Source of the DNA: a virus
Taxonomy: Duplodnaviria > Caudoviricetes
Length of the DNA stretch: 64,000 nucleotides
IMG/VR virus record: IMGVR_UViG_3300032431_000007
Coordinates: 1,506-65,505 of that record
Strand: one strand, 5' to 3'
The first letter of the stretch is position 1; every line of letters begins with the position of its first letter. A program made the position numbers and the translations under genes. This document shows positions 1-64,000 of this stretch, piece by piece. The notes under the pieces were generated by a model, which had not been told where the DNA came from, ran no database searches, and saw only the letters and a program-made list of their open reading frames with translations.

Positions 1-964
1 CTACATTCTCGACAAGAACGTAAACGGGCGTGTTCACTGCTCATTCCACCCGCTGCGTGGACTAGGATCGGGCACAAGATCGGGCCGCTTTTCTAGTTCA
101 GATCCAAATCTTCAAAACATCCCGGTGCGAACAGAAATCGGTAAAAAAGTTCGTAGGGCGTTCGGTAAGAAAGGTGTTCTTTGGATTAAGTTTGACTACA
201 GCCAGATCGAATACCGGATGCTTGCTCACCATGCGGTTGGCCCCGGAAGCGATGAGCTACGGTGGCGCTATAATAATGACCCCGATCTTGATTATCATAT
301 TTTCACACAAGATTTGATTAGACTTAAGACTGGTATTGAACTAGAGCGCCGCCCGGTTAAAAACATTAACTTTGGCCTGATTTATGGTATGGGAAAGAAA
401 AAGCTTATCGCCGATCTAATTAAGTTTAGCGGCGGCGGTAAAGTTGATAAGCAAACAGGGGAACTTATGTATAGCAGCTATCACGAAGCTGTTCCGTTTG
501 CTAAAGCTACGATGGATGCCGCAGCAAACGAAGTGCATCGGACAGGCTACGTTGAAACAATACTTGGCCGTAAATCTGATTTTAACGGTTGGACATCAAA
601 GCAGTATGAAGCTGGCCGGCTGTCGCTTTCTTTCGAGGCCGCTTCGTCTAAGTGGGGCGCATACAATATCGAGCGCAGTCACACGCACAAGGCATTGAAT
701 CGTAAGTTACAAGGCGGTGCCGCAGACGTTATGAAAAAGGCAATGGTAGAAGCATACGAAGCTGGACTCTTTGCTGATGATGCTTGCGGTATACCCTGCC
801 TAACTGTTCATGATGAGCTTGATTTTGACTATGAAAACGGAGTTGACTTGTCGGCCCCGTGTTGGACAGAGTTTAAGAATCTTATGGAAACGGCAATGCC
901 AGGACTGTTAGTCCCGGTTCGGATGGACGGCAGCTTCGGGCCTAATTGGGGTTCAATAGATTAA
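1..964 (+). CDS. polA: Family A DNA polymerase, C-terminal part (5' end outside window)
   Basis: Frame is open from base 2 (…TRSGRFSSSDPNLQNIP). Motif A DYSQIEYR, motif B KNINFGLIYG, motif C VHDE. Confidence 0.95.
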   Translation, partial: YILDKNVNGRVHCSFHPLRGLGSGTRSGRFSSSDPNLQNIPVRTEIGKKVRRAFGKKGVLWIKFDYSQIEYRMLAHHAVGPGSDELRWRYNNDPDLDYHIFTQDLIRLKTGIELERRPVKNINFGLIYGMGKKKLIADLIKFSGGGKVDKQTGELMYSSYHEAVPFAKATMDAAANEVHRTGYVETILGRKSDFNGWTSKQYEAGRLSLSFEAASSKWGAYNIERSHTHKALNRKLQGGAADVMKKAMVEAYEAGLFADDACGIPCLTVHDELDFDYENGVDLSAPCWTEFKNLMETAMPGLLVPVRMDGSFGPNWGSID

Positions 965-967
965 GCC

Positions 968-996
968 TTGACCGGCGCGCGCCGTTGTGCTAGGTT
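968..996 (+). promoter_or_regulatory. sigma70-type promoter
   Basis: TTGACC-17 bp-TAGGTT in an intergenic position; the same architecture recurs elsewhere. Confidence 0.6.
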
Positions 997-1060
997 AACA
1001 CACGGGCAGCGCGCGGATAAAGAACGTGAATCAAGCGCTGGCTTTATAGGAGCGAAACTG

Positions 1061-1165
1061 ATGACACTGATCTTTAACGGGCAAGCACTCTCGACACTGC
1101 CCCCGGAGCAAGCGCAGCGCGCCCTGCTGGAACTCATCGCTTACATGAACGGAGCAAAGTCGTGA
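1061..1165 (+). CDS. small hypothetical protein
   Basis: AGGAG RBS, ATG at 1061, stop overlaps the next start. Confidence 0.45.
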   Translation: MTLIFNGQALSTLPPEQAQRALLELIAYMNGAKS

Positions 1166-1560
1166 ATACCGAGCGCCTTAATGGGATACTGAACTGGCTG
1201 GAGTCCGCGGAAGAAGCGCTGCTCTTTAATATGGGCACCTTTACTTTTGTTCCGAATACGGCAAAAGCTGAGAACAACTGGTGCGGGACATCTTGCTGCC
1301 TCGCAGGTTATACGGTGATAACTTACGGAGATTTTGTTCCTGGAAATACAGTGATACACGTCTTTGAAGACGCGTGGAAGCTGCTCGAATTGACCTACGC
1401 GGAGGCGCGGGCTTTGTTCTATTGCAAAAGTCTTGCTGGCCGCGACCTTTGGCTCACCTTCGATGGCATCACTCGGTCGCAAGCGGCGCAGGCGGTTAGG
1501 AATCTTATTGATTGCGGCGATCCGAAATGGGAGGTTATTTGTGCTTACCCCTTTCCTTAA
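1162..1560 (+). CDS. hypothetical protein, CGTxxCxAG family (paralog of 45859 and 47053)
   Basis: FNM…CGTSCCLAG motif shared with two other ORFs. Confidence 0.75.
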   Translation: MNTERLNGILNWLESAEEALLFNMGTFTFVPNTAKAENNWCGTSCCLAGYTVITYGDFVPGNTVIHVFEDAWKLLELTYAEARALFYCKSLAGRDLWLTFDGITRSQAAQAVRNLIDCGDPKWEVICAYPFP

Positions 1561-1673
1561 CATAAAAGAGGGCTGGATTTACTACAAAATCCGCCAGCAA
1601 GACGGCACGTTCCAGATCATGGAATGTGTAGATACGATCAGCAACCGCCTCTTTGTTGAATGGGTCCAAATCC

Positions 1674-1928
1674 ATGACTAAACTTCATCCTGACTTTGCA
1701 GCATTTATCATTAACTACGCAAAGAAGAAAGAAGAAGAGCGTAAGGAAAAGGCGTTAGGACCGGCGCTGTTTGTTAATCTTAGGAACGGCGGCAACCTAC
1801 ACAAGCGCCCAGCCTGCGATCTGTGGTTCGTCTTGTTGGCCACCGTGTTCTGGTTGGCGCTTATGGCTATTCCCGCCATTCTGGCTATTCTAGCAGGGAT
1901 GGGAGTTATGACGTGGCTCTTATCTTGA
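1674..1928 (+). CDS. small membrane protein
   Basis: Long hydrophobic C-terminal segment; tightly packed in the operon. Confidence 0.55.
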   Translation: MTKLHPDFAAFIINYAKKKEEERKEKALGPALFVNLRNGGNLHKRPACDLWFVLLATVFWLALMAIPAILAILAGMGVMTWLLS

Positions 1929-2191
1929 TACCGATCGTTATTCGCGGTGTTCATTACGAGTCGCAAGCCGCAGCGGCCCGCGCGTTTAATGTTTCGCACG
2001 TTACTATTACACGGGCAGTTAATCGAGGTACGCAAGATAGAATTGGTTTAGGGACCGGCAAGCGGCCTATAGTTTGGGACGGCGTTGAATACAGCAGTAT
2101 TATAGACGCCGCCCGCGCGGCTGGATTGACTCGCCATAAGTTTAGGATTCTCAGAGACAGTATCGACAAACAGAAAAAGGACACCAAATGA
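1913..2191 (+). CDS. NUMOD1-like tandem HTH DNA-binding protein
   Basis: Repeats IRGVHYESQAAAARAFNVS and WDGVEYSSIIDAARAAGLT; GGGAG RBS before GTG 1913. Confidence 0.65.
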   Translation: MALILIPIVIRGVHYESQAAAARAFNVSHVTITRAVNRGTQDRIGLGTGKRPIVWDGVEYSSIIDAARAAGLTRHKFRILRDSIDKQKKDTK

Positions 2192-3114
2192 AACCGATGC
2201 TAGCTAGTGATTGGGATGAAGACAAGCAGTCATACCCTGTCTTGCTCCAACCGAAGATCGACGGCGTTCGCGCGCTTAACCTGTCAGGTCGATTGACAGG
2301 CCGCAGCCTGAAAGAGTTTAACAACGTCTACATCACCGAAAAGTTTAGCATACCAGAGTATGTTGGCTTTGACGGTGAGATGGCGGCGGAGAAAGAAACG
2401 CACCCGGACCTTTGCCGCTTGACCACAAGCGCGCTAGGGACCATCGCAGGCGCCCCGCGCGTGGTCTGGCATGTCTTTGACCTTGTGACCCCTGCAACCG
2501 CTGGCCAGCCTTATGCGGCCCGGTGGCGGGCAATGTTTGATAAGGTCGCGGGCTTGCCGCCCGATCTTGCCGCCTGTCTGCATGTCGTTCCACAGATCAA
2601 GTGCGACAGAAAAGCTGATGTTGAACAAAACGACGAGAACCTACTCGTGCTTGGCTACGAAGGGACCATTCTTCGCGCACCCGGCGGCGTTTACAAACAC
2701 GGACGAAGCACAGTCCGCGAGGGCGGTCTACTTCGAATTAAACGCTTTAATGATTCGGAGGGCGTAGTCGTCTCCATCCAAGAAGGCCAGACAAACAATA
2801 ATGAGGCCAAGATCAACGAACTTGGTCATACCGAGCGCAGCAGTCACCAAGAAAATATGTCACCTAACGGCATGATCGGAACGCTATCCGTTAAGCTACT
2901 ATCCGATATTACGTTCGGAGAAAAGACGCTGCACAAGGGCGAAGTCGTAACGATCGGCGCGGGAAGACTAACCGCGCAGGAACGTGAAGACTACTGGAAC
3001 TATCCAAACACGATCTTGCAGCGGATCGTTAAGTTCCAATACTTTCCTAAGGGCGTAAAGGAGAAACTGCGCTTCCCGACCTTTCAAAGCTTCCGCAGCA
3101 GTGTGGATATGTAA
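2188..3114 (+). CDS. ATP-dependent DNA ligase
   Basis: Motif I PKIDGVR, FDGE, VFDL, EGTILR, and a C-terminal OB fold ending LRFPTF. Confidence 0.93.
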   Translation: MKPMLASDWDEDKQSYPVLLQPKIDGVRALNLSGRLTGRSLKEFNNVYITEKFSIPEYVGFDGEMAAEKETHPDLCRLTTSALGTIAGAPRVVWHVFDLVTPATAGQPYAARWRAMFDKVAGLPPDLAACLHVVPQIKCDRKADVEQNDENLLVLGYEGTILRAPGGVYKHGRSTVREGGLLRIKRFNDSEGVVVSIQEGQTNNNEAKINELGHTERSSHQENMSPNGMIGTLSVKLLSDITFGEKTLHKGEVVTIGAGRLTAQEREDYWNYPNTILQRIVKFQYFPKGVKEKLRFPTFQSFRSSVDM

Positions 3115-3129
3115 ACCCAGGAGACTAAA

Positions 3130-3465
3130 ATGCTTAAGAACTTGATGCTTACTGCCGCGCTCTTGACAACGGCGGCCACCGCTTCGGCGGAAGTGACTAT
3201 GGACGATCAGAGCGTTGCGGACATGATGACGATTATCGCGCTCGTCGGGGAATTCTGCAGTTTTGATTTGAGTGAGGAAGCCGACACCCTTCTCGTTGAC
3301 TTCTTTGCTCATCTGTCGAGCAAGTATCCTGAGACGGACATTGGCGATGCTATCGCGGTGTCTGGAAGGATGGTCATAGAGCAGCGTAACGCGGCGGTAA
3401 GTGAAGAAGCTTGGTGTGCAGAAAAGCTGTTGCTCGGTCCTGAATACTGGAGCGAAGCAAACTGA
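3130..3465 (+). CDS. exported hypothetical protein
   Basis: Signal peptide MLKNLMLTAALLTTAATASA; strong RBS. Confidence 0.7.
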   Translation: MLKNLMLTAALLTTAATASAEVTMDDQSVADMMTIIALVGEFCSFDLSEEADTLLVDFFAHLSSKYPETDIGDAIAVSGRMVIEQRNAAVSEEAWCAEKLLLGPEYWSEAN

Positions 3466-3466
3466 G

Positions 3467-3781
3467 ATGTCACACTTTTCGTTCGCCCAAGCTATCACAA
3501 GGAAACTACAGGTGATCTCAGATCAAGAGCTAAAAGCTACTACACTTACTGATCTTGAAATTGTGCATCAGTATCGAGGATCAACAGACCCGGCAGTTTT
3601 GCAACTAAGCAACCGACTCGTCAAGAATCATTATGAGACGGAACTGTTGCGCGATGAAGCGGAAGACGCCGCTGGTTTTCAACGGCGTATTAACCAACTT
3701 GAACACGAGTTAAATAAAGAAGAAACGGAGCACGTCGCAACCAAGAAAGAGTTAGAATCCTATAGGAGGGTTTACGGATGA
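3467..3781 (+). CDS. hypothetical coiled-coil protein
   Basis: ATG 2 nt after the upstream stop; C-terminal heptads. Confidence 0.6.
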   Translation: MSHFSFAQAITRKLQVISDQELKATTLTDLEIVHQYRGSTDPAVLQLSNRLVKNHYETELLRDEAEDAAGFQRRINQLEHELNKEETEHVATKKELESYRRVYG

Positions 3782-3849
3782 AAGATGTTGTTGTAATAGT
3801 TCTGTGCGCGGTGATCTTACTTTTACTCGGCCAATGTCTAATACCCTGA
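3778..3849 (+). CDS. 23-aa membrane peptide
   Basis: GGAGG RBS, ATGA overlap, MKDVVVIVLCAVILLLLGQCLIP. Confidence 0.45.
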   Translation: MKDVVVIVLCAVILLLLGQCLIP

Positions 3850-3877
3850 AATCGCCAGCTACAGAAGGAAACTATAG

Positions 3878-4378
3878 ATGCCTATCACCGACGAGCAACT
3901 TAGAGCAGAGTGCGCGGCAGGGGCTTCCCGCCCACAGATTGCGGTTAAGTACGGGGTGTCTGTTCAGACAATCTACGGCAGGGGCAGAAAACTAGGTCTA
4001 AAGTTCGTCTCTTATTGGACAACGGCGGAAGGCCGCGCGCGAAGAGGTGTACTGACTAAAGCACTCTTTGCTGACCCCGAAGAAAAGATTATACGGATGG
4101 CGCAACTAACAGCGGGGAAAATGAAACCCGGGAAAAAAGCTGCGGCCAAAGACAGGTATGAGAAAGAGAAAAATAAGTATCTCAAGTTGCTGTCACCTAT
4201 TGAGATGAAAGATTACCTCAACTTACATAAGATGGGGATGAGCAACTCAAACGCGTTTATTATGATGGCTCGACCGGACGTTGCCAAAGTCTGGGAATCG
4301 ACACGACGCGGAAAACTAGAGGTTAAAAAAGCGGCTGAGCGTTTGGATAAAAAAAGCCAGCCCCGAGAGGCTGGCTAA
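3878..4378 (+). CDS. HTH-containing hypothetical protein
   Basis: N-terminal SRPQIAVKYGVSVQTIY HTH pattern. Confidence 0.65.
   Translation: MPITDEQLRAECAAGASRPQIAVKYGVSVQTIYGRGRKLGLKFVSYWTTAEGRARRGVLTKALFADPEEKIIRMAQLTAGKMKPGKKAAAKDRYEKEKNKYLKLLSPIEMKDYLNLHKMGMSNSNAFIMMARPDVAKVWESTRRGKLEVKKAAERLDKKSQPREAG
4349..4376 (-). terminator. intrinsic terminator between convergent operons
   Basis: AGCCAGCC-6-GGCTGGCT stem with an A-run on + (U-tract on -). Confidence 0.65.
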
Positions 4379-4403
4379 GTCGCCTGACGCAGGAAGGAAC
4401 CCG

Positions 4404-5132
4404 TCAGGATTCGTTTGTGCTGACAGTTCCGCCTGTCATCTGAACGCGCCGACCGCTCGGCACAAATCCATAGCGCGCGTCTGGCCACCGGGAGCCGTTT
4501 TTGCGCAGGCGCTTCTTTGACAGTGGCGCGATGCTCACCATGTTGTTCTGGTTGCCGCCAAGTACGTAGAAGTTATCTTCGGACTCCCCAGCGTAGAAGC
4601 CAACATGGCCCTTCCAGCTGTCCGGCGACCCGCGCCAGAAGGACAGAATACAACCGCGCTGCGGAGCGACGTGCTGCCCCCAAGATGACCAATTCGCGGC
4701 CAGATATGGGTTGCTTGGAACCACGATATCAGGGATGGTCCTGCGAAGAGAAGTCTCTGCGTAATCTCCGCACCAAGCAATATCCGAAGGATCGCCGATT
4801 GTCCTTCCGTCCGACCTAAGCCAAAGAGAAAGCTCGCGGTTGTCGCGAATCTCGTGCTTTCCCATCATCTGCAATCCGAAGACATACCAAGGCATGTCTT
4901 CCGAAGCGTTGGGCAGGATACTGCCCAACGGGCGACTGTCCCCGACTAGAAGCGCCCAAGTCAGCGGCCCGATACTCAACGAGTTGGACAGACCAACCGA
5001 TTGCTTGAAGTTGACCAGAGCGTGATTGGTGTTCATCCCGCGGAGGCCGTCAATGACGAGCGGTTTCCCGTTTGCGCCAAAGTAACCGCGACGATTAAGA
5101 GCGTCCTGCACGACCTTAATATCATAGATCAT
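4404..5132 (-). CDS. endolysin: peptidoglycan-binding domain plus TIGR02594/NlpC-P60-like peptidase
   Basis: VQDALNRRGY…DGLRG…FKQSVGL binding domain; AWCG, GHVGFY and VLGGNQ catalytic motifs. Confidence 0.85.
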   Translation of the reverse strand: MIYDIKVVQDALNRRGYFGANGKPLVIDGLRGMNTNHALVNFKQSVGLSNSLSIGPLTWALLVGDSRPLGSILPNASEDMPWYVFGLQMMGKHEIRDNRELSLWLRSDGRTIGDPSDIAWCGDYAETSLRRTIPDIVVPSNPYLAANWSSWGQHVAPQRGCILSFWRGSPDSWKGHVGFYAGESEDNFYVLGGNQNNMVSIAPLSKKRLRKNGSRWPDARYGFVPSGRRVQMTGGTVSTNES

Positions 5133-5400
5133 TGTCATCATTCCACAAAACAAGGTGACGGGTGCCGTTAAGGCGTTCGATGTAAGCCCAGAGGCCCAGA
5201 ACGGCGGTGATAATGGGACCGGCGACAGTGATGAACGCTTCCCCGTCGATACCGATGAAGCCAAGGATCACCGCGACCGCACTTAGCAGACCCGGAATAT
5301 CGGTGGCCGCCGATATGTCGATGGACTGTTCCAGCCCGGTCAAGATGGCCGCAGCCGTCGCATAGAACGACCGCGCCTTAAAGATACTCAGATCACGCAT
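5122..5400 (-). CDS. putative holin
   Basis: 92 aa with 2-3 hydrophobic segments, overlapping the endolysin start. Confidence 0.65.
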   Translation of the reverse strand: MRDLSIFKARSFYATAAAILTGLEQSIDISAATDIPGLLSAVAVILGFIGIDGEAFITVAGPIITAVLGLWAYIERLNGTRHLVLWNDDNDL

Positions 5401-5677
5401 TGTCTCTCTCCTCTATAAAGGTTGGTGGCTCCCAACCCGGTCGAACGTAGTTCTTAAGAAGTGTTTCTTCTGCTGCTGTCATCGCAAGCACAGAAGGAAC
5501 TAGCATCGAGCCGTCCTCCGCGTAGGCCGATTCACGATGGTTTGTTCTTGCTCGGGCAAAAGCCTCTTCTTTGGAAATCATGTCACTCGTTTGCCGAATT
5601 GGATCATCACTTGTGACAAGGTAAGTGATCGTATTCCCTTCGGAATCTTTAGTTGTCCTATAGGCGAAGTATTCCAT
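5393..5677 (-). CDS. hypothetical protein (possible fibre chaperone)
   Basis: Position after the fibre genes; GGGGG RBS before MEYFAY. Confidence 0.55.
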   Translation of the reverse strand: MEYFAYRTTKDSEGNTITYLVTSDDPIRQTSDMISKEEAFARARTNHRESAYAEDGSMLVPSVLAMTAAEETLLKNYVRPGWEPPTFIEERDNA

Positions 5678-5685
5678 ATTTCCCC

Positions 5686-7083
5686 CTAGCAGCAAGTAAA
5701 GGTATGCCGCGCGATTTGGATATTGAAGGCCGTATTTTCGACTAGAGAGCCCACGGCGACGAGCGCGTTGGCAAAAACCTGAAGTCGGAAATCATAAGTG
5801 TTCATTCCGGGAACGGTGGCAGTATAACGAACACCAGAAACACTAAATTCAGTGCCGGATGGTTGATCTGCGGTAATCCCGATGTTTCCGCCAATTTCTA
5901 CATTTACCCAAGGACCACCGTTCTGGGACACCTGCACAACAAAGTTGATCGAGCCTGTTGAGATGTTATTCGCGACACGAAACCCACCTTGCAGCGTTAT
6001 CATAACAGGATTATTGGCGCAGGCTTCGCTGTCCATATTTACGGAGAAAACGGCGCTCGTCGCGTTTACAGGAGTAGCCGGAGTGCATTGAAAAATAAAA
6101 GCCGGGATGCCCAGCACAACCGCGGAGGGGCGCACAAAGAACCGTGTTTGACTCCCGTCGCATTTTGTAACAACCATATCCCCCGCGAAGGTCGGAGTCT
6201 CGCAAGAAATATCCATAACTGGATTAGGGCATTCGCTGGCGACAGTATAGGTCAGTTGATTGTTAGGGCCGATAGTAGCCGATACGTCAATTCCCGGCCC
6301 CGGATTAATAAGAGTGGGCGAGGTGTTAGCAGGCGTTGAGACCGTGTAGGTAATCCGGCCCGTCACCGGGTTAACAGTTGGAACGATAGTTGCATTAGCC
6401 CCAGCGGCAACAAGAGGGTAGGGAACAAGACACCCTTGCAGCTGAGTTAATGCCGCAGGGCTGGCGCAAAGAGCGGAAGCAATAAGCTGTCCATTTGTCG
6501 AAACAGTGTAGGTAATCTGGCCTTCAACACCGATTGTCGGCGTTACAAGAATGTGCGCGCCTGCCGCGACAATAGGATAAGGGGTCAGACAGTCTTGAAC
6601 AGCCGCGATTGCCGCAGGAGTGGCGCAGATGGCTTGTGCCAGACTTAGCGTTGTGAGACGCCGAATGTTTCCAAGACCATCGCAGACGATCATAGATTCA
6701 TTCGCGAGGGCAGCGTAAGCGGCCCCCGCGATTGGCAGCATGGAGCAGAGATGGGTCTGGACCTGCCGCCAAAGAGTCGAAGGGCCGGTCTCTGTAACAT
6801 ACCCGATAAAGGCGGCGCTAAGATTGCAAACAGAGTCGCAATTCCAGTTCCCGTTAGGGTTCATGGTCGCGGCGAGGCACATCATCTCGGATTGGAATCC
6901 GTTAATCTGTGCCGCTGTGATTCTCGCCGTGCAGTCGTCAGGCAGATACAGAATAGCGCAGGATGACGTAAAGAGCGCCGGGGGGCAATAGTCGTTAGAG
7001 ACCCCGGCGGGCGCAAGACAAACTCCGTCCGTGCCTCGGACTGTTATGGCACCTTGCGCAAGCGTTGGAATGATTCCGGGCAT
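5686..7083 (-). CDS. Cys-rich tail fibre / receptor-binding protein
   Basis: Internal repeats (LCAxPAA…CLxPYPxVAAG…ITYTVS); located after the baseplate genes. Confidence 0.7.
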   Translation of the reverse strand: MPGIIPTLAQGAITVRGTDGVCLAPAGVSNDYCPPALFTSSCAILYLPDDCTARITAAQINGFQSEMMCLAATMNPNGNWNCDSVCNLSAAFIGYVTETGPSTLWRQVQTHLCSMLPIAGAAYAALANESMIVCDGLGNIRRLTTLSLAQAICATPAAIAAVQDCLTPYPIVAAGAHILVTPTIGVEGQITYTVSTNGQLIASALCASPAALTQLQGCLVPYPLVAAGANATIVPTVNPVTGRITYTVSTPANTSPTLINPGPGIDVSATIGPNNQLTYTVASECPNPVMDISCETPTFAGDMVVTKCDGSQTRFFVRPSAVVLGIPAFIFQCTPATPVNATSAVFSVNMDSEACANNPVMITLQGGFRVANNISTGSINFVVQVSQNGGPWVNVEIGGNIGITADQPSGTEFSVSGVRYTATVPGMNTYDFRLQVFANALVAVGSLVENTAFNIQIARHTFTCC

Positions 7084-7095
7084 CTTTGCTACTCC

Positions 7096-8190
7096 TTACA
7101 GGCCGGGACGAAGGAACCAGCCGGGTTGTCCAGCAGACGGCCCTCCGGTGGCCGGAAACGTATTGGCAAGGATCGCTGCGCGAGGGATGGGCTGGCTAAG
7201 TTGATTCCCGACAAAGAAAACCTCTAGAGTTATTGCGCCGGGCGGGATGCTTATTCTTGCATCAATAATATGGACAATGTTAATCGCGTTGAAGGTTGCC
7301 AGCGCGTTTAGCTGCCCGTTCCCGCTTCGTGCATAAACCCAAGGCCCCACCCCAACGCGATATCTCCAAAACAAGCGAGTGCTCGTTTGGTAAGCGTCGT
7401 TCGCCGTAGCTAGCTGTTGCAAAAAGAAACGGGAAGTTAGGTCGTATACTCTTTGACAATCGTTTTCAAACGTCATTACGGTCATCCGCGAGTTAATAAT
7501 ACGCGCGTTGTTTAGAACACCTAGTCCGAGGTTGTCGTCTGCGAGAAGATCGGTAAGATCGTAATAGTTTGTTGGATTTGCAAAGTTGGTTGGAATAACA
7601 AATCCCTGTGTATTAGGAGGAAGATGTGCTGCAACATTGACAAAAGATCCGGAGGCGCTGGGCGCCTCGCTTTCAGAGTATCTGGCAATCCGCTGACAAC
7701 CATCATCGTTGATGAGAACAAGTTGGCTAATAGTTCCGCACGTCTGACCGACATCGGGAATGTTCCCGGTAATGCACTCGACAAAGAACTCATTAAACAA
7801 TCTGCGCAGTTGAACTCTGACGTTGTTGACGCGGGCAATCTGTGTGCAGGGGCCGACCGTGTTAAGCCCGAGTATCGCTTCAAGATTTTCCAGCAGCGGC
7901 TCGGCTTCGAAAGTTGCGGTAAGACAGCCCTCCAGCGCGTTTTCAACGGTGCTCGTCATCGCCCGGCATAGGTTATCCAGACGAGTGCAGTCGTATGCGA
8001 GCCCGCCGCAGTTAACGGCGTTCAGAATTTCCGACATGACGGCGTTCGCCGCAGCCGGATCAAAACGCGGCTGACAGCGAGATGTGCTATGAAACAGTTC
8101 GCCAGCCGGCCCACAGTTCATAGAAGGAACGTTTGTGCTGTTAAGCGCCTCGTTGGCAGGGACGCCGCTATTTGGGAATACGCCGGACAT
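7096..8190 (-). CDS. tail fibre / tail spike protein
   Basis: N-terminal ANAVMSEILNAVNCGGLAYD baseplate-attachment motif typical of Mu/P2-like fibres. Confidence 0.75.
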   Translation of the reverse strand: MSGVFPNSGVPANEALNSTNVPSMNCGPAGELFHSTSRCQPRFDPAAANAVMSEILNAVNCGGLAYDCTRLDNLCRAMTSTVENALEGCLTATFEAEPLLENLEAILGLNTVGPCTQIARVNNVRVQLRRLFNEFFVECITGNIPDVGQTCGTISQLVLINDDGCQRIARYSESEAPSASGSFVNVAAHLPPNTQGFVIPTNFANPTNYYDLTDLLADDNLGLGVLNNARIINSRMTVMTFENDCQRVYDLTSRFFLQQLATANDAYQTSTRLFWRYRVGVGPWVYARSGNGQLNALATFNAINIVHIIDARISIPPGAITLEVFFVGNQLSQPIPRAAILANTFPATGGPSAGQPGWFLRPGL

Positions 8191-8205
8191 GGGAGCTCCT
8201 ATGTG

Positions 8206-9159
8206 TCAGGGTGTTGCGATGCCAGCGCATCGAGAGATTATATTGGGGCACTTATTGTTGAGGATAGAACGAACAATGCACTCGGCTGCGATAACAGCAG
8301 GAAAGAGCATAACGTCGATTTCCGCGCCGCACACATACCGCTGAACGGCGGCCACCGTTCGGTTCGTCTTGGCGCACTGTTCGTTCGCGGTCGGACACGC
8401 GGCGATTGTCATCCCCACGTTGCAGATTTCTAGTTGCACTTCTTCGCAAAAACAAGGAGGCCCCTCATCGGCTTCTTCACAGTTACCGGCAAGGTATTCT
8501 TGAACATCTTCCGGATAGGGAGTTAGCGGACGAATCACGGCGCCAAGTGGAGAGATAACCCAATTTAGCCCATCGAGGTTCTTTATAACGCCCCGGCTCG
8601 CTCTTGTCAGCGCCTGCAAGATGTTATACTTGAGCGCACACTCAAAATCTAAGGGGTAGTTTTGCTCGCAGTAAACAACACCGCAGCCTTCATCGCGTAT
8701 AAAGGGGAAAAGTTCGCCGATAAAAGGTGAAGGGCAATGCTGGCGATAGCAATCTTCCCATCCCATACGGTCGAGCCAGTCGTCCAAAGTCGTGACAGCG
8801 GTGGCCGGGTTCACTTCCCGGATAGACGGCCACAGAATATTAGAGATCATGTCGTGAAGAACGCGAGCGCCGTAAACCGCGTAAGAAATCATCGACGGGC
8901 AATCCTCGACTACTATGCAGACAGAAGTTGCACAAGGGTCGTAATCCCCACCCTCTTGAAGCCGAGCGGTTGCCTCTATCTTTTGCCTGTCCCACATAGG
9001 CCCTGTCGGCAGAATGTCGATAAAAGAGCAGGCTGTCGAGCAGAAGGGGATACAGAGCGGATCGGGGCAGCACTCATCACTTGCAAGGCTGCTAAAAGGC
9101 CGGTTCCCATCTACACCAAGAAGAAGTGGTCCGGGATAAAGCATTGCGTCAGTTGTCAT
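8206..9159 (-). CDS. baseplate wedge protein (Mu gp48/YmfQ-like)
   Basis: LPTGPMW…REVNPATAVTTLDDW motif; synteny. Confidence 0.75.
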   Translation of the reverse strand: MTTDAMLYPGPLLLGVDGNRPFSSLASDECCPDPLCIPFCSTACSFIDILPTGPMWDRQKIEATARLQEGGDYDPCATSVCIVVEDCPSMISYAVYGARVLHDMISNILWPSIREVNPATAVTTLDDWLDRMGWEDCYRQHCPSPFIGELFPFIRDEGCGVVYCEQNYPLDFECALKYNILQALTRASRGVIKNLDGLNWVISPLGAVIRPLTPYPEDVQEYLAGNCEEADEGPPCFCEEVQLEICNVGMTIAACPTANEQCAKTNRTVAAVQRYVCGAEIDVMLFPAVIAAECIVRSILNNKCPNIISRCAGIATP

Positions 9160-10391
9160 AAGCAGACCCCTTCACCAGAGCCCGTTTGATTTATATAGAT
9201 ATTCCTTACGCAGGGCAGGAAGTCACAGTTTGGTTCCAGGTCGCAGCTAGAAAGGGAGGTGTTTACCGCATCTAACGGATCGACCAGTTCAAAGCGGGAG
9301 GAGAAGTTTTTGTCGGCTCCCACGATACCGGCGATTATCGTTTCTATCGACCGCGAGCTAAGAAGGATTGATGGACTGATCGTTGAGAAGAACTCCCTAA
9401 TCTGATTCTGGATAGCCGTGCGCTGTGTGGTTGAGATGCAGTCGGCTATGTCGATGTAAAGATCAATCGGAAGCGGATTTACTGCAAAAACTCTTCCGCA
9501 TATGCCAATCTCAACCTGACCCAGACCGTAACCTTGTGGCGAACCGAAAAGCCATTGTTGAATCTCAGCGACAACTCCAGGAGGTGCAATTCCGCAGGGA
9601 AAGGAATTGTCAAACATGACATAGAATTCCATTTTGCCGCCGCAATCCTTGCAACCGCAATTTTCGCAATCTGCGGGAAGATTGTCCGCGCACCGGCAGC
9701 AGCTCCCAGCTCTTTGCAGGGCACGAGTCGCGCAAGGCCACTCAAGAATCTTGTCGATAATCCAAGTATTCGTTGCCCTTGGATTGTATTGCAGACGGCG
9801 AAGGTAGCGCGCGCGAAAAGCTTCGCATTCTTCGGCTACGGCGCCATTACAAAAAGAACCTCCGCAGACTTGGACAGTGGCACTAACTCCGGCAACGACA
9901 GTGGTCATAGAGCCGGTGGCCCCCGGTGTATTTCCTGCCGGACCCGCTACTAATGCTCTAACACGGATGACAACCGTGCCGTTAGCTCCTATTTCTGACG
10001 GCTGCGTAGTGACGCTTGCCGTGATAAAGTTTTGAAGACCTATAGCAAACTGTAGCGGCGACGGTAGCGGAGTATTGGCGGTTCCAGTCAATTTGACGTA
10101 ACCTTGGGCGAAGACAGCGGGCCTCGGGTAGACCCCGTTGGCCGCTGCCAGCTCTTGCAGATTTTCACAGCAAGCTTCTCTGGGATCGCGCTCTTTCCAA
10201 GCCTGCTCTGCGACGGCATAAAGCTGTTCAGCAATCGCATAGTTTACAGAAGCGGCATACCATTCATTGCTTTCGGGTATAATAGACGCACCGCCGAGGA
10301 CTGTGCTAGAAAACAGATTAAGGTATCTGTTAAAGAGCGCCTGTGGGTCTGGGCGTTCAAGTTTACAGGTCATATCTAGTTCCACACCCAT
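9156..10391 (-). CDS. baseplate J-like wedge protein (Mu gp47)
   Basis: A(Q)GYVKLTGT, VRALVAGPAGN, AEECEAFRARYL. Confidence 0.88.
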   Translation of the reverse strand: MGVELDMTCKLERPDPQALFNRYLNLFSSTVLGGASIIPESNEWYAASVNYAIAEQLYAVAEQAWKERDPREACCENLQELAAANGVYPRPAVFAQGYVKLTGTANTPLPSPLQFAIGLQNFITASVTTQPSEIGANGTVVIRVRALVAGPAGNTPGATGSMTTVVAGVSATVQVCGGSFCNGAVAEECEAFRARYLRRLQYNPRATNTWIIDKILEWPCATRALQRAGSCCRCADNLPADCENCGCKDCGGKMEFYVMFDNSFPCGIAPPGVVAEIQQWLFGSPQGYGLGQVEIGICGRVFAVNPLPIDLYIDIADCISTTQRTAIQNQIREFFSTISPSILLSSRSIETIIAGIVGADKNFSSRFELVDPLDAVNTSLSSCDLEPNCDFLPCVRNIYINQTGSGEGVCL

Positions 10392-10915
10392 CCGTTGATT
10401 AGACGCGCAGCATTTATTCCAACATTAACATTCTCGGTTCCACGACCAAATATTGTAATGCTGAGCTGCATTCTGCCGTTACCTAGATACTTTGATGTAA
10501 CTTCTACTTTTGATGCAACACCGCGAGCAATTAGCCGCTGGAGAGTTGACTCTGCTATAGCGGCAATCATATTGACGTTTTCATTAATCCTGCCCGTTGC
10601 TGGAACAGCCCGCATTAGTGTTCCAACGGTAGCCGGTCCGGATTCAATATAACTTTCCGACCAGTGGCCTCCTTGACTTCCAGGACGATAGCCGCACTCC
10701 GAGTCGGTCAACTTCCCATCAGTCATTAGCATATTTATCACAAGGCCGCGAAGCCAACCGACGGTGCTAATTGTTTTTCCATCTGGCGAATTAATAAAAG
10801 ACAGTCCGGGGGAACCGCAGTCGGCTCCGCAGATTTCGTCAGAACCGCAGGCGTCCGGCTGTGTCGCCCAGAACAGCTTCCTGCGGGTTGCGGCTGGAAC
10901 AGAGCAGATAGCCAT
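10376..10915 (-). CDS. baseplate protein (Mu gp46-like)
   Basis: LMTDG…GGHWSESY…GTLM…LQRLIARGVA pattern; synteny. Confidence 0.75.
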   Translation of the reverse strand: MAICSVPAATRRKLFWATQPDACGSDEICGADCGSPGLSFINSPDGKTISTVGWLRGLVINMLMTDGKLTDSECGYRPGSQGGHWSESYIESGPATVGTLMRAVPATGRINENVNMIAAIAESTLQRLIARGVASKVEVTSKYLGNGRMQLSITIFGRGTENVNVGINAARLINGWVWN

Positions 10916-11613
10916 TAGCTAGGGCCTCCTGTATTGCTACCGCCCGGAAATACGCCGCCGTGGGTATGGGTACTGCCCACGTTGACGCCATTGTGCCGAA
11001 GCGCCCCGCTTGTTATATCAACAGATGCAGCGGCGATTGTCAAGGCTCCTCCCGCCGAGATATCGGCTGATCCGCCGATGGCCACCGTGGCATTACCAGA
11101 GACACTAATAGAGACGTTACCGCCAATCGTAACTTCGCCGTCTGCCGCGATGTTAATCGTGCCTCCGCCCGCAAGGTTGAACGTGGCGTTGTCGCCAACG
11201 ATTCCAAGCGTGATCGACCTGTTGGGGCCGAGGACGTAATTTCCGTCTGTAAGGAATGTTTCGTCGGCATTAAACTCTATCCTTCTTGCGGGGTCCGTGG
11301 GGTGTTGAACGCCACCCTGCCCTTCTCCCCATTGATGCTGTAGCCCGCGCGGAATCGTTGCAATCACAACCTTATCGTTAACATCAGAACCCAAAGACAG
11401 CATAACCATTTCGGCATCGCTGTCAGCAGGGAGGTTAAAGCCGTAGCCAAGGTTAAGCAGCGGCACTTCTTCGTCGAGGGTGCCGGTTCCTCGAACCGAC
11501 ATGCTGGCCCCCGCGCCGGGGACGTAAACGAGCGAGCCCCAAACTCCGCGCTCTACGAGGTCTTGGATATCGCGTGTTCTAGAAGAATACGGAATGAAGC
11601 TTGTCATATCCAA
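10915..11613 (-). CDS. baseplate central spike (Mu gp45/gpV-like)
   Basis: YGFNLP, beta-helix repeats, C-terminal HTHGGV iron-binding tip. Confidence 0.88.
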   Translation of the reverse strand: MDMTSFIPYSSRTRDIQDLVERGVWGSLVYVPGAGASMSVRGTGTLDEEVPLLNLGYGFNLPADSDAEMVMLSLGSDVNDKVVIATIPRGLQHQWGEGQGGVQHPTDPARRIEFNADETFLTDGNYVLGPNRSITLGIVGDNATFNLAGGGTINIAADGEVTIGGNVSISVSGNATVAIGGSADISAGGALTIAAASVDITSGALRHNGVNVGSTHTHGGVFPGGSNTGGPS

Positions 11614-11897
11614 CTCTTTTCTTCGTTGTTCCAGACAAGCCTATAACCGACCCCGTAAGCGGCAACAACACGCCCCTTCTCTTTAAGCGCCTTATTAACT
11701 TGTCTTGCGCAGCTATTAAGATATTCCGGCGAGCGCGGAATCCCTGTAACATCTTCAATCGCGTAGCAAAGACTTTCCTTAGTCACAACTCTTCCTTTGG
11801 CCTGATGGAGACGCGTAAGAAACGTTGACGGGACTCTACTAAGCCCGGGAAAGTCGGACATAAAATCTGCGATCTGCTGTTTTGTTTCGGTATCCAT
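11604..11897 (-). CDS. winged-helix (OmpR C-terminal-like) protein
   Basis: GRVVTKESL…VVAAYGVGYRL, typical of Trans_reg_C. Confidence 0.65.
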   Translation of the reverse strand: MDTETKQQIADFMSDFPGLSRVPSTFLTRLHQAKGRVVTKESLCYAIEDVTGIPRSPEYLNSCARQVNKALKEKGRVVAAYGVGYRLVWNNEEKSWI

Positions 11898-11921
11898 GCT
11901 GGCCTCTTACGATGGAATTAG

Positions 11922-13253
11922 TCACTGTGGCCCTGCCGTAGGCGGTAATGATACGGGCGGCGGGTTATTTGAAGGTACTCCGGAAAGAATCGACTCCTGG
12001 TCAAAAAGATCGGGTTGAACCCCAGCCTTGTACTGCTCTAGATCGGCTATGTAGCCGGGGCGCGTTTCTGGATACTCGTTTCGCCATTCACCGGGCGCTT
12101 CTAAAAGCGGCGCACCGCCACTGTTATCATTCACGCCGGACAGAATTTTACCGTTAGCGTCAAGCCCGGTCCCCGCACCTGTTTGACTTTGAAACCTAGA
12201 CGGCGGCGGCGATAGTGTCAGTTTAGTTTCAAGCGTTTTATCGGCGGTTACGATATACTCCAGATCAGTAACTTCAAAGCTGCCGCTAACGCCTGCCGGT
12301 GGAATAGAAACGTTATGCAGCGTTCCCAGATCCCAGGGTTCACCTGTTGACTGCTGGAGGTGGAATACAGTCAGCTCGATCTTACGACTGGCAGCGCTAC
12401 GCCGGTTAGCCTCGTACTGAATACGCTTGTTAAGCAGCTCAGGTGTAGCGTCGCCGTAAAGTTGAACAACAGTTCGGCTAACGGCGGTCGTATCCGGTAT
12501 CGTTGAAGCGGCAATCGTTTTGATTACAGCCGCGTCACCCCAGACCTCTTTAGCGATCTTCTGACCTTTAACTACAACTAGAGCGCGCTCTAAATCTTCT
12601 GCCTGCTCTGTGCTAAACGATAAAATGTTTCTGCCCAAAACAATATCTTCGCCAATAACGGTTCTGGGTCCGTCTGTAACACGCAGTTTTCCCTCGCGGG
12701 TTTCATACATATAAAGCGATGTTGCCTCAGCAACACGATAAAGTTCTTGGGAGATTATACCGCCGTCTCTGAACCGCACTTTATCCAACTGGTCAGTAGA
12801 AGCTTCCCAGTCAATTTCAATTTCCCACGGTGTAACAAGCGCGTCGAAGACAGAGCGCGTTGTAGGGCGCAGCATTGTTCCGGTCGGGTGCCCGTGACTG
12901 CTATCGACCAGATATTTCGTCTTACCGCGACAGGTCAAACGCACCGTGTATTCGTTTGGACCAATAGACAGATTTGACGAACCTTCCGAATCGCCAGTTG
13001 TTCCAGGTTCGCCAGACTGCGCGGCAGTATCGCGCCGCCGATCAACGATTCCGGTAAAGGCTAACTTACCTCCGACATAGACGAGGATTTCACGACCTTT
13101 AGACGCATCTTTCAGAAAGGGGGCCTCGGGCAACCATCCCATAAATATAGAGACAGTAAGCTCGCCTGTCATGTTAGCTTTAGACCGCTTAAGCCTCATT
13201 TCTGTATAGCCAACCAACTCTTTGCGGTCAATAAAGATTCTAACTACTACCAT
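11922..13253 (-). CDS. baseplate hub (Mu gp44/P2 gpD-like)
   Basis: LAFTGIVD, CRGKTKYLVDSS, IVLGRNILS; synteny. Confidence 0.85.
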   Translation of the reverse strand: MVVVRIFIDRKELVGYTEMRLKRSKANMTGELTVSIFMGWLPEAPFLKDASKGREILVYVGGKLAFTGIVDRRRDTAAQSGEPGTTGDSEGSSNLSIGPNEYTVRLTCRGKTKYLVDSSHGHPTGTMLRPTTRSVFDALVTPWEIEIDWEASTDQLDKVRFRDGGIISQELYRVAEATSLYMYETREGKLRVTDGPRTVIGEDIVLGRNILSFSTEQAEDLERALVVVKGQKIAKEVWGDAAVIKTIAASTIPDTTAVSRTVVQLYGDATPELLNKRIQYEANRRSAASRKIELTVFHLQQSTGEPWDLGTLHNVSIPPAGVSGSFEVTDLEYIVTADKTLETKLTLSPPPSRFQSQTGAGTGLDANGKILSGVNDNSGGAPLLEAPGEWRNEYPETRPGYIADLEQYKAGVQPDLFDQESILSGVPSNNPPPVSLPPTAGPQ

Positions 13254-14428
13254 CAGCGCACCGCCACAACTCGGGGGCCAACGCGACCTGCCGTAGTTAC
13301 AACGTTCAAAGCTTCGATTTCACGATGCCGCTTAGCGTCCCCGTAAACTGAATATGCGGCGGTAAGCGGATGGACCGATCCCGAAAAGTTAAATTCTGTA
13401 AATCCGGGAGCGTTGTATGCCTTATCGTACAAGGCAGCGGTAACTTCGGTCTTGAATTGGGAAAGAGCGATAAATAGTTTGTTCTCGCATATACGACTGG
13501 CATAGGCCATCTCTCCAAGCAAGATCGTTTCTATTGCATCAATCTGCTCAAAAATTTCAGACGAACGTAGTGACGGTGTTTGAAACGAACCCTGCGCCAT
13601 ATAGGCCGCAGCTATAATTCTGACGTTAGAATAGATTGCGTCTTCTGCATCGGACGCCGGAGCAGCAAAAGTTGATTGAAGAGCGGCTCCGTTAGCCAGC
13701 CTCCGAAAAGCGGCAAACTGGTTGGCCTCCGTTAGGTTGCTGGCCAGAAGCTGCATACCAACCGCGAGCGCGCGGTCAGTAATTTCAACGTCGGAGGCCA
13801 GCGCCCCGTCGAGCACGACCGTCTCTAGATCGTAAACATAACGGTTGCGGGTTTGCCCTGGAACGGTTGCCAGTAGATACTCGTTCATAATATTATTGAC
13901 TTGACCCTGCGCCGCCGATACAACCGCTTGTTTGCGAAAAGGTTGGACAGCGTTAGGGGCGAATCGTGAAGTAAAGTTTTCCCTACTTGCCCCAATTATA
14001 GGGCCGAGCACAAGGCCGAGCAGTTGCCCAAGAAACGAAAAGCCATTGGGCCATTCGTTTGCTTCGACAAATTGCAGGTCAAGATAGGTAACGCCGCCTT
14101 CTTCTTCCATCTTGTCGGAAACGACAAGCCTTGTGCAGGCAGCTCTGACTACGCCGCGCGTAGGGTGAACAAGAATTCCCGGGCCGGGCAGTTCACAAAC
14201 GGCAATTAGGGCGGCAGCTAGAATATTGTGGTTGTTAGTTGCCAGCCGCCCCTTAAGATTATACTTTCTTATGCGACGACCGAGATCAGCATATCCAGTT
14301 TGTTCACCAAACGGAAACTCACCTTCGGCACCGCGTCTTCCGTGCTCAGAGTCTGCCTCTAGCGCAAGGAAAGGGACAAACTTAAAGCTTGCGGGAAGGT
14401 AAGGTTCATTGTAACAAGCTTCGGCCAT
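13253..14428 (-). CDS. Mu gpN-like DNA circularization / baseplate centerpiece protein
   Basis: PASFKFVPF…GRRGAEGEFPF…DLGR…GPGILVHPTRG. Confidence 0.88.
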   Translation of the reverse strand: MAEACYNEPYLPASFKFVPFLALEADSEHGRRGAEGEFPFGEQTGYADLGRRIRKYNLKGRLATNNHNILAAALIAVCELPGPGILVHPTRGVVRAACTRLVVSDKMEEEGGVTYLDLQFVEANEWPNGFSFLGQLLGLVLGPIIGASRENFTSRFAPNAVQPFRKQAVVSAAQGQVNNIMNEYLLATVPGQTRNRYVYDLETVVLDGALASDVEITDRALAVGMQLLASNLTEANQFAAFRRLANGAALQSTFAAPASDAEDAIYSNVRIIAAAYMAQGSFQTPSLRSSEIFEQIDAIETILLGEMAYASRICENKLFIALSQFKTEVTAALYDKAYNAPGFTEFNFSGSVHPLTAAYSVYGDAKRHREIEALNVVTTAGRVGPRVVAVR

Positions 14429-14442
14429 AGTCTTGTCCTATT

Positions 14443-17172
14443 CTAGAAAGGTCCGCTACCGCCGAGATTAACGGCGGGGTCAGGAGTCGCGGGAGCGCGG
14501 GCGGTTATCGTTACGCCGCCCATAGCAGCGGCAGCAGCCGCGCCAGCAATCGCTCCGAACTGCGCGGCAGACGAAAGCATCCCTTGCCCGGCGATAGGGC
14601 CAAATTGCGCCGCCGCGTTTTCAATGGTAGGACCAACCTGCATAAGCTCGAACGCCGACTGGCTGAACACATCAGCAAAAGTGTCCGCCGTGTTATTAGT
14701 TCCGTAAAGGCCCTGCGACTGACCTGTTACTTCTCTAAACACGGAGCCATATATACGCGCCAAATCAAGAGACGGTGTATGAGCAAAGCGATCAGCAATG
14801 TCAGCCGCGTTTGGAAACGACATCGGCGGTTGGCGAGAAGGGTCAAAAGAAGCGGCAGAAGACGGAGTAGCGGGCGCCGATTCATGGCCGGTTAGCTCTC
14901 TAAAGATGGCCGTGAAAAGACTGATACCGTCAATAGGCGCTCGGTTAACAAACGCTTCACGCCCGGTTTGGTAGGTATCAATAGCATCTTTTCTGTCATC
15001 AAACAGAGCCGCTGTTATTTTGCGGTTACTTTCCATAACCATCTCTGAATAATCAGTCACTGCCCAATCACGGAGCCTAACCATAGCAGAAGCGACAGCC
15101 GCTATTGTGTCGGGCGCGGCGCCGTCAACAGGAAGATCAGCCATCCCTCCAGGAACTGCGGATGCTGCGATTATCTCCGCAGCGCTTGCGACAAGCGGCT
15201 TCATTAACGCTTCCATATCCTGCCGACGCTTTTGAGCCTCTTCAGCCGCAGGAGAAAGCGAGGGTCTGCCTCGGCGCCGTATATCATCCCACCGGGCCTC
15301 AAGCGCAGTTCTCGGGCGATCAGAACCTAACCCGACCGGAGTAGCGTAAAGTGCCGCAGCTATTCCGGCAGTCCAACCACCAATCGCAGGAAGAAAGCTC
15401 CACCAGCGACGAGGAGGTTGGCCACCGGGAGGAACGACCGGCGGGACTCCGCCAGTTCCGCCGCAACCGCAGGCGAGAAGCATCGCAGTATTAGCCTTCG
15501 TGGCGCCGGTATTAATAGCAAGCGCCCCGATCAACGGGCCTGTTCCAGCGAGCGTTGCGGCGCCTCCGGCAGCCGCCCTACCGATCATAGAAGCGCCCGT
15601 TATAAAGCCGAGAAGACGCAAGCCGAAGATAGCCGATTTTATTGTCCAAAAACCAAGGACTAGACCCGCGACAGCAGCCGATACTTGCTGCGTTCTTTCA
15701 GAAAGTTTAGCAAACTCACCACTAAGCGACTTTGCTGGACCGTAAAAACTTTCCATCCAGTTCGCCAGTCGATCAACCGGACCAGCCAAGCGTTCGAATA
15801 AAGGCACAAGCGTATCGACCGACATGGTGCTAAAAGAAGCAAAAAGATTTCGAAGTGATTGACCAAGATCACGTTGAGAGCCTGTGACGGCGTTAACCAT
15901 ACCCGACTGCGCAGCTTGCCACGCTGAAAAATAACGTTCTTCTCCCGCAGCAATTTCTTGGGCTACTTGCCGCATTTCACGCGTAACAAAGCCCATTTCT
16001 TGAAGGGCTATCCGAACAGCAATATTATCAGTAGGATCAACGCCTTGCGCAAGAAGTAGCGGGCGAATAACTGCCTGAACCCAAGCCTGTTGATTAGCAA
16101 GCAGCAGTTCCTCTTGGACGGGTCTACCATTCGGCCCGATAATACCAGAGGCAGTCAGCATATCTGTTTGAGCTTGCGAAACTCCGGCTTCTTGAGTTAG
16201 CGCCGTAAGCATCCTGTTTGTATTATCACCGACACGCCGACCGCCTTCGTCAAACGCGAGCATAAAGTTAAAGATACCCTGCTCGTCAAGTGTTAGGGCA
16301 GTGCCGCTAACCCGCAGAGCAGCTAGAAACGACTCGGGGCTAAACGTAGCCCCGGTTGCTCCGATACCGGCGGCATAGCCGCGCATAATAGCTTCTGCCC
16401 GCGCAGGGTCTTCACTGATCTGTGCAAACTCAAGAACTTTAGCAAGAATACTTGTGGCGCTTTCAGCCCGATCAGGAGTGACTGCGTAAATTCTTTCTTC
16501 CGCTTGAGCCGCAGCTAGTGCAATTCGGGCAAAGTTTGGGCCTGCCGCAGGTATAGACAACGCTATGTTGGAATAGAGTTTTGTTAGATCGTTTATTGAC
16601 AGCCCTTCAACCTGCGTCAAAGCTGCCACCGCCGCCGCGTTCACAAGCGGAATATTCGCGGGGGCCAGAGTCAAGTTTTGCGTAGTAGTAAGAGCTTGAG
16701 CGGTAAGGGCAGACTGCGCCCCGGAAATGACTACATTGCTCGCTTGCATATACAGTTGTCCGACAACAATATAAGAAAGCATCCGACCAAGAGTGAAAGG
16801 GTCAAGGATAGGGCCAGCCATCACGCCGCCCGTAAACCCCGGCCCGAAGTCATACCGATTGTTGCCGGTTCTACCACCGGCGCCGCGATTTCCGCCACCA
16901 CCGGCTCCACCGCCTGCTCCGCCCCCGCCGCCCCATCCGGGGCCTATCGGAGGCATACGCCGGCTCAAGCCGCGAAGAAGCCGATCCAGTTGTTGAACTT
17001 TTGCGATGGTTTGGTTAATATTACGAAGATTGAAAGTGATATTAATGTTGCGAATACCAGCGCCGGCCCTTGCGGTGCGAAAAAGCGCCGCAAGAGACCG
17101 GTTAACATTGTTGATCTGCCGCGTTGACTGATCGGTTACTCTAAGGATGGCCTGCTCGACATACGTAACCAT
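14443..17172 (-). CDS. tail tape measure protein
   Basis: 909 aa, Ala/Gly-rich helical, directly after the tail chaperones. Confidence 0.8.
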   Translation of the reverse strand: MVTYVEQAILRVTDQSTRQINNVNRSLAALFRTARAGAGIRNINITFNLRNINQTIAKVQQLDRLLRGLSRRMPPIGPGWGGGGGAGGGAGGGGNRGAGGRTGNNRYDFGPGFTGGVMAGPILDPFTLGRMLSYIVVGQLYMQASNVVISGAQSALTAQALTTTQNLTLAPANIPLVNAAAVAALTQVEGLSINDLTKLYSNIALSIPAAGPNFARIALAAAQAEERIYAVTPDRAESATSILAKVLEFAQISEDPARAEAIMRGYAAGIGATGATFSPESFLAALRVSGTALTLDEQGIFNFMLAFDEGGRRVGDNTNRMLTALTQEAGVSQAQTDMLTASGIIGPNGRPVQEELLLANQQAWVQAVIRPLLLAQGVDPTDNIAVRIALQEMGFVTREMRQVAQEIAAGEERYFSAWQAAQSGMVNAVTGSQRDLGQSLRNLFASFSTMSVDTLVPLFERLAGPVDRLANWMESFYGPAKSLSGEFAKLSERTQQVSAAVAGLVLGFWTIKSAIFGLRLLGFITGASMIGRAAAGGAATLAGTGPLIGALAINTGATKANTAMLLACGCGGTGGVPPVVPPGGQPPRRWWSFLPAIGGWTAGIAAALYATPVGLGSDRPRTALEARWDDIRRRGRPSLSPAAEEAQKRRQDMEALMKPLVASAAEIIAASAVPGGMADLPVDGAAPDTIAAVASAMVRLRDWAVTDYSEMVMESNRKITAALFDDRKDAIDTYQTGREAFVNRAPIDGISLFTAIFRELTGHESAPATPSSAASFDPSRQPPMSFPNAADIADRFAHTPSLDLARIYGSVFREVTGQSQGLYGTNNTADTFADVFSQSAFELMQVGPTIENAAAQFGPIAGQGMLSSAAQFGAIAGAAAAAAMGGVTITARAPATPDPAVNLGGSGPF

Positions 17173-17176
17173 GTCT

Positions 17177-17380
17177 TTATCTCACCCTTTTACGATTTTG
17201 TTTTGATCCGGCTCCGCTCTTACCTTTGTTATTAGCCGCTGTGATCTTTTTCAGCAAACGATGAAATGCCGATAGTCTCACAGCGAGCACTTTAAGAGGC
17301 AAGTTCCTAACATCTTGGATAGGCGACGAGTAATAGCAGTGCTCAGCAACCGTATCCGCAACGTTAGTAGCGGCTTTCAA
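17177..17380 (-). CDS. tail assembly chaperone extension (likely -1 frameshift product)
   Basis: Begins with TTG overlapping GCT TTT TGA of the upstream gene, in the -1 frame. Confidence 0.55.
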   Translation of the reverse strand: MKAATNVADTVAEHCYYSSPIQDVRNLPLKVLAVRLSAFHRLLKKITAANNKGKSGAGSKQNRKRVR

Positions 17381-17973
17381 AAAGCCGGTGCGACTTTCTG
17401 GATGATCCCAACACCGTCGAGGTTTGTGATCTTGTCGATTGCCCAGCCGGGCAGGCGCATAAGCGATGGAGCGTCCAAAGGCTTTGCTACGCTGCGCAAC
17501 AGTTCGAGCGACCGCGTTATCTCGTTTTCGCAGGCGAGAACATCTTCAATCTCACCATAAGTCGCAGCCAAAAACTCTAGGTCTTGGATAACGATAGTGT
17601 CGCCTTTAGAATCTTTCATTTTAAGCGCCGTTCCAAGCCGGTAGACAAGCGGAGTGCTAACCCCGTCGCCCTCAAGAATTAAGCTACCTATCTCGCCCTG
17701 CTCTGTATCAAGGTCATCGAGGATTAGCCTAGCGGTGGCCACCGGCAGGGCCAAAAGATTTGCATCGTCAGGCATAAGGCGCTCGCCCGCAACCTTGAAG
17801 TGGACTTGTTTGCGGATACGTTCGCGCTGCAAAACCTGAAGCGGCTTTTTGCTGCCTATCATTTTTGAACTCATCGCCGCAAGTTCAACAAAAAATAGCG
17901 GGTGTATTTCGATTTCATCGACGATCTTATCGCCGAACTTCACGGTATCGGTAAACTCGATCTTTTTAGGCAT
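17377..17973 (-). CDS. tail assembly chaperone
   Basis: Position between tube and tape measure; AGGAG RBS. Confidence 0.7.
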   Translation of the reverse strand: MPKKIEFTDTVKFGDKIVDEIEIHPLFFVELAAMSSKMIGSKKPLQVLQRERIRKQVHFKVAGERLMPDDANLLALPVATARLILDDLDTEQGEIGSLILEGDGVSTPLVYRLGTALKMKDSKGDTIVIQDLEFLAATYGEIEDVLACENEITRSLELLRSVAKPLDAPSLMRLPGWAIDKITNLDGVGIIQKVAPAF

Positions 17974-18085
17974 AGCCTATTTCTCCTGCGGTTGCCCCTG
18001 CGTGAAATTGACACCGCCGCTCAGCCCGCAGGATAGCCGAGCGGCGATTAGTCCTCTGCCAGAGGCCAGTCAGGCAGAGGCGTCC

Positions 18086-18502
18086 TTAAGCGGCTTGCCT
18101 AACCGCCGTACTCGGAAGAAGCTCGTCGATTTCTTTGAACGCAGCAGTAATCGTGACATCGTGGCCGTCAGAACTTTCTTCGCCGGTTGAAGTCCCCGAC
18201 AGCCCGGTGACAACCATTCCGTTAAAGTGCTCGATGGTGATGTCCATCGAACCACAGCCTTGGTACAGCGCCAGCGGAATACCGAGATTGCGAACAACCA
18301 TAACGCTGATCTGGTTAGTGCCACGGGTTCGCCGCACGTACCCACCCGGAAGCGCTTCGTTTGAAAATTCGCACAGACGATAAGTCGGCTGCTCGCTGCC
18401 AGACAACTCGTGCGAAAATGGACCGTAAACCGCGTTCGAATCGCAGTCGGTAAATCGGATCAGAATGTTCCTGACGCCAATCTGGTTGTCGCAGTCAGCC
18501 AT
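18086..18502 (-). CDS. tail tube protein
   Basis: 138 aa, beta-rich, immediately after the sheath gene. Confidence 0.8.
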   Translation of the reverse strand: MADCDNQIGVRNILIRFTDCDSNAVYGPFSHELSGSEQPTYRLCEFSNEALPGGYVRRTRGTNQISVMVVRNLGIPLALYQGCGSMDITIEHFNGMVVTGLSGTSTGEESSDGHDVTITAAFKEIDELLPSTAVRQAA

Positions 18503-18571
18503 GACAATTCTCCTTTAGATGGCTGTTGAAGAGATACCGGCCCGCGCGATACGCGAGCCGGAGGCCAACGC

Positions 18572-20077
18572 TTAGCAGTTGTTTAGAAGTTTCGGTTGGG
18601 CATTGACGACGATCTGCTTGATCCGAACCGGCGGACGATAGATCATATTCATGAACAGCTTACCGGGAATACCTCGGCAACGAGGTGCAATCTGGAAGTC
18701 GTCTACGATGGTAAGCTCTTCGTTTAGATTGTCGAACTCAGAGAACAGTAGCCCGACTTGACTCTTCGCCCATGCGCGCATGACCCCGAGCATCATCCGG
18801 CGGTTAACGCCTCTTGCACCTTCACGAATGTTTGTTCCATCCGTGTAGTAGCCGAGGCCGTTAAACTGCTGAAGCTGCTCCGCAATCAAAATTGCCGTTC
18901 GTGTAGCAAGACGCCGCGAGCTGACATCTTGGAACGTCAAATTCTCGCGCCCTTCTGCATCGAAGCGGTTATTGGTGATGTCGTTGGTAATCATCGGCGA
19001 AGTGAGACGACCTTGACCACCGGCCACGGGAACGGTGACGACAAAGCCGCTGTCGCGAAGTTGATTCTGTTCGTCAAAGGTCCAGCAAGACGAGCAAGAT
19101 TCAGGCTGCGACAAACAATCGAGAACACCAAAGTTCGGGCCTTGGATGCTAATCTCAGGATTGTCTTGCGTAAGGCAGCAGCTTTTCGCCGCGTAGGCGG
19201 CGACTTTGAGGTAGGGGAGAATCGGATCTTCTGGACAGTGAGCCAGCCGCGAGATCGTTGCGGAGTTTGTATCGCTCGCGAGAATTTGACCCAGACTGCC
19301 GCTATTGTAGGTGTAACCGTGCCCGAAACACTGAGGCTTGTCGCAGGACCACGCTTCGTCAAGATATTCGATAAACCCGGTTTGAGCAACAGTTCCGTCC
19401 GTAAGCAGGGCCAAGCAGCAGACGCAGCAATCACCGAGTGCAGTCGCGTAATCAGAGGCCAGTATTGATCCCACACCAACAACAGTCTGCGCGAACGCAA
19501 CTGTAATTCCTCCAGGAGCGTAGTTATTGCGCCCGTGCCAGTTGTTGATTACGACGAGATTGTTTCCAATAACGCCGCCATTCTTGGCAGTAAGAGTAAC
19601 AACTCCCGCCGCGTTTGTGGCGGTATAAGGGAAGTAAATAGAAATCGCCGCGTCGATTGCAGCGGCAATCTGTGTATTGGTTTGACCGGCTTCAACCTCG
19701 ACGCTGATATTGTACCGGCCAGCTCCCATGTAGAGGTCAATCCGCCCCGGAGAAGTCGCAGGACCACCTCCAATCGTAAGCGTGTACGCTGCGACAAGCG
19801 CGCCCAAAGGATTAGGACGTGGGAGAGCAAAGATCTCAACCGCGTCATTGCCGCAACAGTTCATGGCAACTTTTAGCGACTCGGACAGCGCCCCGCCAAC
19901 GCCGAACATAACATCTATGTCCGCAGTAGAGGTGATCTTTACCAACTGATTGAACGGAGCGAGGCCGGCGTTCATGCGCTGGCCTTCCAAAACTAGGCGG
20001 CAGCTCGTTCCCAAGACGTTAAGGCTTGGATCAAAGCAAAGACGAACAAAACCGTCGCGGAGAGCATCAAGTGCCAT
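18572..20077 (-). CDS. contractile tail sheath protein
   Basis: 501 aa; MFGVGG, VVTLTAKNGG, Mu gpL-like features. Confidence 0.9.
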   Translation of the reverse strand: MALDALRDGFVRLCFDPSLNVLGTSCRLVLEGQRMNAGLAPFNQLVKITSTADIDVMFGVGGALSESLKVAMNCCGNDAVEIFALPRPNPLGALVAAYTLTIGGGPATSPGRIDLYMGAGRYNISVEVEAGQTNTQIAAAIDAAISIYFPYTATNAAGVVTLTAKNGGVIGNNLVVINNWHGRNNYAPGGITVAFAQTVVGVGSILASDYATALGDCCVCCLALLTDGTVAQTGFIEYLDEAWSCDKPQCFGHGYTYNSGSLGQILASDTNSATISRLAHCPEDPILPYLKVAAYAAKSCCLTQDNPEISIQGPNFGVLDCLSQPESCSSCWTFDEQNQLRDSGFVVTVPVAGGQGRLTSPMITNDITNNRFDAEGRENLTFQDVSSRRLATRTAILIAEQLQQFNGLGYYTDGTNIREGARGVNRRMMLGVMRAWAKSQVGLLFSEFDNLNEELTIVDDFQIAPRCRGIPGKLFMNMIYRPPVRIKQIVVNAQPKLLNNC

Positions 20078-20081
20078 TGTG

Positions 20082-20282
20082 TTATTCCTTCTTAGCTGAA
20101 GCAGGCGCGGACGGCGCAGGCGGTTGCGATTCTTGGATCAAGTCTTCGTGATGGTTGAGAAGCCGCAAGATATACGGCGTCACTTGAACTGAGATAAAGC
20201 GATCAGACGGGATCATTTCACCGCGAGGAGAAACCCGCGCGACCCTATCAGGCTTCGCTTTTACGTTAATTTTTTGTGGCAT
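20082..20282 (-). CDS. small protein upstream of sheath (Mu gp38/DUF2635-like)
   Basis: VKAKPDRVAR…TPYILRLL…EDL; synteny. Confidence 0.6.
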   Translation of the reverse strand: MPQKINVKAKPDRVARVSPRGEMIPSDRFISVQVTPYILRLLNHHEDLIQESQPPAPSAPASAKKE

Positions 20283-20295
20283 AGCCGGTCTCCGG

Positions 20296-20865
20296 TTAGC
20301 AGGGTTTCTTAGGTTCTTCCTCGGGGCAGTCGCAACACTCGGGGTCTGGTTTACCGGGCGTTAAGGTTGACCACACTGTAAACTTGTATGGTTCTTCATC
20401 GCTTTCCAATTCGATTGGACACCATTCTTCGTTGACGATCAAGCGGAAAGCGATATAGACTGCAAACTCATCGCTTTCAACGTCCATCGTTTGATAGGTG
20501 ATAGCCCCGTTTCCTGGCGTTCGCCATTTGACGAGGTTAGAAAGAAGTCGATCTCTAACCCCTTCGTAGTCATAGAACGCAAAGAACGGCGTGTCTGAAC
20601 CATCGTCGCGCTTATACTTTAGCGGCTCAAAGATGAACTGCAACACGATCTGAGACGCCAGCGTGATACGTTGGCCACCGTGTCGGCCCTGCGTTCCCTG
20701 TTCGGTGAGCAGCGCGACAACGGCGACAGGAAGCGTTGGGACGTTAGTTTGCTTGTCGAACGGATCGACTTCGCTGACAGCAAAGGCTCGGCCACCAAGA
20801 TCGGGAAACCATTCTGCAATCGCCGAAGCGAGGGCAATCAGAACGGGCTGTTTTAACGTTGCCAT
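20296..20865 (-). CDS. tail terminator / completion protein
   Basis: Synteny and size. Confidence 0.65.
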   Translation of the reverse strand: MATLKQPVLIALASAIAEWFPDLGGRAFAVSEVDPFDKQTNVPTLPVAVVALLTEQGTQGRHGGQRITLASQIVLQFIFEPLKYKRDDGSDTPFFAFYDYEGVRDRLLSNLVKWRTPGNGAITYQTMDVESDEFAVYIAFRLIVNEEWCPIELESDEEPYKFTVWSTLTPGKPDPECCDCPEEEPKKPC

Positions 20866-21251
20866 TTAACCCACCTTCCCAGCGATCCTGAAAGTGCCCG
20901 ACCTTCACGAAGTGCATTATGGGACATTTTACGCCGTGCCATATGTTTAGTGCCCGTCCGAAGCCAACGAGAGTAAGGCATGTTAGTTCCAATTTGGGCT
21001 TCATTAAGCGTGCTGTGAGCCCGCATTGATGCAATCAAGCGCCCTGTTTCAACAGCGGGGTATTCGCCCCGTGCCGATGCTTGATGATACCTCCCGCTCC
21101 GATAGTATATTTTGCCCGAGTGACCGCCGCGCATACCGCGCTTAAAGACGCGCTCCGAGTTCTGGGCGACTCGCGCTAACCAGAAGGCAACTACCCGCAA
21201 GTCTTTTCTTGCAAAGAAGATTCCCCAAGGTCTGAAGATTAGCCGGATCAC
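20853..21251 (-). CDS. HK97 gp10-like neck protein
   Basis: HQASARGEYPAVETGRLIAS…GTKHMARR. Confidence 0.75.
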   Translation of the reverse strand: MIRLIFRPWGIFFARKDLRVVAFWLARVAQNSERVFKRGMRGGHSGKIYYRSGRYHQASARGEYPAVETGRLIASMRAHSTLNEAQIGTNMPYSRWLRTGTKHMARRKMSHNALREGRALSGSLGRWVKWQR

Positions 21252-21679
21252 AACCGAACTCCAGTAGGTAGGCCAACAGCCGGGCCGTTACTCGGTGCGA
21301 CAATATCATCGCCGCGCTCAACAAGGCGACAGTCAAAGATCAGATACTCAAAGTCTTTATTTTCGGTCTGGGTAATTTTAAGTATCTTAAACCACCGCGC
21401 AGAACTTTTCAGACGAGCTTCATAAATCCAAGCCATTACGCTTACGTTCAGATTATATTGATACCGAATTTTTATCCGGTGCGTCAATATCGACCGCGCT
21501 TCGTTCATCGCGGCGCCGTTAGGGCTAAACGCTGACGCCCGAACAGGCAAGACCTCTGCCCAAAAACTTGCTGCTTCTTTGCGAGCCAATCTAAACTCGC
21601 TCGGCGACACGACAACATCTTCCTGTCGGCAAAGCGTAATCCGGTGCTTTAGCGTAGCAAGACTCTTTTTATATAGCAT
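21248..21679 (-). CDS. head closure protein
   Basis: LKHRITL…FWAEV…THRIKIRY (SPP1 gp16-like). Confidence 0.8.
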   Translation of the reverse strand: MLYKKSLATLKHRITLCRQEDVVVSPSEFRLARKEAASFWAEVLPVRASAFSPNGAAMNEARSILTHRIKIRYQYNLNVSVMAWIYEARLKSSARWFKILKITQTENKDFEYLIFDCRLVERGDDIVAPSNGPAVGLPTGVRL

Positions 21680-22352
21680 GGTCCACCGCGCTCCGCCAAA
21701 TGTCGATGGCACCGGAGGCCAGCGCCGGGTTAGCGGCCTCTGTGATGCTAACTCCGCGGTTGTTTGGTGAACCAGAGGGAGTTACCGCGATAACGACATC
21801 ACCCGGATTTTCGATTACATGCGTTATATATTTCAACGCGCCAAGAGCAATAGCCGCTGGAATATCATTTTCGCAAGAAAATCCAGCCGTATACTGAAGC
21901 ATGGGCTGGCTTGGTTGCTTGCAAGGATTGCAGCATCCTGCCCCGAAATCGCCGGGATGATTAGTCAGGCGCACCGTTCTGGAACCCACGGCTACCGGAA
22001 CTTGCTCGATTCCGCGCGACGTGTCGCCATAAAGATAGGCAAAGGGCTGAGCAAACGGATACTTTGCTGTGTGCTCGAAAAAGTAGTTGGCGCTGTTCCA
22101 AAAGCTGCCGGGGTAGGTTACGAGTTCTTGCATTACGCGCTGTCCGGTAAAAAACATTCCCGTATACTTCTCAGCGGCCTGTATCGCAGCGCGGCGATAC
22201 AGTTGAAGTTGAGCGTCTGATACCGAAATTATGTCGTCGGTTTTTGTATGCTCGCGAACAAGGTCCAGAGACAAAATTTGCTCTAGATCAAAAGAAACTC
22301 CAGTCATTTCCCGCAGCTTATCCACCGGGCGAGAGGCGATTTCTTTTAGCAT
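21669..22352 (-). CDS. head-tail connector (gp6-like)
   Basis: LSLDLVREH…AAEKYTG…YTAGF…IPAAI. Confidence 0.8.
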   Translation of the reverse strand: MLKEIASRPVDKLREMTGVSFDLEQILSLDLVREHTKTDDIISVSDAQLQLYRRAAIQAAEKYTGMFFTGQRVMQELVTYPGSFWNSANYFFEHTAKYPFAQPFAYLYGDTSRGIEQVPVAVGSRTVRLTNHPGDFGAGCCNPCKQPSQPMLQYTAGFSCENDIPAAIALGALKYITHVIENPGDVVIAVTPSGSPNNRGVSITEAANPALASGAIDIWRSAVDHAI

Positions 22353-22374
22353 AGTTATACCCCTCCGCCTAAGT

Positions 22375-23124
22375 TTAGAAGCAGGACTTACACCGAATGT
22401 CATAGCATGACAAGTGAAAAAACTGATTCCGATCACAGTCGTTTGCCGGTTGCTTTATCGTCAGCCGATACTCGTCGCAAGCGCGGCAAGAAAGCGGCAT
22501 TGTGATAGCAAAGCGAACAGTTTGAAAGTGCTGATCGGTATAGACCTTGGTGAGGTCGATGAACGGGACAAGCGCGGTATACTCACGCGGCGGCAAGCCG
22601 AGAGTCAGACCGACGCTCCAAACAACCGACCGAACAACAGAGCGCCCTTGCGCATCCGTTACTTTAACCCACGTAACGTCCCAACCTTGGAATCCGCTGT
22701 TCGGGGTATAGAGAAGGTTGGGGCTCGTGTTTCCGCCGGGCTGAGTTACCTGCCCTTTATATGGACCCCAAAGCGGCAGAATTTCGTATGTAAAAGAATT
22801 AAGCGCGGGCGTCAAATTGGTGGCGACACTCATGTTGACCGGAGTGTTTACGGGAGTATTAGGCGCCTGATAATTGGTGTTCTGTGGCGGCGCGAAGCCA
22901 TCAATCGGCCCGGTCGGGCAATTCTCATCATTCAGCTTAATGTCGAACTGAAACGTTGGAACGATGCCAGGAAATCCGATAGGGACAGACCACGGCGCGT
23001 AATTTACCGTCACGAGGTTTGTTTCACCCGGACGGAGGCTAAGCGCAACGCAGCAACAAGTTCCGCACAAGTTGCCATTGGCTCCGGAAATACCGTCCCG
23101 AGCCTCGGCAGTGAAGTAAAGCAT
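22375..23124 (-). CDS. Cys-rich virion protein with an Ig/cadherin-like insert (collar-like)
   Basis: CGTCCC and CRACD termini; YTPNSGFQGWD…VTDAQG Ig-like motif. Confidence 0.65.
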   Translation of the reverse strand: MLYFTAEARDGISGANGNLCGTCCCVALSLRPGETNLVTVNYAPWSVPIGFPGIVPTFQFDIKLNDENCPTGPIDGFAPPQNTNYQAPNTPVNTPVNMSVATNLTPALNSFTYEILPLWGPYKGQVTQPGGNTSPNLLYTPNSGFQGWDVTWVKVTDAQGRSVVRSVVWSVGLTLGLPPREYTALVPFIDLTKVYTDQHFQTVRFAITMPLSCRACDEYRLTIKQPANDCDRNQFFHLSCYDIRCKSCF

Positions 23125-23284
23125 GATCGGTGGCCTCCGGTTGTAGGTGGCCCTGCCCGAAGGCAGGGCTAGTTAATCTAGGCGCGCTTACTCTACGGCG
23201 TGCAAATGAAGCACGGCGCGCTAACGCGAACGACAGCGGGGTTTACCGGACAGGCCGGTCGACAGGTCAGGCGAGACATCGAGG

Positions 23285-23794
23285 TTATCCTTTCTTTTCA
23301 GGAACGTCGTTGCCGAATGGCTCGGACGATGACAGCGTGTCATTGAGTTGCCCCGTAAGCCACGGCGCGGCAGTCTGCGAAGGATCAGGCGCGGGCTTGG
23401 CAGGCTTGGCAGGGGCAGGGGCAGGGGCAGGGGCAGCAGGCTTGACCGGGGCAGCAGGCGCAGGCACAGGGACAGGGACCGGGGCAGGCGCAGGCGCAGG
23501 GGCAGGCGCAGGGGCCAAGGTTTCGTTTGCCCACTGGATTTCTTCATCAGTCGGCCAACGCGCGTAGTTCATATGGATCAGGCCGCTTGCAATATCGGAA
23601 TCGAAAAGACACAGCTTATCCGATTCATTCCACTCGATACGCATTTCAGGCTTTATGATATTTGGCCGATAAGTAAAAAACTTAACATTTTCAATAACGC
23701 CGGTAAAATACTTCATTGTTACCGCAAAGTCACCGTCCAAAGATTCGACGGCACCATCCGAGCGCCGATAAACGTAGGGCATTGAACTTTCCAT
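23285..23794 (-). CDS. hypothetical protein with a Pro-Ala repeat linker
   Basis: (PA)n tract at about 23400-23515. Confidence 0.6.
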   Translation of the reverse strand: MESSMPYVYRRSDGAVESLDGDFAVTMKYFTGVIENVKFFTYRPNIIKPEMRIEWNESDKLCLFDSDIASGLIHMNYARWPTDEEIQWANETLAPAPAPAPAPAPVPVPVPAPAAPVKPAAPAPAPAPAKPAKPAPDPSQTAAPWLTGQLNDTLSSSEPFGNDVPEKKG

Positions 23795-24119
23795 TAATTC
23801 TTATCTTCCCTTTTACGAGCGGATCGCCTTTAACGTCCACTTCCTGCATGAAGTAAAACTTACAATCTTCGTCAGCGACTATCTCCAGCTCACGCGCGGG
23901 GATTTGTAGACTAAGGCGAAGAGTAGTAGCGGCCAGCATTCTTGGCTCCTTGCTTACGAGTTGTACCTTGGCTATCGGCGTGAACGGCGACGGTTGATAA
24001 TCGCCAACAGCTGAGTATACTTCACAGAAAGCAACTTTCATGCCTTTTCGGAGTGAGGCGGTAAAGCGCACCGTCTGGCCACGGCGCGCTTTAAGAGGCC
24101 CTGCTATTAGGTTCCTCAT
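23730..24119 (-). CDS. hypothetical head-region protein
   Basis: ATG 2 nt after the upstream stop. Confidence 0.55.
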   Translation of the reverse strand: MRNLIAGPLKARRGQTVRFTASLRKGMKVAFCEVYSAVGDYQPSPFTPIAKVQLVSKEPRMLAATTLRLSLQIPARELEIVADEDCKFYFMQEVDVKGDPLVKGKIRINGKFNALRLSALGWCRRIFGR

Positions 24120-24120
24120 C

Positions 24121-24528
24121 TTAGTTGCGCGGGCCTTGGCGAACAAGCATCGCGCGGACGTTCGGGGTCGAACCGGATACCGCTACAAGCCGAACAAAGG
24201 CATCCGGGCGGCACGGGATCGTAGCCGAACAGATAGAACCAACCGGAGTGCCAGCCGGAATCGTAACGGTGGCCAGCGCGCCGGGGAGCAGGTTTTCGTC
24301 GCACATGGGAACGGCAAGAACGTCAACGAAAGTTCCGGGCAGGCAATTGTTTGCCGGAGACGGCGGAGCCGCTTGAACACGGAACACCGCATCGACTGCG
24401 ATAACGCCCGCGATCTGGAAAGACCAGCCGAAGCGAATAAACGGGCGAATGTCAGCCGAAAAAGCAACAGTTCCATCCCAAGCGATGCTCGGGACGTTTT
24501 GGATTGCGGGATTACTTTGAACAGGCAT
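24121..24528 (-). CDS. minor capsid / decoration protein
   Basis: 135 aa, beta-rich with four Cys, directly after the major capsid gene. Confidence 0.65.
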   Translation of the reverse strand: MPVQSNPAIQNVPSIAWDGTVAFSADIRPFIRFGWSFQIAGVIAVDAVFRVQAAPPSPANNCLPGTFVDVLAVPMCDENLLPGALATVTIPAGTPVGSICSATIPCRPDAFVRLVAVSGSTPNVRAMLVRQGPRN

Positions 24529-24559
24529 CTTGGTTCTCCATTAGGAGGGTTGATAGGAA

Positions 24560-24581
24560 GCGGGGAGACTTATCTCCCCGC
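24560..24581 (-). terminator. stem-loop after the major capsid gene
   Basis: GCGGGGAGA-CTTA-TCTCCCCGC. Confidence 0.55.
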
Positions 24582-24609
24582 GCGTCATCACGGAGTTACC
24601 CGAGATTGT

Positions 24610-26040
24610 TTACGGGCCGGAGACCAGCGTCCGAGCCGCAGGGCAGCACATAACAAAGCCGCCGTCTTTCGCGCCGAACTGGTACTTGACGCACCAAGCG
24701 GTGGAGCCGCCTTCGTACTGTTCCATGAACATGGGGCGGTGATTGACTGCCGCGTAAGCCATCGGCCACACGCCCGCCGCCATGATGAACGAACCAGCCG
24801 CAAACGGAGCAAGGGTCGAGCCCAAAGTTCCGCCGTTAGTTGGGTCAGGCAGACAGTTAGAGATTCGCACACGGTCGCGAACATCGCTCGGGCCAAAGCC
24901 CATCAGACCATCGCCGAACAAGAACCGACCCGAGTTGTCCACCATCGAAGCAAAGTAAGCGAACGTGTTCTGGTGCATGATAGCGGTAACGTCACCATAC
25001 TCCACAGGGGCTGAGGCCATAAACTGACGCAGGTCGGTGTGACGTGGGTTCTGAGCAGGCGTCTTAACCTTGGTGAAACAGTCCGCAGTCAGCCAGCCCA
25101 ACGGTTCGTTAATGCCGTCGCCAGTGATGAGCGCCGCGTTCCGGTTGATCCGGTAGGACCGAGCGGCTGCGCGCATCATAAAGCCGAGAAAGTCGTAGTT
25201 GGCTTCACGAAGCGTATCACGCTGGAAACAGAAGACGCCGCGATAGTCGTAGGTATTACCGTTCAGCCACCGAATGTTACCTTCGGGGCCATACTCGGCG
25301 TCGCACTTCGCATCGCAGTCATACTTGCCGATGTCACCATACGATTCGACACGCGGATACATGAACGTCGAGCGCGAAACATTGACCGTCTCGTAAAGAT
25401 CGAGCAACGAGGCGCATTCGATGTTACAGTCAACTTCAATCCCGAGCATCTCAGGCGAGAAGAAAGCCGCGTCCAGCGAAGCGGCATCGAACGCTTTGCG
25501 CTCACCGTCGGTAAAGTCGCGCACGATCTTGGACTTCGTTTCCAGGCCGACTTTCATCAGCTTGCGGACCGCCGAACGATAGTCGGCAGGATTCACCAAG
25601 TTGTCGAGGTCTTCCCGAAACTCTTCACCAATACCACCTTTGAAAAGATGGGTCCGGCGCTGAAGTTCGATAGCAGCTTTGCGGTCAGAGTCAATAAGCT
25701 CGCCGCCGCCCTTGTAGAGAGGACTGTCCATGTTCTTCTTGATCGAGTCGATAGCCGCTTCACACGCTTGCAGCTTTGCCAGCGCATCGGCGGCCTCCGT
25801 TGCCGCCTTGTTGATCTTGGAAGCGGTCTCGCCATCGGGCGCAACGCCATTAGACAGCTTCGACTTCAGGCTGGTTAACTCGATAGCTTGCGCGTCAAAG
25901 TTGCCCTTGAACGTCTTCATCAACGCTACGGCATCGCCGAGGTCTTTGGTCAGAGCTTCAACAGCAGCATCTTGCTGAAGACGATCGCCCGGAGCATCCT
26001 TCTTCAGGAAAGCGCCGATCTTAAGTTCTTGCTTACGCAT
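24610..26040 (-). CDS. major capsid protein (HK97 fold)
   Basis: Coiled-coil delta domain; ALITGDGINEPLG, DNSGRFLF. Confidence 0.92.
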   Translation of the reverse strand: MRKQELKIGAFLKKDAPGDRLQQDAAVEALTKDLGDAVALMKTFKGNFDAQAIELTSLKSKLSNGVAPDGETASKINKAATEAADALAKLQACEAAIDSIKKNMDSPLYKGGGELIDSDRKAAIELQRRTHLFKGGIGEEFREDLDNLVNPADYRSAVRKLMKVGLETKSKIVRDFTDGERKAFDAASLDAAFFSPEMLGIEVDCNIECASLLDLYETVNVSRSTFMYPRVESYGDIGKYDCDAKCDAEYGPEGNIRWLNGNTYDYRGVFCFQRDTLREANYDFLGFMMRAAARSYRINRNAALITGDGINEPLGWLTADCFTKVKTPAQNPRHTDLRQFMASAPVEYGDVTAIMHQNTFAYFASMVDNSGRFLFGDGLMGFGPSDVRDRVRISNCLPDPTNGGTLGSTLAPFAAGSFIMAAGVWPMAYAAVNHRPMFMEQYEGGSTAWCVKYQFGAKDGGFVMCCPAARTLVSGP

Positions 26041-26061
26041 GGTTAATCTCCGAGTGCGTGG

Positions 26062-26838
26062 TTAAAACAGGCCCTTCAAATCACCGATCAAGGTGGACAG
26101 AGCTGCAATTTTTTCTTTCGCCACAAGGGCGGGACGCTCCGCAACCGGCTCGAACAGCTTGTAGTTCAGCTTGACCGCACGGGTCAAGCGCGCTGCCGCG
26201 TTTCGGCTTTTGACGAGCCCATCGGCGACCAGCGCCTTTTCGAGCTCTGCCATCGTTGAGTAAATGCCATCGTCGGGCATCTCCTTCATGTAGGTCATAA
26301 CGGCCTCGGGGTTGCCCGGGAACGGCACGATAGAGACTTCTTCCAGCTCGCCCTTGTTGATCTGGAGATATTCTTCTTTGTTGGCATCAATCTTAAACTC
26401 GTACTCTTCAAGATAGAAGCCAACGGAGAAGCTAAACCCTCCGACCATCATTGCCGCTTCGTAAGCATCGCGGACGTAGCTGATTTTCATGTTCAGTTCG
26501 GATTCGATCCAAAGGCTTTGGCCCCTTGTCTCAAGAACCCGGATAGCTCCGGCTACGCGGTCGCGGTCGTGACCGATCAACAGCTTGATGCCTTTCGGCC
26601 CCGTCAAGCCCTTGGATTGAATCGAAGCGTTAAACGCGCCGGGCACAACGACATGCCGGTAAAGGTCCAGATCAGGAGTTGACGCCCATCCTGCGACATA
26701 GCCTTCCGGCAGCGTGTCGCCGATTGCCTTGATAGCGAGAACAGCCTGAATTTCGTCGGCGCTCGCAGGAACATACTTGAGGTCCAGCCTTTGGCGACGG
26801 GCTGGAGCTTCTTTCTTAAACAGCCGTCTGCTGGTCAT
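26062..26838 (-). CDS. HK97-family prohead protease
   Basis: GWAST…GAF…LLIGHD…FSVGF…LEEVSIVPFPGN. Confidence 0.92.
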   Translation of the reverse strand: MTSRRLFKKEAPARRQRLDLKYVPASADEIQAVLAIKAIGDTLPEGYVAGWASTPDLDLYRHVVVPGAFNASIQSKGLTGPKGIKLLIGHDRDRVAGAIRVLETRGQSLWIESELNMKISYVRDAYEAAMMVGGFSFSVGFYLEEYEFKIDANKEEYLQINKGELEEVSIVPFPGNPEAVMTYMKEMPDDGIYSTMAELEKALVADGLVKSRNAAARLTRAVKLNYKLFEPVAERPALVAKEKIAALSTLIGDLKGLF

Positions 26839-28156
26839 TTGCATTTTCCTGATTTGGAGCACCACTTTCATCCGTTTCACCAGAAGCCGCCCCTTGGGCA
26901 GCGCCTGTATTAAACGGACTGGCTGGTAACTCTGTTGTCGCTTTCCATCCGAAAAGCTGACGCTTTTCATTAGTCGTAAGAAACGAAACGAACGATATAG
27001 AGCGCATGGCATTAATCCGCGCTTCGACCATTGTCGGGATAGAGTCAACATCGGCAACAATGCGAACTCCTGGAGGGCAAAGTAGCGCGCTTAGGCCCTG
27101 AAAGATCGGCTCGATATAAGCCGGTAAAACTGTATCCTGCCAAAACGACAACCGGCTATCGCCGAAGTTGCCGGTAAACTTAGCAGCATCAGAAGCGCCG
27201 ATCCCGCTAACAGCCAATGGGATTCCGAAGGCCCCGAAGATCAGCCGCGCCATATCGTCGCTCGGCACCTTGCTGTGAATGTCCGACAAGTCGTTATCCA
27301 ACTTGTGAATCTCAATGTCACCTGCATTCTGCAGAACCGGAACACTACCCGATCCTACTCCGCCGCTTACAGAATCGGCGGCCAAGTGCTTCTTCAAGGC
27401 TTCAAGCTGCGGCGCTGTCAGTGTTTTAGAGCAAGTTACCATGTATCGCACATTCGGGTGCCCGGAGGCTGACTTAATCGCGCGAATGAGAAGATGCTTA
27501 ATCACGTCAGCAGGAAGCCCAATCGCGCGGAGCGGGCTAATAACATCATCGCGGTTCTGATAACCCTTTAGACCGGGTTTCCAGATTTGCCCGACGAAGC
27601 CATCCTTGGCCCCCGGCTTCCAGGTGACGCGAGAAGGCCATTCTTTAGCCTCTACACCAAGCCCGTAGATATACGCAGATACGATACCGCGCTCGTTCAA
27701 CTTAACTTGGACCAGTTTGGACTCAAGGGGATAAATCCCCGTGGCGCGCTCTGGGTGTACGGCGCTAAACGCCAACTTGAATGCAACTCTCCCGTATCCA
27801 GCATAGTTCAGGGCCAGCCAGTAGCGAAGTTGCGCAGCGGTCAGATCAGGATTAGGATGATCTAGCAGACTTTGAATTTCTGTGATAACGCGCGATTTGC
27901 CCGCTCTGTCCGAAGCTGGAGCGTAAGGATCAACTTCAGTAATCCAACGGACCTGCTGAACAGCTTCAGCAATTTTCTGCAACGCGCGGTAGATGATAGG
28001 ATGGCGGAGTGCGTTTTCCATACTAACATAATCATCAGCACGTAGAATAGCAACGCCGGTTTCACTGTTCAGGTAAAAAACGTCAGGTTGAACGGGCGCA
28101 TCAGCAATGCTCCGCTCTGGTGCCGCCTTTTGTCTAAAGAGTGTTGGAAACCGCAT
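26816..28156 (-). CDS. portal protein
   Basis: LLDHPNP, FGIP, LTTNEKR; located between terminase and protease. Confidence 0.9.
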   Translation of the reverse strand: MRFPTLFRQKAAPERSIADAPVQPDVFYLNSETGVAILRADDYVSMENALRHPIIYRALQKIAEAVQQVRWITEVDPYAPASDRAGKSRVITEIQSLLDHPNPDLTAAQLRYWLALNYAGYGRVAFKLAFSAVHPERATGIYPLESKLVQVKLNERGIVSAYIYGLGVEAKEWPSRVTWKPGAKDGFVGQIWKPGLKGYQNRDDVISPLRAIGLPADVIKHLLIRAIKSASGHPNVRYMVTCSKTLTAPQLEALKKHLAADSVSGGVGSGSVPVLQNAGDIEIHKLDNDLSDIHSKVPSDDMARLIFGAFGIPLAVSGIGASDAAKFTGNFGDSRLSFWQDTVLPAYIEPIFQGLSALLCPPGVRIVADVDSIPTMVEARINAMRSISFVSFLTTNEKRQLFGWKATTELPASPFNTGAAQGAASGETDESGAPNQENANDQQTAV

Positions 28157-28165
28157 CTCAAGCCC

Positions 28166-29386
28166 CTAAATGTAAAGCACGTCTTGCTCATCTTGAGCAT
28201 GAGAGGTTAGCGATTCCTCTTCAACCGCGTATCGAATTGCGTCAATACAGTGGTCAACTTGTCCGGGAGCAGGAAGCGGAAGCGGTTTACCGTTTGGGTC
28301 GGTGTGCCATTTATAGTCTCGGACCTCTTCAGCAGTTATTGGACAATCCGGCGAAATAACAAGCTCCATGCCCTGAAGCCAGTTAATGCCGTTTTTGATA
28401 GAACCCGCGCCCTTACGAGCGGAAAATACGCTAAACCCACAAGACTGCAAAAACTCGATAGTTTCTGGTCTTGCGCTATCCGCTGTAATTGGCCAGTCGC
28501 GGGCCTCCGGTATTCCGTCCATCAGCGCCGGGAGGTCGCGGTTTGGAACCTTGTAGCCCACAGCTTCGTTGGCGATGTAAACGATGCCTTCCTCTTGCAG
28601 CACGTAGAGCTTGATAGTTACGTTCGGGTCTGCCGAGTAGCCAAAATCCATTCCAAAACGCGGGCGGGCTTTGCCGGGGTCGATCCTTCCGACTCGCCAG
28701 TTGTCGAAGATTGCAACGTCTGGGTTTTCATCGTAGCCGCCTTCCCAAATGTGAACGTGACGCTTTGGGGACTTAAGTGAACGACGATACTCAGACGGCA
28801 TACGCGTTTGCATAAAGAACGGATTGTCGCGCCAGCTTACTTTCCTTACGTAGGCATTTTCAGGGACAGCGGCGCCACGAAACAGGTTGTCAACCGGATC
28901 GGTGCGGTATCGCGGATTCCAAGACCAGATCAGACGAGACCCTGTTGAACGAATAGTCGGGATTATGACCTCGACCGACCGCGCCGTAAAAGTATGCGCC
29001 TCTTCACCCCAAAAGATCGTAGCACCCTCAAGCGACTTCGCGCTGTCCGGGTTACGATCCATGCCGATAAACGACAACCGGGAGCCGGTCACTAGGTTGA
29101 CGATTTCGCGTTCAGTCGAGTTAAAGTGCGCACTCATCCCCATAGCTTTAATCTTGATTTCGAGCAACTCTTTAACAGAGTCTCTGATCGAGATTTGAAA
29201 CTGCCGCCCGCAAACGATCCGCTCTTGTGAGCGGGAGGCTTGTGCAATAAGCGCTTCAGCAACGCTGTGCGATTTACCGCCGCCCCGACCTCCAAAAAAC
29301 GCATAATGCTCAACAGCCCGCCGCGTTTCTGGAAATACGCCGGTCCAAAGAGGCAGAAACGCTTCAGGGATTTGCAGGTTGCTCAT
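28166..29386 (-). CDS. terL: terminase large subunit (PBSX-like)
   Basis: GGRGGGKS Walker A, WGEEA, GMDFGY, DSARP, DHCIDAIRYA. Confidence 0.95.
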   Translation of the reverse strand: MSNLQIPEAFLPLWTGVFPETRRAVEHYAFFGGRGGGKSHSVAEALIAQASRSQERIVCGRQFQISIRDSVKELLEIKIKAMGMSAHFNSTEREIVNLVTGSRLSFIGMDRNPDSAKSLEGATIFWGEEAHTFTARSVEVIIPTIRSTGSRLIWSWNPRYRTDPVDNLFRGAAVPENAYVRKVSWRDNPFFMQTRMPSEYRRSLKSPKRHVHIWEGGYDENPDVAIFDNWRVGRIDPGKARPRFGMDFGYSADPNVTIKLYVLQEEGIVYIANEAVGYKVPNRDLPALMDGIPEARDWPITADSARPETIEFLQSCGFSVFSARKGAGSIKNGINWLQGMELVISPDCPITAEEVRDYKWHTDPNGKPLPLPAPGQVDHCIDAIRYAVEEESLTSHAQDEQDVLYI

Positions 29387-29544
29387 TACACCGTCTTGCG
29401 CGTCACCGGAGCAGTCGGAGCGCCGCGCATCGTTGCGCTCTGATACGTCTGAGCCTTAGCTAGACTGTCGCCGCCTGTTGGAGCCACTACCCGGCTACTG
29501 GTAGGCGGTCGCGCCACCGACTTGTTTCCGCATCCACAGCCCAT
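29386..29544 (-). CDS. 52-aa MGCGCG protein (putative capsid linker)
   Basis: Not in the ORF track; AGGAGAG RBS; MGCGCGNKSVARPP…RKTV; TAATG overlap with terL. Confidence 0.65.
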   Translation of the reverse strand: MGCGCGNKSVARPPTSSRVVAPTGGDSLAKAQTYQSATMRGAPTAPVTRKTV

Positions 29545-29585
29545 GATTCTCTCCTGCGAAGTTGTTACTGGCCTATCAGTCTAGC

Positions 29586-29861
29586 CTAGACTATTGCGCT
29601 TAGCAAGGCCCCGATTGCTATTCCGACCACAAAGCCGACGATTAGCCCCCGGAACGTCAAGCAGCACGGGCAAGAAGTCCAAAGATACCCGGTCATTCGG
29701 CTTGTCCAATGCTCGGGAGTAGAGCACCAAGGCGGGACCAATCGTTCACTAAAGTAGGCCATAGCGTTTGACAGCCAGTTGTCTTCCCAGTCAACCGTCT
29801 CGTCGTGTTCGTCTGGCCAGTCCGGCCAGTTAGGCCGGTACGTGAAGGGGTTAACCATCAA
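29586..29861 (-). CDS. hypothetical membrane protein
   Basis: CPCC followed by a C-terminal TM segment. Confidence 0.6.
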   Translation of the reverse strand: MMVNPFTYRPNWPDWPDEHDETVDWEDNWLSNAMAYFSERLVPPWCSTPEHWTSRMTGYLWTSCPCCLTFRGLIVGFVVGIAIGALLSAIV

Positions 29862-30255
29862 TCAGCTCCGGAGCGTGCTGGACCCCGACTGCACAGAGGA
29901 CTGCCTTAGGAGTAAGACACTGCGCAGCTTCTTCTGCTGAGATAATACCGAACCAGACAGGCGGATGGTTGTCTCCCGGAATTGAAATTATGCAGCGCCC
30001 GCCCTTGTGCAAACACACGAGCTCTGCTACCGCCATCTTGCGGAGTAGAGCAGGCATCGGACCATCGGCGAACATAAACATAACGCAAAGTTGGCCACCG
30101 TTGAGCGCGTTCGCTAAGTCTTTTGGCGACAGTTCCCAAAGCGAAGTCATCATCGGGACGCCGTAGACGATTTCATCCCTTACGTGAAGCGTTAGGAATT
30201 CTTTTTGCCCTTTGGCGAGGGCGCGGGTTGCTCCGTTAATCCTGAGCGGTATCAT
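29851..30255 (-). CDS. hypothetical protein
   Basis: LHVRD…SLWELSP…HPPV; overlaps both neighbours. Confidence 0.65.
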   Translation of the reverse strand: MIPLRINGATRALAKGQKEFLTLHVRDEIVYGVPMMTSLWELSPKDLANALNGGQLCVMFMFADGPMPALLRKMAVAELVCLHKGGRCIISIPGDNHPPVWFGIISAEEAAQCLTPKAVLCAVGVQHAPELIDG

Positions 30256-30632
30256 TATTGACCTCCTGCGGAAGGGTTTACCTCGTAGTTCATCTTGACG
30301 ATATGGCGCTCTACGAGAAGCGACATTAAACGATCATGCTGCGTCTGTAGAGCGGAATGGGACGCCTTTATGAGCGCCAACTCCTGCTCTAAGTCTAGCA
30401 CGCGATTGCGGAGCTTTTCTTCTTCGAAACGCTCGCCGAACAGTCGGGGCAGGGCGGTAGCTGCCGAGGACATAAGTCCGCCTATAAGAAGAAGTATGAT
30501 GTTCTCACTCGCCGTAGGAAGCGGGACGTATGTCAAGAAGACAACGAGCCCGAATATTGCGGTAAGAAACAAGAAGGCAGCCCATTTTTCGAAGAGATTG
30601 GCGGTCATAAGATTATCCTCGTTCTGTATCAT
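30255..30632 (-). CDS. two-TM plus coiled-coil membrane protein
   Basis: Hydrophobicity pattern. Confidence 0.6.
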   Translation of the reverse strand: MIQNEDNLMTANLFEKWAAFLFLTAIFGLVVFLTYVPLPTASENIILLLIGGLMSSAATALPRLFGERFEEEKLRNRVLDLEQELALIKASHSALQTQHDRLMSLLVERHIVKMNYEVNPSAGGQ

Positions 30633-30765
30633 GAATAACTTAGACTCCAGAACGAGAATTAACTCGCGCCCCTCGGCAGTCTTGTTTCGGCTCAGTCAGG
30701 GGCGAGACCGGCTCTCCACGGTCTCGCACTTACTTGCACGCTCAAAACTGCGCGGATACTTAACT

Positions 30766-33270
30766 CTACAGGCTAGGGATAACACCCGCACGACTGATAC
30801 GAACAACAACATCTACATCGGTGGCCAAGCCAGCACTCGCCGTATAGATAAGAACGGCGAAACTGATAAGGCCGTAGGCTCCGGTTTTACGAACAACCGG
30901 TGGAGTGCGAAGAACAAGCGCGTTCGGCCCCGCGTATTCAATGTCTTCGATAGTCAGCTTGTCTGTTCCGTTTGGCGCAATCCTATTGCTCCTGAACGTT
31001 CTGACAGTCAGATCTGGTTCCGCGACCCTTAGTTCGACAGAGAAGCCCCGGATACCCGCGATAGGTAGGTTGTTCCGGCGCAGAACCTCGACTACGGCTA
31101 CGCCCTCGTAGTAGTCGCCCACGGCGAGACTGCCGGGTAGAGTAGCAGGGGTGACCGCTTCCACGCCGCGCGTGTTAGCATTGTTCAGCAGAGAAAGGTC
31201 GCAGTCAAACCGAAGTTCGATTGCCGTATCATCCCCGGCTCCGACTTTTGCAACCGTCAAATCACCTTGGGGAGTTGCCGGGGCAATTCCTGACCAAGAC
31301 GAAGTTGCGCCCGCGCTGGTTGTGGTTGTTACGGTCCACCCATCCGGAACAATGTTGGGGAGGGTGTTTACGTTTTGACCGTTGATCGTAAACGTCCCGT
31401 TGGAGACGGCATTCCCCGAACGGGCTAGAGTGCCGCCCGTCCCGGTCATCAGAGCATTGGTGTTGAACGTGACAGGACCGCCAGTCCCCGGAAGCCCTTG
31501 CACAATCCCCGGGAAGTATAGGTCGAGCGCGGTGCGGTAGAACGACGCGAGCAGCCGAACGCCTGCACTCGCAGACAGGTGCAAGCCATCGTAAACTAGA
31601 CTGTCGAGAATGTCGTTCTCGCTGACGGTTCCGATCACTCTTGTCGGATCGTAGAAGGCGGCTCTTGGGTCGATCACACGAACCAGTCCGTTAAGGCTCG
31701 GCTCGGCTGCGAGCGAACTTACGAGAAGCGCGTTGAAGGCGTTGACCCATGTGATTCTCTGATCTGGAACGATCGCGTATCTCGGTCCCGGCGGAACCGC
31801 GAGATGGTTGGTTTGGTTGAACGCGTTCGCCGTGTTTCCTCTTGGCAGAACAGTTGACAGGAAGATGGGAACGTTAAAGGCGAGAATGATCTCTCTGCAA
31901 ATCTTCACAACGTTGGCATAAGATGCAGCAGGCGAGAAGGTTGTCACGCCGTCATTGGTTCCGGCCTGAAAGATAAACGCATCTGGACGAAGAGCAACAG
32001 GTATTGCTGCAAATCTTGCCAAGAAGTTGGCCAAGTAGAAAGGCGAGTTATCCGGAGGAGCCTGACGAGCGAACTGGCCTGTGTTGAACCCACCGATACC
32101 GTGGTTGATCTGGTACGGCATACTGTATTTTCCACGGGACAGCCCCTCGAGCCAAGGCGAGAAACCCCACGAAACCCCACCTACGGGAGTAGTCAAGTTT
32201 GTCGGCCAGTTTTCCAGCTGCGGGTCCATCGGAGGAGCGCCGGTAATGTCTTGGCATCGCTGAGCGAAGCTGTCTCCATAGATACCGATCCGAAGCGGGG
32301 CGGGAAGAATGACAACAGACGTGGTAGGAGTCGCTGTTCTAGCGGTTGACCACGGGCCGTTACCGATTGCGTTGACAGCGCGGACTTCGACGGAGGCCAA
32401 CGTGTTCGCCAGCACGTTGACGATACGCTGGCCCAATCCCAGCCCGACGAGAGTCTGCGGCGCACCTGCGCCCACCCGCCACTGTAGAGCCGTGAGAGGC
32501 GACGCACCGTCGAACGGTAGCCCGGTGAGAGTAAGCGCCAGTTGGTTCCCTGCCGGGCTCGGATTATCAACAAGCGACCAATCGGCAAGCTGGAAAGCGG
32601 ACGGAATCGTGGTCACAGTCGGTGTGGAAGCCGAGTTAACGTTCGCCGCGCTAACCACGTTGCTGGCCGTTATCCGAACGCGAATCGTATTGCTCACATC
32701 GGCCTGAACAAGAGTGTAAGTGCTCGCCGTAGCGCCCGCGATGTTTGCGACTCCCCGCTGCCACTGGTAAGCGTAGGTAATCGGATTCGTTCCAGTCCAA
32801 GTTCCGACCGTCGAAGTCAAAACCTGCCCGAGCTGCGGCACACCTGTTACTTGAGGAAGAACGGTATTGACCGGTAGAACCGCTGCCGGAACAATTCTCG
32901 TAACGATGGACGTTGCGTTCGGAAGTGTCGTGTTTGCGGCGGTGTAGGTCATAACGAGCGAACGAGCGCCGGATGCAGTCTTTGGAATAGTATAAGAGTT
33001 GCCGACCATGTTCGCGGTTACGTTAACCAAGTCGAGCGTCAAAACCCGCGTAACATTTGGGAAAGGAAAACCGTCCACAATAGGGGGCGTGTAGACGTAG
33101 AGCATATTGGCATCTTGGTCGGTCACAACGACGGAAGCTTGCACAAGAATAGAAGGCGCAACCGGCACATCTGGGTTGTTACCGCAGCACGCAACAGGGG
33201 CGGAGGCGATCGGGAGCGTTTCAATTGGCGCTGGAACGCAGGGAAGAGAACAGTGTAATTTACTCACCAT
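30766..33270 (-). CDS. virion appendage protein with Ig/FN3-like and SGNH hydrolase domains
   Basis: GDS, GGFNTG, AGTND and DGLH catalytic blocks; TYAYQWQR Ig-like repeat. Confidence 0.8.
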   Translation of the reverse strand: MVSKLHCSLPCVPAPIETLPIASAPVACCGNNPDVPVAPSILVQASVVVTDQDANMLYVYTPPIVDGFPFPNVTRVLTLDLVNVTANMVGNSYTIPKTASGARSLVMTYTAANTTLPNATSIVTRIVPAAVLPVNTVLPQVTGVPQLGQVLTSTVGTWTGTNPITYAYQWQRGVANIAGATASTYTLVQADVSNTIRVRITASNVVSAANVNSASTPTVTTIPSAFQLADWSLVDNPSPAGNQLALTLTGLPFDGASPLTALQWRVGAGAPQTLVGLGLGQRIVNVLANTLASVEVRAVNAIGNGPWSTARTATPTTSVVILPAPLRIGIYGDSFAQRCQDITGAPPMDPQLENWPTNLTTPVGGVSWGFSPWLEGLSRGKYSMPYQINHGIGGFNTGQFARQAPPDNSPFYLANFLARFAAIPVALRPDAFIFQAGTNDGVTTFSPAASYANVVKICREIILAFNVPIFLSTVLPRGNTANAFNQTNHLAVPPGPRYAIVPDQRITWVNAFNALLVSSLAAEPSLNGLVRVIDPRAAFYDPTRVIGTVSENDILDSLVYDGLHLSASAGVRLLASFYRTALDLYFPGIVQGLPGTGGPVTFNTNALMTGTGGTLARSGNAVSNGTFTINGQNVNTLPNIVPDGWTVTTTTSAGATSSWSGIAPATPQGDLTVAKVGAGDDTAIELRFDCDLSLLNNANTRGVEAVTPATLPGSLAVGDYYEGVAVVEVLRRNNLPIAGIRGFSVELRVAEPDLTVRTFRSNRIAPNGTDKLTIEDIEYAGPNALVLRTPPVVRKTGAYGLISFAVLIYTASAGLATDVDVVVRISRAGVIPSL

Positions 33271-33279
33271 CGGAGTCTC

Positions 33280-33489
33280 CTACGTCGCTGTTGCGTCGAT
33301 TTGCTTGGTGTTCGCGGAGCCGGAGGCGTAAGAAACTTTGCCGCCACCCATAAAGAAGAGCGCGTTGTAATTACCGGGGACGGTGGCCAGCTTTTCCAAA
33401 ACCACTTTCCACTCTTCTTGCGTCAAGTCAGCCGGGGCGCGGCGCGCGTAATAGCCGTCAAGCCACGCGCAAAACTGATCGAGTTTCAT
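33280..33489 (-). CDS. hypothetical protein
   Basis: QFCAWLDGY…EEWKVVLEKL, a recurrent small phage protein pattern. Confidence 0.6.
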   Translation of the reverse strand: MKLDQFCAWLDGYYARRAPADLTQEEWKVVLEKLATVPGNYNALFFMGGGKVSYASGSANTKQIDATAT

Positions 33490-33578
33490 CTGCGATTCCC
33501 ATGTAAAAGGTTTGAGGAAGGAGGCTCGGGCATCAAGCGCTCCTCCCTCTAGGACAGTGGTGCGGCGCAGTCCAAGGA

Positions 33579-34058
33579 CTAAACTTCGTCGCTCTCGGCT
33601 GTCTTTTCGTCGGGGTTCAAGAACGTCCCCGATGCAATAGGCGTGATATTGAAGGCGACCGGCGGTGCGCCCACAATACCACCCAATTCTGTTTTCTCGG
33701 CGAGGCCGAGATCGCGCGAGATGATCGTTGAATTCAACGTCCCAGCAGCGGCATTTTCGAACTTCTGGTTGTAGATGGCCTGCTCAACAAGCTCCATCAC
33801 CTCAGCCCAATCGTCCCCGAGCAGCTTGTAGCCTTCCATGCGCGAAGCCGGAATCGACAAGTGCTGCGCAAGGCCGGATTTCGTAAACGCACGAACTTTT
33901 GACTTGTCAGCGCGAACGATCCCGCCCTTATACTGAAAAACCTGCTCATCTTGTATCGGGGTATCAACGCACCACTCGAAATAGCCAACGCAGGCATCAA
34001 GGAAGTCTTGTGCTGTCAGGAAGACGCGCTTCGCTTTGATGGTCAAGTGCTTATACAT
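33579..34058 (-). CDS. terS: terminase small subunit (P22 gp3-like)
   Basis: YFEWC…RAFTKSGL…QKFENAAAG…IISRDLGL. Confidence 0.85.
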   Translation of the reverse strand: MYKHLTIKAKRVFLTAQDFLDACVGYFEWCVDTPIQDEQVFQYKGGIVRADKSKVRAFTKSGLAQHLSIPASRMEGYKLLGDDWAEVMELVEQAIYNQKFENAAAGTLNSTIISRDLGLAEKTELGGIVGAPPVAFNITPIASGTFLNPDEKTAESDEV

Positions 34059-34149
34059 GAATTATCCATAGCGCCGCAGCGGGCTTGCCCACCGGGCACG
34101 ACATCGCGGGTGCGATTCCCGGACAGCTAAGCAGACGGAAGCCCGCCTG

Positions 34150-34566
34150 TCAAGATAAAAGTGACAGCGGGTGCTGGATATATTGCGTCCCTATGCGGAC
34201 ACGGGCATCTTCACCCTTAACTTTGACGACTAGCCCGATCAAACCCTTGAACGGACCAGCCCTAACTTGAACAACGCTGCCCGTTCGCGGTGGAAGCCGA
34301 GGCAGTTCATTCAGCATCGTTTGCAATAGCTTCAACTCTTCAATGTCAACCGTTTTAGGCCGGTCAGCCGCATCGTAGGCCAGCACACGAACCCTGAATT
34401 TTTCCGGGCAGACCCTCCGCATCGCTGGCCACCGGTTTGGTGGAATAAAAGCGTAGCCGGGCATCATGGCCCGACCTTCCTTAATCGGAACCCAAACCTT
34501 ATACTGTTCGCCCCAACAGAATAACTCATACGGATAAGCGCATGTAAGAACTATCATGTCTGCCAA
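34150..34566 (-). CDS. NusG-family (NGN + KOW) transcription factor
   Basis: MPGYAF NGN motif; GSVVQVRAGPFKGLIG KOW motif. Confidence 0.8.
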   Translation of the reverse strand: MADMIVLTCAYPYELFCWGEQYKVWVPIKEGRAMMPGYAFIPPNRWPAMRRVCPEKFRVRVLAYDAADRPKTVDIEELKLLQTMLNELPRLPPRTGSVVQVRAGPFKGLIGLVVKVKGEDARVRIGTQYIQHPLSLLS

Positions 34567-34886
34567 GGCGCCTTGACTGTGAATTCCAGCGGTTGAATTT
34601 TGACGACAGGCCGCTGAGCAACGGACGCAACAACAGGCTTACGAGCCTCTAGCGGTTGGTACTTCTTCTTGGCGCCCGGCGGCGGGAACGTAATCTGAAC
34701 GCCGGTAGGCGAGTGGATCAGACACAAATCTTTCAGGTCGGTGATGTCGTACCACTTCGGGATTGCAACGATAACCCAACCGTTATTTGGTTCGAGTGTC
34801 GTGTAAGCGTGACCGACCCGCTCATCCAGCTTAAGAAGATCAATCGCGGCTTGGGCTTCGTCTCTAGTTGGATAGTAGAACATCAT
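34554..34886 (-). CDS. hypothetical protein
   Basis: ATGA overlap with the upstream gene. Confidence 0.55.
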   Translation of the reverse strand: MMFYYPTRDEAQAAIDLLKLDERVGHAYTTLEPNNGWVIVAIPKWYDITDLKDLCLIHSPTGVQITFPPPGAKKKYQPLEARKPVVASVAQRPVVKIQPLEFTVKAPWQT

Positions 34887-35065
34887 TGGCCACCGGCTGC
34901 GAAGTAGATGACGGCAAGAATCACAAACGGCCACAGGAATATGCTGCTCCCGATATCACGCATAGCAAACACGGGGTAGAGTATATACCTGACAATCAGG
35001 AATAGAGCAGCAAGAACCAGCAGCTTGGTAAAGAAGCCGCCGCCTCCAACGGGGATATAAAACAT
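34883..35065 (-). CDS. small two-TM membrane protein
   Basis: AAGGA RBS; hydrophobic sequence. Confidence 0.55.
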   Translation of the reverse strand: MFYIPVGGGGFFTKLLVLAALFLIVRYILYPVFAMRDIGSSIFLWPFVILAVIYFAAGGQ

Positions 35066-35081
35066 ATCTAGTTCCTTTCTT

Positions 35082-35351
35082 TTATTCGCCGTGGTACTGC
35101 CACAGCACAGCGTTGCAGTAAGCATGAACGGCACCGATGGTTAAGCCTGTCTTGTGGCTATGATGCAAGTGGACGGGGTTCTTCAAAAACCCCGGCGGAA
35201 ACTTACTCCACACTATCTTTTTGTTTTGCACAGGGGTCTCGTATACACCGATTCCACAGTGACAGCATTTCCCAGCTTGGGAAGCTACATAAGCGTTACG
35301 AACCCTACGCCGCTCTTCCGGAGTTAGACTGTCGTATAAAACGGGTTGCAC
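35082..35351 (-). CDS. endonuclease VII-like / HNH Zn-finger protein
   Basis: QAGKCCHC…VHLHHSHKTG…GAVHAYCN. Confidence 0.75.
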   Translation of the reverse strand: MQPVLYDSLTPEERRRVRNAYVASQAGKCCHCGIGVYETPVQNKKIVWSKFPPGFLKNPVHLHHSHKTGLTIGAVHAYCNAVLWQYHGE

Positions 35352-35378
35352 CTTGTTTCTCCTTGTTGCCCTGTCACT

Positions 35379-35420
35379 ACCTTAACAGCCCTTGCACCCG
35401 GTGTCAAGACGTGCTAGGAT
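35379..35420. promoter_or_regulatory. overlapping divergent sigma70-type promoters
   Basis: (+) TTGCAC-17-TAGGAT at 35392-35420; (-) TTGACA-17-TAAGGT at 35407-35379. Confidence 0.6.
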
Positions 35421-35446
35421 AGGGCAGGCAGCAGGGATAAACCAGA

Positions 35447-35863
35447 ATGACGTTTGGTGCGAAGCAGAAGGGAGCTAACGGCGAACGTGAGCTTGCCGTA
35501 CTTTTGATGGTATGGGCACGAGAGATCGGTGTCGAGTTGGACTTACTGCGCAATCTAGAGCAGGTCCGTTCCGGTGGCCACGACCTAATCGGTCTTCCAG
35601 GGTTGGCCACCGAATGTAAGCGGGTTGAAGGCTTAGCCGTGGCCGAGTGGTGGCGTCAAACCGTCTCACAAGCCGAGCGAGCAGGCGCGCGCCCCTTTCT
35701 ATGCTACAGACAGAACCGTAAGCGGTGGAAATTCGTAACTAAGACATGGGTGTGGCCGGCCTCCGTTTGTGAGATCGTCGTCACAATGGACGAACCAGAA
35801 GCCCGGCTTTGGTTTCACGGCCATTTAATCAACGAAGAACGCAAAAGAATCGAAGGCGGATAA
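35447..35863 (+). CDS. Holliday junction resolvase-like PD-(D/E)xK nuclease
   Basis: KQKGANGERE…GGHDL…ECKR. Confidence 0.8.
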   Translation: MTFGAKQKGANGERELAVLLMVWAREIGVELDLLRNLEQVRSGGHDLIGLPGLATECKRVEGLAVAEWWRQTVSQAERAGARPFLCYRQNRKRWKFVTKTWVWPASVCEIVVTMDEPEARLWFHGHLINEERKRIEGG

Positions 35864-36346
35864 TTCGGCGTTTACAGGCGTTTTACCTATGCTTTCAGTC
35901 ATAATTGACTAGAATCCGGCGATTATGGCCAAAATTCTAAAAACGCTAAATCCAGATATTTGATATTTTGAAATCCAGAGTTTTGAAATGTTTAAGTCAG
36001 GCTTGACTAGAGCCCTGTTTATTCTAGAAGTGAGTTATTTTTGAAAATATAAAATGTTGCAAGAGGCCATGCCGCCCGCGTTTTTCGACACCCCGCCTCA
36101 CAAAATTGCCCCGGCACCCCTGAATTCGTAATTTTATTGCGCGCAGCATTTTTGCAACGGTTCGTGGCCTTTCTGCAACTGTGATCTTTTTGCCGACTCG
36201 AATGATCGGCGGCGTTCGACATATTTGCAACGTGTTCTTTTTGCCACAGTTCGTGGCAATTCAGCAACGCGACAAATATACCACGGTTCGTGGCATATCG
36301 GTAACGTGTTATTTCGGTAACAGTCACCACGTAATTTTCTTGCGTT

Positions 36347-36422
36347 GTTATCTGATAACAAATCTCTGTTATCTGATAACCGTCCGGTGTTATCTGATAA
36401 CCGTCTTCGGTTATCTGATAAC
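36347..36422. repeat. four phased palindromes GTTATC-T-GATAAC with 21-bp period
   Basis: Copies start at 36347, 36368, 36389 and 36410. Confidence 0.95.
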
Positions 36423-36780
36423 CATGCGCTGACGTCATGGCTCCCATGCACGGCACGCCACAGCGTCCAGCGCGTACCTAATCCGTTCTAAAACGTTTTA
36501 GCTATGCGTCCGGCGCCGCTACCGCTGGCAACGCATAGGCGGGTCGCTGACGGGCCGGTTGCCGGGCCGTCACTCGGACCCGTAAAAACCCGACTTGCCA
36601 GTTGCACATTTTTTAGGCAAACGACTCCCAAAAGGCAAACAGATATTTTTGATCTAAACGACAAACTAGATGATTTTGACCTTGTAACCGGGCCGGATAA
36701 GTTTACTTAGGATGCATGGGCAGTGCGATAGCTTTGTCCAAAACCCGGCCAAACTGGCCACAACCAAGGATCAAGACAAG

Positions 36781-37443
36781 ATGACACGCAAGACAACCAA
36801 TCCCGCCGACACGCTGGCCACGCTGGCCGATGACACGCTGGCCACGCTGGCCACAATGGCGACCGATCCGGCAACCGATCTGGCAACCGATGACGTGACC
36901 GATCCGGTGGCCGATGACGTGACCGGCGACGATGACGTGACCGGCGACGATGCAACCGGCGACGATGCAACCGATCCGGTGGCCGATGACGTGCTGCCGA
37001 TTATCCCGCCCGTACCGCAAGACTTGACCGATACAGTCGCGGTCAAGGCATACATCGCGGCAGTCAAGGCACGGGCCGATATGGTCAAGGCGATTGCCAA
37101 ACGTGACCGGGACAATGCGGCAGCGCTGGCCAAGCTTGCCCAGCAAGCCCGGCGTGACGCTGGCCGGGGCAATGGCTTGCTTGCTGCACTGGCCAAGGCG
37201 CAAGCTGCCGATGCAAAAGTGCAAGCCGATGCAACCGCCCTGCGCGATGCAATCCCGGTCTTTGCCGGGCTGTTTGACGCTGCCGGTGGCAATCTGCCGC
37301 GCGGTACTTGCAAGGCGTTGCGGATCGTTGCGCATGATTTTGTCGCGCTGGGCTTGTCGCGCGGTCTGTTTGTCAAAGCTGCCGCGATGTCGGGGATTGA
37401 TACGACGACTGCCGGTTGCCAATGGGCAGCATCCGGCGTCTGA
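36781..37443 (+). CDS. early protein with Asp/Thr repeat N-terminus, Ala-rich helix and SGIxxxTxxxQW C-terminal domain; contains no Glu
   Basis: AAGGA RBS; DDVTG/ATDP repeats; C-terminus similar to 60006-60680. Confidence 0.75.
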   Translation: MTRKTTNPADTLATLADDTLATLATMATDPATDLATDDVTDPVADDVTGDDDVTGDDATGDDATDPVADDVLPIIPPVPQDLTDTVAVKAYIAAVKARADMVKAIAKRDRDNAAALAKLAQQARRDAGRGNGLLAALAKAQAADAKVQADATALRDAIPVFAGLFDAAGGNLPRGTCKALRIVAHDFVALGLSRGLFVKAAAMSGIDTTTAGCQWAASGV

Positions 37444-37453
37444 TTGCAGGTAG

Positions 37454-37477
37454 CAGGCTGGCCGATAGGCCAGCCTG
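37454..37477 (+). terminator. intergenic stem-loop
   Basis: CAGGCTGGCC-GATA-GGCCAGCCTG; no U-tract. Confidence 0.5.
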
Positions 37478-37510
37478 TCAACGTGCAATCCCGCGCGCCA
37501 AGGATATACA

Positions 37511-37825
37511 ATGCCTGATCCCCTACTGTTTGCGTTTAACACGATTGATCCCGCAACCGTTGCAAGTAGGATTGCAGATCGGTTTAGCGCTGATCCAAAT
37601 GGCAATTGCGACTGCGCGCAATTGGTGCGCCGCATGGTAACGGATCATTTGTTTGACGATGATGTAAACTGCAATCTGCATTTGTCAGACAATGGCGCCG
37701 CATTGTATCGCCAAACGTTTTTGACGTTTGACGATATCAAAGATTATTTGGTCAATACATATCGGCCAGATATGGGCAATGCCGATATCGCCGGGCCGGT
37801 TATGGTTGCGGTATTGTGCGTCTGA
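37511..37825 (+). CDS. early hypothetical protein, contains no Glu
   Basis: AAGGA RBS; 104 aa, Asp-rich. Confidence 0.7.
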   Translation: MPDPLLFAFNTIDPATVASRIADRFSADPNGNCDCAQLVRRMVTDHLFDDDVNCNLHLSDNGAALYRQTFLTFDDIKDYLVNTYRPDMGNADIAGPVMVAVLCV

Positions 37826-37849
37826 TTGCATCCCCTTGTCAGACTATCC

Positions 37850-37872
37850 AAGGCGCACCAATGGTGCGCCTT
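37850..37872 (+). terminator. stem-loop closing the GAR-free cassette
   Basis: AAGGCGCACC-AAT-GGTGCGCCTT. Confidence 0.5.
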
Positions 37873-37883
37873 AAGTCGTTTGG

Positions 37884-38264
37884 GCTGGCCGGTTGCCGCT
37901 GGCCGGTTGCCGGTTGTTCTGGCCGGTTGCTGGCCGGTTGCCGGTGGCCGGGCTGGATCGGTGGCCGGTGGCCGGTTGCTGGCCGGGCTTGCCGGTTGCT
38001 GGGCTTGCTGGCCGGATCGGATCGGATCGGATCGGATCGTTCGACAGGATTGTCAGACAATCTTGTTCGGCAGGATCGTCAGACGATTGCGTTCGGCACA
38101 ACCGTTCGGCAGGATCGTTCGGCAGGATCGGTGCCGGTTGCCGGGCCGGTGCCGGGCCGGTGCCGGATCGGTTGCCGCTGCCGCTGGCCGGTTGCTGGCC
38201 GGTTGCTGGCCGGGCCGGGCTTGTCCTTGTCCTTGTCCTTGTCCTTGTCCTTGTCCTTGTCCTT
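37884..38264. repeat. simple-repeat tract: many GCCGGT(T/G), (GGATC)5, (CTTGTC)7
   Basis: (GGATC)5 at 38014-38038; (CTTGTC)7 at 38220-38261. Confidence 0.9.
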
Positions 38265-38281
38265 AACAAAAGGTTCGATCA

Positions 38282-38458
38282 ATGCCACAAGTTCCGATAA
38301 CCATCGCGGCCCTGTCCTTGCTCGCTACGCTGGCCACCGTGTCCGGCGCCTTCGACCCGGCCCCGTCCTTCGACTGCCTGTCCTTGTCCTTCGAGTCCTA
38401 TCTGTCCTTGGATAAGTTCGAACGTGACGCCTGCGAAGTTTACCTCGAAACCCGCTAG
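38282..38458 (+). CDS. 58-aa putative exported peptide
   Basis: Not in the ORF track; MPQVPITIAALSLLATLATVSGA signal-like N-terminus; two Cys. Confidence 0.5.
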   Translation: MPQVPITIAALSLLATLATVSGAFDPAPSFDCLSLSFESYLSLDKFERDACEVYLETR

Positions 38459-38485
38459 TCCTAGCGCCAACAAAGGAATACCCTA

Positions 38486-38683
38486 ATGTCCACGAAAATG
38501 TATCGCGCACAGATCGTCGCGCACCACGACTTCGGCAATGTCCGTTACCAGTCGTTCCATCTGTCCTTGGACGGGGCTTGGAACGCCTGCGCGGCAGCGC
38601 TGGCCGAGGCGAAGGCCAAGGAAGAACCCGAATGGCACTATTACCTCGACCAGACCGTAACCCCGATGACATTGGAAGCGTGA
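38486..38683 (+). CDS. early hypothetical protein
   Basis: AAGGA RBS. Confidence 0.6.
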   Translation: MSTKMYRAQIVAHHDFGNVRYQSFHLSLDGAWNACAAALAEAKAKEEPEWHYYLDQTVTPMTLEA

Positions 38684-38684
38684 T

Positions 38685-38873
38685 ATGGAAACCCTGCACC
38701 AAGAACTTGACGGCATGACGACCTACTGGCTGAAAATGCCGCGCGGTCAGAACGAAATAGACTTTTTGAAGCGGATCTGCATGGTCGCTGATCTGACCGA
38801 ACTGACCATCCCGATGATCCAGACGGAAGGCTGGTCCTTGGACATGAAACTAGGCCGGTGCTGCGCCAGATAG
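38685..38873 (+). CDS. early hypothetical protein
   Basis: Coupled to the previous gene. Confidence 0.55.
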   Translation: METLHQELDGMTTYWLKMPRGQNEIDFLKRICMVADLTELTIPMIQTEGWSLDMKLGRCCAR

Positions 38874-38936
38874 GTCGAAACCGGCGCAAGCCGGTCCATC
38901 CGTTGAGCGGATGCTGACGAGACCAAGGAGACGGAA

Positions 38937-39128
38937 ATGAACCTTAAGGACTTTAAGCCCAAGCCGGTGCAAGGCTTGTATTCGTACGACCACTTCGAAG
39001 GTCCTGACGGGGCCTTTATCCAGAGCCATCATTCCGGCGACCATTGGGTGTTCCAAGCGCCGGACGGGTCGCGCAAGACGTTCTATCAGTTCGGGCCTCT
39101 GAAGGCCCATGTGGAGGCAATCCAATGA
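38937..39128 (+). CDS. early hypothetical protein
   Basis: AAGGAG RBS. Confidence 0.65.
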   Translation: MNLKDFKPKPVQGLYSYDHFEGPDGAFIQSHHSGDHWVFQAPDGSRKTFYQFGPLKAHVEAIQ

Positions 39129-39343
39129 CACGGCAAGAAGCAGAACACGCGCTCGATGGCCACCGGCTGTTCGCAGTCATGTCGAACGGGCGGCACTGGC
39201 TGGCCCGGCGCAATGGCGCTACCAAGGTCTGGAAGACCCGTCCTGACGAGTACCGGATACCGATCAAGGTCGGTCTGAAGTCCTGTGGCTACATCACGGA
39301 TGAATCTGTCCTTGGTGAACATTTTGTTGTGAAGGAGTCCTGA
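39125..39343 (+). CDS. early hypothetical protein
   Basis: RRNGATKVWKTRP…RIPIKVGL conserved-looking motif; ATGA overlap. Confidence 0.65.
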   Translation: MTRQEAEHALDGHRLFAVMSNGRHWLARRNGATKVWKTRPDEYRIPIKVGLKSCGYITDESVLGEHFVVKES

Positions 39344-39344
39344 C

Positions 39345-39650
39345 ATGAAAAAGTTCTATGTGTTCGTCCAAGTCAATCCCAGCCAGGAGCTCCGGGAACT
39401 TTACCCGCTGGCGGCACAGTTGCGTGACACCGAGTCGAGCTTGCCTCTCGACCAGGAAGTTGGTTTTAAGGATATGGGCCACGTCCGCTCCTACTACAAC
39501 GGAATGCTCGCCGCATGGGGCCTTTCGAACGGTTATCGCCACGGCGTCGAACTGACAAGCCGTGGCTCGGTCGAGCGGAAAACGGCGGTGTATGAGAACC
39601 CCGTCAACATAATCTACAAGATGTCCGCTGTCCTGATGGCAAAGGAATGA
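39345..39650 (+). CDS. early hypothetical protein
   Basis: AAGGAG RBS. Confidence 0.65.
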   Translation: MKKFYVFVQVNPSQELRELYPLAAQLRDTESSLPLDQEVGFKDMGHVRSYYNGMLAAWGLSNGYRHGVELTSRGSVERKTAVYENPVNIIYKMSAVLMAKE

Positions 39651-39799
39651 TCGAAGTCCTTGTCCTTGTCCTGAGCCTTGTCCTACCCGGCTGTCCTTAC
39701 GAGGACAGCCGGAACTGCTACTGGAACGCGGAAACCCGCGGCAATCTTGAAGGCGACAGTTTTGTGAACGTCGCCGGATACAACCTGAGGAGTGAATAA
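39647..39799 (+). CDS. 50-aa membrane-anchored CxxEDxxNCYW protein
   Basis: Not in the ORF track; MIEVLVLVLSLVLPGCPYEDSRNCYWNAETRGNLEGDSF. Confidence 0.55.
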   Translation: MIEVLVLVLSLVLPGCPYEDSRNCYWNAETRGNLEGDSFVNVAGYNLRSE

Positions 39800-39800
39800 C

Positions 39801-40214
39801 ATGGCCCTGAACTTTGACGTATCGAATATCATCGACCATGAATACATCACAACCGCCTACAAAAAGCCTGGCGATGAAGATCCCCGGGTTCTTTGGAACC
39901 CGGTGACCGAGGCGCTGGTCTGGGCGTCGATCCCGTGCGGGTTTGATTCGATCACTATCAAAAACTTGGACGTTGTTCAATCGCGGGTCGCCATCTGGCA
40001 GCAGGTTATGGGTTCCTTGCTTACCGCCGCATTCGTGACGCACGACGACATTTCGAAGCACATCGGCCTGACTACCAACGCCTCGACCAAGACGCCACTT
40101 GTGTTCGCCGGTTACATGCTGGAGCGCCTCGCGGACAATGCCAAGCGTTCCGAGCGGGTCCAAGCGTTCAATGCGATGGACAAAATCGGTTGGAAGGGTC
40201 GCGCACCGTCCTGA
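39801..40214 (+). CDS. hypothetical protein
   Basis: GAGGAG RBS; ITIKN…HIGLTTNAS. Confidence 0.7.
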   Translation: MALNFDVSNIIDHEYITTAYKKPGDEDPRVLWNPVTEALVWASIPCGFDSITIKNLDVVQSRVAIWQQVMGSLLTAAFVTHDDISKHIGLTTNASTKTPLVFAGYMLERLADNAKRSERVQAFNAMDKIGWKGRAPS

Positions 40215-40239
40215 ACTACCCGACCTGAATCCGAAGCAA

Positions 40240-40267
40240 AGGCCGCACCGCAAGGTGTGGCCTTTTT
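40240..40267 (+). terminator. intrinsic terminator
   Basis: AGGCCGCACC-GCAA-GGTGTGGCCT followed by TTTT. Confidence 0.8.
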
Positions 40268-40386
40268 GCAACTGTCCTGCGCGGCCCTACAAGCCACCCT
40301 AGGCGGCGAAGTCGGGCTTGGCCGATAGGACTAGCGCCCTGTCCTTCCCTGCCCGGCCCTTGCCCGTCCTATCGCCCGGCGCGGGT

Positions 40387-40923
40387 CTAGGGGACGCTGG
40401 CCACCGGCTCGGCCAAAATCCCGCCGATCTTCAGCAATTCGTGGTTTTGATGCAAGCTGATCTCCGGCGGTTTCGGCGCGTTCCAATCCCGCAGGTCCGG
40501 GAAAACTTCGCTTGCCTTATGAAACGTCCGCAGCCGTTCGAGACGCATCTCGCGGCCTTCCGTCCAAAGCAAATTGTTTTTGTCTTCGTAAAAGTATTTC
40601 AAATCTAAAATCCGATCAGCTCGAAACCAAGCCGATCGGGGACTTTCTTTCCTAAGCTTTGAATCGTCCCAAAACCTTTTCCAGAAAACAATCGACTGAC
40701 GCGGGCCGACGGCCACCGTTTCGTCCTTTCCGACAAAAACCAATCCAACTCCGCAAAGCCAGCCGATCAAGTCCAGCTCCGGCCTATAACCGACTTTCCT
40801 GGCAAAAACTTCCATCGGGTTAAAATCCCGCTTAAACTCCTTTTTACCAATTCCCAGCTTAAAGTCCAACGTCGCGATATCTTCCCTTAAAGTCCAAATC
40901 TTGTCACTGTCCATCTTCACCAC
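40387..40923 (-). CDS. hypothetical protein
   Basis: 178-aa ORF with AAGG RBS. Confidence 0.5.
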   Translation of the reverse strand: MVKMDSDKIWTLREDIATLDFKLGIGKKEFKRDFNPMEVFARKVGYRPELDLIGWLCGVGLVFVGKDETVAVGPRQSIVFWKRFWDDSKLRKESPRSAWFRADRILDLKYFYEDKNNLLWTEGREMRLERLRTFHKASEVFPDLRDWNAPKPPEISLHQNHELLKIGGILAEPVASVP

Positions 40924-40929
40924 CTTTTG

Positions 40930-41480
40930 AATTGCAACATAGTTTATTTGGGCAAACCTATTTATTATAGTTATTTTTTTTTTGTTTGAATTTGGGGGCT
41001 TATGCCTGTGTAACTGTGTAAACTATACTAACTATCAGCAGTGCTAATTTACAGCCCCTCAAGTTCTTAGATTCACACACCCACATCCGCCCAAATCCGA
41101 CCACTCTCGCTTACATCCATCCTCGAGCCCAGAAGCCTGAACGCACCCGCCCGCGCGCCCGTCCACGCACTGCCCACCTAGTTACCTATTTATTCCCGTA
41201 ACCCATTGATTTCATTAGATAAAAACATAGTTGCCACCTAGTTGCCGACCTATTTATTTTGGCTAAGTCATTGTTTTTGCAGGGTTTTCCCCACATAGTC
41301 GCTCCTAACCCCTTGATTTCATGCGTTATTTATCAAATCAACCGTTCCCGCCCTGCCGATCAGCCCAATTTACCTGAATTTGACTCTAGATTTAGCCTGA
41401 ATTTGGCTTAATCCGGTTCCTGAACACGGTTCTAGGGCTTGACTTATCACCAGCAACGGTGGCCAACGGCTGAACACGAC
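40930..41480. other. AT-rich non-coding region with short repeats; candidate replication origin
   Basis: AT tract at 40940-40990; TAACCC(A/C)TTGATTTCAT twice plus TAAGTCATTGTTTT; CCACCTAGTT twice; adjacent to the primase gene. Confidence 0.45.
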
Positions 41481-41493
41481 TCTAGAAGCCGGT

Positions 41494-43968
41494 TCAAGCG
41501 TCTGGGCCCAATTCAACGACATTGTAAACATGCCAGCTCGCTTTGCCGGAGCTGTGAAACTCCCAAAGCCCTTTCTCAGAACCATATTCAGCTGCTTTGC
41601 GCATAATGTCCCCGGTTGTATGGAACCCGCGTTTACCGCCATCAACCAAACCGGCGGCCAGCTTTGAATGCTTACGGTCAGTTCCGGTTGACGTAAACAT
41701 CTGGCTGTTCATTCTGCGCTGCATAAAGGATATTTCAAAGTCCAGCTTATTTCTACCGATGTAGGTTTTCGACGGTTCTTTTTGGGAAAGCTGGTCTATC
41801 GCGTATTCGTGCATTGCGCTCAGCACTCGTTCCATCGGGTCTTCAAAGTCCGTCGAATTCACCTGCTCTGACCGCCGACTTTCATCGACTAGGGCTTGTG
41901 CCGCGTCTAGGTCTTCCAACTCAATAACGGTGGCCACCAAGTTCCTGGTCCGTGCGTGGATCAGCGCCGCCCGAAGGATCAACTGTTCGTAGCGTGTCCG
42001 CTGTGCCCAAGCCAACGATGGAACATTGTCTTTGTTTTGACGGCGGTAGGAAGTCCGCTGGTCCAGCAAGGCTTCCATTTTTGTTGCTGCTTGGGGCGAA
42101 AACGCAAAAATTCTCTTTTGATCTTGGAGTACGGGGTGCATTGCTACTGCTGGCTGCTTATCGCTCATCTGAGCCGGGTTCTCGCCGCGCAGGGCTTCGG
42201 CCGCTAACCTTTCGAACAGGTCTAGGATTTGGTCTGGGACTTGAACTGAGTCGTGCAGGACTGACTGGCCTACGTCCGAGGCGTCTATCTGGAACGACAG
42301 CTTACGGGCGGTCTCCCCGGTGGCCACCTGTTGCGTTCCTATGATCGTTTCTTTGGTCGCTTCTTCAAGGATCGAAATGTTGCTGCCGTAGGAGTCGGGC
42401 AGGATTTCGGCTAGGCCCTTGAAGGTTTTTCTTGAATAGGCCGCTTGGCTTATGTTTTGCATGTTGGCTGCGCGAACTGATTCTACGTCGCCTGCGAGTG
42501 ATTTGTTTTGGATACCTGCTTCTGACGATACTGACAGGCTTGACAGTGTTTTCAGACAGTCCAGCGCCATTCGTTTCGCGCCGTAGGTAGGCTTCAGTCC
42601 GTCCAGCGTTGACAGGTCTTTCATAAAGATTAGGTCTTGCCTCGCTAGGGCTCGTTCACGGAGGCCCTGGAGGATCATTTCGTGGGCGCGGCGGCAGCTA
42701 TCTTTTCCGGTTCCGTTGATGGCCATTACGCGGATATTCAAGACCGGCGGATTCTCCTTTAGGGAATCTTTACGTCCGGCAAATGATGCTACTAGAAGCC
42801 ATGCAAAGATGATTGCCAAGTCCCGCTGAGGATCGTTCATTACGCTGGAATAAATCCACGACGCGATGATCCTTAAGTTGCCCGTTGGTTCGGGCATCGT
42901 CGTATATTTCAGGCGAACTTTGCCGCGTGGTGGCAGCGGATTGTCTTTTAGGAATTTTTCTTGAGCTGCTTGCTTGGCTTGCATGTAACCCTGGAACAGA
43001 CGTTGGCCAACGGTTAGGTGATGGACCATGTTCTGGGCCGGGTGCGGGTCGCCTAGTTCCCAGCCGTAGCCGATTGCGTTCACGGCCTGCTGCGCTAAAT
43101 CTTTTTCACATATGTAATGGGCGAATATGTCGAAACTGTCGCCGATCCTTCCGCCCTGTGCCGGTGCGCCTAGTCCATTCGTTGCATCGGACTGCGACAG
43201 GGAGAACCACGAGCCGTCATCGTGAAGCCGGGTCGCGTAGGAGGTCGAGGTCTGGTAAGGGCTGCGCCAATTTACTTCGTCAAGGGTCTGGTAGTTCGCT
43301 AGGGCTAGAAGTTGGTGCGTCGGGTATCGGTCATTGAACCAGCCACGGGCGCCGTTGCGCGATTTTTTCAAGGAATCTGATTTGGGGGCTGTTTGGGCTT
43401 GGAGCATTAGGCTGCGGGCTAGGTCGAAGATCGGACCTTGCTGGCTTGGAATCGGCGGGCCTTCGACGATTGCGTAGTCGTAAGCAACGGAGGCCACCGG
43501 CAGGAAGATAATCTGGGATGCGTGTTCGAGGCGGCGGTCTGGAATTAGATCGTTGGACAGTATGTCCATCAGAGCGCGTTGCATCCACTGGTACTGGAAG
43601 CCGTTCATTAGGTCTTGGGTTGGAATTAGTACCCGCCAGCGGAGGGCGTCCGGGGTTGCCGAGGCTGTTGTGTAAAGAATGTAATTGTAGTAGCCGATCC
43701 GGTTTTGAAGTATCTGGATCAGGGATTCTTTGCTTACATGGCCCTCGTCCATATCGAGGACGAGGGCACAAAACTGTCCAGTTTCAAGCTGTTGGCTGCG
43801 CTTTCGGGCGCTTGGACCGTGCTCACTACTAAATATTGCCCAATAGGCTTCAGCCTTTGGTAATTGACAGGGATTCTGTAATAACCCTAGCAGGGCCTCA
43901 AATGTTGCGGTGTCATAGTCAGACGCTCTAGAGTCGTAAAGACCCTTGCCGCAGCAAAAAGTTCGCAT
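41494..43968 (-). CDS. primase-helicase-like replication protein
   Basis: AEP-like LVLDMD and YTTASAT…RWRVLIP; P-loop-like AINGTGKD in the C-terminal half. Confidence 0.75.
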   Translation of the reverse strand: MRTFCCGKGLYDSRASDYDTATFEALLGLLQNPCQLPKAEAYWAIFSSEHGPSARKRSQQLETGQFCALVLDMDEGHVSKESLIQILQNRIGYYNYILYTTASATPDALRWRVLIPTQDLMNGFQYQWMQRALMDILSNDLIPDRRLEHASQIIFLPVASVAYDYAIVEGPPIPSQQGPIFDLARSLMLQAQTAPKSDSLKKSRNGARGWFNDRYPTHQLLALANYQTLDEVNWRSPYQTSTSYATRLHDDGSWFSLSQSDATNGLGAPAQGGRIGDSFDIFAHYICEKDLAQQAVNAIGYGWELGDPHPAQNMVHHLTVGQRLFQGYMQAKQAAQEKFLKDNPLPPRGKVRLKYTTMPEPTGNLRIIASWIYSSVMNDPQRDLAIIFAWLLVASFAGRKDSLKENPPVLNIRVMAINGTGKDSCRRAHEMILQGLRERALARQDLIFMKDLSTLDGLKPTYGAKRMALDCLKTLSSLSVSSEAGIQNKSLAGDVESVRAANMQNISQAAYSRKTFKGLAEILPDSYGSNISILEEATKETIIGTQQVATGETARKLSFQIDASDVGQSVLHDSVQVPDQILDLFERLAAEALRGENPAQMSDKQPAVAMHPVLQDQKRIFAFSPQAATKMEALLDQRTSYRRQNKDNVPSLAWAQRTRYEQLILRAALIHARTRNLVATVIELEDLDAAQALVDESRRSEQVNSTDFEDPMERVLSAMHEYAIDQLSQKEPSKTYIGRNKLDFEISFMQRRMNSQMFTSTGTDRKHSKLAAGLVDGGKRGFHTTGDIMRKAAEYGSEKGLWEFHSSGKASWHVYNVVELGPDA

Positions 43969-43996
43969 GTTGTCCCTGCCTTCAGCCCTATCCTTA

Positions 43997-44105
43997 AGCA
44001 TAGGGGCAAGCCGCCCAGCGCGCAAGCCGCTATATCTAGGCCAGCTCTAGGGACAAGGCGCTAGGTGACAAGGTACTAGACCGGCCCGGCGTGACGTGCT
44101 ATAAG
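43997..44105. promoter_or_regulatory. divergent sigma70-type promoters
   Basis: (-) TTGCGC-17-TATGCT at 44025-43997; (+) TAGACC-17-TATAAG at 44077-44105. Confidence 0.5.
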
Positions 44106-44151
44106 GGGCAAGCCCCGGCACGGTGCAGCGGCCTGAACTAAGGAATCTAGA

Positions 44152-44418
44152 ATGAACTACCTTGTCACCGAAGCAAGCGATGATCTGGGCTGTAGTTACT
44201 TTAACTTTAGCGTCAGTCTTTCCGAAGCAATCGAGGAATTGAACGGCCATACATCGGACTTGCTGGACCCGAAATGCTTTGCCAACGAAGCCGATCTTAC
44301 GGCGGCGACGGCCGAGCTTGCTGCTATGAAAGCCAAGCTTGCAGAAGTATATGCGTGGGCGTCGGATACGTCACAGAAAATCTGGATCGACTGCGGCGTT
44401 GTCGGAAAGGAGGCGTAA
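44152..44418 (+). CDS. hypothetical protein
   Basis: AAGGA RBS; first gene of the operon. Confidence 0.65.
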   Translation: MNYLVTEASDDLGCSYFNFSVSLSEAIEELNGHTSDLLDPKCFANEADLTAATAELAAMKAKLAEVYAWASDTSQKIWIDCGVVGKEA

Positions 44419-44772
44419 ATGAAAGCGATCAATGTCGCGCGCCTGCGAAGGGCAATGGCGTGTTCTAATCAAGTAAACGCCCTTTACGAACTCGTTGGCG
44501 ATGAAGACGCGCCCTTGACGATCGAGTTTGCAATCGAACATGCAACCGTGTTCGCTTGGGATTGGGCCGCGTATCAGTTTCTTTCGTATGACGGCTGTAC
44601 GGAATACCGTGCCGACTGTAAGTCGTTCCGGGAGCACTATGAAAACGAATGCGATAGTGTTCGGATGCTCGATATTGATTCTGATCTACGTTATAAAATG
44701 TATAAGCCGCTAGCTGACCATTTTAACCGCTCGCGTGCGGTGCTGTTCGCAACCATCTATCTAAGAGGTTGA
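44419..44772 (+). CDS. hypothetical protein (paralog of 45140)
   Basis: INVARLR…ACS…DAPLTIEFA…FATIYL shared with 45140. Confidence 0.75.
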   Translation: MKAINVARLRRAMACSNQVNALYELVGDEDAPLTIEFAIEHATVFAWDWAAYQFLSYDGCTEYRADCKSFREHYENECDSVRMLDIDSDLRYKMYKPLADHFNRSRAVLFATIYLRG

Positions 44773-44775
44773 ATT

Positions 44776-45153
44776 ATGCAGAAGTCTGACTTCCAAAAAC
44801 GGCCCTTGTTTCACACCATCAGCCACAAGCTTCGTGATCGGGTCGGAGGCCATCAGTGCAACCTGAACCACGAATGGACCAAGGCTAATCGTAAGAAACT
44901 GCGCAGGCAGCACGTCGAGGCAATTATCCTTGGTATGCAAGAATACCACCTGATGATCGAAGCGCAGATCGAAGAGCAGAACGAAACTTATGGTTTTGAA
45001 AACTTCTTTGATGACTATTATCGAGAGCCAGAACCAGAGCCAGAACCAGAAGAAGATCCTTGGGACTATTACCCAGAACCGGAAGACTATGCAGAAGATT
45101 TTGATCCTTTCTGTGACCTGCTTGAGGAAGGATACATAGATGGAACCTATTAA
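44776..45153 (+). CDS. hypothetical protein with acidic C-terminus
   Basis: (EP)4 repeat and D/E/Y-rich tail. Confidence 0.65.
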   Translation: MQKSDFQKRPLFHTISHKLRDRVGGHQCNLNHEWTKANRKKLRRQHVEAIILGMQEYHLMIEAQIEEQNETYGFENFFDDYYREPEPEPEPEEDPWDYYPEPEDYAEDFDPFCDLLEEGYIDGTY

Positions 45154-45445
45154 CGTCGCGCGTCTAAGGAAAAAGCTAGCCTGCTCTGGCCAAGTCCAAA
45201 CCTTTATCGCCGTGGTCGGATATGGCGATGCGCCTTTGACGATCGAGTTCGCCGTCGAACACGCGGGGAAATTCGATTGGGATTGGGCCGCCGACAAACT
45301 TCTTTCGATTGACGGCTACATCGAATACACGCTGGCTTCGAGGCCGCTGTGGCTTGACTATTATACTGACGATAAGATCGAACACGCTGAATACAAGATC
45401 GGCCTCGCAAAACTGTTCGCAACCATCTACCTGAAGGATGCGTAG
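45140..45445 (+). CDS. hypothetical protein (paralog of 44419)
   Basis: See 44419. Confidence 0.75.
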   Translation: MEPINVARLRKKLACSGQVQTFIAVVGYGDAPLTIEFAVEHAGKFDWDWAADKLLSIDGYIEYTLASRPLWLDYYTDDKIEHAEYKIGLAKLFATIYLKDA

Positions 45446-45664
45446 ATGAAAACGCCTGAAATAGAACACAACAACCATAAGGCCATACGTTACAAAGTTC
45501 TTCTTTCATTTGTCTATCCTGGAAATCAGGATGGATACATGATCGAAGAATCGAGCCATGCTGACAACAAAGAACAAGCTGTTCTTGAAGTTCTCATGAA
45601 TCATATGCAAGAGCCTGCACCCCTTTCAGGCATTGCTGTTTATGAACTGATATTTACCTGCTGA
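45446..45664 (+). CDS. hypothetical protein
   Basis: AAGGA RBS. Confidence 0.55.
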   Translation: MKTPEIEHNNHKAIRYKVLLSFVYPGNQDGYMIEESSHADNKEQAVLEVLMNHMQEPAPLSGIAVYELIFTC

Positions 45665-45694
45665 AAACCAAACCATCTACCTGAAGGATACAAA

Positions 45695-45859
45695 ATGAAC
45701 TACCATGTCGCCCGAATCAAGACCGGCAGCGGTACTTACGTTCGCGTCAAGCTGACGCCGACGAATAGCTTTATCGCCGCGCAAGCCGAGGCGGTAAAGC
45801 TTGAAGCTGAACTGAGCAAGCGCAACAACTGGCCCGCTACGATAAGGATGATCGAATAA
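45695..45859 (+). CDS. 54-aa hypothetical protein
   Basis: Not in the ORF track; AAGGA RBS; TAATG overlap. Confidence 0.55.
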   Translation: MNYHVARIKTGSGTYVRVKLTPTNSFIAAQAEAVKLEAELSKRNNWPATIRMIE

Positions 45860-46197
45860 TGAATCGAAACAATTTGGACCTGCTGATCGACTCCCTCGAA
45901 GACGGCACGGTTTATGGTAAAGATGTCCGGTTTAGAATGGACTTCTTTGTTCTTGAAAATTACTGCGGGACTGCCGCCTGTCTCGCGGGGCACTGCGCGC
46001 TTCTTGGTCGCATGGAAGACTATAATCACGGCGGCGTGTTTGATTTTGCGATGGACTGGCTGGAGATTCCTTTTTCCATAGCCAAGCCTATGTTCCTGGA
46101 ACCGGGCGAGCTTAAATATGCCCAAATCACGACTGCGGTAGCGGTCAAGATGTTGGAAAACTTCCGCGCAACCAACAAAGTCGAATGGAGTCTGTAA
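45859..46197 (+). CDS. CGTxxCxAG family protein
   Basis: FRMD…CGTAACLAG…WLEI. Confidence 0.75.
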   Translation: MNRNNLDLLIDSLEDGTVYGKDVRFRMDFFVLENYCGTAACLAGHCALLGRMEDYNHGGVFDFAMDWLEIPFSIAKPMFLEPGELKYAQITTAVAVKMLENFRATNKVEWSL

Positions 46198-46469
46198 TGC
46201 CACGTTTTGTAATCAATAACAACGGCGACGACCCCGATCAACTTCGGGCCAAGTTCCAGCGGCTGTTCGATGCAGCCCTGGAAATAGAGCATGAGCTTAA
46301 GGAGATCGGGGCCAGCGCGCTGCACGGTCGGAACTATCAGACGCTTGCTTTCCATCTGGAGGCCCGCAATCAGGACATGATGGAACTTAAAGCGTTTGCC
46401 CGCGTGATTGTCGAGTTGAAGACGTGGGCCGCTGACGGTTACGCTCGGTCACAGCCGGGAGACTTTTGA
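46197..46469 (+). CDS. hypothetical protein (paralog of 46647)
   Basis: KFQxLFDA…LAFxLxARNxD…LKTW. Confidence 0.7.
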   Translation: MPRFVINNNGDDPDQLRAKFQRLFDAALEIEHELKEIGASALHGRNYQTLAFHLEARNQDMMELKAFARVIVELKTWAADGYARSQPGDF

Positions 46470-46646
46470 TGTCCGAATCTGTGGCGCGGTTAATAGTCGC
46501 CTCGATCGCAGGTTTTATCGCTGGTGTGTTCCTCTACCAGTGGATTTCCGCTTCAAACTTGGGAGACTACACGTTCGCTTTCCAAGGGTTCGTAATGTCG
46601 ATGCTTGTTATCTTCGTCGTAAAAAACTAAACTCAAGGAGACTAAA

Positions 46647-46865
46647 ATGACCGAAAGCGCGCCTAAAGAAATGGCTGTCAAATTCCAAGCGTTGTTTGAC
46701 GCGACTGTCGCTTTGGAGCACAGCCTTGCACAGCTTGTTCTGGAAGACCAGAGAGTTACGAACTGGTTGGCGTTCTTGCTGAGAGCCCGCAACCACGACA
46801 TAACAGCTATCGCAGAGCTTGCCTTCGTTTCGAACAAGCTTAAAACGTGGACAGAAGGAGACTAA
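46647..46865 (+). CDS. hypothetical protein (paralog of 46197)
   Basis: Same motif as 46197; AAGGAG RBS. Confidence 0.7.
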   Translation: MTESAPKEMAVKFQALFDATVALEHSLAQLVLEDQRVTNWLAFLLRARNHDITAIAELAFVSNKLKTWTEGD

Positions 46866-46866
46866 A

Positions 46867-47049
46867 ATGGCTGAGAACCAAAACGACCTCGTTGGGCTGG
46901 CGCAAGACGCGCTCCAAAATGGTTTTTCTCCAGACGGGGAACTTATTGTGTCCTTGATGAGGTATAGGTACGGCTTGCTCCTACCGGGGGCCGTCGAACT
47001 GCTTAATGAACTTGACGCTCGTTACAACAACTCTGTCCTGGAGGGCTAA
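46867..47049 (+). CDS. hypothetical protein
   Basis: AAGGAGACTAAAATG start, identical to the previous gene's. Confidence 0.6.
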   Translation: MAENQNDLVGLAQDALQNGFSPDGELIVSLMRYRYGLLLPGAVELLNELDARYNNSVLEG

Positions 47050-47052
47050 ACA

Positions 47053-47397
47053 ATGAACATCGACAACATGAACCTGCTGATCGCGACACTTGAAGCAGAA
47101 GTGTTCCCAGACGGAAAAGCTTTTACTTTCGATATGGCGTCGTGGATTAACAGATCGGATTGTGGAACTGTTGCTTGCATAGCCGGAACCGCTGCAATCC
47201 TCGGCGGTATGAAAGACTTGTGGTTAGGCGGCGTCAGGGACTTTGCTGCGAACTGGCTCGACATTGATCGTGCCGATTCGTATAATTTGTTTCTTTGGAC
47301 AGGAAAGTTGGACTATCACGAAATAAATCGCGATGTCGCGGTTGCCTGTCTGAAAAGATTCCGCGACACCGGCACCGTGGTTTGGCTTCGCAAATGA
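47053..47397 (+). CDS. CGTxxCxAG family protein
   Basis: FDM…CGTVACIAG…WLDI. Confidence 0.75.
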   Translation: MNIDNMNLLIATLEAEVFPDGKAFTFDMASWINRSDCGTVACIAGTAAILGGMKDLWLGGVRDFAANWLDIDRADSYNLFLWTGKLDYHEINRDVAVACLKRFRDTGTVVWLRK

Positions 47398-47774
47398 GCA
47401 ACAGTCTGTATATAAAGCTCGAAGAGCCGCTCGGGTTGGCTGTCCTTGATACGGTCGCCTATCATGAAGAAGGGTGGTTTATTATCACCCGACTAAATGT
47501 TCCTAAGCCTCACAGAGGTAAAGGACTCGCGAGAAAATTAATGCAACTTGTGTGTGACGATTTCGACTTACACGGGTACGGTATACTGCTTGAAGTAGCT
47601 CCAAGCGACGGCCTTGGATATAAGCAGCTTGTTAAGTTCTACAATAAGTTTGGGTTCAAACTTCACACCAGACTAGGGATAATGACGCGCCATCCCAGCC
47701 TCCAAAATAGGGCTGGCGTTCCGCCCCTGTCCCTGCTATGGTCTGGGGAGACGGCCCCACAACCAAGGAACTGA
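47394..47774 (+). CDS. GNAT acetyltransferase
   Basis: VPKPHRGKGLARKLM (motif A); LVKFYNKFGF. Confidence 0.85.
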   Translation: MSNSLYIKLEEPLGLAVLDTVAYHEEGWFIITRLNVPKPHRGKGLARKLMQLVCDDFDLHGYGILLEVAPSDGLGYKQLVKFYNKFGFKLHTRLGIMTRHPSLQNRAGVPPLSLLWSGETAPQPRN

Positions 47775-47990
47775 ATGATGCTAAAGATTCGCGGTAAAGG
47801 TGTCGTCAACACTGATACGCAACTCGGGGACGGGAATACAGTGATCCCGAAGGGCGTAAGGGTAAAAATTCTAAGCAATGAAGTAGACGGCAGGTTCGTG
47901 ATACATTGCTTAGATTATGTCGGAAGAAGAAAGCCCCACGGGGTTGTCACAGCAAACCATGTAACCAAGGAACTGAATAATGGCGTATGA
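47775..47990 (+). CDS. hypothetical protein
   Basis: AAGGA RBS. Confidence 0.55.
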   Translation: MMLKIRGKGVVNTDTQLGDGNTVIPKGVRVKILSNEVDGRFVIHCLDYVGRRKPHGVVTANHVTKELNNGV

Positions 47991-48210
47991 TAAAGTCGAA
48001 CTTTACGAAGTCTACAGCGACGGTCGGCCCCGCCGGTTGATGAACACCATCGACTGCGGTTCCAGGTTTACCAGCGTGAAGCCGAGCCTTACCCCGCTGG
48101 AAGCGGCGCAGGACTTGGCCAACGGTTGGAAGCAGGCGGGGCCACGCCCAGATTCCAAGTACGTCGCTCTGTGCTACGGTCGCAAATCCATCGAAGAAAG
48201 GAACCTGTGA
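47980..48210 (+). CDS. hypothetical protein
   Basis: RBS AACCAAGGAACTGAAT repeated from the previous gene. Confidence 0.6.
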   Translation: MAYDKVELYEVYSDGRPRRLMNTIDCGSRFTSVKPSLTPLEAAQDLANGWKQAGPRPDSKYVALCYGRKSIEERNL

Positions 48211-48419
48211 TGACAATGGTTGTCCACTACCCCTCCAAAAAGGAACTTAAAGCCAGCATCGGGCAAAAACTGCACTACACCGAGACCTCGATCTTTGGCC
48301 CGGAGTTTAAGGACAACGGAACATTTCCGGTGGCCAACCGTCCGCACATCACGAAGATCGGTCGCGAGTTTTTCGCGCAGGTCACGATGAAGAACGGCTT
48401 GATCGACAAGGTGGTTTGA
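48210..48419 (+). CDS. hypothetical protein
   Basis: YPSKKELKASIG…ETSIFG…REFFAQVTM, a conserved-looking small phage protein. Confidence 0.7.
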   Translation: MTMVVHYPSKKELKASIGQKLHYTETSIFGPEFKDNGTFPVANRPHITKIGREFFAQVTMKNGLIDKVV

Positions 48420-48485
48420 TTCCAGCGGTTTGGGGCAACGCGAGTTGCCCCTTTCCCGTGCAATCAAGCGCGCAAGGAAACTGCA

Positions 48486-48926
48486 ATGGGAAGTCGTAAA
48501 CAGACAATTGCGATCAGCTTCGCCCAAGCCTATGAAAAGCTTGTGGGCGACATCGAGGACGTTGCTGCTGTTGTTCGCGAGAGCGCGGACAATATGGCCG
48601 AGCGTGCTCCGGACGCTGATCGGACTCAGCTGTGTGAGTCTGCTGCGGATGAGCTGGAAAGCTTTGCGCTGCCGGACGTTCCGGACGGCGAGTTCGCGGA
48701 CGTGTCCTATGTCATCGACGACCGCAAAAATGTTTCGAAAGCCGTGCAAGTGAGCAATCTGGCGGCAGCGGCCGAGGCGATTCTCGGGCAGGTGGAATCG
48801 GCGGTCAGCGAATACGAAGCTGACTATACCGACGACGTGAATGATGACCCATACGGTGATGACCTGCGCGAGTTTTCGGATGCGTTGTCCGATATTGTAG
48901 CAACGCTACAAAATATAGAGTTCTAA
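48486..48926 (+). CDS. acidic hypothetical protein
   Basis: D/E-rich helical sequence. Confidence 0.7.
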   Translation: MGSRKQTIAISFAQAYEKLVGDIEDVAAVVRESADNMAERAPDADRTQLCESAADELESFALPDVPDGEFADVSYVIDDRKNVSKAVQVSNLAAAAEAILGQVESAVSEYEADYTDDVNDDPYGDDLREFSDALSDIVATLQNIEF

Positions 48927-48942
48927 TCAAGCGAGGTAGGCT

Positions 48943-49431
48943 ATGACCCGACTCTTGGTCCTAAGTGTTCTTGTCGCCGCGCCGGTAGCTCTAGCTGCGG
49001 CGACGGTGGCTATTGCCCCGAGAGAAGTCCATCCGTTCCTTGAGTGGGGCGTGGTCGATGTCGAATATATGCTGGTCATAGAAGCGGAAGACGGTCGAAC
49101 CGCCTTCCGCAGGATCGGCCCCGACCAATGCCTTGCGAAGTATCAGGACGGTCCCATAACCTGCGAGGAGATTGACTTCTCCTTTGCCCCGCCGGAAGTT
49201 CCGCCTGTTGTCGGATCGCTTTTGCCGCCCGGTACGTCGCCCGGTGGCGGTGGCGGTGGCGGTGGTGGCAATCCTCGGCCTCCGTTTGATCCGCTCGACC
49301 CGATTCGGCCGGTTGATCCTGTCCCGCCGATTGATCCGATCCTGCCGCCGATTCCTTTGCCTGCGACAGGCTGGCTGTTCCTGCTGTGGATTGCAGCGTT
49401 TCTTTACATGAGAAAGACCTCTAATGGCTAA
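48943..49431 (+). CDS. exported protein with VPLPA-CTERM-like sorting signal
   Basis: Signal peptide, Gly/Pro linker, IPLPATGWLFLLWIAAFLYMRK. Confidence 0.8.
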   Translation: MTRLLVLSVLVAAPVALAAATVAIAPREVHPFLEWGVVDVEYMLVIEAEDGRTAFRRIGPDQCLAKYQDGPITCEEIDFSFAPPEVPPVVGSLLPPGTSPGGGGGGGGGNPRPPFDPLDPIRPVDPVPPIDPILPPIPLPATGWLFLLWIAAFLYMRKTSNG

Positions 49432-49762
49432 ATATCCAATCATAAAGCACCCTCATTCAGGCCAAGAGATGCCGAGAGAGCTTTTTGTCCGAGCCGGAAA
49501 AAGCTCCTGGCTTTTTCCAGTGATGGAAGAGGATGGCGACGTGCGTTTTATCCGAGAAGACGTTCACAACGCCCATGTTGAAGCGGCGGTATTTTCCGCC
49601 TTGCAACCGAAAGTAAAAACCATGACCGAGACACCGGGGGTGGTCGAAGTCAACCGCCTGTTTGAAATTATAATCAATCGCTACGACTTGCGACCTTCTG
49701 AAGCTCGTGCGTTGATTGCAGAAATGGACGACCGCTTTTTGCTGAAAGACATTCATTCATGA
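49424..49762 (+). CDS. hypothetical protein
   Basis: Coupled ORF. Confidence 0.55.
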   Translation: MAKYPIIKHPHSGQEMPRELFVRAGKSSWLFPVMEEDGDVRFIREDVHNAHVEAAVFSALQPKVKTMTETPGVVEVNRLFEIIINRYDLRPSEARALIAEMDDRFLLKDIHS

Positions 49763-50010
49763 CCCAGACAGTCGAAGACTACCTTGCTGAGCGCAACGCA
49801 GCGTTTGAAGCCGGTGACTTAGAATGGGCGCGTCGAATGCTACCAGCCGGAAGCAGCGATACTTTCGTCGCTATAGCATTCCACAAGGCGCGGTATGACT
49901 GCGCCGCCGTCTCTGACGCCAAGCGGATCGAGAGCCGTGACTGGCTTGTGTCGCGTCTTCTAACAGACGTTAACGGTGAAATAATCGACGCAAACCTGCC
50001 GGGAGGATAA
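49759..50010 (+). CDS. hypothetical protein
   Basis: ERNAAF…AFHKARY. Confidence 0.65.
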   Translation: MTQTVEDYLAERNAAFEAGDLEWARRMLPAGSSDTFVAIAFHKARYDCAAVSDAKRIESRDWLVSRLLTDVNGEIIDANLPGG

Positions 50011-50013
50011 GCT

Positions 50014-50319
50014 ATGAACGACAGTAACAAGAACTATCAAGGAACTTACTTTATCATCCAAGCGTGGTTGGCGTCGAGCCCAAACCACCCTCGATGGTCC
50101 GATGTTGCGAAGACTGCTATTGCGGGCTGGTCGGAATTTGAAAAGACGTCGGGTAGAATGGACTATTCTTTTGGTCAGTTCTGGACAGACGTTCTGGCTT
50201 GGGACAACCAAGCAGACGCTAAAGCCGCGTTCCTTATCCTTAATGGAAGACCACAGAAATATAAGATTCGTTTGATCCAGGTTTGGATTTCTCGTATAGA
50301 ACAGGAAGTGACGTCATGA
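50014..50319 (+). CDS. hypothetical protein
   Basis: GGAGG RBS. Confidence 0.6.
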   Translation: MNDSNKNYQGTYFIIQAWLASSPNHPRWSDVAKTAIAGWSEFEKTSGRMDYSFGQFWTDVLAWDNQADAKAAFLILNGRPQKYKIRLIQVWISRIEQEVTS

Positions 50320-50549
50320 ACGACGACAAATATCTGATAGGCTCAAACTGGCATCATGTCAAGACAGGAAAGGCGTATCACATCGTCTTGCTTTCGACGC
50401 GGGAAAGCGATCAAGCGACCTTGGTAAGCTACAAGGACAGCAACACGGCTTCCCCTCCAATCTGGACGCGACCCGCGTCTGAGTTCTTTGACGGTCGGTT
50501 CGTCCGGCTGTTCCTTGGCTACCGATTCCCGGAGGACGAATTACTGTGA
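50316..50549 (+). CDS. DUF1653-like protein
   Basis: WHHVKTGKAY…VSY…IWTRPASEF. Confidence 0.7.
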   Translation: MNDDKYLIGSNWHHVKTGKAYHIVLLSTRESDQATLVSYKDSNTASPPIWTRPASEFFDGRFVRLFLGYRFPEDELL

Positions 50550-50755
50550 TCGTCGTTTACATGCGGGACGAGAACAAGAAAAAGTTGCGCCGCGAACTTA
50601 AAGCCGCGCTCGCCCGCGAGGCGGCGCTGCGTGAAGGATTAGAATATATCTTCGCCTACTCTTTCGGGTGGAAGAAAACTAGTCCTGCAATACACATGGG
50701 CGAAGTCGCCCTTAACACTTTGGAGGGAAAGCCGTGGCCGAAAATAAAAATCTGA
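50546..50755 (+). CDS. hypothetical protein
   Basis: GGAGG RBS; overlap with the previous gene. Confidence 0.5.
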   Translation: MIVVYMRDENKKKLRRELKAALAREAALREGLEYIFAYSFGWKKTSPAIHMGEVALNTLEGKPWPKIKI

Positions 50756-50916
50756 CAGAGCAGCTTACTACGCTGCTTCGTCATCAGGCAAACCTGAACG
50801 ATGAAATCCTCGTTCGACTGAGTGTTCTGGAGATAGGCAAGTCCCGCTGGTTGATGTTTTTCGTCATCGTTTTCGGTGCCGTCATTGGCAACATCATTGC
50901 GGGGTTCCTGCCATGA
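50734..50916 (+). CDS. small membrane protein
   Basis: C-terminal TM segment. Confidence 0.55.
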   Translation: MAENKNLTEQLTTLLRHQANLNDEILVRLSVLEIGKSRWLMFFVIVFGAVIGNIIAGFLP

Positions 50917-51107
50917 ACGCATATCTAGCCAAGGTGTCAATCCCCGTTACAATTCGTGGTATGCGGTTTGCTTCGTACTCCGAAGCCGGTAGGCATTTCG
51001 GCGTGACCCGGCAAGCGGTACACCATGCCGCAAGAAAGAACCTTCTGGACAAAGTGGGTCTGCCTAGAACGGGAGAGAAGAAAAAGAGCGGGGCGAAGCC
51101 ATGCTAA
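50913..51107 (+). CDS. NUMOD1-like HTH protein (paralog of 1913)
   Basis: IPVTIRGMRFASYSEAGRHFGVT. Confidence 0.65.
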   Translation: MNAYLAKVSIPVTIRGMRFASYSEAGRHFGVTRQAVHHAARKNLLDKVGLPRTGEKKKSGAKPC

Positions 51108-51298
51108 CTGATGCCGACCGCGCCATCCCCTGCCGAGTCGAAGTCCATCGCGATAACGGAGGCTACCTTGCTGTCTTTATCGGGCAGCGCGAACCGGAGT
51201 CTAACTATATCTCCGTCCTGCATCGTAATTGGCACATATCCGCTGACGCTGCCGTGAACAACCCCGGTATGAACGTCCAAACAAGAATGGATATGTAA
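51101..51298 (+). CDS. hypothetical protein
   Basis: Coupled ORF. Confidence 0.45.
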   Translation: MLTDADRAIPCRVEVHRDNGGYLAVFIGQREPESNYISVLHRNWHISADAAVNNPGMNVQTRMDM

Positions 51299-51483
51299 TG
51301 CAATTATATCCTAATGTCAAAGGCCCTTTGTTTGTCCAGCGCGGGCTTATCTCTAAGCGTTGGTATATTCACGGCTACGTTCCCGGCGTATCTGCCGCAG
51401 TTCGCGTTCGTGCAAGTGACACAAGTTTTCGAACTAGGGGAGAAGCCCTAGCAGCTTTGAAGGAGATGACACATGACAAATGA
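51298..51483 (+). CDS. hypothetical protein
   Basis: TAATG overlap. Confidence 0.5.
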   Translation: MQLYPNVKGPLFVQRGLISKRWYIHGYVPGVSAAVRVRASDTSFRTRGEALAALKEMTHDK

Positions 51484-52291
51484 TCTAGTTGAAGATGGTC
51501 CTGCATATCTAACCGAATTGCAGGACGAAATCTTGCGCGCAACTATCCTGATGGACAAGACAAAGCTTGAATACATTCGTTACGTTGGGGCGCGGTTGTT
51601 ACAGGCGCGAACCATCTGCGATGATCCTGTCCTGAACAAAAGTATACCGGGCGAGAACCCAAATATCAAGTTCGGTCTGTGGCTTTCAGGCAATTTGACT
51701 GAAAGGCTGCCACAAAAAACGGCTCACCGATACCGGACGATGATCGAGCGCCTCGGCAGTTTTTCTAATGAAGATTGGGATAAGGTCGGGCTGTCAAACT
51801 GCTATGTCCTTTTGACCAAAGAAGATTCGGTTATTAACCGGGTCTTTGAGCGGGCGCGCGAAGCAGAACGTCCGCTAACCGCCGATCAGGTAACGCTGCT
51901 GCTCTATACCCCGGTTAACCTTCCGCCTGATCTACCGGCCGAACTTCGCCCGCCGCCTGCCGGTTATATCGCGCCGCCTGTCGTTATCCCTGCCGCCCTG
52001 CCCGACGCTCGGCCGCTTGCCGCGCAACCGTCCTTTACGCGCTCGGTTGCTGATCTGCCCGACGCTCCGGCCCCGGCCCCGGCCCCTAGCGCCGCTTACG
52101 TCGAATGGGGCGGTAAATCTCCGTCCTGTCTGGACGACTACCCGCTCGCGCTTCGGGCCGGTGCCCTACACTTCAAACACCGGCATTCACTGGCCGAGGT
52201 AACGGTGGCCACCGGCTTGGCGGGCGCGGCTCTGCGCGATGCCCTGCTGTTCGCCTACGCCTTTGTTGAGGGGCAGCGTTCAATAGATTAA
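51473..52291 (+). CDS. DUF3102-like protein with Pro-rich linker
   Basis: VGARLLQAR…FGLWL…KTAHRYR. Confidence 0.55.
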   Translation: MTNDLVEDGPAYLTELQDEILRATILMDKTKLEYIRYVGARLLQARTICDDPVLNKSIPGENPNIKFGLWLSGNLTERLPQKTAHRYRTMIERLGSFSNEDWDKVGLSNCYVLLTKEDSVINRVFERAREAERPLTADQVTLLLYTPVNLPPDLPAELRPPPAGYIAPPVVIPAALPDARPLAAQPSFTRSVADLPDAPAPAPAPSAAYVEWGGKSPSCLDDYPLALRAGALHFKHRHSLAEVTVATGLAGAALRDALLFAYAFVEGQRSID

Positions 52292-52292
52292 C

Positions 52293-52321
52293 TTGACTTC
52301 AGCCGGGATACCGGCTAGGCT
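52293..52321 (+). promoter_or_regulatory. sigma70-type promoter
   Basis: TTGACT-17-TAGGCT. Confidence 0.6.
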
Positions 52322-52669
52322 GGGTGGCAAGGTAGGAGACAACCGTGGCGAAGATAAAAGAACGGCAAGACATCGAACCAGCGAAGTTTAAGTCGCTGTT
52401 GGAGGCGGGAGCTATTCGTCCCGCGTCTGTCGATGACGTATGGGGGACTCATCACGACCGCCCTCTTATCAATCACCCGAACACCGGGCAACCCTATGTA
52501 ACAACGATGAGGATGCAATGACTGATCCTGATGATAAAGACGTTCCCGCCGAGCCCGCCGAGCCGACCTTGTGTGTCGGCGTCTTTCTTGACAATGGGAC
52601 CATAGAGTTCAAAAATATGGACATCGAAGACTTTGTCGGACTGATGCAGCAACTTCTGGGAGGCGACTG

Positions 52670-52909
52670 ATGCAGAACGTAGTCAAACTGCGGCACGCCC
52701 CCGAGCAACAGTCGCGCCAAGAAATCATGCAAATTTTGTCTTACGCTATCCAAGACTTCGGGTCGCTTAAGATGCTGTCCATTCGCACGGGCCTTTCCGT
52801 AAGCTGCCTTCGGTCGATCGTCAACGAACGGACCTCCTGGCCGCGCTGGGTTACGTTCCAAGTCCTGTGCGATATTCTGAACCTCCAACTTACATTAAGG
52901 AAACTGTGA
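52670..52909 (+). CDS. XRE-like HTH protein
   Basis: LKMLSIRTGLSVSCLRSIVNERTSWPRWVT. Confidence 0.7.
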   Translation: MQNVVKLRHAPEQQSRQEIMQILSYAIQDFGSLKMLSIRTGLSVSCLRSIVNERTSWPRWVTFQVLCDILNLQLTLRKL

Positions 52910-53334
52910 TGGCCGAAACCTTTGAAGAGTACGTGGCTAAGTGGGATACGCTGGTCGCGCAGATCGAAGTCTTTAAGAGGCAGATGAAACCGCTGGTCGA
53001 AAAAGAAATGGAAATGCGGCGGGCAATCCATCGGCAGATTGCGGCGGCGATGGGCGATTTGTTCAAAGAAGGTATGAACAATTATCCGATGCTGGATGGC
53101 CGCAAGCTGAAGGTCCAGAACGGCATAAAGCGCGAAATCGACACGATAATGATCCCCGTCGCGCGGGAAGCATACCGGCTGCTGAATCATCGCGAGGTGC
53201 CGTTTGATGATCTGCTCCGGACAAAATTCGAACTGTCCAAGGTTGACTGGAACAAGGTCAGTGTCGAAGGCAAGGCGGCTGTCTCTGTTATGATTACTTC
53301 TAAGCCCGACACGCCTTCTGTCGTGCTGGATTAA
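52909..53334 (+). CDS. hypothetical protein of the recombination module
   Basis: N-terminal coiled coil; typical neighbour of AAA_24/DUF669 genes. Confidence 0.65.
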   Translation: MAETFEEYVAKWDTLVAQIEVFKRQMKPLVEKEMEMRRAIHRQIAAAMGDLFKEGMNNYPMLDGRKLKVQNGIKREIDTIMIPVAREAYRLLNHREVPFDDLLRTKFELSKVDWNKVSVEGKAAVSVMITSKPDTPSVVLD

Positions 53335-53340
53335 TTTCAC

Positions 53341-53369
53341 TTGACTAGCGGGCGCAAGCCTGCTAGTCT
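53341..53369 (+). promoter_or_regulatory. sigma70-type promoter
   Basis: TTGACT-17-TAGTCT. Confidence 0.65.
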
Positions 53370-53414
53370 AACCCGAGGCCGGGCAGGCAAGCCCGATAAT
53401 CAAGGAACCAAGGA

Positions 53415-53750
53415 ATGATCCCTTTTAGCGACATGGAAAGAGCTGGGTTGCTCCCGACGCTCTTCAGTGAGGATGATCCGCGTCCCGCTTATGAGCAGCT
53501 TCCTGCGAACTATAAGTTCGATGTTACGTTGTCGAGATTTACGCTGACCGGCAACGGTACAAAGGATTGGCGGCTTCGCTATCCAGGAAACTTGCCGCTG
53601 GAACCAGTCAGCTTCGCCATGCTGCGCGGCGTGGCCCTCGTGTTGTTTGAAGACAACTGGCTGGCTATCATTCAGCCGGATGGTGCCTATAAAGTGCTCG
53701 CGCATAACTGGACTAATCCCGAGCCGGCGCGGGTTCCGCCGGTAAGTTAA
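53415..53750 (+). CDS. hypothetical protein
   Basis: AAGGA RBS; DDPRPAYEQL…YPG. Confidence 0.65.
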   Translation: MIPFSDMERAGLLPTLFSEDDPRPAYEQLPANYKFDVTLSRFTLTGNGTKDWRLRYPGNLPLEPVSFAMLRGVALVLFEDNWLAIIQPDGAYKVLAHNWTNPEPARVPPVS

Positions 53751-53761
53751 GGAGTGTTTTT

Positions 53762-54019
53762 ATGCTGGCTGAACAACTTCAACAGTACGTGAATCTTCGG
53801 TCGCTTTCCGACGCCGCTTTTGCGGGCGGATCGGAAGGTGTGGACGAGCTTAACTTCGAAGACGAACCGGACGGCGACGAGCCGGACGAGGATGCTCCGG
53901 ACGAAGACGACGCTGACGAACACGGTTCCGATAACGTTGACGACGATGGCGACGAGGACGAACCCTACGACGATGGCGAAGATGACGGCGAAGATGACGG
54001 GGACGATACGACCGATTAA
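53762..54019 (+). CDS. extremely acidic small protein
   Basis: TAAGGAG RBS; poly-D/E C-terminal 55 aa. Confidence 0.65.
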   Translation: MLAEQLQQYVNLRSLSDAAFAGGSEGVDELNFEDEPDGDEPDEDAPDEDDADEHGSDNVDDDGDEDEPYDDGEDDGEDDGDDTTD

Positions 54020-54185
54020 CTTTTCCTAGGCGGCGAAAGCTGCGGGCGTGATCGGGCCTTCCAGCGATCACGTCTTAGGAAGCAAACCATTAACGAGGTT
54101 AATGGGGGCGTGGTCGGTCTGTGCAATGCACCTCTGACCTTAAAAGAGCGGCTGTGCATTGCACCCCGCCAACTGGAAGGCGACT

Positions 54186-54881
54186 ATGGCACTTAACTGG
54201 AATACAACTGACAAAGCCGGTGCTACTCACGGAATAAAGGCACTGGTTTTTGGCGCCGCTGGGACTGGAAAGACCAGCCTTTGCGGAACTGCACCATCGC
54301 CACTTATCATCAGCGCGGAAGCCGGGCTCCTGTCCCTGCGCGCGAAGAAGATACCCGTCCTGGAAGTCAAGACAATTCAAGATGTCTGGGACGCCTTGAA
54401 CTGGTGCAAAACGGATGCCGCCAAAAGCGGGTTCCATACGATCTGCCTCGACTCTATTAGCGAGATTGTGGAAACAGTCCTTGCTAATGAGAAGAAGAAG
54501 ACAAAAGACCCGCGGGCGGCTTACGGCGAAATGGCAACGCTAAGCATTGAGCTGGTGAAAGCCTTCCGCGATCTGCCGGGTTTCAACGTGCTCGTCACGG
54601 CGAAACAAACTATAGTCACCGATACCGTTACCGGAATCTCGCGGGCGCAACCGACAGCGCCGGGGCAACAGGTCGGTTCAGCACTTCCATATCTTTTTGA
54701 TCTGGTGATGCACGCTTCGACTGATAAAGACCCTCAAGGCAAGGTCTATCACTACCTTCGCACACACGCGGCGTTTAACGCGGAGGCCAAAGACAGGAGC
54801 GGGGCGCTCGACGAAATCGAATTCCCTGACTTTGCGAATATCATTAACAAGATCATGGCGGCTGCGCCGCCTGCCGCATAA
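54186..54881 (+). CDS. AAA_24 / Sak4-like ssDNA-annealing ATPase
   Basis: GAAGTGKT, ISAEAG, ICLDSISE, AKDRSG. Confidence 0.88.
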   Translation: MALNWNTTDKAGATHGIKALVFGAAGTGKTSLCGTAPSPLIISAEAGLLSLRAKKIPVLEVKTIQDVWDALNWCKTDAAKSGFHTICLDSISEIVETVLANEKKKTKDPRAAYGEMATLSIELVKAFRDLPGFNVLVTAKQTIVTDTVTGISRAQPTAPGQQVGSALPYLFDLVMHASTDKDPQGKVYHYLRTHAAFNAEAKDRSGALDEIEFPDFANIINKIMAAAPPAA

Positions 54882-54896
54882 CCCAGGAGACCAGAT

Positions 54897-55589
54897 ATGG
54901 TTCAACTAAACTTTAACGCGGCTCAATACGAGCCTTCCAGTGGCGCCGCAGATGTATTTGAAACGGGCGAGTACCCGTTTCAGATTGTCGCGTCAGAACT
55001 GAAACCAACGAAGTCCGGCAATGGCCAGATGATTGTCTTCACCTTGGCGTGCCTTGAAGAAGGTATGAACGGGCGCAGGCTTTCGGTGCGTCTGAACGTC
55101 GTAAACCAAAGTGCTCAAGCAGTCGATATCGCTTTCAGGGAACTGTCCGCGATCTCGCATGTCTGCGGTATTTTGAACTGGCAGGACACGCAACAACTTC
55201 ACGGGCGCCCGTTTCGCGTTCGCGTCGAAAAAACTCCGCGGTCGGACGATCCTACCAAGTTCGGCAACGAAATTCGTGGCTACCTCGACTCGCAGGGCAA
55301 TCTTCCTGGCAAGGGGCAGTCGCTCGCCCCTAGCGCTGCGCCACAACCTCCGGCGCAACCTCCGGTGCAGCAGTTCGCGCCTCCCGTTGCCGCGCCCTTC
55401 GCCCCGCCCGTTGCTGCGCCTGTAGCGGCCCCGGTGGCGCCGCCCTTTGCCGCGCCTGTAGCGGCCCCTGTAGCGGCCCCTGTTGCGGTTGCGGCCCCGG
55501 CCCCTGCCGCGCCGCCGTTCGCCGCGCCTGCCGGTGTAGCGCCTCAGCCGTGGGTGCCACCGGGCTGGCCTCCGGTGGCGCCGGCCTAA
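54897..55589 (+). CDS. DUF669-family ssDNA-binding protein with Pro/Ala tail
   Basis: GEYPFQIVASELKPTKSG…QAVDIA…LSAI. Confidence 0.85.
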   Translation: MVQLNFNAAQYEPSSGAADVFETGEYPFQIVASELKPTKSGNGQMIVFTLACLEEGMNGRRLSVRLNVVNQSAQAVDIAFRELSAISHVCGILNWQDTQQLHGRPFRVRVEKTPRSDDPTKFGNEIRGYLDSQGNLPGKGQSLAPSAAPQPPAQPPVQQFAPPVAAPFAPPVAAPVAAPVAPPFAAPVAAPVAAPVAVAAPAPAAPPFAAPAGVAPQPWVPPGWPPVAPA

Positions 55590-55643
55590 GCTATGACAAC
55601 CGCGACGGCTTCCAACCGGAGGCCGTCGCTTCTTAAAAATCGC

Positions 55644-55672
55644 TTGGCTTCCGCGCTGGCGCGTGGTATAGT
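55644..55672 (+). promoter_or_regulatory. sigma70-type promoter
   Basis: TTGGCT-17-TATAGT. Confidence 0.55.
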
Positions 55673-55719
55673 GTCTAGAGGCGCGGCACTGTGTCGCCCT
55701 GTAACCAAGGAATAAACAA

Positions 55720-56424
55720 ATGTCGATAGCTGAAACGATCCGCAAGATCATTGCGAAAGCAGACAGCACCGCGCACCCGGAAGAGGCTTCGGTCTTTATG
55801 GAGAAGGCGCTGAGGATGATGGAAGCGCACGGTCTGTCGCTGCTGGAACTCGGGCGGCTGGATAGCGATAATCCGGTCGGCGTGGATATGTATTTCTTTG
55901 AATCCACAAAAACGACCGAGTGGCGCCAAACGCTGGGAACGCAGCTTGCAAAGTATTTCGGATGCCGGTTGATTGTTCTTCGCAGCAAGGATATGTTCGG
56001 CAAGACCCAAAATATCTATCATTCGCTTGCCGGGCGCGAATCGGCCCGCGTAACCTATCAACTCATGTGGCCGTATGTTTTGCGGCAAGTTATGAAGCAG
56101 GCTGCCGAGGCCAATCGTAACGGCGAATATAAGCACCCGTCGCAAGGTTATAAAGCAGTTGCCGACGCGCTGAGCCTTCGGCTGATGCGGTTGAATAGGG
56201 ACAGGGCTGCGGCAGCTCCCGAACAGCGCGGGGTTAACGCTCTCGTTCCGGTCGATCTGATCCAATTCGCCATAGACGAAGCGTTTGCGGCTACCGGCGG
56301 GACGAAAAAAACCGCTGGTAAGAAAGTGCGAGTCGATGATAACGCGATGAGTCGCGCTTCGTCGATCAGTCTGCACCGTCAAGCTTCGGCTGACACGGCT
56401 GTGCGAAGAATCGGTTCGCGGTAA
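55720..56424 (+). CDS. DUF2786-domain protein
   Basis: IRKIIAKADST…EEA…KALRMMEAHGL. Confidence 0.8.
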   Translation: MSIAETIRKIIAKADSTAHPEEASVFMEKALRMMEAHGLSLLELGRLDSDNPVGVDMYFFESTKTTEWRQTLGTQLAKYFGCRLIVLRSKDMFGKTQNIYHSLAGRESARVTYQLMWPYVLRQVMKQAAEANRNGEYKHPSQGYKAVADALSLRLMRLNRDRAAAAPEQRGVNALVPVDLIQFAIDEAFAATGGTKKTAGKKVRVDDNAMSRASSISLHRQASADTAVRRIGSR

Positions 56425-56912
56425 TGCCAATCAGAGCGACGGTAATTTCCGACGCTTCGGTATATGAAGAAGGCCGTCCCCCAAATCAAAAAGTTTTTGG
56501 GGGATGGGCGGCTCATGTTCGAATTGACGGTAATCCAAAGCCTATAAGGGGCTATGGTTCAATTCATAACACCACGGCCAAACTCACAAGCACAACTTGT
56601 GAGATGTTTGCCGCTATAAATGGAATATGGCTTGCCAAGGAGAAAGGTGCGACAGAGGTTCTAGTCAGGTCTGACTGCATGGCGGTTATCAGCGCCATAA
56701 CAAAGGGCGATCTAAGCTTTAAGATGCTCGAGATTTGGCATGTGGCGCTTACTCACGCAAAGTGCCTCGACGTAAGCTTGCGCGCCCATCATGTTCGCGC
56801 ACACACGGAGGCCGCAGACGCGACTTCGTGGATTAACGATTGGTGCGACCGTCACGCCCGGAGGGGCATGTCTTTTTCAAGAAAGGGGATCAAATGTCTA
56901 GAACTGCGGTAG
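56424..56912 (+). CDS. RNase H-like protein
   Basis: SDAS, GGWA, E, SDC, HVRAH, NDWCD acidic tetrad. Confidence 0.85.
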   Translation: MPIRATVISDASVYEEGRPPNQKVFGGWAAHVRIDGNPKPIRGYGSIHNTTAKLTSTTCEMFAAINGIWLAKEKGATEVLVRSDCMAVISAITKGDLSFKMLEIWHVALTHAKCLDVSLRAHHVRAHTEAADATSWINDWCDRHARRGMSFSRKGIKCLELR

Positions 56913-57874
56913 AGAATATAAGGCTGGCGGTCGAAAAAGCTTCGCAAGGAGTTTTAAGCACGCGAGATGCTGATAAGAAGCGCGGGCACCTCGGCGCGAG
57001 CCAAATTGGCCACCGTTGCCCGCGTCAATCGTGGTACGCATTCCGTTGGTTCTATCAAGGCCAACACACCGGGCGGCTGCTCCGATTGTTTAATCGCGGG
57101 CACGAAGAAGAAGCGCGGCTGTTGCGCTGGCTCCGGGCGGCAGGTTACGAAGTCCGTGACCATAGCCAGAGACTTTGGTACTACGACGGACCGGAAGGCG
57201 GCGAGCGCTACCTTCTAACTGACTGGGAGCACAAGAACCCGCCCTATTACGAAGATGTTAGCGGTGATGCGCGCCATACTGCGCTCGCTAAAGAACAGGG
57301 TGTCAGCCCGAAACAGTGGGGTTTTGTTGACGAACAAACGTCGTTCTTTAGCGGCGAGTGCGACGGTCTGATTCGTGGTCCAAACCTGCCCGAAGGTTGG
57401 GGCACAGTCGAGTTTAAGACGATGAACGATAAGTCGTTCAAAGACGTTACAAACAAAGGCGTCATGTCGTCAAAGCCTGTTTATTGGATTCAGTCGCAGA
57501 TATACATGCGCAAGCTGAACATGAACTGGTGTCTTTTTGTTTCGACAAACAAGAATGACGATGATATTTACTACGAAATACTGCATCTTAAACCAGAAGT
57601 CGCGGATCAGTATATAGATTTAGCGCGCAGTATCATTCGCGCCCAAAGTGCCCCGGCTCGGATTACGGAAGACCCGTCGTGGTTTGAATGTAAGTTTTGC
57701 GACTTTCGGGAAATCTGTCACTACGGCGAAGCGCCAAAGAAGAACTGTCGGACCTGCCAATACTCGGTGGCCACCGATCTGGGCGCGTTCCACTGTAATC
57801 TACACCACGGCGACATTCCGTTTGACTTCCAGCAGGTCGGATGCGATCAATGGCTCCAGCATTATTCCGTTTGA
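56894..57874 (+). CDS. Cas4-like PD-(D/E)xK exonuclease
   Basis: HLGASQIGHRC, CDG, EFKT, Q-x-Y, CKFCDFREIC. Confidence 0.88.
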   Translation: MSRTAVENIRLAVEKASQGVLSTRDADKKRGHLGASQIGHRCPRQSWYAFRWFYQGQHTGRLLRLFNRGHEEEARLLRWLRAAGYEVRDHSQRLWYYDGPEGGERYLLTDWEHKNPPYYEDVSGDARHTALAKEQGVSPKQWGFVDEQTSFFSGECDGLIRGPNLPEGWGTVEFKTMNDKSFKDVTNKGVMSSKPVYWIQSQIYMRKLNMNWCLFVSTNKNDDDIYYEILHLKPEVADQYIDLARSIIRAQSAPARITEDPSWFECKFCDFREICHYGEAPKKNCRTCQYSVATDLGAFHCNLHHGDIPFDFQQVGCDQWLQHYSV

Positions 57875-57898
57875 CTTTTAACAGGTAGGTCGCGAACA

Positions 57899-59719
57899 AT
57901 GGCACCAGCACTAAATCCTCGCGACTATCAAGTAGCCGGAGCGGAAGCGCTCTGGCAAGTCGTTCACGAACACCCCGATAAAAATCCGCTCGTTGTGATG
58001 GCAACCGGGCTCGGTAAAAGCTTGAGCATTGGTATGTTTGTATACCAGATGCTCAGCGTTTATCCGCACGTTCGGATTATGGCCGTGACCCACGTTAAGG
58101 AACTCGTGGAGGGCAACTATCGGGCACTGTTAAATCTATGGCCGGGCGCACCGGCGGGCGTCTATAGCGCCGGTCTAGGCCAGCGAGAGACCCGCGCGCA
58201 AGTAACCTACGCCGGGATCGGCTCGGTCGTCAAGCGCGCCGCTTCTTTTGGTCACATCGACTTTCTCATTATCGACGAAGCGCACCGGATCAGCGATAAC
58301 GATAGCGCACAATATTCAAATTTTATTACTGATCTAAAAAGAAAAAATCCTAATTTGATTGTGATAGGCTTTACCGCTACGGCATTTCGAATGAGCTCGG
58401 GATTTCTTACTGACGGTGAACTCTTTGATGTCGAATGCTTTAACATTGGCCACGGCGAGTCTTTTGTGTGGGCTATTGAAAACGGCTACCTTATGCGGCT
58501 TGTTCCAAAGCATCCGGGTTTTCAGCTAGACGACAGCGGCGTTGGAATTATGGCGGGCGACTTTGATAACAAAGCTGCATCGCAGGCTATGAAAGACCAA
58601 GATATTCTTGAGCGAGCAGTCGATACGACGATTGCGTTTGCTAACGAGCAAAACAGGCGGTCTATTCTTGCCTTCTGCCAGTCGATCGAGGACGCCGAAC
58701 TTGTGGCGGATATGTTTCGTTACAAAGGCTTTCCTTTTGAAGCGGTCCATAGCAAGCGAAAAGATCGTGACGAAGTGCTTAAGGATTTTAAGTCTGGTAA
58801 GTTACGCGGCGTCAGCAATCAAAACGTTCTAACAACAGGCTTCGATAATCCTAAAATCGACCTGATAACTATGCTCCGGTTAACGCGGTCGCCCGGCCTT
58901 TGGGTTCAAATGCTGGGCAGGGGCACCCGTCCGGTATTCGCGCCGGGGTATGACATATCAACACTCGATGGAAGAAAGCAGGCTATCCTTGCAGGCCCCA
59001 AGCAAAGTTGCTTGGTTCTAGATTTCGTCGGCAACACCGAGCGGCTTGGCCCGATAAACTATCCTAATCTTCCGCGTAGACGTGGAAGCGGGGCGGGATC
59101 ACTTCCTGTCCGCATGTGCCCGCAATGCAATACTTACTTGCACATTTCTATCAAAACCTGCACTGAATGCGGGTATGAGTTTCCGCCGCCCGAGCGGTTA
59201 AAGCCGCAAGCGTCTGAATCAGAGCTTGTGTCTAGTCAAGTCCTTGATCTTTCGATACAGCCGCCCGCAAAAGAGTTTGGCGTGTTTGCCGTTCATCGAA
59301 TGATATGCAGCCACAACACGGGCAAGGGCGGAAAACTTGATACGATGCGCGTTGATTACTTCAGCGGTGTTCGGCGGTTTAGCACTTGGGTTTGTTTCGA
59401 ACACCTTAAAGACTCCTTTCCGCAAAGGCGGGCGGCGACGTGGTGGAAATCACACCGGGGGCCGATGCCGGTTCCGATTAAGATTGATGACGCTGTTGAT
59501 AAAGCGGCTAATTTAGAAAAGCCTATGTTTGTCCGAGTGTGGCTTAATACGAAGTATCCCGAGATTGATGGATACGACTTTCGTGGGACTAGGTTTGAGT
59601 TGCCCCCGGAGTTAGGCGGGCCACCGTTACAGGCGCCCGAGCCTGATGCAAGCGAGCCGAAGGCTAGTGACTATCCGGCTTACACGGGCGGATACTTTGA
59701 AGGTGAACCGCCTTTTTAG
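57899..59719 (+). CDS. SF2 helicase (RadD/YejH-like) with Zn finger
   Basis: ATGLGKS, DEAH, TAT, QMLGRG, CPQC…CTEC. Confidence 0.92.
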   Translation: MAPALNPRDYQVAGAEALWQVVHEHPDKNPLVVMATGLGKSLSIGMFVYQMLSVYPHVRIMAVTHVKELVEGNYRALLNLWPGAPAGVYSAGLGQRETRAQVTYAGIGSVVKRAASFGHIDFLIIDEAHRISDNDSAQYSNFITDLKRKNPNLIVIGFTATAFRMSSGFLTDGELFDVECFNIGHGESFVWAIENGYLMRLVPKHPGFQLDDSGVGIMAGDFDNKAASQAMKDQDILERAVDTTIAFANEQNRRSILAFCQSIEDAELVADMFRYKGFPFEAVHSKRKDRDEVLKDFKSGKLRGVSNQNVLTTGFDNPKIDLITMLRLTRSPGLWVQMLGRGTRPVFAPGYDISTLDGRKQAILAGPKQSCLVLDFVGNTERLGPINYPNLPRRRGSGAGSLPVRMCPQCNTYLHISIKTCTECGYEFPPPERLKPQASESELVSSQVLDLSIQPPAKEFGVFAVHRMICSHNTGKGGKLDTMRVDYFSGVRRFSTWVCFEHLKDSFPQRRAATWWKSHRGPMPVPIKIDDAVDKAANLEKPMFVRVWLNTKYPEIDGYDFRGTRFELPPELGGPPLQAPEPDASEPKASDYPAYTGGYFEGEPPF

Positions 59720-59728
59720 GAGTTACAA

Positions 59729-59920
59729 ATGATCGACCTTAATAAACTTCACCAACGGATCAGTGCGCTTTTAGAGGAGGCACGGTTCGATCATAGCTGC
59801 CTTAACTGTGAATATTTTAATGAGCCAACAGAGTTATGCGAAGCGCATGGCAATGTCCGGCCACCGGCTAGGGTTCTGGTTAGCGGTTGTGCGACCCATT
59901 GCCCAAAGGTGCCTTTTTGA
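59729..59920 (+). CDS. small Cys-rich protein
   Basis: SCLNC…C…RPPA…GC. Confidence 0.65.
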   Translation: MIDLNKLHQRISALLEEARFDHSCLNCEYFNEPTELCEAHGNVRPPARVLVSGCATHCPKVPF

Positions 59921-59939
59921 CTAGGTGTCATTTTTCCGC

Positions 59940-59968
59940 TTGCTATCCCGTGCGCGGCCTGATAAGAT
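59940..59968 (+). promoter_or_regulatory. sigma70-type promoter
   Basis: TTGCTA-17-TAAGAT. Confidence 0.5.
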
Positions 59969-60005
59969 ACCTTATCGGTAACACCACCGAAACCAGGAGC
60001 CAACT

Positions 60006-60680
60006 ATGGCCAGACAGAAAGTAAAACAAATGGACAACGAAACCATCGAACCTGAAGCGCCCGTCGAAGCCCCTGCCGCCGTCGAGCCGCACCCTGCTGC
60101 CCTTACCCCGGCCGAGCAAGCTATCGCGATGCTTCGCGAAAAGGCCGCTGCCGCTGCCGCTGATCTTCAGGTGAAGCAGGCCGCTGCCGCTGTCGCCGCT
60201 GCCGCTGCCGCCGAGCGCGCGGCTGTTGCCGCTCAGGACCGTGAAGCCCGCAAGCAGCTCGTCGAAGCCAACAAGGCGTTGAAAGCGGCTGAAGGCGAAG
60301 CGAAAAAGGAAGCGCGTGACGCTGCCAAAGCCGTGGCCGAACTCGACAAGCAGGCCAAGACTGACGAGCGCGCGGCGGCAAAGGCCCTGCGGGAAGCAGA
60401 AAAAGCGGCCAAAGAAGCCAACAAAGTTCAGCGCGCTGACCGGATCAAGCAGAACGGTGTCACGATGCCGGTGGCCACGAGCATCTGCGGGCAGGCGTGG
60501 GCGATCTTTAACGCGGTTTCGGGCGCGTTGCAGTCTCCGGCTCCTTACAACGCTTGCACCGATCTGGCGACTGCCTCGGGGATCAATCCGGCAACGCTGA
60601 AGACGCAGTACGCACTGTGGCGCAAGTTCTACGGCGTCCGCAATGTTGCTGTCGCTTCGGGTGCAATCCCCACTTCGTAA
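60006..60680 (+). CDS. Ala/Lys/Glu coiled-coil protein with C-terminal GINxxTxxTQY domain
   Basis: CGQAWAIF…SGINPATLKTQYALW. Confidence 0.75.
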   Translation: MARQKVKQMDNETIEPEAPVEAPAAVEPHPAALTPAEQAIAMLREKAAAAAADLQVKQAAAAVAAAAAAERAAVAAQDREARKQLVEANKALKAAEGEAKKEARDAAKAVAELDKQAKTDERAAAKALREAEKAAKEANKVQRADRIKQNGVTMPVATSICGQAWAIFNAVSGALQSPAPYNACTDLATASGINPATLKTQYALWRKFYGVRNVAVASGAIPTS

Positions 60681-60718
60681 TCGCGCGCTTGAATCCTCCC
60701 GGATAGAGTAGCGTGATA

Positions 60719-60756
60719 AGGCCCACGGCGAATCTTCTCTCGTCGTGGGCTTTTTC
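60719..60756 (+). terminator. intrinsic terminator
   Basis: GGCCCACGGCGA…TCGTCGTGGGCT followed by a T-run. Confidence 0.7.
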
Positions 60757-60777
60757 TTTAACAACTAGGGCATCAAA

Positions 60778-61503
60778 ATGTTGAATACACAACCTATCGC
60801 GAAGCCAGCTTCTGGCGACGGAAGACAGCTTGTCGTCCATTCTATATTCCACACAATCCAAGGTGAGGGGCCGTTCTGCGGCAGACCCGCCGTCTTCGTG
60901 CGCCTGTCGGATTGCAACCTGACTTGTCCACTCTGCGATACGGAATACACTTCCATCCGCATGACAATGACGCCGGTTGAAATCTTCAAGATCATCTCCC
61001 GAACCTTTATACAGGACGGTGGCCTAGTCGTGCTGACTGGCGGCGAGCCGTTCCGACAGCCCGTTGGGATGCTTCTGCGGGCGTTGACCTCGGAGGGGTT
61101 TGCCGTCCAGATCGAGACGAACGGAACGCTGCCCCCGCAAGACTTCATCTACGAGCGCGATCTTATGGGAAGCCCGATGCCGGGGTGCGCTTACATCGTG
61201 TGCAGCCCGAAGACCGGCAAGATAAATCCTGAAACCTTGATGCAGACTTGCGCGCTTAAGTATGTCGCCCGTGCGGATGACCTTGAGGAAGATGACGGGC
61301 TTCCCCGGACGGCGCTCGGACATAGCGCCCATCCCAGACTTGCGCGGCCTCCGTTGTTTTGGCGGCGTCCGGTATACCTCCAGCCTGCCGATGAGCAGGA
61401 CGAGGTTAAGAACCGCGCTAACCGTCTGGCAGTTGCCAAATCCTGTATGCAGTTCGGCTACACGATCCAACTACAGACCCACAAACTCCTAGAACTTGAA
61501 TAA
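60778..61503 (+). CDS. queE: 7-carboxy-7-deazaguanine synthase (radical SAM)
   Basis: TIQGEG, CNLTCPLCDT, TGGEP, ETNG, CSPK, LQTHK. Confidence 0.95.
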   Translation: MLNTQPIAKPASGDGRQLVVHSIFHTIQGEGPFCGRPAVFVRLSDCNLTCPLCDTEYTSIRMTMTPVEIFKIISRTFIQDGGLVVLTGGEPFRQPVGMLLRALTSEGFAVQIETNGTLPPQDFIYERDLMGSPMPGCAYIVCSPKTGKINPETLMQTCALKYVARADDLEEDDGLPRTALGHSAHPRLARPPLFWRRPVYLQPADEQDEVKNRANRLAVAKSCMQFGYTIQLQTHKLLELE

Positions 61504-61515
61504 CGAGGGCAACCA

Positions 61516-62280
61516 ATGGCGGCGAGAAATAATGACGCTTGCGTAGTCGTGCTATCCGGCGGGCAAGACTCGACAACGTGCCTATTCTGGGCAAAAGAAT
61601 TCTACAGCGAGGTCCATGCGGTCACGTTCGACTATGGGCAGCGCCATTCGATCGAGATTGACGCCGCGTTCATCGTCGGTCAAATGGCGGGCGTTGCATC
61701 GCATAAGCTGATAAAGCTCGGTAACATTTTGGAGGGGACAAGCCCGTTGGTTAGCGATGCTCCGCTGGAGCAGTACGCGGATCACCAGTCCCTTCCCGGC
61801 GGTCTTGAAAAGACCTTCGTCCCGATGCGCAATCAGTTGTTCCTTACGGTGGCCGCGAACCGCGCCTACTGTCTTGGAATATCAAATCTGGTGACAGGCG
61901 TCTGCCAAGAAGACAGCGGCGGTTATCCAGATTGTCGGCGGGACTTTATCGAATCGCTGGAAAAGACCAGTCGCATGGGAACATTTACCGGCGAGGACGA
62001 AACACTTCCCTATCTCTACATTATCACGCCGCTGATGTATCTGACAAAAGCCCAAAGCGTTCACATGGCGTTTGCGAACCCAAGGTGCTGGGAGGCGCTG
62101 GCCTATACGCACACCTCCTACGATGGAAAGTATCCGCCGACCGGCCACGATCATGCAACGCTTCTAAGGGCTAAGGGCTTTGAAGAAGCAGGTCGGCCTG
62201 ATCCGCTTGTTCTGCGCGCTTGGCGCCAAGGCGTGATGGACCTCCCGGGAACGGCTAACTATGCGGGGTGCGCGCTTTGA
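61516..62280 (+). CDS. queC: 7-cyano-7-deazaguanine synthase
   Basis: SGGQDSTT, FDYGQRH, VPMRN, YPDCR. Confidence 0.95.
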   Translation: MAARNNDACVVVLSGGQDSTTCLFWAKEFYSEVHAVTFDYGQRHSIEIDAAFIVGQMAGVASHKLIKLGNILEGTSPLVSDAPLEQYADHQSLPGGLEKTFVPMRNQLFLTVAANRAYCLGISNLVTGVCQEDSGGYPDCRRDFIESLEKTSRMGTFTGEDETLPYLYIITPLMYLTKAQSVHMAFANPRCWEALAYTHTSYDGKYPPTGHDHATLLRAKGFEEAGRPDPLVLRAWRQGVMDLPGTANYAGCAL

Positions 62281-62729
62281 CTTATGTTTCCAGCAAGACA
62301 TTCGGCCACGACCTCGGGCTGTCGTGCTGTTTTCGGCAGTGGCGAGCCGATAGTCATTGCCGAATGCTTCACGGCTATGCGCTGGCTATCCATCTTGAGT
62401 TCGAAGCTGACACCCTAGACGACAAGAATTGGGTGGTTGACTTTGGTTCGATGAGAAGCTTAAAGGATATGTTTGGACAGCTTTTCGATCATACACTGAT
62501 CGTTGCGGAAGATGATCCAGACCTCGATACCTTTGTTGATCTTAACGACAAGAACCTTGCAAACGTTGTGTTCGTTGAGAATACAGGGTGCGAAGCGTTT
62601 GCGCGGTTGATCTTTGACATTACAGACGGATGGCTTGAGCAACAAGCTTATACGCCGCGCGTTCGTATGCGAAGCGTAACCGTAAGTGAGCACGGCGCTA
62701 ATAGCGCGACCTATGCAGGATACCCGTGA
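62268..62729 (+). CDS. queD: 6-carboxytetrahydropterin synthase
   Basis: HCRMLHGY, WVVDF, FDH. Confidence 0.9.
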   Translation: MRALTYVSSKTFGHDLGLSCCFRQWRADSHCRMLHGYALAIHLEFEADTLDDKNWVVDFGSMRSLKDMFGQLFDHTLIVAEDDPDLDTFVDLNDKNLANVVFVENTGCEAFARLIFDITDGWLEQQAYTPRVRMRSVTVSEHGANSATYAGYP

Positions 62730-63301
62730 TGCAGAATGACCGCAGGAAAGACCTCGTTACAGAGCTGCTGCATACGTTAGAAACGCAGGTGCATCACACT
62801 GGCCTCCGTGAGGGCTTGCGCGATACGCCGTCCCGCGTTGCTAAAGCTTGGGAGTTCTGGACTTCCGGTTACGACGAAAACGCGGCTGACATTCTCAAGG
62901 TGTTTGAAGATGGAGGAGAAAACTATGACCAAATGGTTATCGTCAAAGATATGCCAGTTTACTCGCACTGTGAGCACCACCTTGCTTCGATATTTGGAAC
63001 CGCAACGGTGGCCTATATCCCCGACGGAAGAATTGTGGGTCTTTCCAAGCTTTCACGGCTGGTCAACTGTCATGCTCGTAGACTCCAGGTCCAAGAAAGA
63101 CTCACCAACGACATCGCAGAAGACCTCTGGACCCACCTAAAGCCCCTCGGTGTCGGCGTGATGCTGAAGTGCCGCCATATGTGTATGGAATCTCGCGGTA
63201 TTCAGCAACAGGGGCACCATACCATCACCAACGCACTGCGCGGCGTCATGCGTTCGGATCGGGACGCCCGCGCCGAGTTTATGGCGGTCGCAAACAGTTA
63301 G
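62726..63301 (+). CDS. folE: GTP cyclohydrolase I
   Basis: TPSRV, CEHH, GLSKL, QVQERLT, HMCM. Confidence 0.96.
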   Translation: MMQNDRRKDLVTELLHTLETQVHHTGLREGLRDTPSRVAKAWEFWTSGYDENAADILKVFEDGGENYDQMVIVKDMPVYSHCEHHLASIFGTATVAYIPDGRIVGLSKLSRLVNCHARRLQVQERLTNDIAEDLWTHLKPLGVGVMLKCRHMCMESRGIQQQGHHTITNALRGVMRSDRDARAEFMAVANS

Positions 63302-63405
63302 CGGCCCGCTGACAGGCGGGGCGGGCAAGGGGTATCTGGCCCGCGCCCGCCCCTGACATCGGGCAAACGACAAGGCCCCTAGGCGGGGCAAACAGGGGCG
63401 CGGGC

Positions 63406-64000
63406 GTGACACTCAAGATTTATATGGCGACAACCTTTTGGTTCGGCCTTGGTAAAGGTCAGCGTGAGTACGGTAAACTCACGGACCCTTATCTAATAGA
63501 GATTGCCGACTCTGTTCCCAATCGGCTTGAGTCTTACCATTATCTTCTTAAAGCTAGAACGCTGCCCGAGTTAAAAGCATCGGGTGAAAAAGTGTTTGTT
63601 GACTCTGGCGCATTTTCGGCTTGGACCTTGGGCGCGGTTATTGATCTTGATGAATACTGCACATTTCTGAAAGATAATGTCGATATAATTCGCTGCGAAG
63701 ATGGGATATACTTGGCCTCCGTCTTGGACGGGATTGGCGATCCGCTTCTGACTTGGCAGAACCAGATAGCTATGGAGCAGCGCGGCGTGAAGCCGCTGCC
63801 TTGCTTCCACTTTGGTGAGGACGAGCGCTACCTTGAGTGGTATATCCAGAACTATAAATACATTACAATCGGCGGCTGCGTAGGGCGCAGTTCCCAAGAC
63901 CTAATGGTTTGGCTCGATCGTATCTGGAGCCGCTACATGATGGATGCGCAGGGCAAAGCTAAACTTAAAGTTCACGGCTTTGGTATTACATCGGTTCCGA
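63406..64000 (+). CDS. dpdA: DpdA-like DNA 7-deazaguanine transglycosylase (runs off the window end)
   Basis: Translated by eye: LESYHY, VFVDSGAFSAW, VLDGIGD, PCFH, IGG, KVHGFG (TGT fold); follows the preQ0 genes. Confidence 0.85.
   Translation, partial: MTLKIYMATTFWFGLGKGQREYGKLTDPYLIEIADSVPNRLESYHYLLKARTLPELKASGEKVFVDSGAFSAWTLGAVIDLDEYCTFLKDNVDIIRCEDGIYLASVLDGIGDPLLTWQNQIAMEQRGVKPLPCFHFGEDERYLEWYIQNYKYITIGGCVGRSSQDLMVWLDRIWSRYMMDAQGKAKLKVHGFGITSVP

Follow-up and report, generated by a model that had tools for sequence, protein, structure and literature searches.

How does a phage in whose genome GAA and GAG are common keep a two-gene region from which both trinucleotides are missing on either strand, and what might it gain by doing so? 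We addressed this question in a window of 64,000 nt, the whole stretch of DNA analysed, taken from the 65.5-kb record of a myovirus; the record is linear, and both of its ends are assembly breaks inside genes (dpdA and polA). Below, GAR denotes GAA or GAG, YTC denotes TTC or CTC (a bottom-strand GAR), and GAY and RTC are used correspondingly. The locus consists of a core and two flanks:

36201-38392, plus strand: zone without GAA or GAG on the top strand, 2192 nt, made up of the core and the left and right flanks
36626-37916, both strands: core without GAA, GAG, TTC or CTC, to which the gap, expectation and shuffle counts refer
36201-36625: left flank, top strand GAR-free, with 13 YTC; about 13.7 GAR expected at genome density
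37917-38392: right flank, top strand GAR-free, with 12 YTC; about 15.3 GAR expected at genome density

The preliminary description had reported that GAA, GAG, TTC and CTC are absent between a CTC at 36625 and a TTC at 37917, and our count gave the same result: the gap is 1292, the 1291-nt core between these sites contains none of the four, and the next largest gap among the 3820 sites of the window is 193. The reported absence of GAA and GAG from the top strand between 36201 and 38392 held as well, with sites at 36200 and 38393, a gap of 2193 and a next largest gap of 350. From the rest of the window, 27.1 GAA, 16.0 GAG, 23.0 TTC and 13.0 CTC were expected in the core, and this total of 79, in line with the 75-80 first estimated, compares with zero observed, while no other trinucleotide fell below an observed/expected ratio of 0.36. 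When the island was shuffled 2000 times with its dinucleotides preserved, 54.3 sites appeared on average (sd 4.8, minimum 37). Over the 65,505-nt record, gap length multiplied by site density reached 54.0 for GAA/TTC and 36.8 for GAG/CTC, and at most 15.1 for the other trinucleotide pairs. The motif is thus locally absent yet common genome-wide, with 0 sites in 1291 nt against 3892 in 65,505 nt. GAY was kept in the core: the top strand has 81 GAY, and its 44 RTC are the GAY of the bottom strand. Logan contigs of sequencing run X1 match positions 36129-38079 without any difference, indicating that the island is not an assembly chimera. These results show that the avoidance of GAA and GAG in the core is real and extreme.

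The core spans one small operon, from upstream of its first gene to just beyond a conserved hairpin:

36781-37443, plus strand: ORF1, 220 aa, pI 4.4, no Glu, first gene of the two-gene operon
37511-37825, plus strand: ORF2, 104 aa, pI 4.24, charge -8.4, no Glu, orphan protein
37850-37872, plus strand: GC-rich stem-loop 3' of ORF2, terminator-like, with a weak U tract

As first described, both proteins lack Glu and are rich in Asp (0 Glu and 32 Asp in ORF1, 0 Glu and 15 Asp in ORF2), Phe is always encoded by TTT (10/10 codons), and AAGGAT precedes both start codons, as it also does in the related loci L030 and L031. Neither gene uses a CTC codon. When the two Glu-free proteins were recoded with the codon usage of the genome (2000 draws each), means of 20.5 and 10.6 sites appeared (minimum 7 and 3, respectively), and permutation of synonymous codons gave means of 6.9 sites in ORF1 and 3.1 in ORF2, with none of 2000 permutations of ORF1 and 2.5% of those of ORF2 being motif-free. 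Selection therefore acts on nucleic acid and not on codons alone. A shortage of tRNA-Glu or of its charging was ruled out, because out-of-frame and antisense sites are purged too. The preliminary description had assigned the constraint to DNA and to both strands; its nucleic-acid level is borne out by shuffles, recoding and relatives, but the two-strand part does not extend to the flanks of about 450 nt, which are purged on the top strand only.

Comparison with L030 and L031, which are 84-87% identical to the island, revealed that the motif-free state is kept by ongoing selection on nucleic acid. Although 19% of the possible single substitutions in the core would make a motif, L030 differs from it in 81 of 502 aligned columns and has acquired none, against a mean of 11.7 and a minimum of 2 in 5000 simulations, and L031 differs in 72 of 541 columns with two motifs against a simulated mean of 10.2. 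An out-of-frame GAA lies inside ORF2 of L031, indicating that a single GAA site is not lethal. Diverged and equally motif-poor copies occur on independent contigs from other samples and studies, and all six family proteins (861 residues) are free of Glu. Judged from its dN/dS of 0.10-0.26 at a dS of 0.39-0.54 against L030 and L031, ORF2 is a real gene under purifying selection. Two further origins of the island were rejected. A foreign insert from a GAR-free genome is ruled out, since the boundaries for GAR lie 425 and 475 nt away from those for YTC. The footprint of a YTC-specific deaminase was discarded, as its products YTT and AAR are not enriched (TTT 1.1, CTT 0.52, AAA 0.68, AAG 0.82).

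The island is lacking in all seven other DpdA phage records (G001-G005, CAjan and Yong-L2-223; two of them partial), and 81 DpdA loci covering 1.40 Mb yielded no similar island in 5184 tests, with a maximum normalised gap of 32.2 compared with 76.8 here. CAjan has no GA-free or trinucleotide-free stretch. A blastn search of 36000-38500 against 50,697 phage records gave no match, and viral contigs scanned with patterns from ORF1, ORF2, the 58-aa ORF and a 62-aa ORF returned no relatives. By its TerL, the phage would be related to Synechococcus phages. The earlier suggestion that the island's products license the modified remainder of the genome does not describe a general need, because the DpdA phages G001, G003, G004, Yong-L2-223 and CAjan, as well as the 81 DpdA loci, do without the island. 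A GAY-free gap of 355 nt in L042 was merely the Gln/Pro/Ala-rich tail of a DUF669-like protein.

Both proteins are small and strongly negatively charged, as acidic DNA mimics are. The N-terminus of ORF1 is repetitive and rich in Asp, Thr and Ala, with a charge of -20 over residues 1-85, and is followed by a Lys/Ala-rich middle and a conserved C-terminal domain. One homologue (P0004, 73% identical) likewise has no Glu, and a distant one (P0007, with 40% identity across the C-terminus) contains 12 Glu and 2 Asp. For ORF2, an exhaustive phmmer search found one true relative, P0001; two other matches were short Asp-rich stretches. Neither protein matched a family in Pfam, PHROGs or NCBIfam, a PDB sequence below an E value of 0.1 or a feature neighbour in the ESM Atlas, and the known DNA mimics Ugi, Ocr and ArdA showed no sequence similarity to them in Pfam, PHROGs, NCBIfam and PDB sequences. 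The Atlas model of the ORF1 C-terminus has weak neighbours among viral DnaA C-terminal HTH-like clusters (TM 0.33-0.43).

We then considered the surroundings of the operon, which are rich in repeats:

35447-35863, plus strand: RusA-like / PDDEXK_15 nuclease gene, first gene of the rightward block and conserved left neighbour of the island locus
36142-36305, plus strand: iteron-like 38-nt repeat in three copies, core GGTTCGTGGC, family D8, in the left flank
36347-36422, no strand assigned: operator-like 13-nt palindrome GTTATCTGATAAC, four copies at an exact 21-nt spacing, families D5 and D13
37877-38264, plus strand: hypervariable repeat block of the right flank, with CTGGCCGGTTGC units, five GGATCG and GTTCGGCAGGATCG units
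38282-38458, plus strand: 58-aa ORF with a hydrophobic N-terminus, within which, at codon 38, the top-strand GAR-free zone stops

The island heads a rightward block of small genes beside a divergent switch at about 35.4 kb, and the nuclease gene at the start of this block was found in G001-G005. In the left flank, GTTCG starts inside the 38-nt repeat copies at 36160, 36249 and 36286 and between copies at 36214, and a relative in run X3 is missing one 21-nt palindrome unit. The repeat block of the right flank, which includes seven tandem copies of GTCCTT (38223-38264), varies in length and units in L030 and L031, and 38108-38265 are missing from the X1 contig. Despite their different repeats, L030 and L031 likewise have no GAR in the right flank. 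Codon 38 of the 58-aa ORF, a Glu codon here, is Ala or Gln in L030/L031, where the first GAR follows 27 nt further on. The stem after ORF2 is present in three of three sequences, with folding z-scores of -2.5, -5.7 and -2.7, and at 3 of its 20 predicted pairs both bases have changed with pairing preserved. A stretch of 39% G+C (35801-36000) lies near the island, and nowhere in the window is GATC denser than at the locus (17-19 per 1300 nt versus a mean of 6.3). The cumulative GC skew showed no turn at the locus and no origin signal, no tRNA genes were found in the window, and Rfam gave no credible family in 35300-39000 (a single match at E 0.078, below the gathering score). A promoter consensus scan returned 4 sites versus 2.5 expected, none of them convincing for the operon. 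By eye, the TTGACC at 36676, followed by TAAGTT, might be read as a promoter.

The other end of the window carries the genes of a DNA modification pathway:

60778-63301, plus strand: preQ0 synthesis genes, namely QueE (60778-61503), QueC (61516-62280), QueD (62268-62729) and FolE (62726-63301)
63406-63999, plus strand: DNA guanine transglycosylase of the DpdA type, truncated where the record ends, with the N-terminal 198 aa present

Profile matches confirmed the assignment of FolE, QueD, QueE, QueC and DpdA made in the preliminary description. FolE, QueD, QueE and QueC matched PF01227 (7.8e-64), PF01242 (7.6e-16), PF04055 (7.9e-08) and PF06508 (2.8e-49), respectively, and the DpdA fragment matched phrog_887 (E 6.8e-53) and shares 55% identity with the CAjan enzyme over 195 aa; the 198-aa fragment has no match to the Pfam TGT family PF01702 or in NCBIfam. 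G001 has a complete dpdA, the N-terminus of its product being 73% identical. The cited motifs of DpdA enzymes agree with the excerpted literature, in which CAjan DpdA modifies GA and GGC (PMC7544227) and the iggy enzyme reads GA alone, every GA being modified and EcoRV and SalI sites being reported as protected (PMC10484667).

Does the genome itself tell which sites may be modified? We compared the counts of 4 GAR and 8 GAY palindromic hexamers in two related genomes, G000 (this phage) and G001. Palindromes with GAY were strongly avoided (28 observed versus 160.7 expected in G000, ratio 0.17; 12 versus 142.7 in G001, ratio 0.08), all eight of them having a ratio of 0.5 or less in G000, while those with GAR were not (41 versus 56.6, ratio 0.72, and 58 versus 77.7, ratio 0.75). 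Single palindromes ranged from ATCGAT (0 versus 20.5) and GTCGAC (1 versus 21.8) to TTCGAA (22 versus 24.6). Among the 60 most avoided hexamers, GAR occurred in 7 in G000 (12%, compared with 24% among the remaining hexamers; p = 0.03) and in 4 in G001 (7%, compared with 23%; p = 0.001), and GAY words were not depleted there. Around the 51 GTAC sites that remain, the sequence contexts showed no pattern. It appears from these word counts that GAR may be shielded and GAY not, which would be indirect support for GAR as the modified motif; the signature is compatible with this assignment but not decisive, and G001 has the same signature yet no island. No GAR-specific enzyme was found in the literature searched or among the other scanned ORFs of the window, and among candidate enzymes only the DpdA of the phage itself has a published motif (GA) that is related.

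What, then, is the purge for? It probably lets this operon alone escape an activity that acts at GAA/GAG. As the best explanation we tentatively propose that the phage keeps the two-gene operon of the core free of its own DNA modification and that GAR is the target of its DpdA. This enzyme, which is closely related to the GA-specific ones of CAjan and iggy, would put 7-deazaguanine in place of G at G-A-purine; if DpdA reads G-A-purine, the operon therefore offers no target. It would thus present a clean template strand, and the wider zone would have one strand that cannot be nicked, so that the operon might stay intact and transcribable while a host defence against 7-deazaguanine DNA attacks the rest of the genome. 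Candidate defences would be Dag-type glycosylases and modification-dependent nucleases; Dag1 and Dag2, as far as the excerpt of bioRxiv 10.1101/2025.10.29.685425 describes them, are host enzymes that destroy 7-deazaguanine-modified phage DNA. More speculatively, the two acidic orphan proteins might inhibit such a defence. It is also conceivable, and equally speculative, that ORF1 and ORF2 regulate the locus through the flanking repeats, all of which have CGAAC, a would-be modifiable site, on the bottom strand. The fuller proposal, in which G-A-purine was written out of the operon as a safe harbour from which Glu-free acidic proteins disarm defences against modified bases, we consider doubtful.

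In favour of an unmodified operon, the purged motif starts with GA, the only DpdA core motif mapped so far in the accessible literature, and the two-strand core, running from upstream of ORF1 to the hairpin, has the look of a clean template and of one transcription unit. The available part of PMC12455610 also describes infection outcomes that can hinge on the local absence of a motif in an early region. On the other side, the island is not a companion of DpdA (0/7 records and 0/81 loci), and the explanation would fail if this DpdA, like that of iggy, modifies every GA, since the core would then be densely modified. We know of no DpdA that reads GAR. The locus as a whole would not be modification-free, because 13 and 12 GAR sites are left on the bottom strand of the flanks.

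The one-sided flanks would also fit a different agent, namely an enzyme that cuts GA-purine in RNA or in exposed ssDNA, such as an mRNA-interferase toxin or a phage shut-off RNase. The operon transcript would then be the sole uncuttable message, and its products would therefore be made when all others are destroyed. On the top strand (mRNA-sense, non-template) the purge covers 2192 nt, exceeding that of the bottom strand by 900 nt; both flanks have the same polarity, which a process running from left to right, such as transcription, would produce; AAGGAT stands at the ribosome-binding sites of both genes and avoids GGAG/GGAA; and the total absence of the motif suggests that one site is costly, as a cut would be. 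However, the bottom strand of the core is equally clean (0 TTC/CTC versus 36 expected), although an interferase-resistant message would lack the motif on the mRNA-sense strand only, and an antisense transcript would have to be invoked ad hoc. The zone ends inside the 58-aa ORF and not at a transcript landmark, no candidate enzyme was present among the 25 other scanned ORFs, and no toxin with a GAA/GAG cleavage motif was found in the literature searched, as far as its accessible text goes. DarT-type motifs were also rejected: TNTC-type words such as TATC are present in the core, and the guanine ADP-ribosyltransferase DarT1 has no consensus motif in the excerpted part of PMC11543638. We regard escape from such an RNase or nuclease as unlikely.

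Could the trinucleotide instead be the signal at which the phage primase starts, excluded from a replication origin in which ORF1 is initiator-like and the flanks are iterons? Primases read template trinucleotides, and the iteron-like direct repeats, the four phased palindromes, the 39% G+C stretch and the GATC cluster would fit an origin, as might the modelled resemblance of the ORF1 C-terminus to viral DnaA clusters, at a TM of only 0.33-0.43. But a bidirectional origin should invert the strand asymmetry, and both flanks are purged on the same strand; the GC skew does not turn at the locus, relatives with the same primase and replication module lack the island, and there is no evident gain in blocking priming across two protein genes, which makes an origin module very unlikely.

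Avoidance of a protospacer-adjacent motif (PAM) would account for a frame-independent, two-stranded constraint in the core, as a PAM is read on duplex DNA: TTC is the PAM of type I-C/I-B systems, and a type I CRISPR-Cas system reading 5'-TTC, and CTC more weakly, could neither target the operon nor sample it for spacers. Such local avoidance gains little because the 3892 GAR/YTC sites in the genome stay targetable and targeting there still kills the phage, the flanks retain 25 top-strand YTC, and GAG/CTC is purged as fully as GAA/TTC; we consider it highly improbable. Chance, low complexity or an assembly or sequencing artefact is refuted, for although the 5' half of ORF1 and both flanks are repetitive and offer fewer independent positions, ORF2 and the 3' half of ORF1 are non-repetitive and equally clean, no shuffle fell below 37 sites, none of the 81 loci exceeded 32.2, and diverged copies stand in independent contigs with ORF2 evolving as a real gene.

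Local avoidance of defence targets is already known for rare 6-8-base sites in the literature available to us in part; a complete purge of a degenerate trinucleotide was found neither in the literature searched nor in 1.4 Mb of related phage DNA. The purge has stripped two proteins of one amino acid and has persisted over 13-16% sequence divergence. If the agent is the phage's own DpdA, the island would be a first hint that DpdA can read a third base and that phages can keep chosen genes unmodified, and such genes would be signs of a countermeasure against the recently described glycosylases by which 7-deazaguanine DNA is attacked. If it is a host enzyme, the island would point to an unknown activity with a 3-base specificity. 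Should the safe-harbour proposal hold, sequence alone would suffice to read the modification motif, and islands free of a motif would offer a general route to modification motifs and counter-defence genes. Either way, the locus is a clean and cheap experimental handle, since it can be re-coded synonymously.

Among known systems, ORF1 and ORF2 resemble Ugi of Bacillus phage PBS2, Ocr and ArdA, which are small acidic DNA-mimic inhibitors, in being small and very acidic (pI 4.2-4.4), in their early-looking position and in a candidate non-canonical DNA. In contrast to these, their acidity comes from Asp alone, and they have no sequence similarity to families or solved structures. ACA-less genes used with MazF are engineered and purged on one strand; as in them, a 3-nt motif is fully absent from the message, also out of frame, and synonymous and amino-acid changes were both needed, but here the purge extends to the antisense strand of the core, and we know of no cognate RNase. 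CAjan and iggy, which make dPreQ0 DNA by DpdA, share the FolE, QueD, QueE, QueC and DpdA set and the synteny of the replication module with this phage, and the motif purged here begins with GA, their mapped core motif in the excerpts of PMC7544227 and PMC10484667. However, the motifs given in these excerpts are GA and GGC and not GA-purine, and GAY-type sites are avoided in this phage, whereas the accessible part of PMC10484667 reports EcoRV and SalI sites as protected in iggy. Finally, Type I R-M motifs are depleted in the leading region of Murciavirus phages (PMC12455610) and anti-defence genes lie in plasmid leading regions (PMC11541004), as far as these excerpted sources describe them; here, too, a motif that is common elsewhere is missing from a small early-like region with variable small genes. 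The Murciavirus motifs in that excerpt are rare, with 6-8 specified bases, whereas a degenerate trinucleotide with 54-79 expected copies has been eliminated here, and Glu-free proteins were therefore forced.

We found that no GAA or GAG (GAR) and no TTC or CTC (YTC, GAR on the other strand) starts between positions 36625 and 37917 of the window, while the next-largest gap among its 3820 sites is 193 nt. In this core (36626-37916), 79 sites were expected from the rest of the window and 54 from the core's own dinucleotide content, and the minimum among 2000 dinucleotide-preserving shuffles was 37. The depletion was specific, since the remaining 60 trinucleotides all occurred at 0.36-2.2 times expectation; as normalised gaps (gap length x site density), GAA/TTC (54.0) and GAG/CTC (36.8) were by far the largest in the genome, every other trinucleotide pair reaching at most 15.1. 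The motif-free stretch claimed in the preliminary description was borne out in every checkable particular. The top strand lacks GAR over a longer range, from 36201 to 38392, and the flanks (36201-36625 and 37917-38392) carry 13 and 12 YTC, respectively, with no GAR; a 1291-nt core purged on both strands is therefore embedded in a 2192-nt zone purged on one strand only, and the polarity is the same on either side. The features are as follows.

Features of the window and of the motif-free locus
About 4.4-35.35 kb, minus strand: terminase, portal, capsid and tail-sheath genes
From 35447, plus strand: rightward gene block, a RusA-like/PDDEXK_15 nuclease first, then many small ORFs
Left flank: repeat in three copies, core GGTTCGTGGC
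Left flank: palindrome in four copies, GTTATCTGATAAC, at a spacing of exactly 21 nt
36781-37443: ORF1, 220 aa, in the core, AAGGAT upstream
37511-37825: ORF2, 104 aa, in the core, AAGGAT upstream
37850-37872: GC-rich stem-loop, 3' of ORF2
Right flank: hypervariable short-repeat block, its last part seven GTCCTT units
Next after the repeat block: 58-aa ORF, within which (codon 38) the GAR-free zone stops
Last ORF of the record: DpdA-type transglycosylase, N-terminal 198 aa only, the record end cutting the gene

The phage is a myovirus, and the window represents bases 1506-65505 of a linear 65,505-nt IMG/VR virus record with an estimated completeness of 94%. Further along, the rightward block encodes AAA_24 and DUF669 proteins, then a Cas4-like exonuclease plus a helicase, and it ends with QueE, QueC, QueD and FolE. 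The DpdA-type ORF matched phrog_887 (E 6.8e-53) and shares 55% identity with DpdA from phage CAjan. The record starts in a family-A DNA polymerase gene and ends in dpdA, so its ends are assembly breaks and not genome termini. Between the DNA polymerase and a ligase-like gene, a 122-aa ORF (1823-2191) gave weak matches to NUMOD1 and I-TevI DNA-binding domains (E 1.4e-05 and 4.4e-05), which suggests a homing-endonuclease remnant. Judged by the large terminase, its closest relatives in culture are a pair of Synechococcus phages (65.6-65.7 kb, 49.6% identity), both with the same que-dpdA-clamp-polA module.

A stretch of 39% G+C (35801-36000) lies ahead of the left flank, and the two flanks together hold ten GTTCG, in one orientation throughout, and no CGAAC. 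The stem-loop was found in all three available sequences, with three of 20 predicted pairs kept despite two-sided changes. Natural populations vary in length here: a 6-nt in-frame deletion at 36828, in the ORF1 repeat region, is carried by 82.6 of 115 contig depth in sequencing run X1, and a strain in run X3 is without one 21-nt palindrome unit at 36368. The bin with the seven GTCCTT units (38214-38347) had a summed contig depth of 149-2165 in all four runs, versus tens elsewhere, and many loose ends; this repeat is common to unrelated organisms in the samples. The window's densest GATC cluster (17-19 per 1300 nt versus a mean of 6.3) spans 36626-38200 and stems in part from Asp-Pro/Asp-Leu codon pairs and in part from GGATCG repeats; if GAT is unmodified, these sites would remain open to Dam-type methylation.

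Chance and artefact are excluded as sources of the island by the shuffle minimum and by independent contigs that carry it: in run X1, unitig-level contigs tile it with zero differences. Copies about 84-86% identical occur in runs from other studies, these on microbial mats, and metagenome contigs L030 and L031 both hold the ORF1 C-terminus, ORF2, the hairpin, the repeat block and the 58-aa ORF. Although 19% of possible single substitutions in the core would make a motif, L030 has none despite differences from the window in 81 of 502 aligned columns, whereas simulated divergence (5000 runs, transition and transversion numbers matched) gave a mean of 11.7 and a minimum of 2. L031 (72 of 541 columns) has two, one CTC and one out-of-frame GAA that arose by synonymous change of CCA to CCG, against a simulated mean of 10.2. 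In both contigs the right flank is also GAR-free despite differing repeats, and of several hundred differences in the mat strains, the 25 that were listed make no motif. ORF2 (dN/dS 0.10-0.26 at dS 0.39-0.54) evolves like a protein gene. By these sequence comparisons, the island is real and under selection.

With the Glu-free proteins fixed, redrawing codons from genome usage gave means of 20.5 (ORF1) and 10.6 (ORF2) sites, and the lowest counts among 2000 draws were 7 and 3. When the synonymous codons already used by each ORF were only permuted, the means were 6.9 and 3.1 sites, with motif-free outcomes in 0 of 2000 permutations for ORF1 and 2.5% for ORF2, and thus codon junctions are policed too. 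The constraint acts on nucleic acid, in line with the DNA-level constraint proposed earlier from the frame-independent, two-stranded depletion.

L030 also includes 67% G+C bacterial DNA (1-4021, junction near 3947), with an XseA-like ORF (234-1700), a membrane desaturase-like ORF (2086-3108) and an FtsY-like ORF from 3287. The frame of the latter stays open through the final ~25 codons of the ORF1 homologue and continues as phage sequence. The contig may be chimeric through assembly; otherwise it records a real junction of phage and host DNA that truncates ftsY.

In ORF1, a repetitive Asp/Thr/Ala-rich N-terminus, whose 85 residues carry a charge of -20, is followed by a Lys/Ala-rich middle and then by a conserved C-terminal domain, and ORF2 is a compact acidic protein (pI 4.40 and 4.24, respectively). 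Neither matched Pfam, PHROG or NCBIfam families or PDB sequences; the sole structural lead, a weak one, is a predicted similarity of the ORF1 C-terminus to viral DnaA C-terminal HTH-like clusters in the Atlas (TM 0.33-0.43). Glu is absent from all 861 residues of the six members of both families, compared with 4.6% in the phage's reference genes. The sole distant homologue found, which shares 40% identity with ORF1 at the C-terminus and is encoded by relative G003, has 12 Glu and 2 Asp in 128 aa, so the loss of Glu is derived. Its gene (G003:34010-34396, or L018:14010-14396) precedes the rusA-like gene by two genes, and compared with the window both genes have the opposite orientation with respect to the structural genes; the rusA inversion also occurs in G004 and G005.

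Five relatives (G001-G005, terminase 57-79% identical) all carry a rusA-like gene, with dpdA in G001-G004 and que genes in G001, G003 and G004. No comparable gap was found in their whole records, nor in CAjan or Synechococcus phage Yong-L2-223. Across 81 DpdA-encoding IMG/VR loci (1.40 Mb; 5184 tests of trinucleotide pairs and third-base-degenerate classes), normalised gaps reached at most 32.2 (328 nt), versus 76.8 for the GAR/YTC gap of the window. Other tandem repeats fill the syntenic place in G001, and contigs of three relatives (G001, G002 and contig L012) stop 196-329 nt past the rusA-like gene; the locus is therefore a repeat-rich variable spot with the operon as a lineage-specific tenant, and since it breaks assemblies, related islands may be under-sampled. 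These contig-end regions are G001:60638-60966 (G-rich GGGCTG-type tandem repeats) and 1-240 (a different tandem array), G002:39997-40219 and L012:8415-8610.

DpdA is the only activity in the system with a related published specificity. The CAjan enzyme is reported to insert preQ0 at GA and GGC and that of phage iggy strictly at GA (PMC7544227, PMC10484667), with iggy EcoRV and SalI sites reported as protected (PMC10484667). In the record of this phage, all eight palindromic hexamers with GAT or GAC (GAY) were under-represented (28 observed versus 160.7 expected; TGATCA 0/25.5, ATCGAT 0/20.5, GTCGAC 1/21.8, GGATCC 0/11.2), while the four with GAR were near expectation (41/56.6; TTCGAA 22/24.6). 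G001 showed the same pattern (GAY 12/142.7, GAR 58/77.7); in G004 no GA-containing palindrome was avoided, and CAjan lacked the contrast. Among the 60 most avoided hexamers, GAR words numbered seven here (12% versus 24% of the rest, p = 0.03) and four in G001 (p = 0.001), and GAY words were not scarce. The pattern, from few words in two related genomes, is as expected if the G of GAR were shielded and that of GAY were not; given the protected iggy EcoRV and SalI sites, it speaks against plain GA as the motif in this phage. The earlier interpretation was partly supported: a constraint at the DNA level and the setting of DpdA genes stood, and GAR as the modified motif gained indirect support from hexamer avoidance. 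The record also very strongly avoids AGGCCT (0/13.9), RGATCY words and GTAC (51/133), and G001 avoids GTAC (0/100.6) and AAGCTT (0/28.4); such avoidance of restriction-type words points to hosts rich in restriction enzymes.

As a tentative best explanation, GAR may be the target of this clade's DpdA, the operon having been cleared of it so as to stay unmodified. The architecture fits a transcription unit whose continued use is essential, with the template strand clean from upstream of ORF1 through the terminator-like hairpin; because the clean zone of the other strand extends further, breaks in the two strands could not coincide near the operon. Host attack on 7-deazaguanine DNA could in principle be the selective agent: Dag1/Dag2 glycosylases are reported to degrade such phage DNA, with loss of DpdA function as phage escape (bioRxiv 10.1101/2025.10.29.685425). 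Infection outcome is also reported to hinge, in some cases, on motif absence limited to an early region (PMC12455610). The acidic orphan proteins might then, speculatively, be inhibitors or regulators. Against this reading, an island is missing from five other DpdA phages with fairly complete genomes, including G001 with its same hexamer signature, the flanks retain bottom-strand GAR, and L031 tolerates one GAA; moreover, no DpdA is known to read a third base. The proposed licensing of the modified remainder is ruled out as a general requirement.

An agent at the RNA or single-strand level, such as a GAR-cutting RNase, would account for AAGGAT as the ribosome site, for flanks of like polarity and for the greater length of the zone on the top strand, but it leaves the equally clean antisense strand unexplained, and no such enzyme was found in the literature searched; we consider it unlikely. 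An origin module excluding primase sites would fit the iterons, palindromes and GATC cluster, yet the same-strand asymmetry on both sides does not fit and there is no skew signal, making it improbable. PAM avoidance is very unlikely, as a genome carrying 3892 other sites would gain no protection from it. The rest of the probability falls to some agent beyond those considered here.

As far as the literature and the 81 DpdA loci searched go, the island is an extreme and previously undescribed variant of local target-motif avoidance.

Follow-up and report, generated by a model that had tools for sequence, protein, structure and literature searches.

An orphan phage gene without glutamate codons and the gene preceding queE very probably share a homologous C-terminal domain

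The closest described relatives of the locus analysed here are found in Queuovirinae-type phages, where a conserved gene is located between a helicase gene and queE. This placement is seen for Escherichia phage Seurat gp44 (CPT_Seurat44), Vibrio 033B gene0018 and RHEph04 gp62, and the GenBank labels on some members of the family vary ('transcriptional activator FtrA domain-containing protein', 'plectin 1', 'outer capsid protein'). Another system used here for comparison is represented by T7 Ocr and the leading regions of T7 and T5, in which the first protein to be expressed is acidic and its gene lies on DNA without sites for the very defence that this protein counteracts. The target of DpdA has been described as GA in Pseudomonas phage iggy (PMC10484667) and as GA and GGC in CAjan (PMC7544227; also cited in PMC10484667).

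We analysed a window of 64,000 nucleotides (the whole stretch of DNA under study), in which the gene for P0002 has the same helicase/queE placement as the three genes named above (Table 1). The preliminary description had paired it with a second gene, encoding P0001, and both open reading frames, 36781-37443 (+) and 60006-60680 (+), are indeed present. P0002 belongs to a family, here called family B, that is represented by phrog_11298 (E 3.2e-20) and phrog_18634 (E 2.1e-16). It had 55 homologues at E<=1e-3, and in IMG/VR family B turned up at 122 places, of which 80 were kept. The position directly upstream of queE, noted earlier for the window, turned out to be general, with queE downstream in 68/69 viral loci and a helicase homologue upstream in 71/71. 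None of the GenBank labels mentioned above was backed by the Pfam and PHROG scans of P0002. The AF2 model of P0002 (pLDDT 86) consists of a helix formed by residues 35-144 (pLDDT around 90 and above), then a hairpin and then three helices. A Foldseek search with this model gave no PDB match at E<=0.001, and the BFVD matches belonged to its own family only. The invariant residues of family B, in P0002 numbering, are N150, G151, P155, W165, Y202 and W205, with C161 being near-invariant.

The modification cluster that follows P0002 gave Pfam matches to Radical_SAM, QueC, PTPS and GTP_cyclohydroI. Its dpdA gene runs from 63412 on and is cut off by the end of the record. A Pfam TGT search found no dpdA in G000 or in the colinear phage G001, but tblastn with annotated phage DpdA did detect it, and in the window the Seurat and Vibrio 033B proteins aligned with 55% and 45% identity, respectively, over residues 1-194.

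Table 1. Coordinates of the features discussed in the text (positions in the window)
Feature	Position	Strand	Description
Four exact GTTATCTGATAAC palindromes	36347..36422	.	21-bp spacing, about 360-430 bp upstream of P0001
Stretch without GAA, GAG, TTC, CTC on both strands	36626..37916	.	1292 bp; 0 sites vs 79 expected
P0001 gene	36781..37443	+	220 aa, 32 Asp, 0 Glu; basis: ORF/translation, dN/dS, kept start and Shine-Dalgarno
P0001 residues 1-71	36781..36993	+	Asp-rich variable tandem repeats, predicted disordered
P0001 residues 85-167	37033..37281	+	two predicted long helices, Ala/Lys/Arg/Asp-rich; low-confidence AF2
P0001 residues 173-219	37297..37437	+	core of the family-A C-terminal domain, aligns with the family-B domain
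ORF2, second gene of the motif-free stretch	37511..37825	+	104 aa, 15 Asp, 0 Glu; dN/dS 0.14-0.25
Helicase upstream of P0002	57899..59719	+	Pfam ResIII, Helicase_C, DEAD
P0002 gene	60006..60680	+	224 aa, family B (phrog_11298 / phrog_18634, function unknown); 8 Asp, 18 Glu
P0002 residues 157-204	60474..60617	+	part of the C-terminal domain aligning with P0001; same register in every profile comparison
Modification cluster downstream of P0002	60778..64000	+	queE-like radical SAM, queC, queD, folE, dpdA

The P0001 gene lies in a separate module, 23 kb from that of P0002, where its neighbours are a RusA-like gene and the terS operon, and it is not placed between a helicase and queE. The open frame extends over 36712/36781-37443 (+), and a conserved start codon and Shine-Dalgarno sequence (AAGGA) place the start at 36781. 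The gene is real and has evolved under strong purifying selection, with dN/dS of 0.07-0.15 at dS 0.5-1.1 in comparisons with six metagenome relatives. The opposite idea, that GC-rich repeats belonging to a regulatory region or an origin merely left the frame open, could draw on the long open frames of the opposite strand (310 and 246 aa), on the repeats filling the 5' third of P0001 and on the small number of homologous loci known (only seven). It is hardly credible, however, as the substitution pattern in the P0001 frame, up to a dS of 1.1, contradicts it, the translation start signals are conserved, and the C-terminal domain has distant protein homologues.

P0001 is a modular protein, in which a fast-evolving, Asp-rich repeat tail precedes a conserved helical middle part, followed by a C-terminal domain of ~55 residues for which three helices are predicted. 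The tail is composed of Asp/Thr/Ala/Pro tandem repeats, including units of the DDVTG type, and is underlain by the DNA repeat families D1, D9 and D14. Among the relatives, the repeats are of the ADAPADAIDVP type and vary in copy number, and the protein length is 214-240 aa. The pLDDT of the AF2 model was <50 across residues 1-69. Residues 85-126 and 133-167 were modelled as helices with pLDDT of only 46-60, and the segment 85-167 is strongly conserved among seven sequences. The net charge of the protein is about -11.

To collect relatives of the C-terminal part, we searched 1.84 billion representatives with a profile of P0001 residues 72-220. Seven proteins passed E<=1e-3, namely P0003, P0061 and five of 101-146 aa; the family was found with E from 1.5e-5 to 5.4e-4 over the whole library. 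P0061, with 2393 aa and five matched stretches, was left out of what we call family A. The five short proteins match P0001 in the C-terminal domain only, while P0003 is a 73%-identical homologue of it. The rebuilt profile recovered P0003 at E 3.1e-25 and added five new members with E from 9.8e-20 to 4.9e-14; P0001 was part of this query profile and is itself not among the matches listed. Twelve columns of the family are invariant (F, G, R, C, A, L, R, R, A, G, A, W), and the motif reads F..F..GG..PRG.CKALR..A..W.G.RK.F...A...G....A..WQ..R.

Family A is a small new family annotated by none of the libraries searched, and it was found solely in uncultivated phages and metagenomes. Only two IMG/VR phages carry it, the window's record and G001; the IMG/VR scan with P0001 as the query yielded no family A, and the scan with two family-A alignments yielded G001 alone. 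Family-A relatives were not found in the GTDB species genomes, P0064 and P0067 had no match in named phage records, and the Pfam and PHROG scans of 13 members revealed no common family. In the PDB sequence search with profiles, one profile gave 0 matches and another only matches at chance level. P0002 is a member of phrog_11298 / phrog_18634, whereas P0001, which differs in its module and in its N-terminal architecture, matches no PHROG (at E<=0.1) and no Pfam family, and its C-terminal domain aligns with the domain of that family only at the profile level.

The preliminary description had noticed that P0002 is Glu-rich and that P0001 contains only Asp, with DDVTG-type repeats, and the residue counts bear this out (Table 1). 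P0001 is devoid of Glu because GAR (GAA, GAG) and its reverse complement YTC (TTC, CTC) are excluded from the whole transcription unit, on both strands and in all frames, and Asp therefore fills the acidic positions. The stretch free of these motifs, referred to as the island, spans the P0001 (+ORF2) unit plus ~155 bp 5' of the start codon, and it is kept in 6/6 related loci. The gap in GAR/YTC sites is 77 times their mean spacing (16.8 bp), whereas the next largest gap of any 3-mer is 15 times, and all other 3-mers in the stretch occur at 0.45 of expectation at least. TTT is used 10 times and TTC 0 times in the codons of the island, and CTC accounts for 0/29 Leu codons. The absence of GAR extends to the other frames and to the non-coding DNA, and YTC is absent as well. 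ORF2, which matched no Pfam or PHROG family, is found in the related loci L007, L008 and L009, is missing from L004 and L006, and has no Glu in the window, L007 and L009. Positions at which Glu is conserved in family A (RKEF, AAEWQ) are taken by Gly, Leu, Cys or Gln in P0001, and acidic segments that are Glu-rich in P0002 and in other family-A proteins are Asp-only in it. When the island and P0001 were searched at the DNA and protein levels against 50,697 phage records, no match was obtained.

Thus the exchange of Asp for Glu is not an adaptation of the protein but a side effect of a ban at the DNA level, which is symmetric between the strands and independent of the frame. A sequence ban on DNA here rewrites a protein, leaving it with no Glu and no TTC or CTC codons and with its conserved Glu positions replaced. 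Avoidance of Glu in translation (a tRNA-Glu depleted or cleaved early in infection), which would make P0001 a deliberately Asp-substituted copy, fits the composition of both island genes, with 0 Glu but abundant Asp; however, a cause acting on codons predicts neither the absence of GAR out of frame and in non-coding DNA nor the absence of YTC, and with strand symmetry and frame independence contradicting it we regard it as very improbable. Erosion by a deaminase (YTC to YTT) was also considered as the cause of the island and was rejected, as AAA/TTT and AAG/CTT, at 0.89 and 0.67 of expectation, are not in excess.

The claim that P0001 and P0002 share a C-terminal domain failed in pairwise comparison and stood at the profile level. 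BLASTP of P0001 against P0002 aligned nothing in this domain (the best hit, with E 0.13, was in the Ala/Lys helix), and an HMM of the P0002 domain gave the P0001 frame 0.1 bit, rank 124 among the 1242 six-frame segments searched (1019 reported). The profile comparison by hhalign of the enlarged families A (15 domains) and B (150 unique domains) was significant, with a score of 30.9, E 3.9e-6 and Prob 87.2% over 44 columns, and it paired P0001 residues about 173-217 with P0002 residues about 157-204, in the register proposed in the preliminary description. This score was reached by 0/815 column shuffles (mean 10.0, max 21.2), and reversed profiles scored 11.5 and 10.2. Deeper profiles strengthened the signal, from E 0.77 through 0.0087 and 0.0023 to 3.9e-6. 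The first of these values, from a 2-sequence P0001 profile against a 36-sequence P0002 profile, was already obtained in the same register; the value of 0.0023, from the shallower 36-sequence family B, is marginal, with 6/645 shuffles reaching the score. The P0001 lineage alone gave E 0.0065 and Prob 5.8% against family B, and the 10 family-A proteins outside this lineage gave E 2.8e-6 and Prob 88.4%. The GAR/YTC ban is strong enough to mask the homology of P0001 in ordinary searches.

The alignment lines up the family-conserved G, P, C, G(L/I)(N/D) and an aromatic residue, and the HMM cross-matches are in the same register. Of the residues conserved in family B, family A keeps the G, the P, C161 and an aromatic at Y202 (W), and it is without W165 (R instead) and W205. 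The predicted helices agree in length and order (174-189, 194-203 and 214-217 in P0001; 160-175, 181-190 and 195-208 in P0002). In addition, one N-terminal module is common to P0008, which has a family-B domain, and P0067, which has a family-A domain (47% identity over 86 aa, E 7e-19). The window's phage and G001 each carry one A-type and one B-type gene, together with queE and dpdA. For the two domains, the lists of Atlas neighbours had no cluster in common. The model of P0001, with pLDDT 46 too poor to serve as evidence, gave no BFVD match at E<=1e-3, and a family-B member appeared at rank 18 with E 3.3. We also note that the best-matching stretch includes a generic A...G(hydrophobic)..T/N helix-turn-helix signature, and part of the score may be convergent.

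Taken from the profile comparisons, the C-terminal domains of families A and B are very probably homologous. This relation is an old one at the level of the domain, not that of a recent paralog or duplicate. Only ~45 residues align, with 18-22% identity that is visible at the profile level only, and the acidic and helical parts of P0001 and P0002 are alike in composition and not in sequence, so that the wider claim of a whole-gene 'Asp-for-Glu paralog' falls. Convergence of two small, three-helix, helix-turn-helix-like domains, with P0001 an orphan unrelated to the queE-linked gene, appears unlikely to us. It would agree with the negative pairwise and HMM-to-sequence tests, with the low identity over 44 columns, with the strongest local matches being confined to helices 2 and 3 and the turn, and with the lack of structural confirmation in the fold search with the poor P0001 model. 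On the other hand, the profile-profile score lies ~9 SD above the shuffles, the signal rises with profile depth, the whole domain is aligned, including the G..P...C start beyond the helix-turn-helix core, and a single N-terminal module is fused to domains of both types. We therefore prefer, with a probability of roughly 0.6, the joint explanation of a real modular gene with an old domain homology to family B, a loss of Glu caused by the GAR/YTC ban, and a putative docking function.

As to this function, our best guess is that the domain of P0001 and P0002 is a three-helix domain docking onto DNA or the replisome. The helix-turn-helix-like domains of both proteins would dock onto the same type of target, most likely DNA, or alternatively a replisome component next to the helicase, and their differing N-terminal parts would give them different jobs. 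Winged-helix and small helix-turn-helix domains (MCM C-terminal WH, RecX HTH, RsmI C-terminal, HTH_23), with three short helices whose lengths match those of P0001 and P0002, were the structural neighbours of both Atlas models, with TM of 0.54-0.70, a value that means little over about 50-60 residues. No Pfam HTH family matched the C-terminal domain in scans of 13 family-A members, P0001 and P0002, the sequence search of PDB chains gave no match above chance level either, and DNA binding by these domains is something that we only infer. The earlier suggestion of a factor that binds or mimics DNA both at entry and during modification is likewise conjectural. Judging from its position, P0001 probably belongs to the early products of the control region beside the terS operon, and the polyanionic tail could serve as a spacer or as a decoy resembling nucleic acid.

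A further proposal, compatible with the joint explanation, is that P0001 acts against host defences in the entry phase, from first-injected DNA without YTC/GAR defence sites, its Asp-rich tail mimicking nucleic acid and its C-terminal domain targeting it. The ban has no exception on either strand and has been kept in 6/6 relatives at dS around 1, the limits of the stretch coincide exactly with the P0001 (+ORF2) unit and about 155 bp in front of it, and the protein is strongly acidic. The terS gene, ~2.7 kb to the left of the island, is read in the direction away from it, and this side of the genome could be packaged last and injected first, an order for which lambda is the model. The banned TTC and CTC are also those reported, in this order, as the two best interference PAMs of one type I-C CRISPR system (10.1101/137067). 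However, TTT and TCC, described in the same source as functional type I-C PAMs too, are not avoided (40 vs 45 and 24 vs 38 expected). Among sequencing runs, a DNA run containing 0.93 of the words is stored as contigs, and no RNA run was listed. The sequences are assembled contigs, which cannot show genome ends, 1.3 kb of PAM-free DNA would leave the rest of the genome exposed unless entry is stepwise, and the related G001 has a Glu-containing family-A gene and no such island. P0001 has no homology to known anti-defence proteins in Pfam and PHROG; with the DNA mimics Ocr and ArdA it shares charge only, its acidic part being predicted as disordered. On balance, we consider an anti-defence role in the entry phase rather doubtful.

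In its full form, this proposal makes the P0001 (+ORF2) unit a defence-blind leading region purged of YTC/GAR, and P0001 an Asp-only polyanionic anti-defence protein reusing the DNA- or replisome-docking domain of the protein at the modification locus, which we put forward as speculation with the odds well against it. P0001 would then get to its target ahead of the remaining genome, and the reader of the banned site would be a type I-C CRISPR system, another defence or the phage's own DpdA. T7 Ocr and the T7/T5 leading regions offer a parallel in function to both the motif-free unit and the Asp-rich tail, with no known similarity in sequence or fold. With regard to DpdA, the banned GAA and GAG contain the GA that is modified in relatives, and the window has dpdA; GAT and GAC, however, are not avoided (1.72 and 1.22 times expectation), and GA sites therefore do occur in the island. 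Only a requirement of the phage's own DpdA for GAR would leave it unmodified. If the ban does mark a defence-recognition or modification motif, the P0001 unit would be a natural reporter of that system.

Returning to the joint explanation, it ties the orphan gene of P0001 to a widespread uncharacterised gene that accompanies a helicase and the 7-deazaguanine cluster, with a common, testable domain for both. The link between the island and the modification locus that had been suggested is kept in part, in the synteny of family B with the deazaguanine cluster; it is one of gene order only, and family A is limited to two IMG/VR phages. Co-occurrence is similarly divided, as the window's phage and G001 carry A, B and dpdA but family B occupies 122 IMG/VR places against the two family-A phages, and therefore most deazaguanine phages are without an island-type partner.

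A promoter and terminator scan of 35300-38700 gave 4 promoter-like sites vs 1.9 expected, none of them convincing upstream of P0001. The GTTATCTGATAAC palindromes upstream of the gene are absent elsewhere in the window, where 0.07 would be expected. No operator palindrome was found near the family-A gene of G001, and therefore the family-A domain is not tied to these sites. One or two exact copies are present upstream of the P0001 homologues in L005-L009.

Both open reading frames paired in the preliminary description were confirmed with the same boundaries (Table). They lie 23 kb apart in the source record, a 65.5-kb IMG/VR virus with a completeness estimate of 94%. P0001, the product of the island gene, is encoded next to a RusA-like gene; the small terminase gene is 2.7 kb away and has the opposite orientation. 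A longer frame opens at 36712; a conserved Met and a Shine-Dalgarno sequence point to 36781 as the start. P0002 is encoded ahead of genes for a radical-SAM QueE-like protein, QueC, QueD (PTPS), FolE and DpdA, the last of which was missed by the Pfam TGT model in the whole-record search.

Features of the two loci in the window
Feature	Coordinates	Length	Composition	Remarks
RusA-like gene	35447-35863			adjoins P0001
38-nt repeat, core GGTTCGTGGC	36142-36305			three copies; non-coding, between RusA-like gene and palindromes
Palindromes GTTATCTGATAAC	36347-36422	13 bp		four exact copies, 21-bp spacing; unique in window
GAR/YTC-free stretch	36626-37916	~1292 bp		non-coding parts included
P0001 gene	36781-37443	220 aa	32 Asp, 0 Glu	
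Complementary arms	36869-36885 / 38161-38177			94%
ORF2	37511-37825	104 aa	15 Asp, 0 Glu	second Glu-free gene
GC-rich repeat block	37877-38265			between ORF2 and next gene
GTCCTT tandem array	~38220-38264			roughly 7-8 units, within GC-rich block
Helicase, ResIII/DEAD	57899-59719			first in order upstream of P0002
Cys-rich ORF	59729-59920	63 aa		between helicase and P0002
P0002 gene	60006-60680	224 aa	8 Asp, 18 Glu	
dpdA	63412-64000			cut by record end; first ~194 residues 55% identical to Seurat protein

P0001 is a modular protein under purifying selection. A single homologue, P0003 (73% identity), was found in a collection of 5.8 billion clusters, and homologues were present in six metagenome loci (L004-L009); named phages held none, P0001 as a query had no relatives in IMG/VR, and PHROGs and Pfam scans gave no match. 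Over the last 150 codons (relatives vs the window) dN/dS was 0.07-0.15 at dS 0.64-1.09, indicating that the frame is translated and constrained. The N-terminal ~70 residues are tandem repeats, whose unit and copy number vary among relatives (DDVTG-type in the window, ADAPADAIDVP-type elsewhere; protein lengths 214-240 aa). The AF2 model, obtained with a 7-sequence alignment, was poor (pLDDT 46); its tail is disordered, helices span 85-126 and 133-167, and three short ones follow at 174-189, 194-203 and 214-217.

The contrast between an Asp-only P0001 and a Glu-rich P0002 was borne out by the compositions (Table). The loss of Glu originates at the DNA rather than the protein level and follows from a ban on GAA, GAG, TTC and CTC (GAR/YTC) in the gene unit. 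These trinucleotides are absent from the island on both strands and in all frames, with 0 observed vs 79 expected, whereas all others reach at least 0.45 of expectation. The gap equals 77 times the mean GAR/YTC spacing (16.8 bp), while the largest gap of other trinucleotides is 15 times their own spacing. Phe is encoded by TTT (10) and never by TTC, and CTC is unused for Leu. A translational cause, such as loss of tRNA-Glu, would leave the strand symmetry of the ban unexplained.

The motif-free stretch is kept in all six related loci (745-1377 bp, two of them cut by contig ends), and all P0001 homologues have 0 Glu, though synonymous divergence is near saturation. In L004 and L006, which lack ORF2 and the downstream repeat array, the stretch shrinks with the unit: in L006 it extends from ~150 bp ahead of the P0001 gene to 57 bp past its end, and in L004, whose contig begins 43 bp before that gene, its downstream limit is the same 57 bp. 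Accordingly, the ban is a conserved property of the P0001 gene unit. ORF2, present in L007, L008 and L009, evolves at a dN/dS of 0.14-0.25 and matches neither Pfam nor PHROGs.

Candidate causes of the ban are a PAM or defence site and the target specificity of the modification enzyme encoded by the phage itself, though something else may be responsible. Erosion by a deaminase is unlikely, as its expected products are not in excess. Excerpts of the published accounts give GA as the target of DpdA in phage iggy (PMC10484667), and GA and GGC in CAjan (PMC10484667; PMC7544227). Since GAT and GAC are not avoided in the island, it would be unmodified only if the DpdA of the window requires GAR. For one type I-C CRISPR system, TTC followed by CTC are reported as the PAMs giving the best interference (10.1101/137067); TTT and TCC, given there as weaker PAMs, are not avoided.

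The likeness between P0001 and P0002 is real and is missed by standard searches: BLASTP aligned only the Ala/Lys helices (E 0.13), and with an HMM of the P0002 C-terminal domain the P0001 frame ranked 124th among the 1242 six-frame window segments searched. What stands of the proposed relationship is very probably an old homology of the C-terminal domains at the profile level; a recent Asp-for-Glu copy does not hold. Searching 1.84 billion representatives with a profile built on P0001 residues 72-220 retrieved five proteins of 101-146 aa that matched only over the last ~60 residues (E 1.5e-5 to 5.4e-4); P0061 (2393 aa), also matched, was left out. Five further members came from a second profile search. 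The resulting family A has 12 invariant positions; it was found neither in Pfam, PHROGs, PDB sequences and named phages nor among 185,579 species genomes, and in IMG/VR it occurs only in the window's record and in the related phage G001.

In profile-profile comparison with the domain family of P0002 (family B), E was 0.77 for 2 vs 36 sequences, 0.0087 for 10 vs 36, and 0.0023 for 15 vs 36 C-terminal domains, where 6 of 645 shuffles reached the score. With 15 family-A vs 150 unique family-B domains (the 36 of the first alignment and those that the family-B HMM extracted across 84 loci), the score was 30.9 (E 3.9e-6, Prob 87.2%, 44 columns). None of 815 column shuffles reached this value (mean 10.0, SD 2.3, max 21.2), and reversed profiles, used as a control, scored 11.5 and 10.2. 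The hhalign register was the one proposed by eye (LPRGTC... vs MPVATSIC...), with conserved G, P, C, G-(L/I)-(N/D) and an aromatic residue aligned. Family A minus the P0001 lineage scored slightly better (Prob 88.4%), whereas that lineage alone kept the register but reached a Prob of only 5.8%, a drop that fits the removal of conserved Glu and Lys-Glu positions by the GAR ban.

Two further lines of evidence support the homology independently. P0008, with a family-B domain, and P0067, with a family-A domain, have a common module of 86 aa at the N-terminus, 47% identical between them (E 7e-19), so the two domain types interchange in otherwise homologous proteins. This module (M..K.Y..KS.A.RA.KKA..., without a Pfam family) precedes a family-A or family-B domain in P0008, P0058, P0064, P0066 and P0067. 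The three predicted helices have equal lengths and order in the models of P0001 (pLDDT 46) and P0002. On the other hand, the top-scoring stretch holds a generic helix-turn-helix signature, the family-A domain lacks a confident structure, Foldseek with the low-confidence P0001 model gave no match, and the two domains have no entry in common in their lists of Atlas neighbours. We put the probability that the two domains are homologous at about 0.75-0.8.

P0002 matches phrog_11298 and phrog_18634, both of unknown function. Among named phages, 147 records match it, always in the C-terminal domain only and at <60% identity; in Seurat, Vibrio 033B and Rhizobium RHEph04 the family-B gene follows a helicase and precedes queE. 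From 122 confirmed places in IMG/VR, 80 loci were kept. Where at least 1.5 kb of downstream sequence was available, queE follows on the same strand in 68 of 69 loci (exception L083); where at least 2.5 kb was available upstream, a helicase precedes the gene in 71 of 71. These counts reflect conserved order and not independent co-occurrence, because the phages are related to one another. The confident AF2 model of P0002 (pLDDT 86) consists of one long helix of 110 residues followed by a small hairpin and then three helices. Its significant structural matches were uncharacterised phage proteins only, with nothing in the PDB at E<=0.001; Atlas neighbours outside its own family are winged-helix domains, e.g. 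the MCM C-terminal domain (TM ~0.55). BFVD matches to the domain include an accession series (A5A3S7, A5A3V4, A5A3S9, A5A3V9; also A0A6M3YN92 and A0A6M3YN91), which hints that the domain may be present in several copies in some phages.

The genome of phage G001 (63 kb) is colinear with the window, most conserved genes being 45-70% identical at the protein level. It has dpdA, one family-B gene beside queE, and a counterpart of the 63-aa Cys-rich ORF (42% identity; no Pfam family). Its one family-A gene again lies beside a RusA-like gene, near the terS operon, and encodes P0064, a plain 128-aa protein that contains Glu; G001 has no GAR/YTC-free stretch. Families A and B are paired in 2 of 2 near-complete genomes with family A, and most family-B phages lack family A, given two family-A records in IMG/VR against the 122 family-B places.

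The domain shared by families A and B may act as a docking module of a small HTH or winged-helix-like type, whose target would be DNA or a replisome component that partners the neighbouring helicase. P0001 is probably an early product of a control region holding the four GTTATCTGATAAC palindromes, and its Asp-rich tail could serve as a flexible polyanion. The palindromes look like operator or iteron sites, and one or two exact copies occur upstream of P0001 homologues in L005-L009. No operator palindromes were found near the family-A gene of G001 that would tie its domain to these sites. The GC-rich block contains nine copies of CCGGTTGC on the + strand, GGATC repeats and TTCGGCAGGATCG repeats; L004 and L006 lack the block entirely, and some of its segments are the reverse complement of sequence in the repeat-coding 5ʹ third of the P0001 gene (Table).
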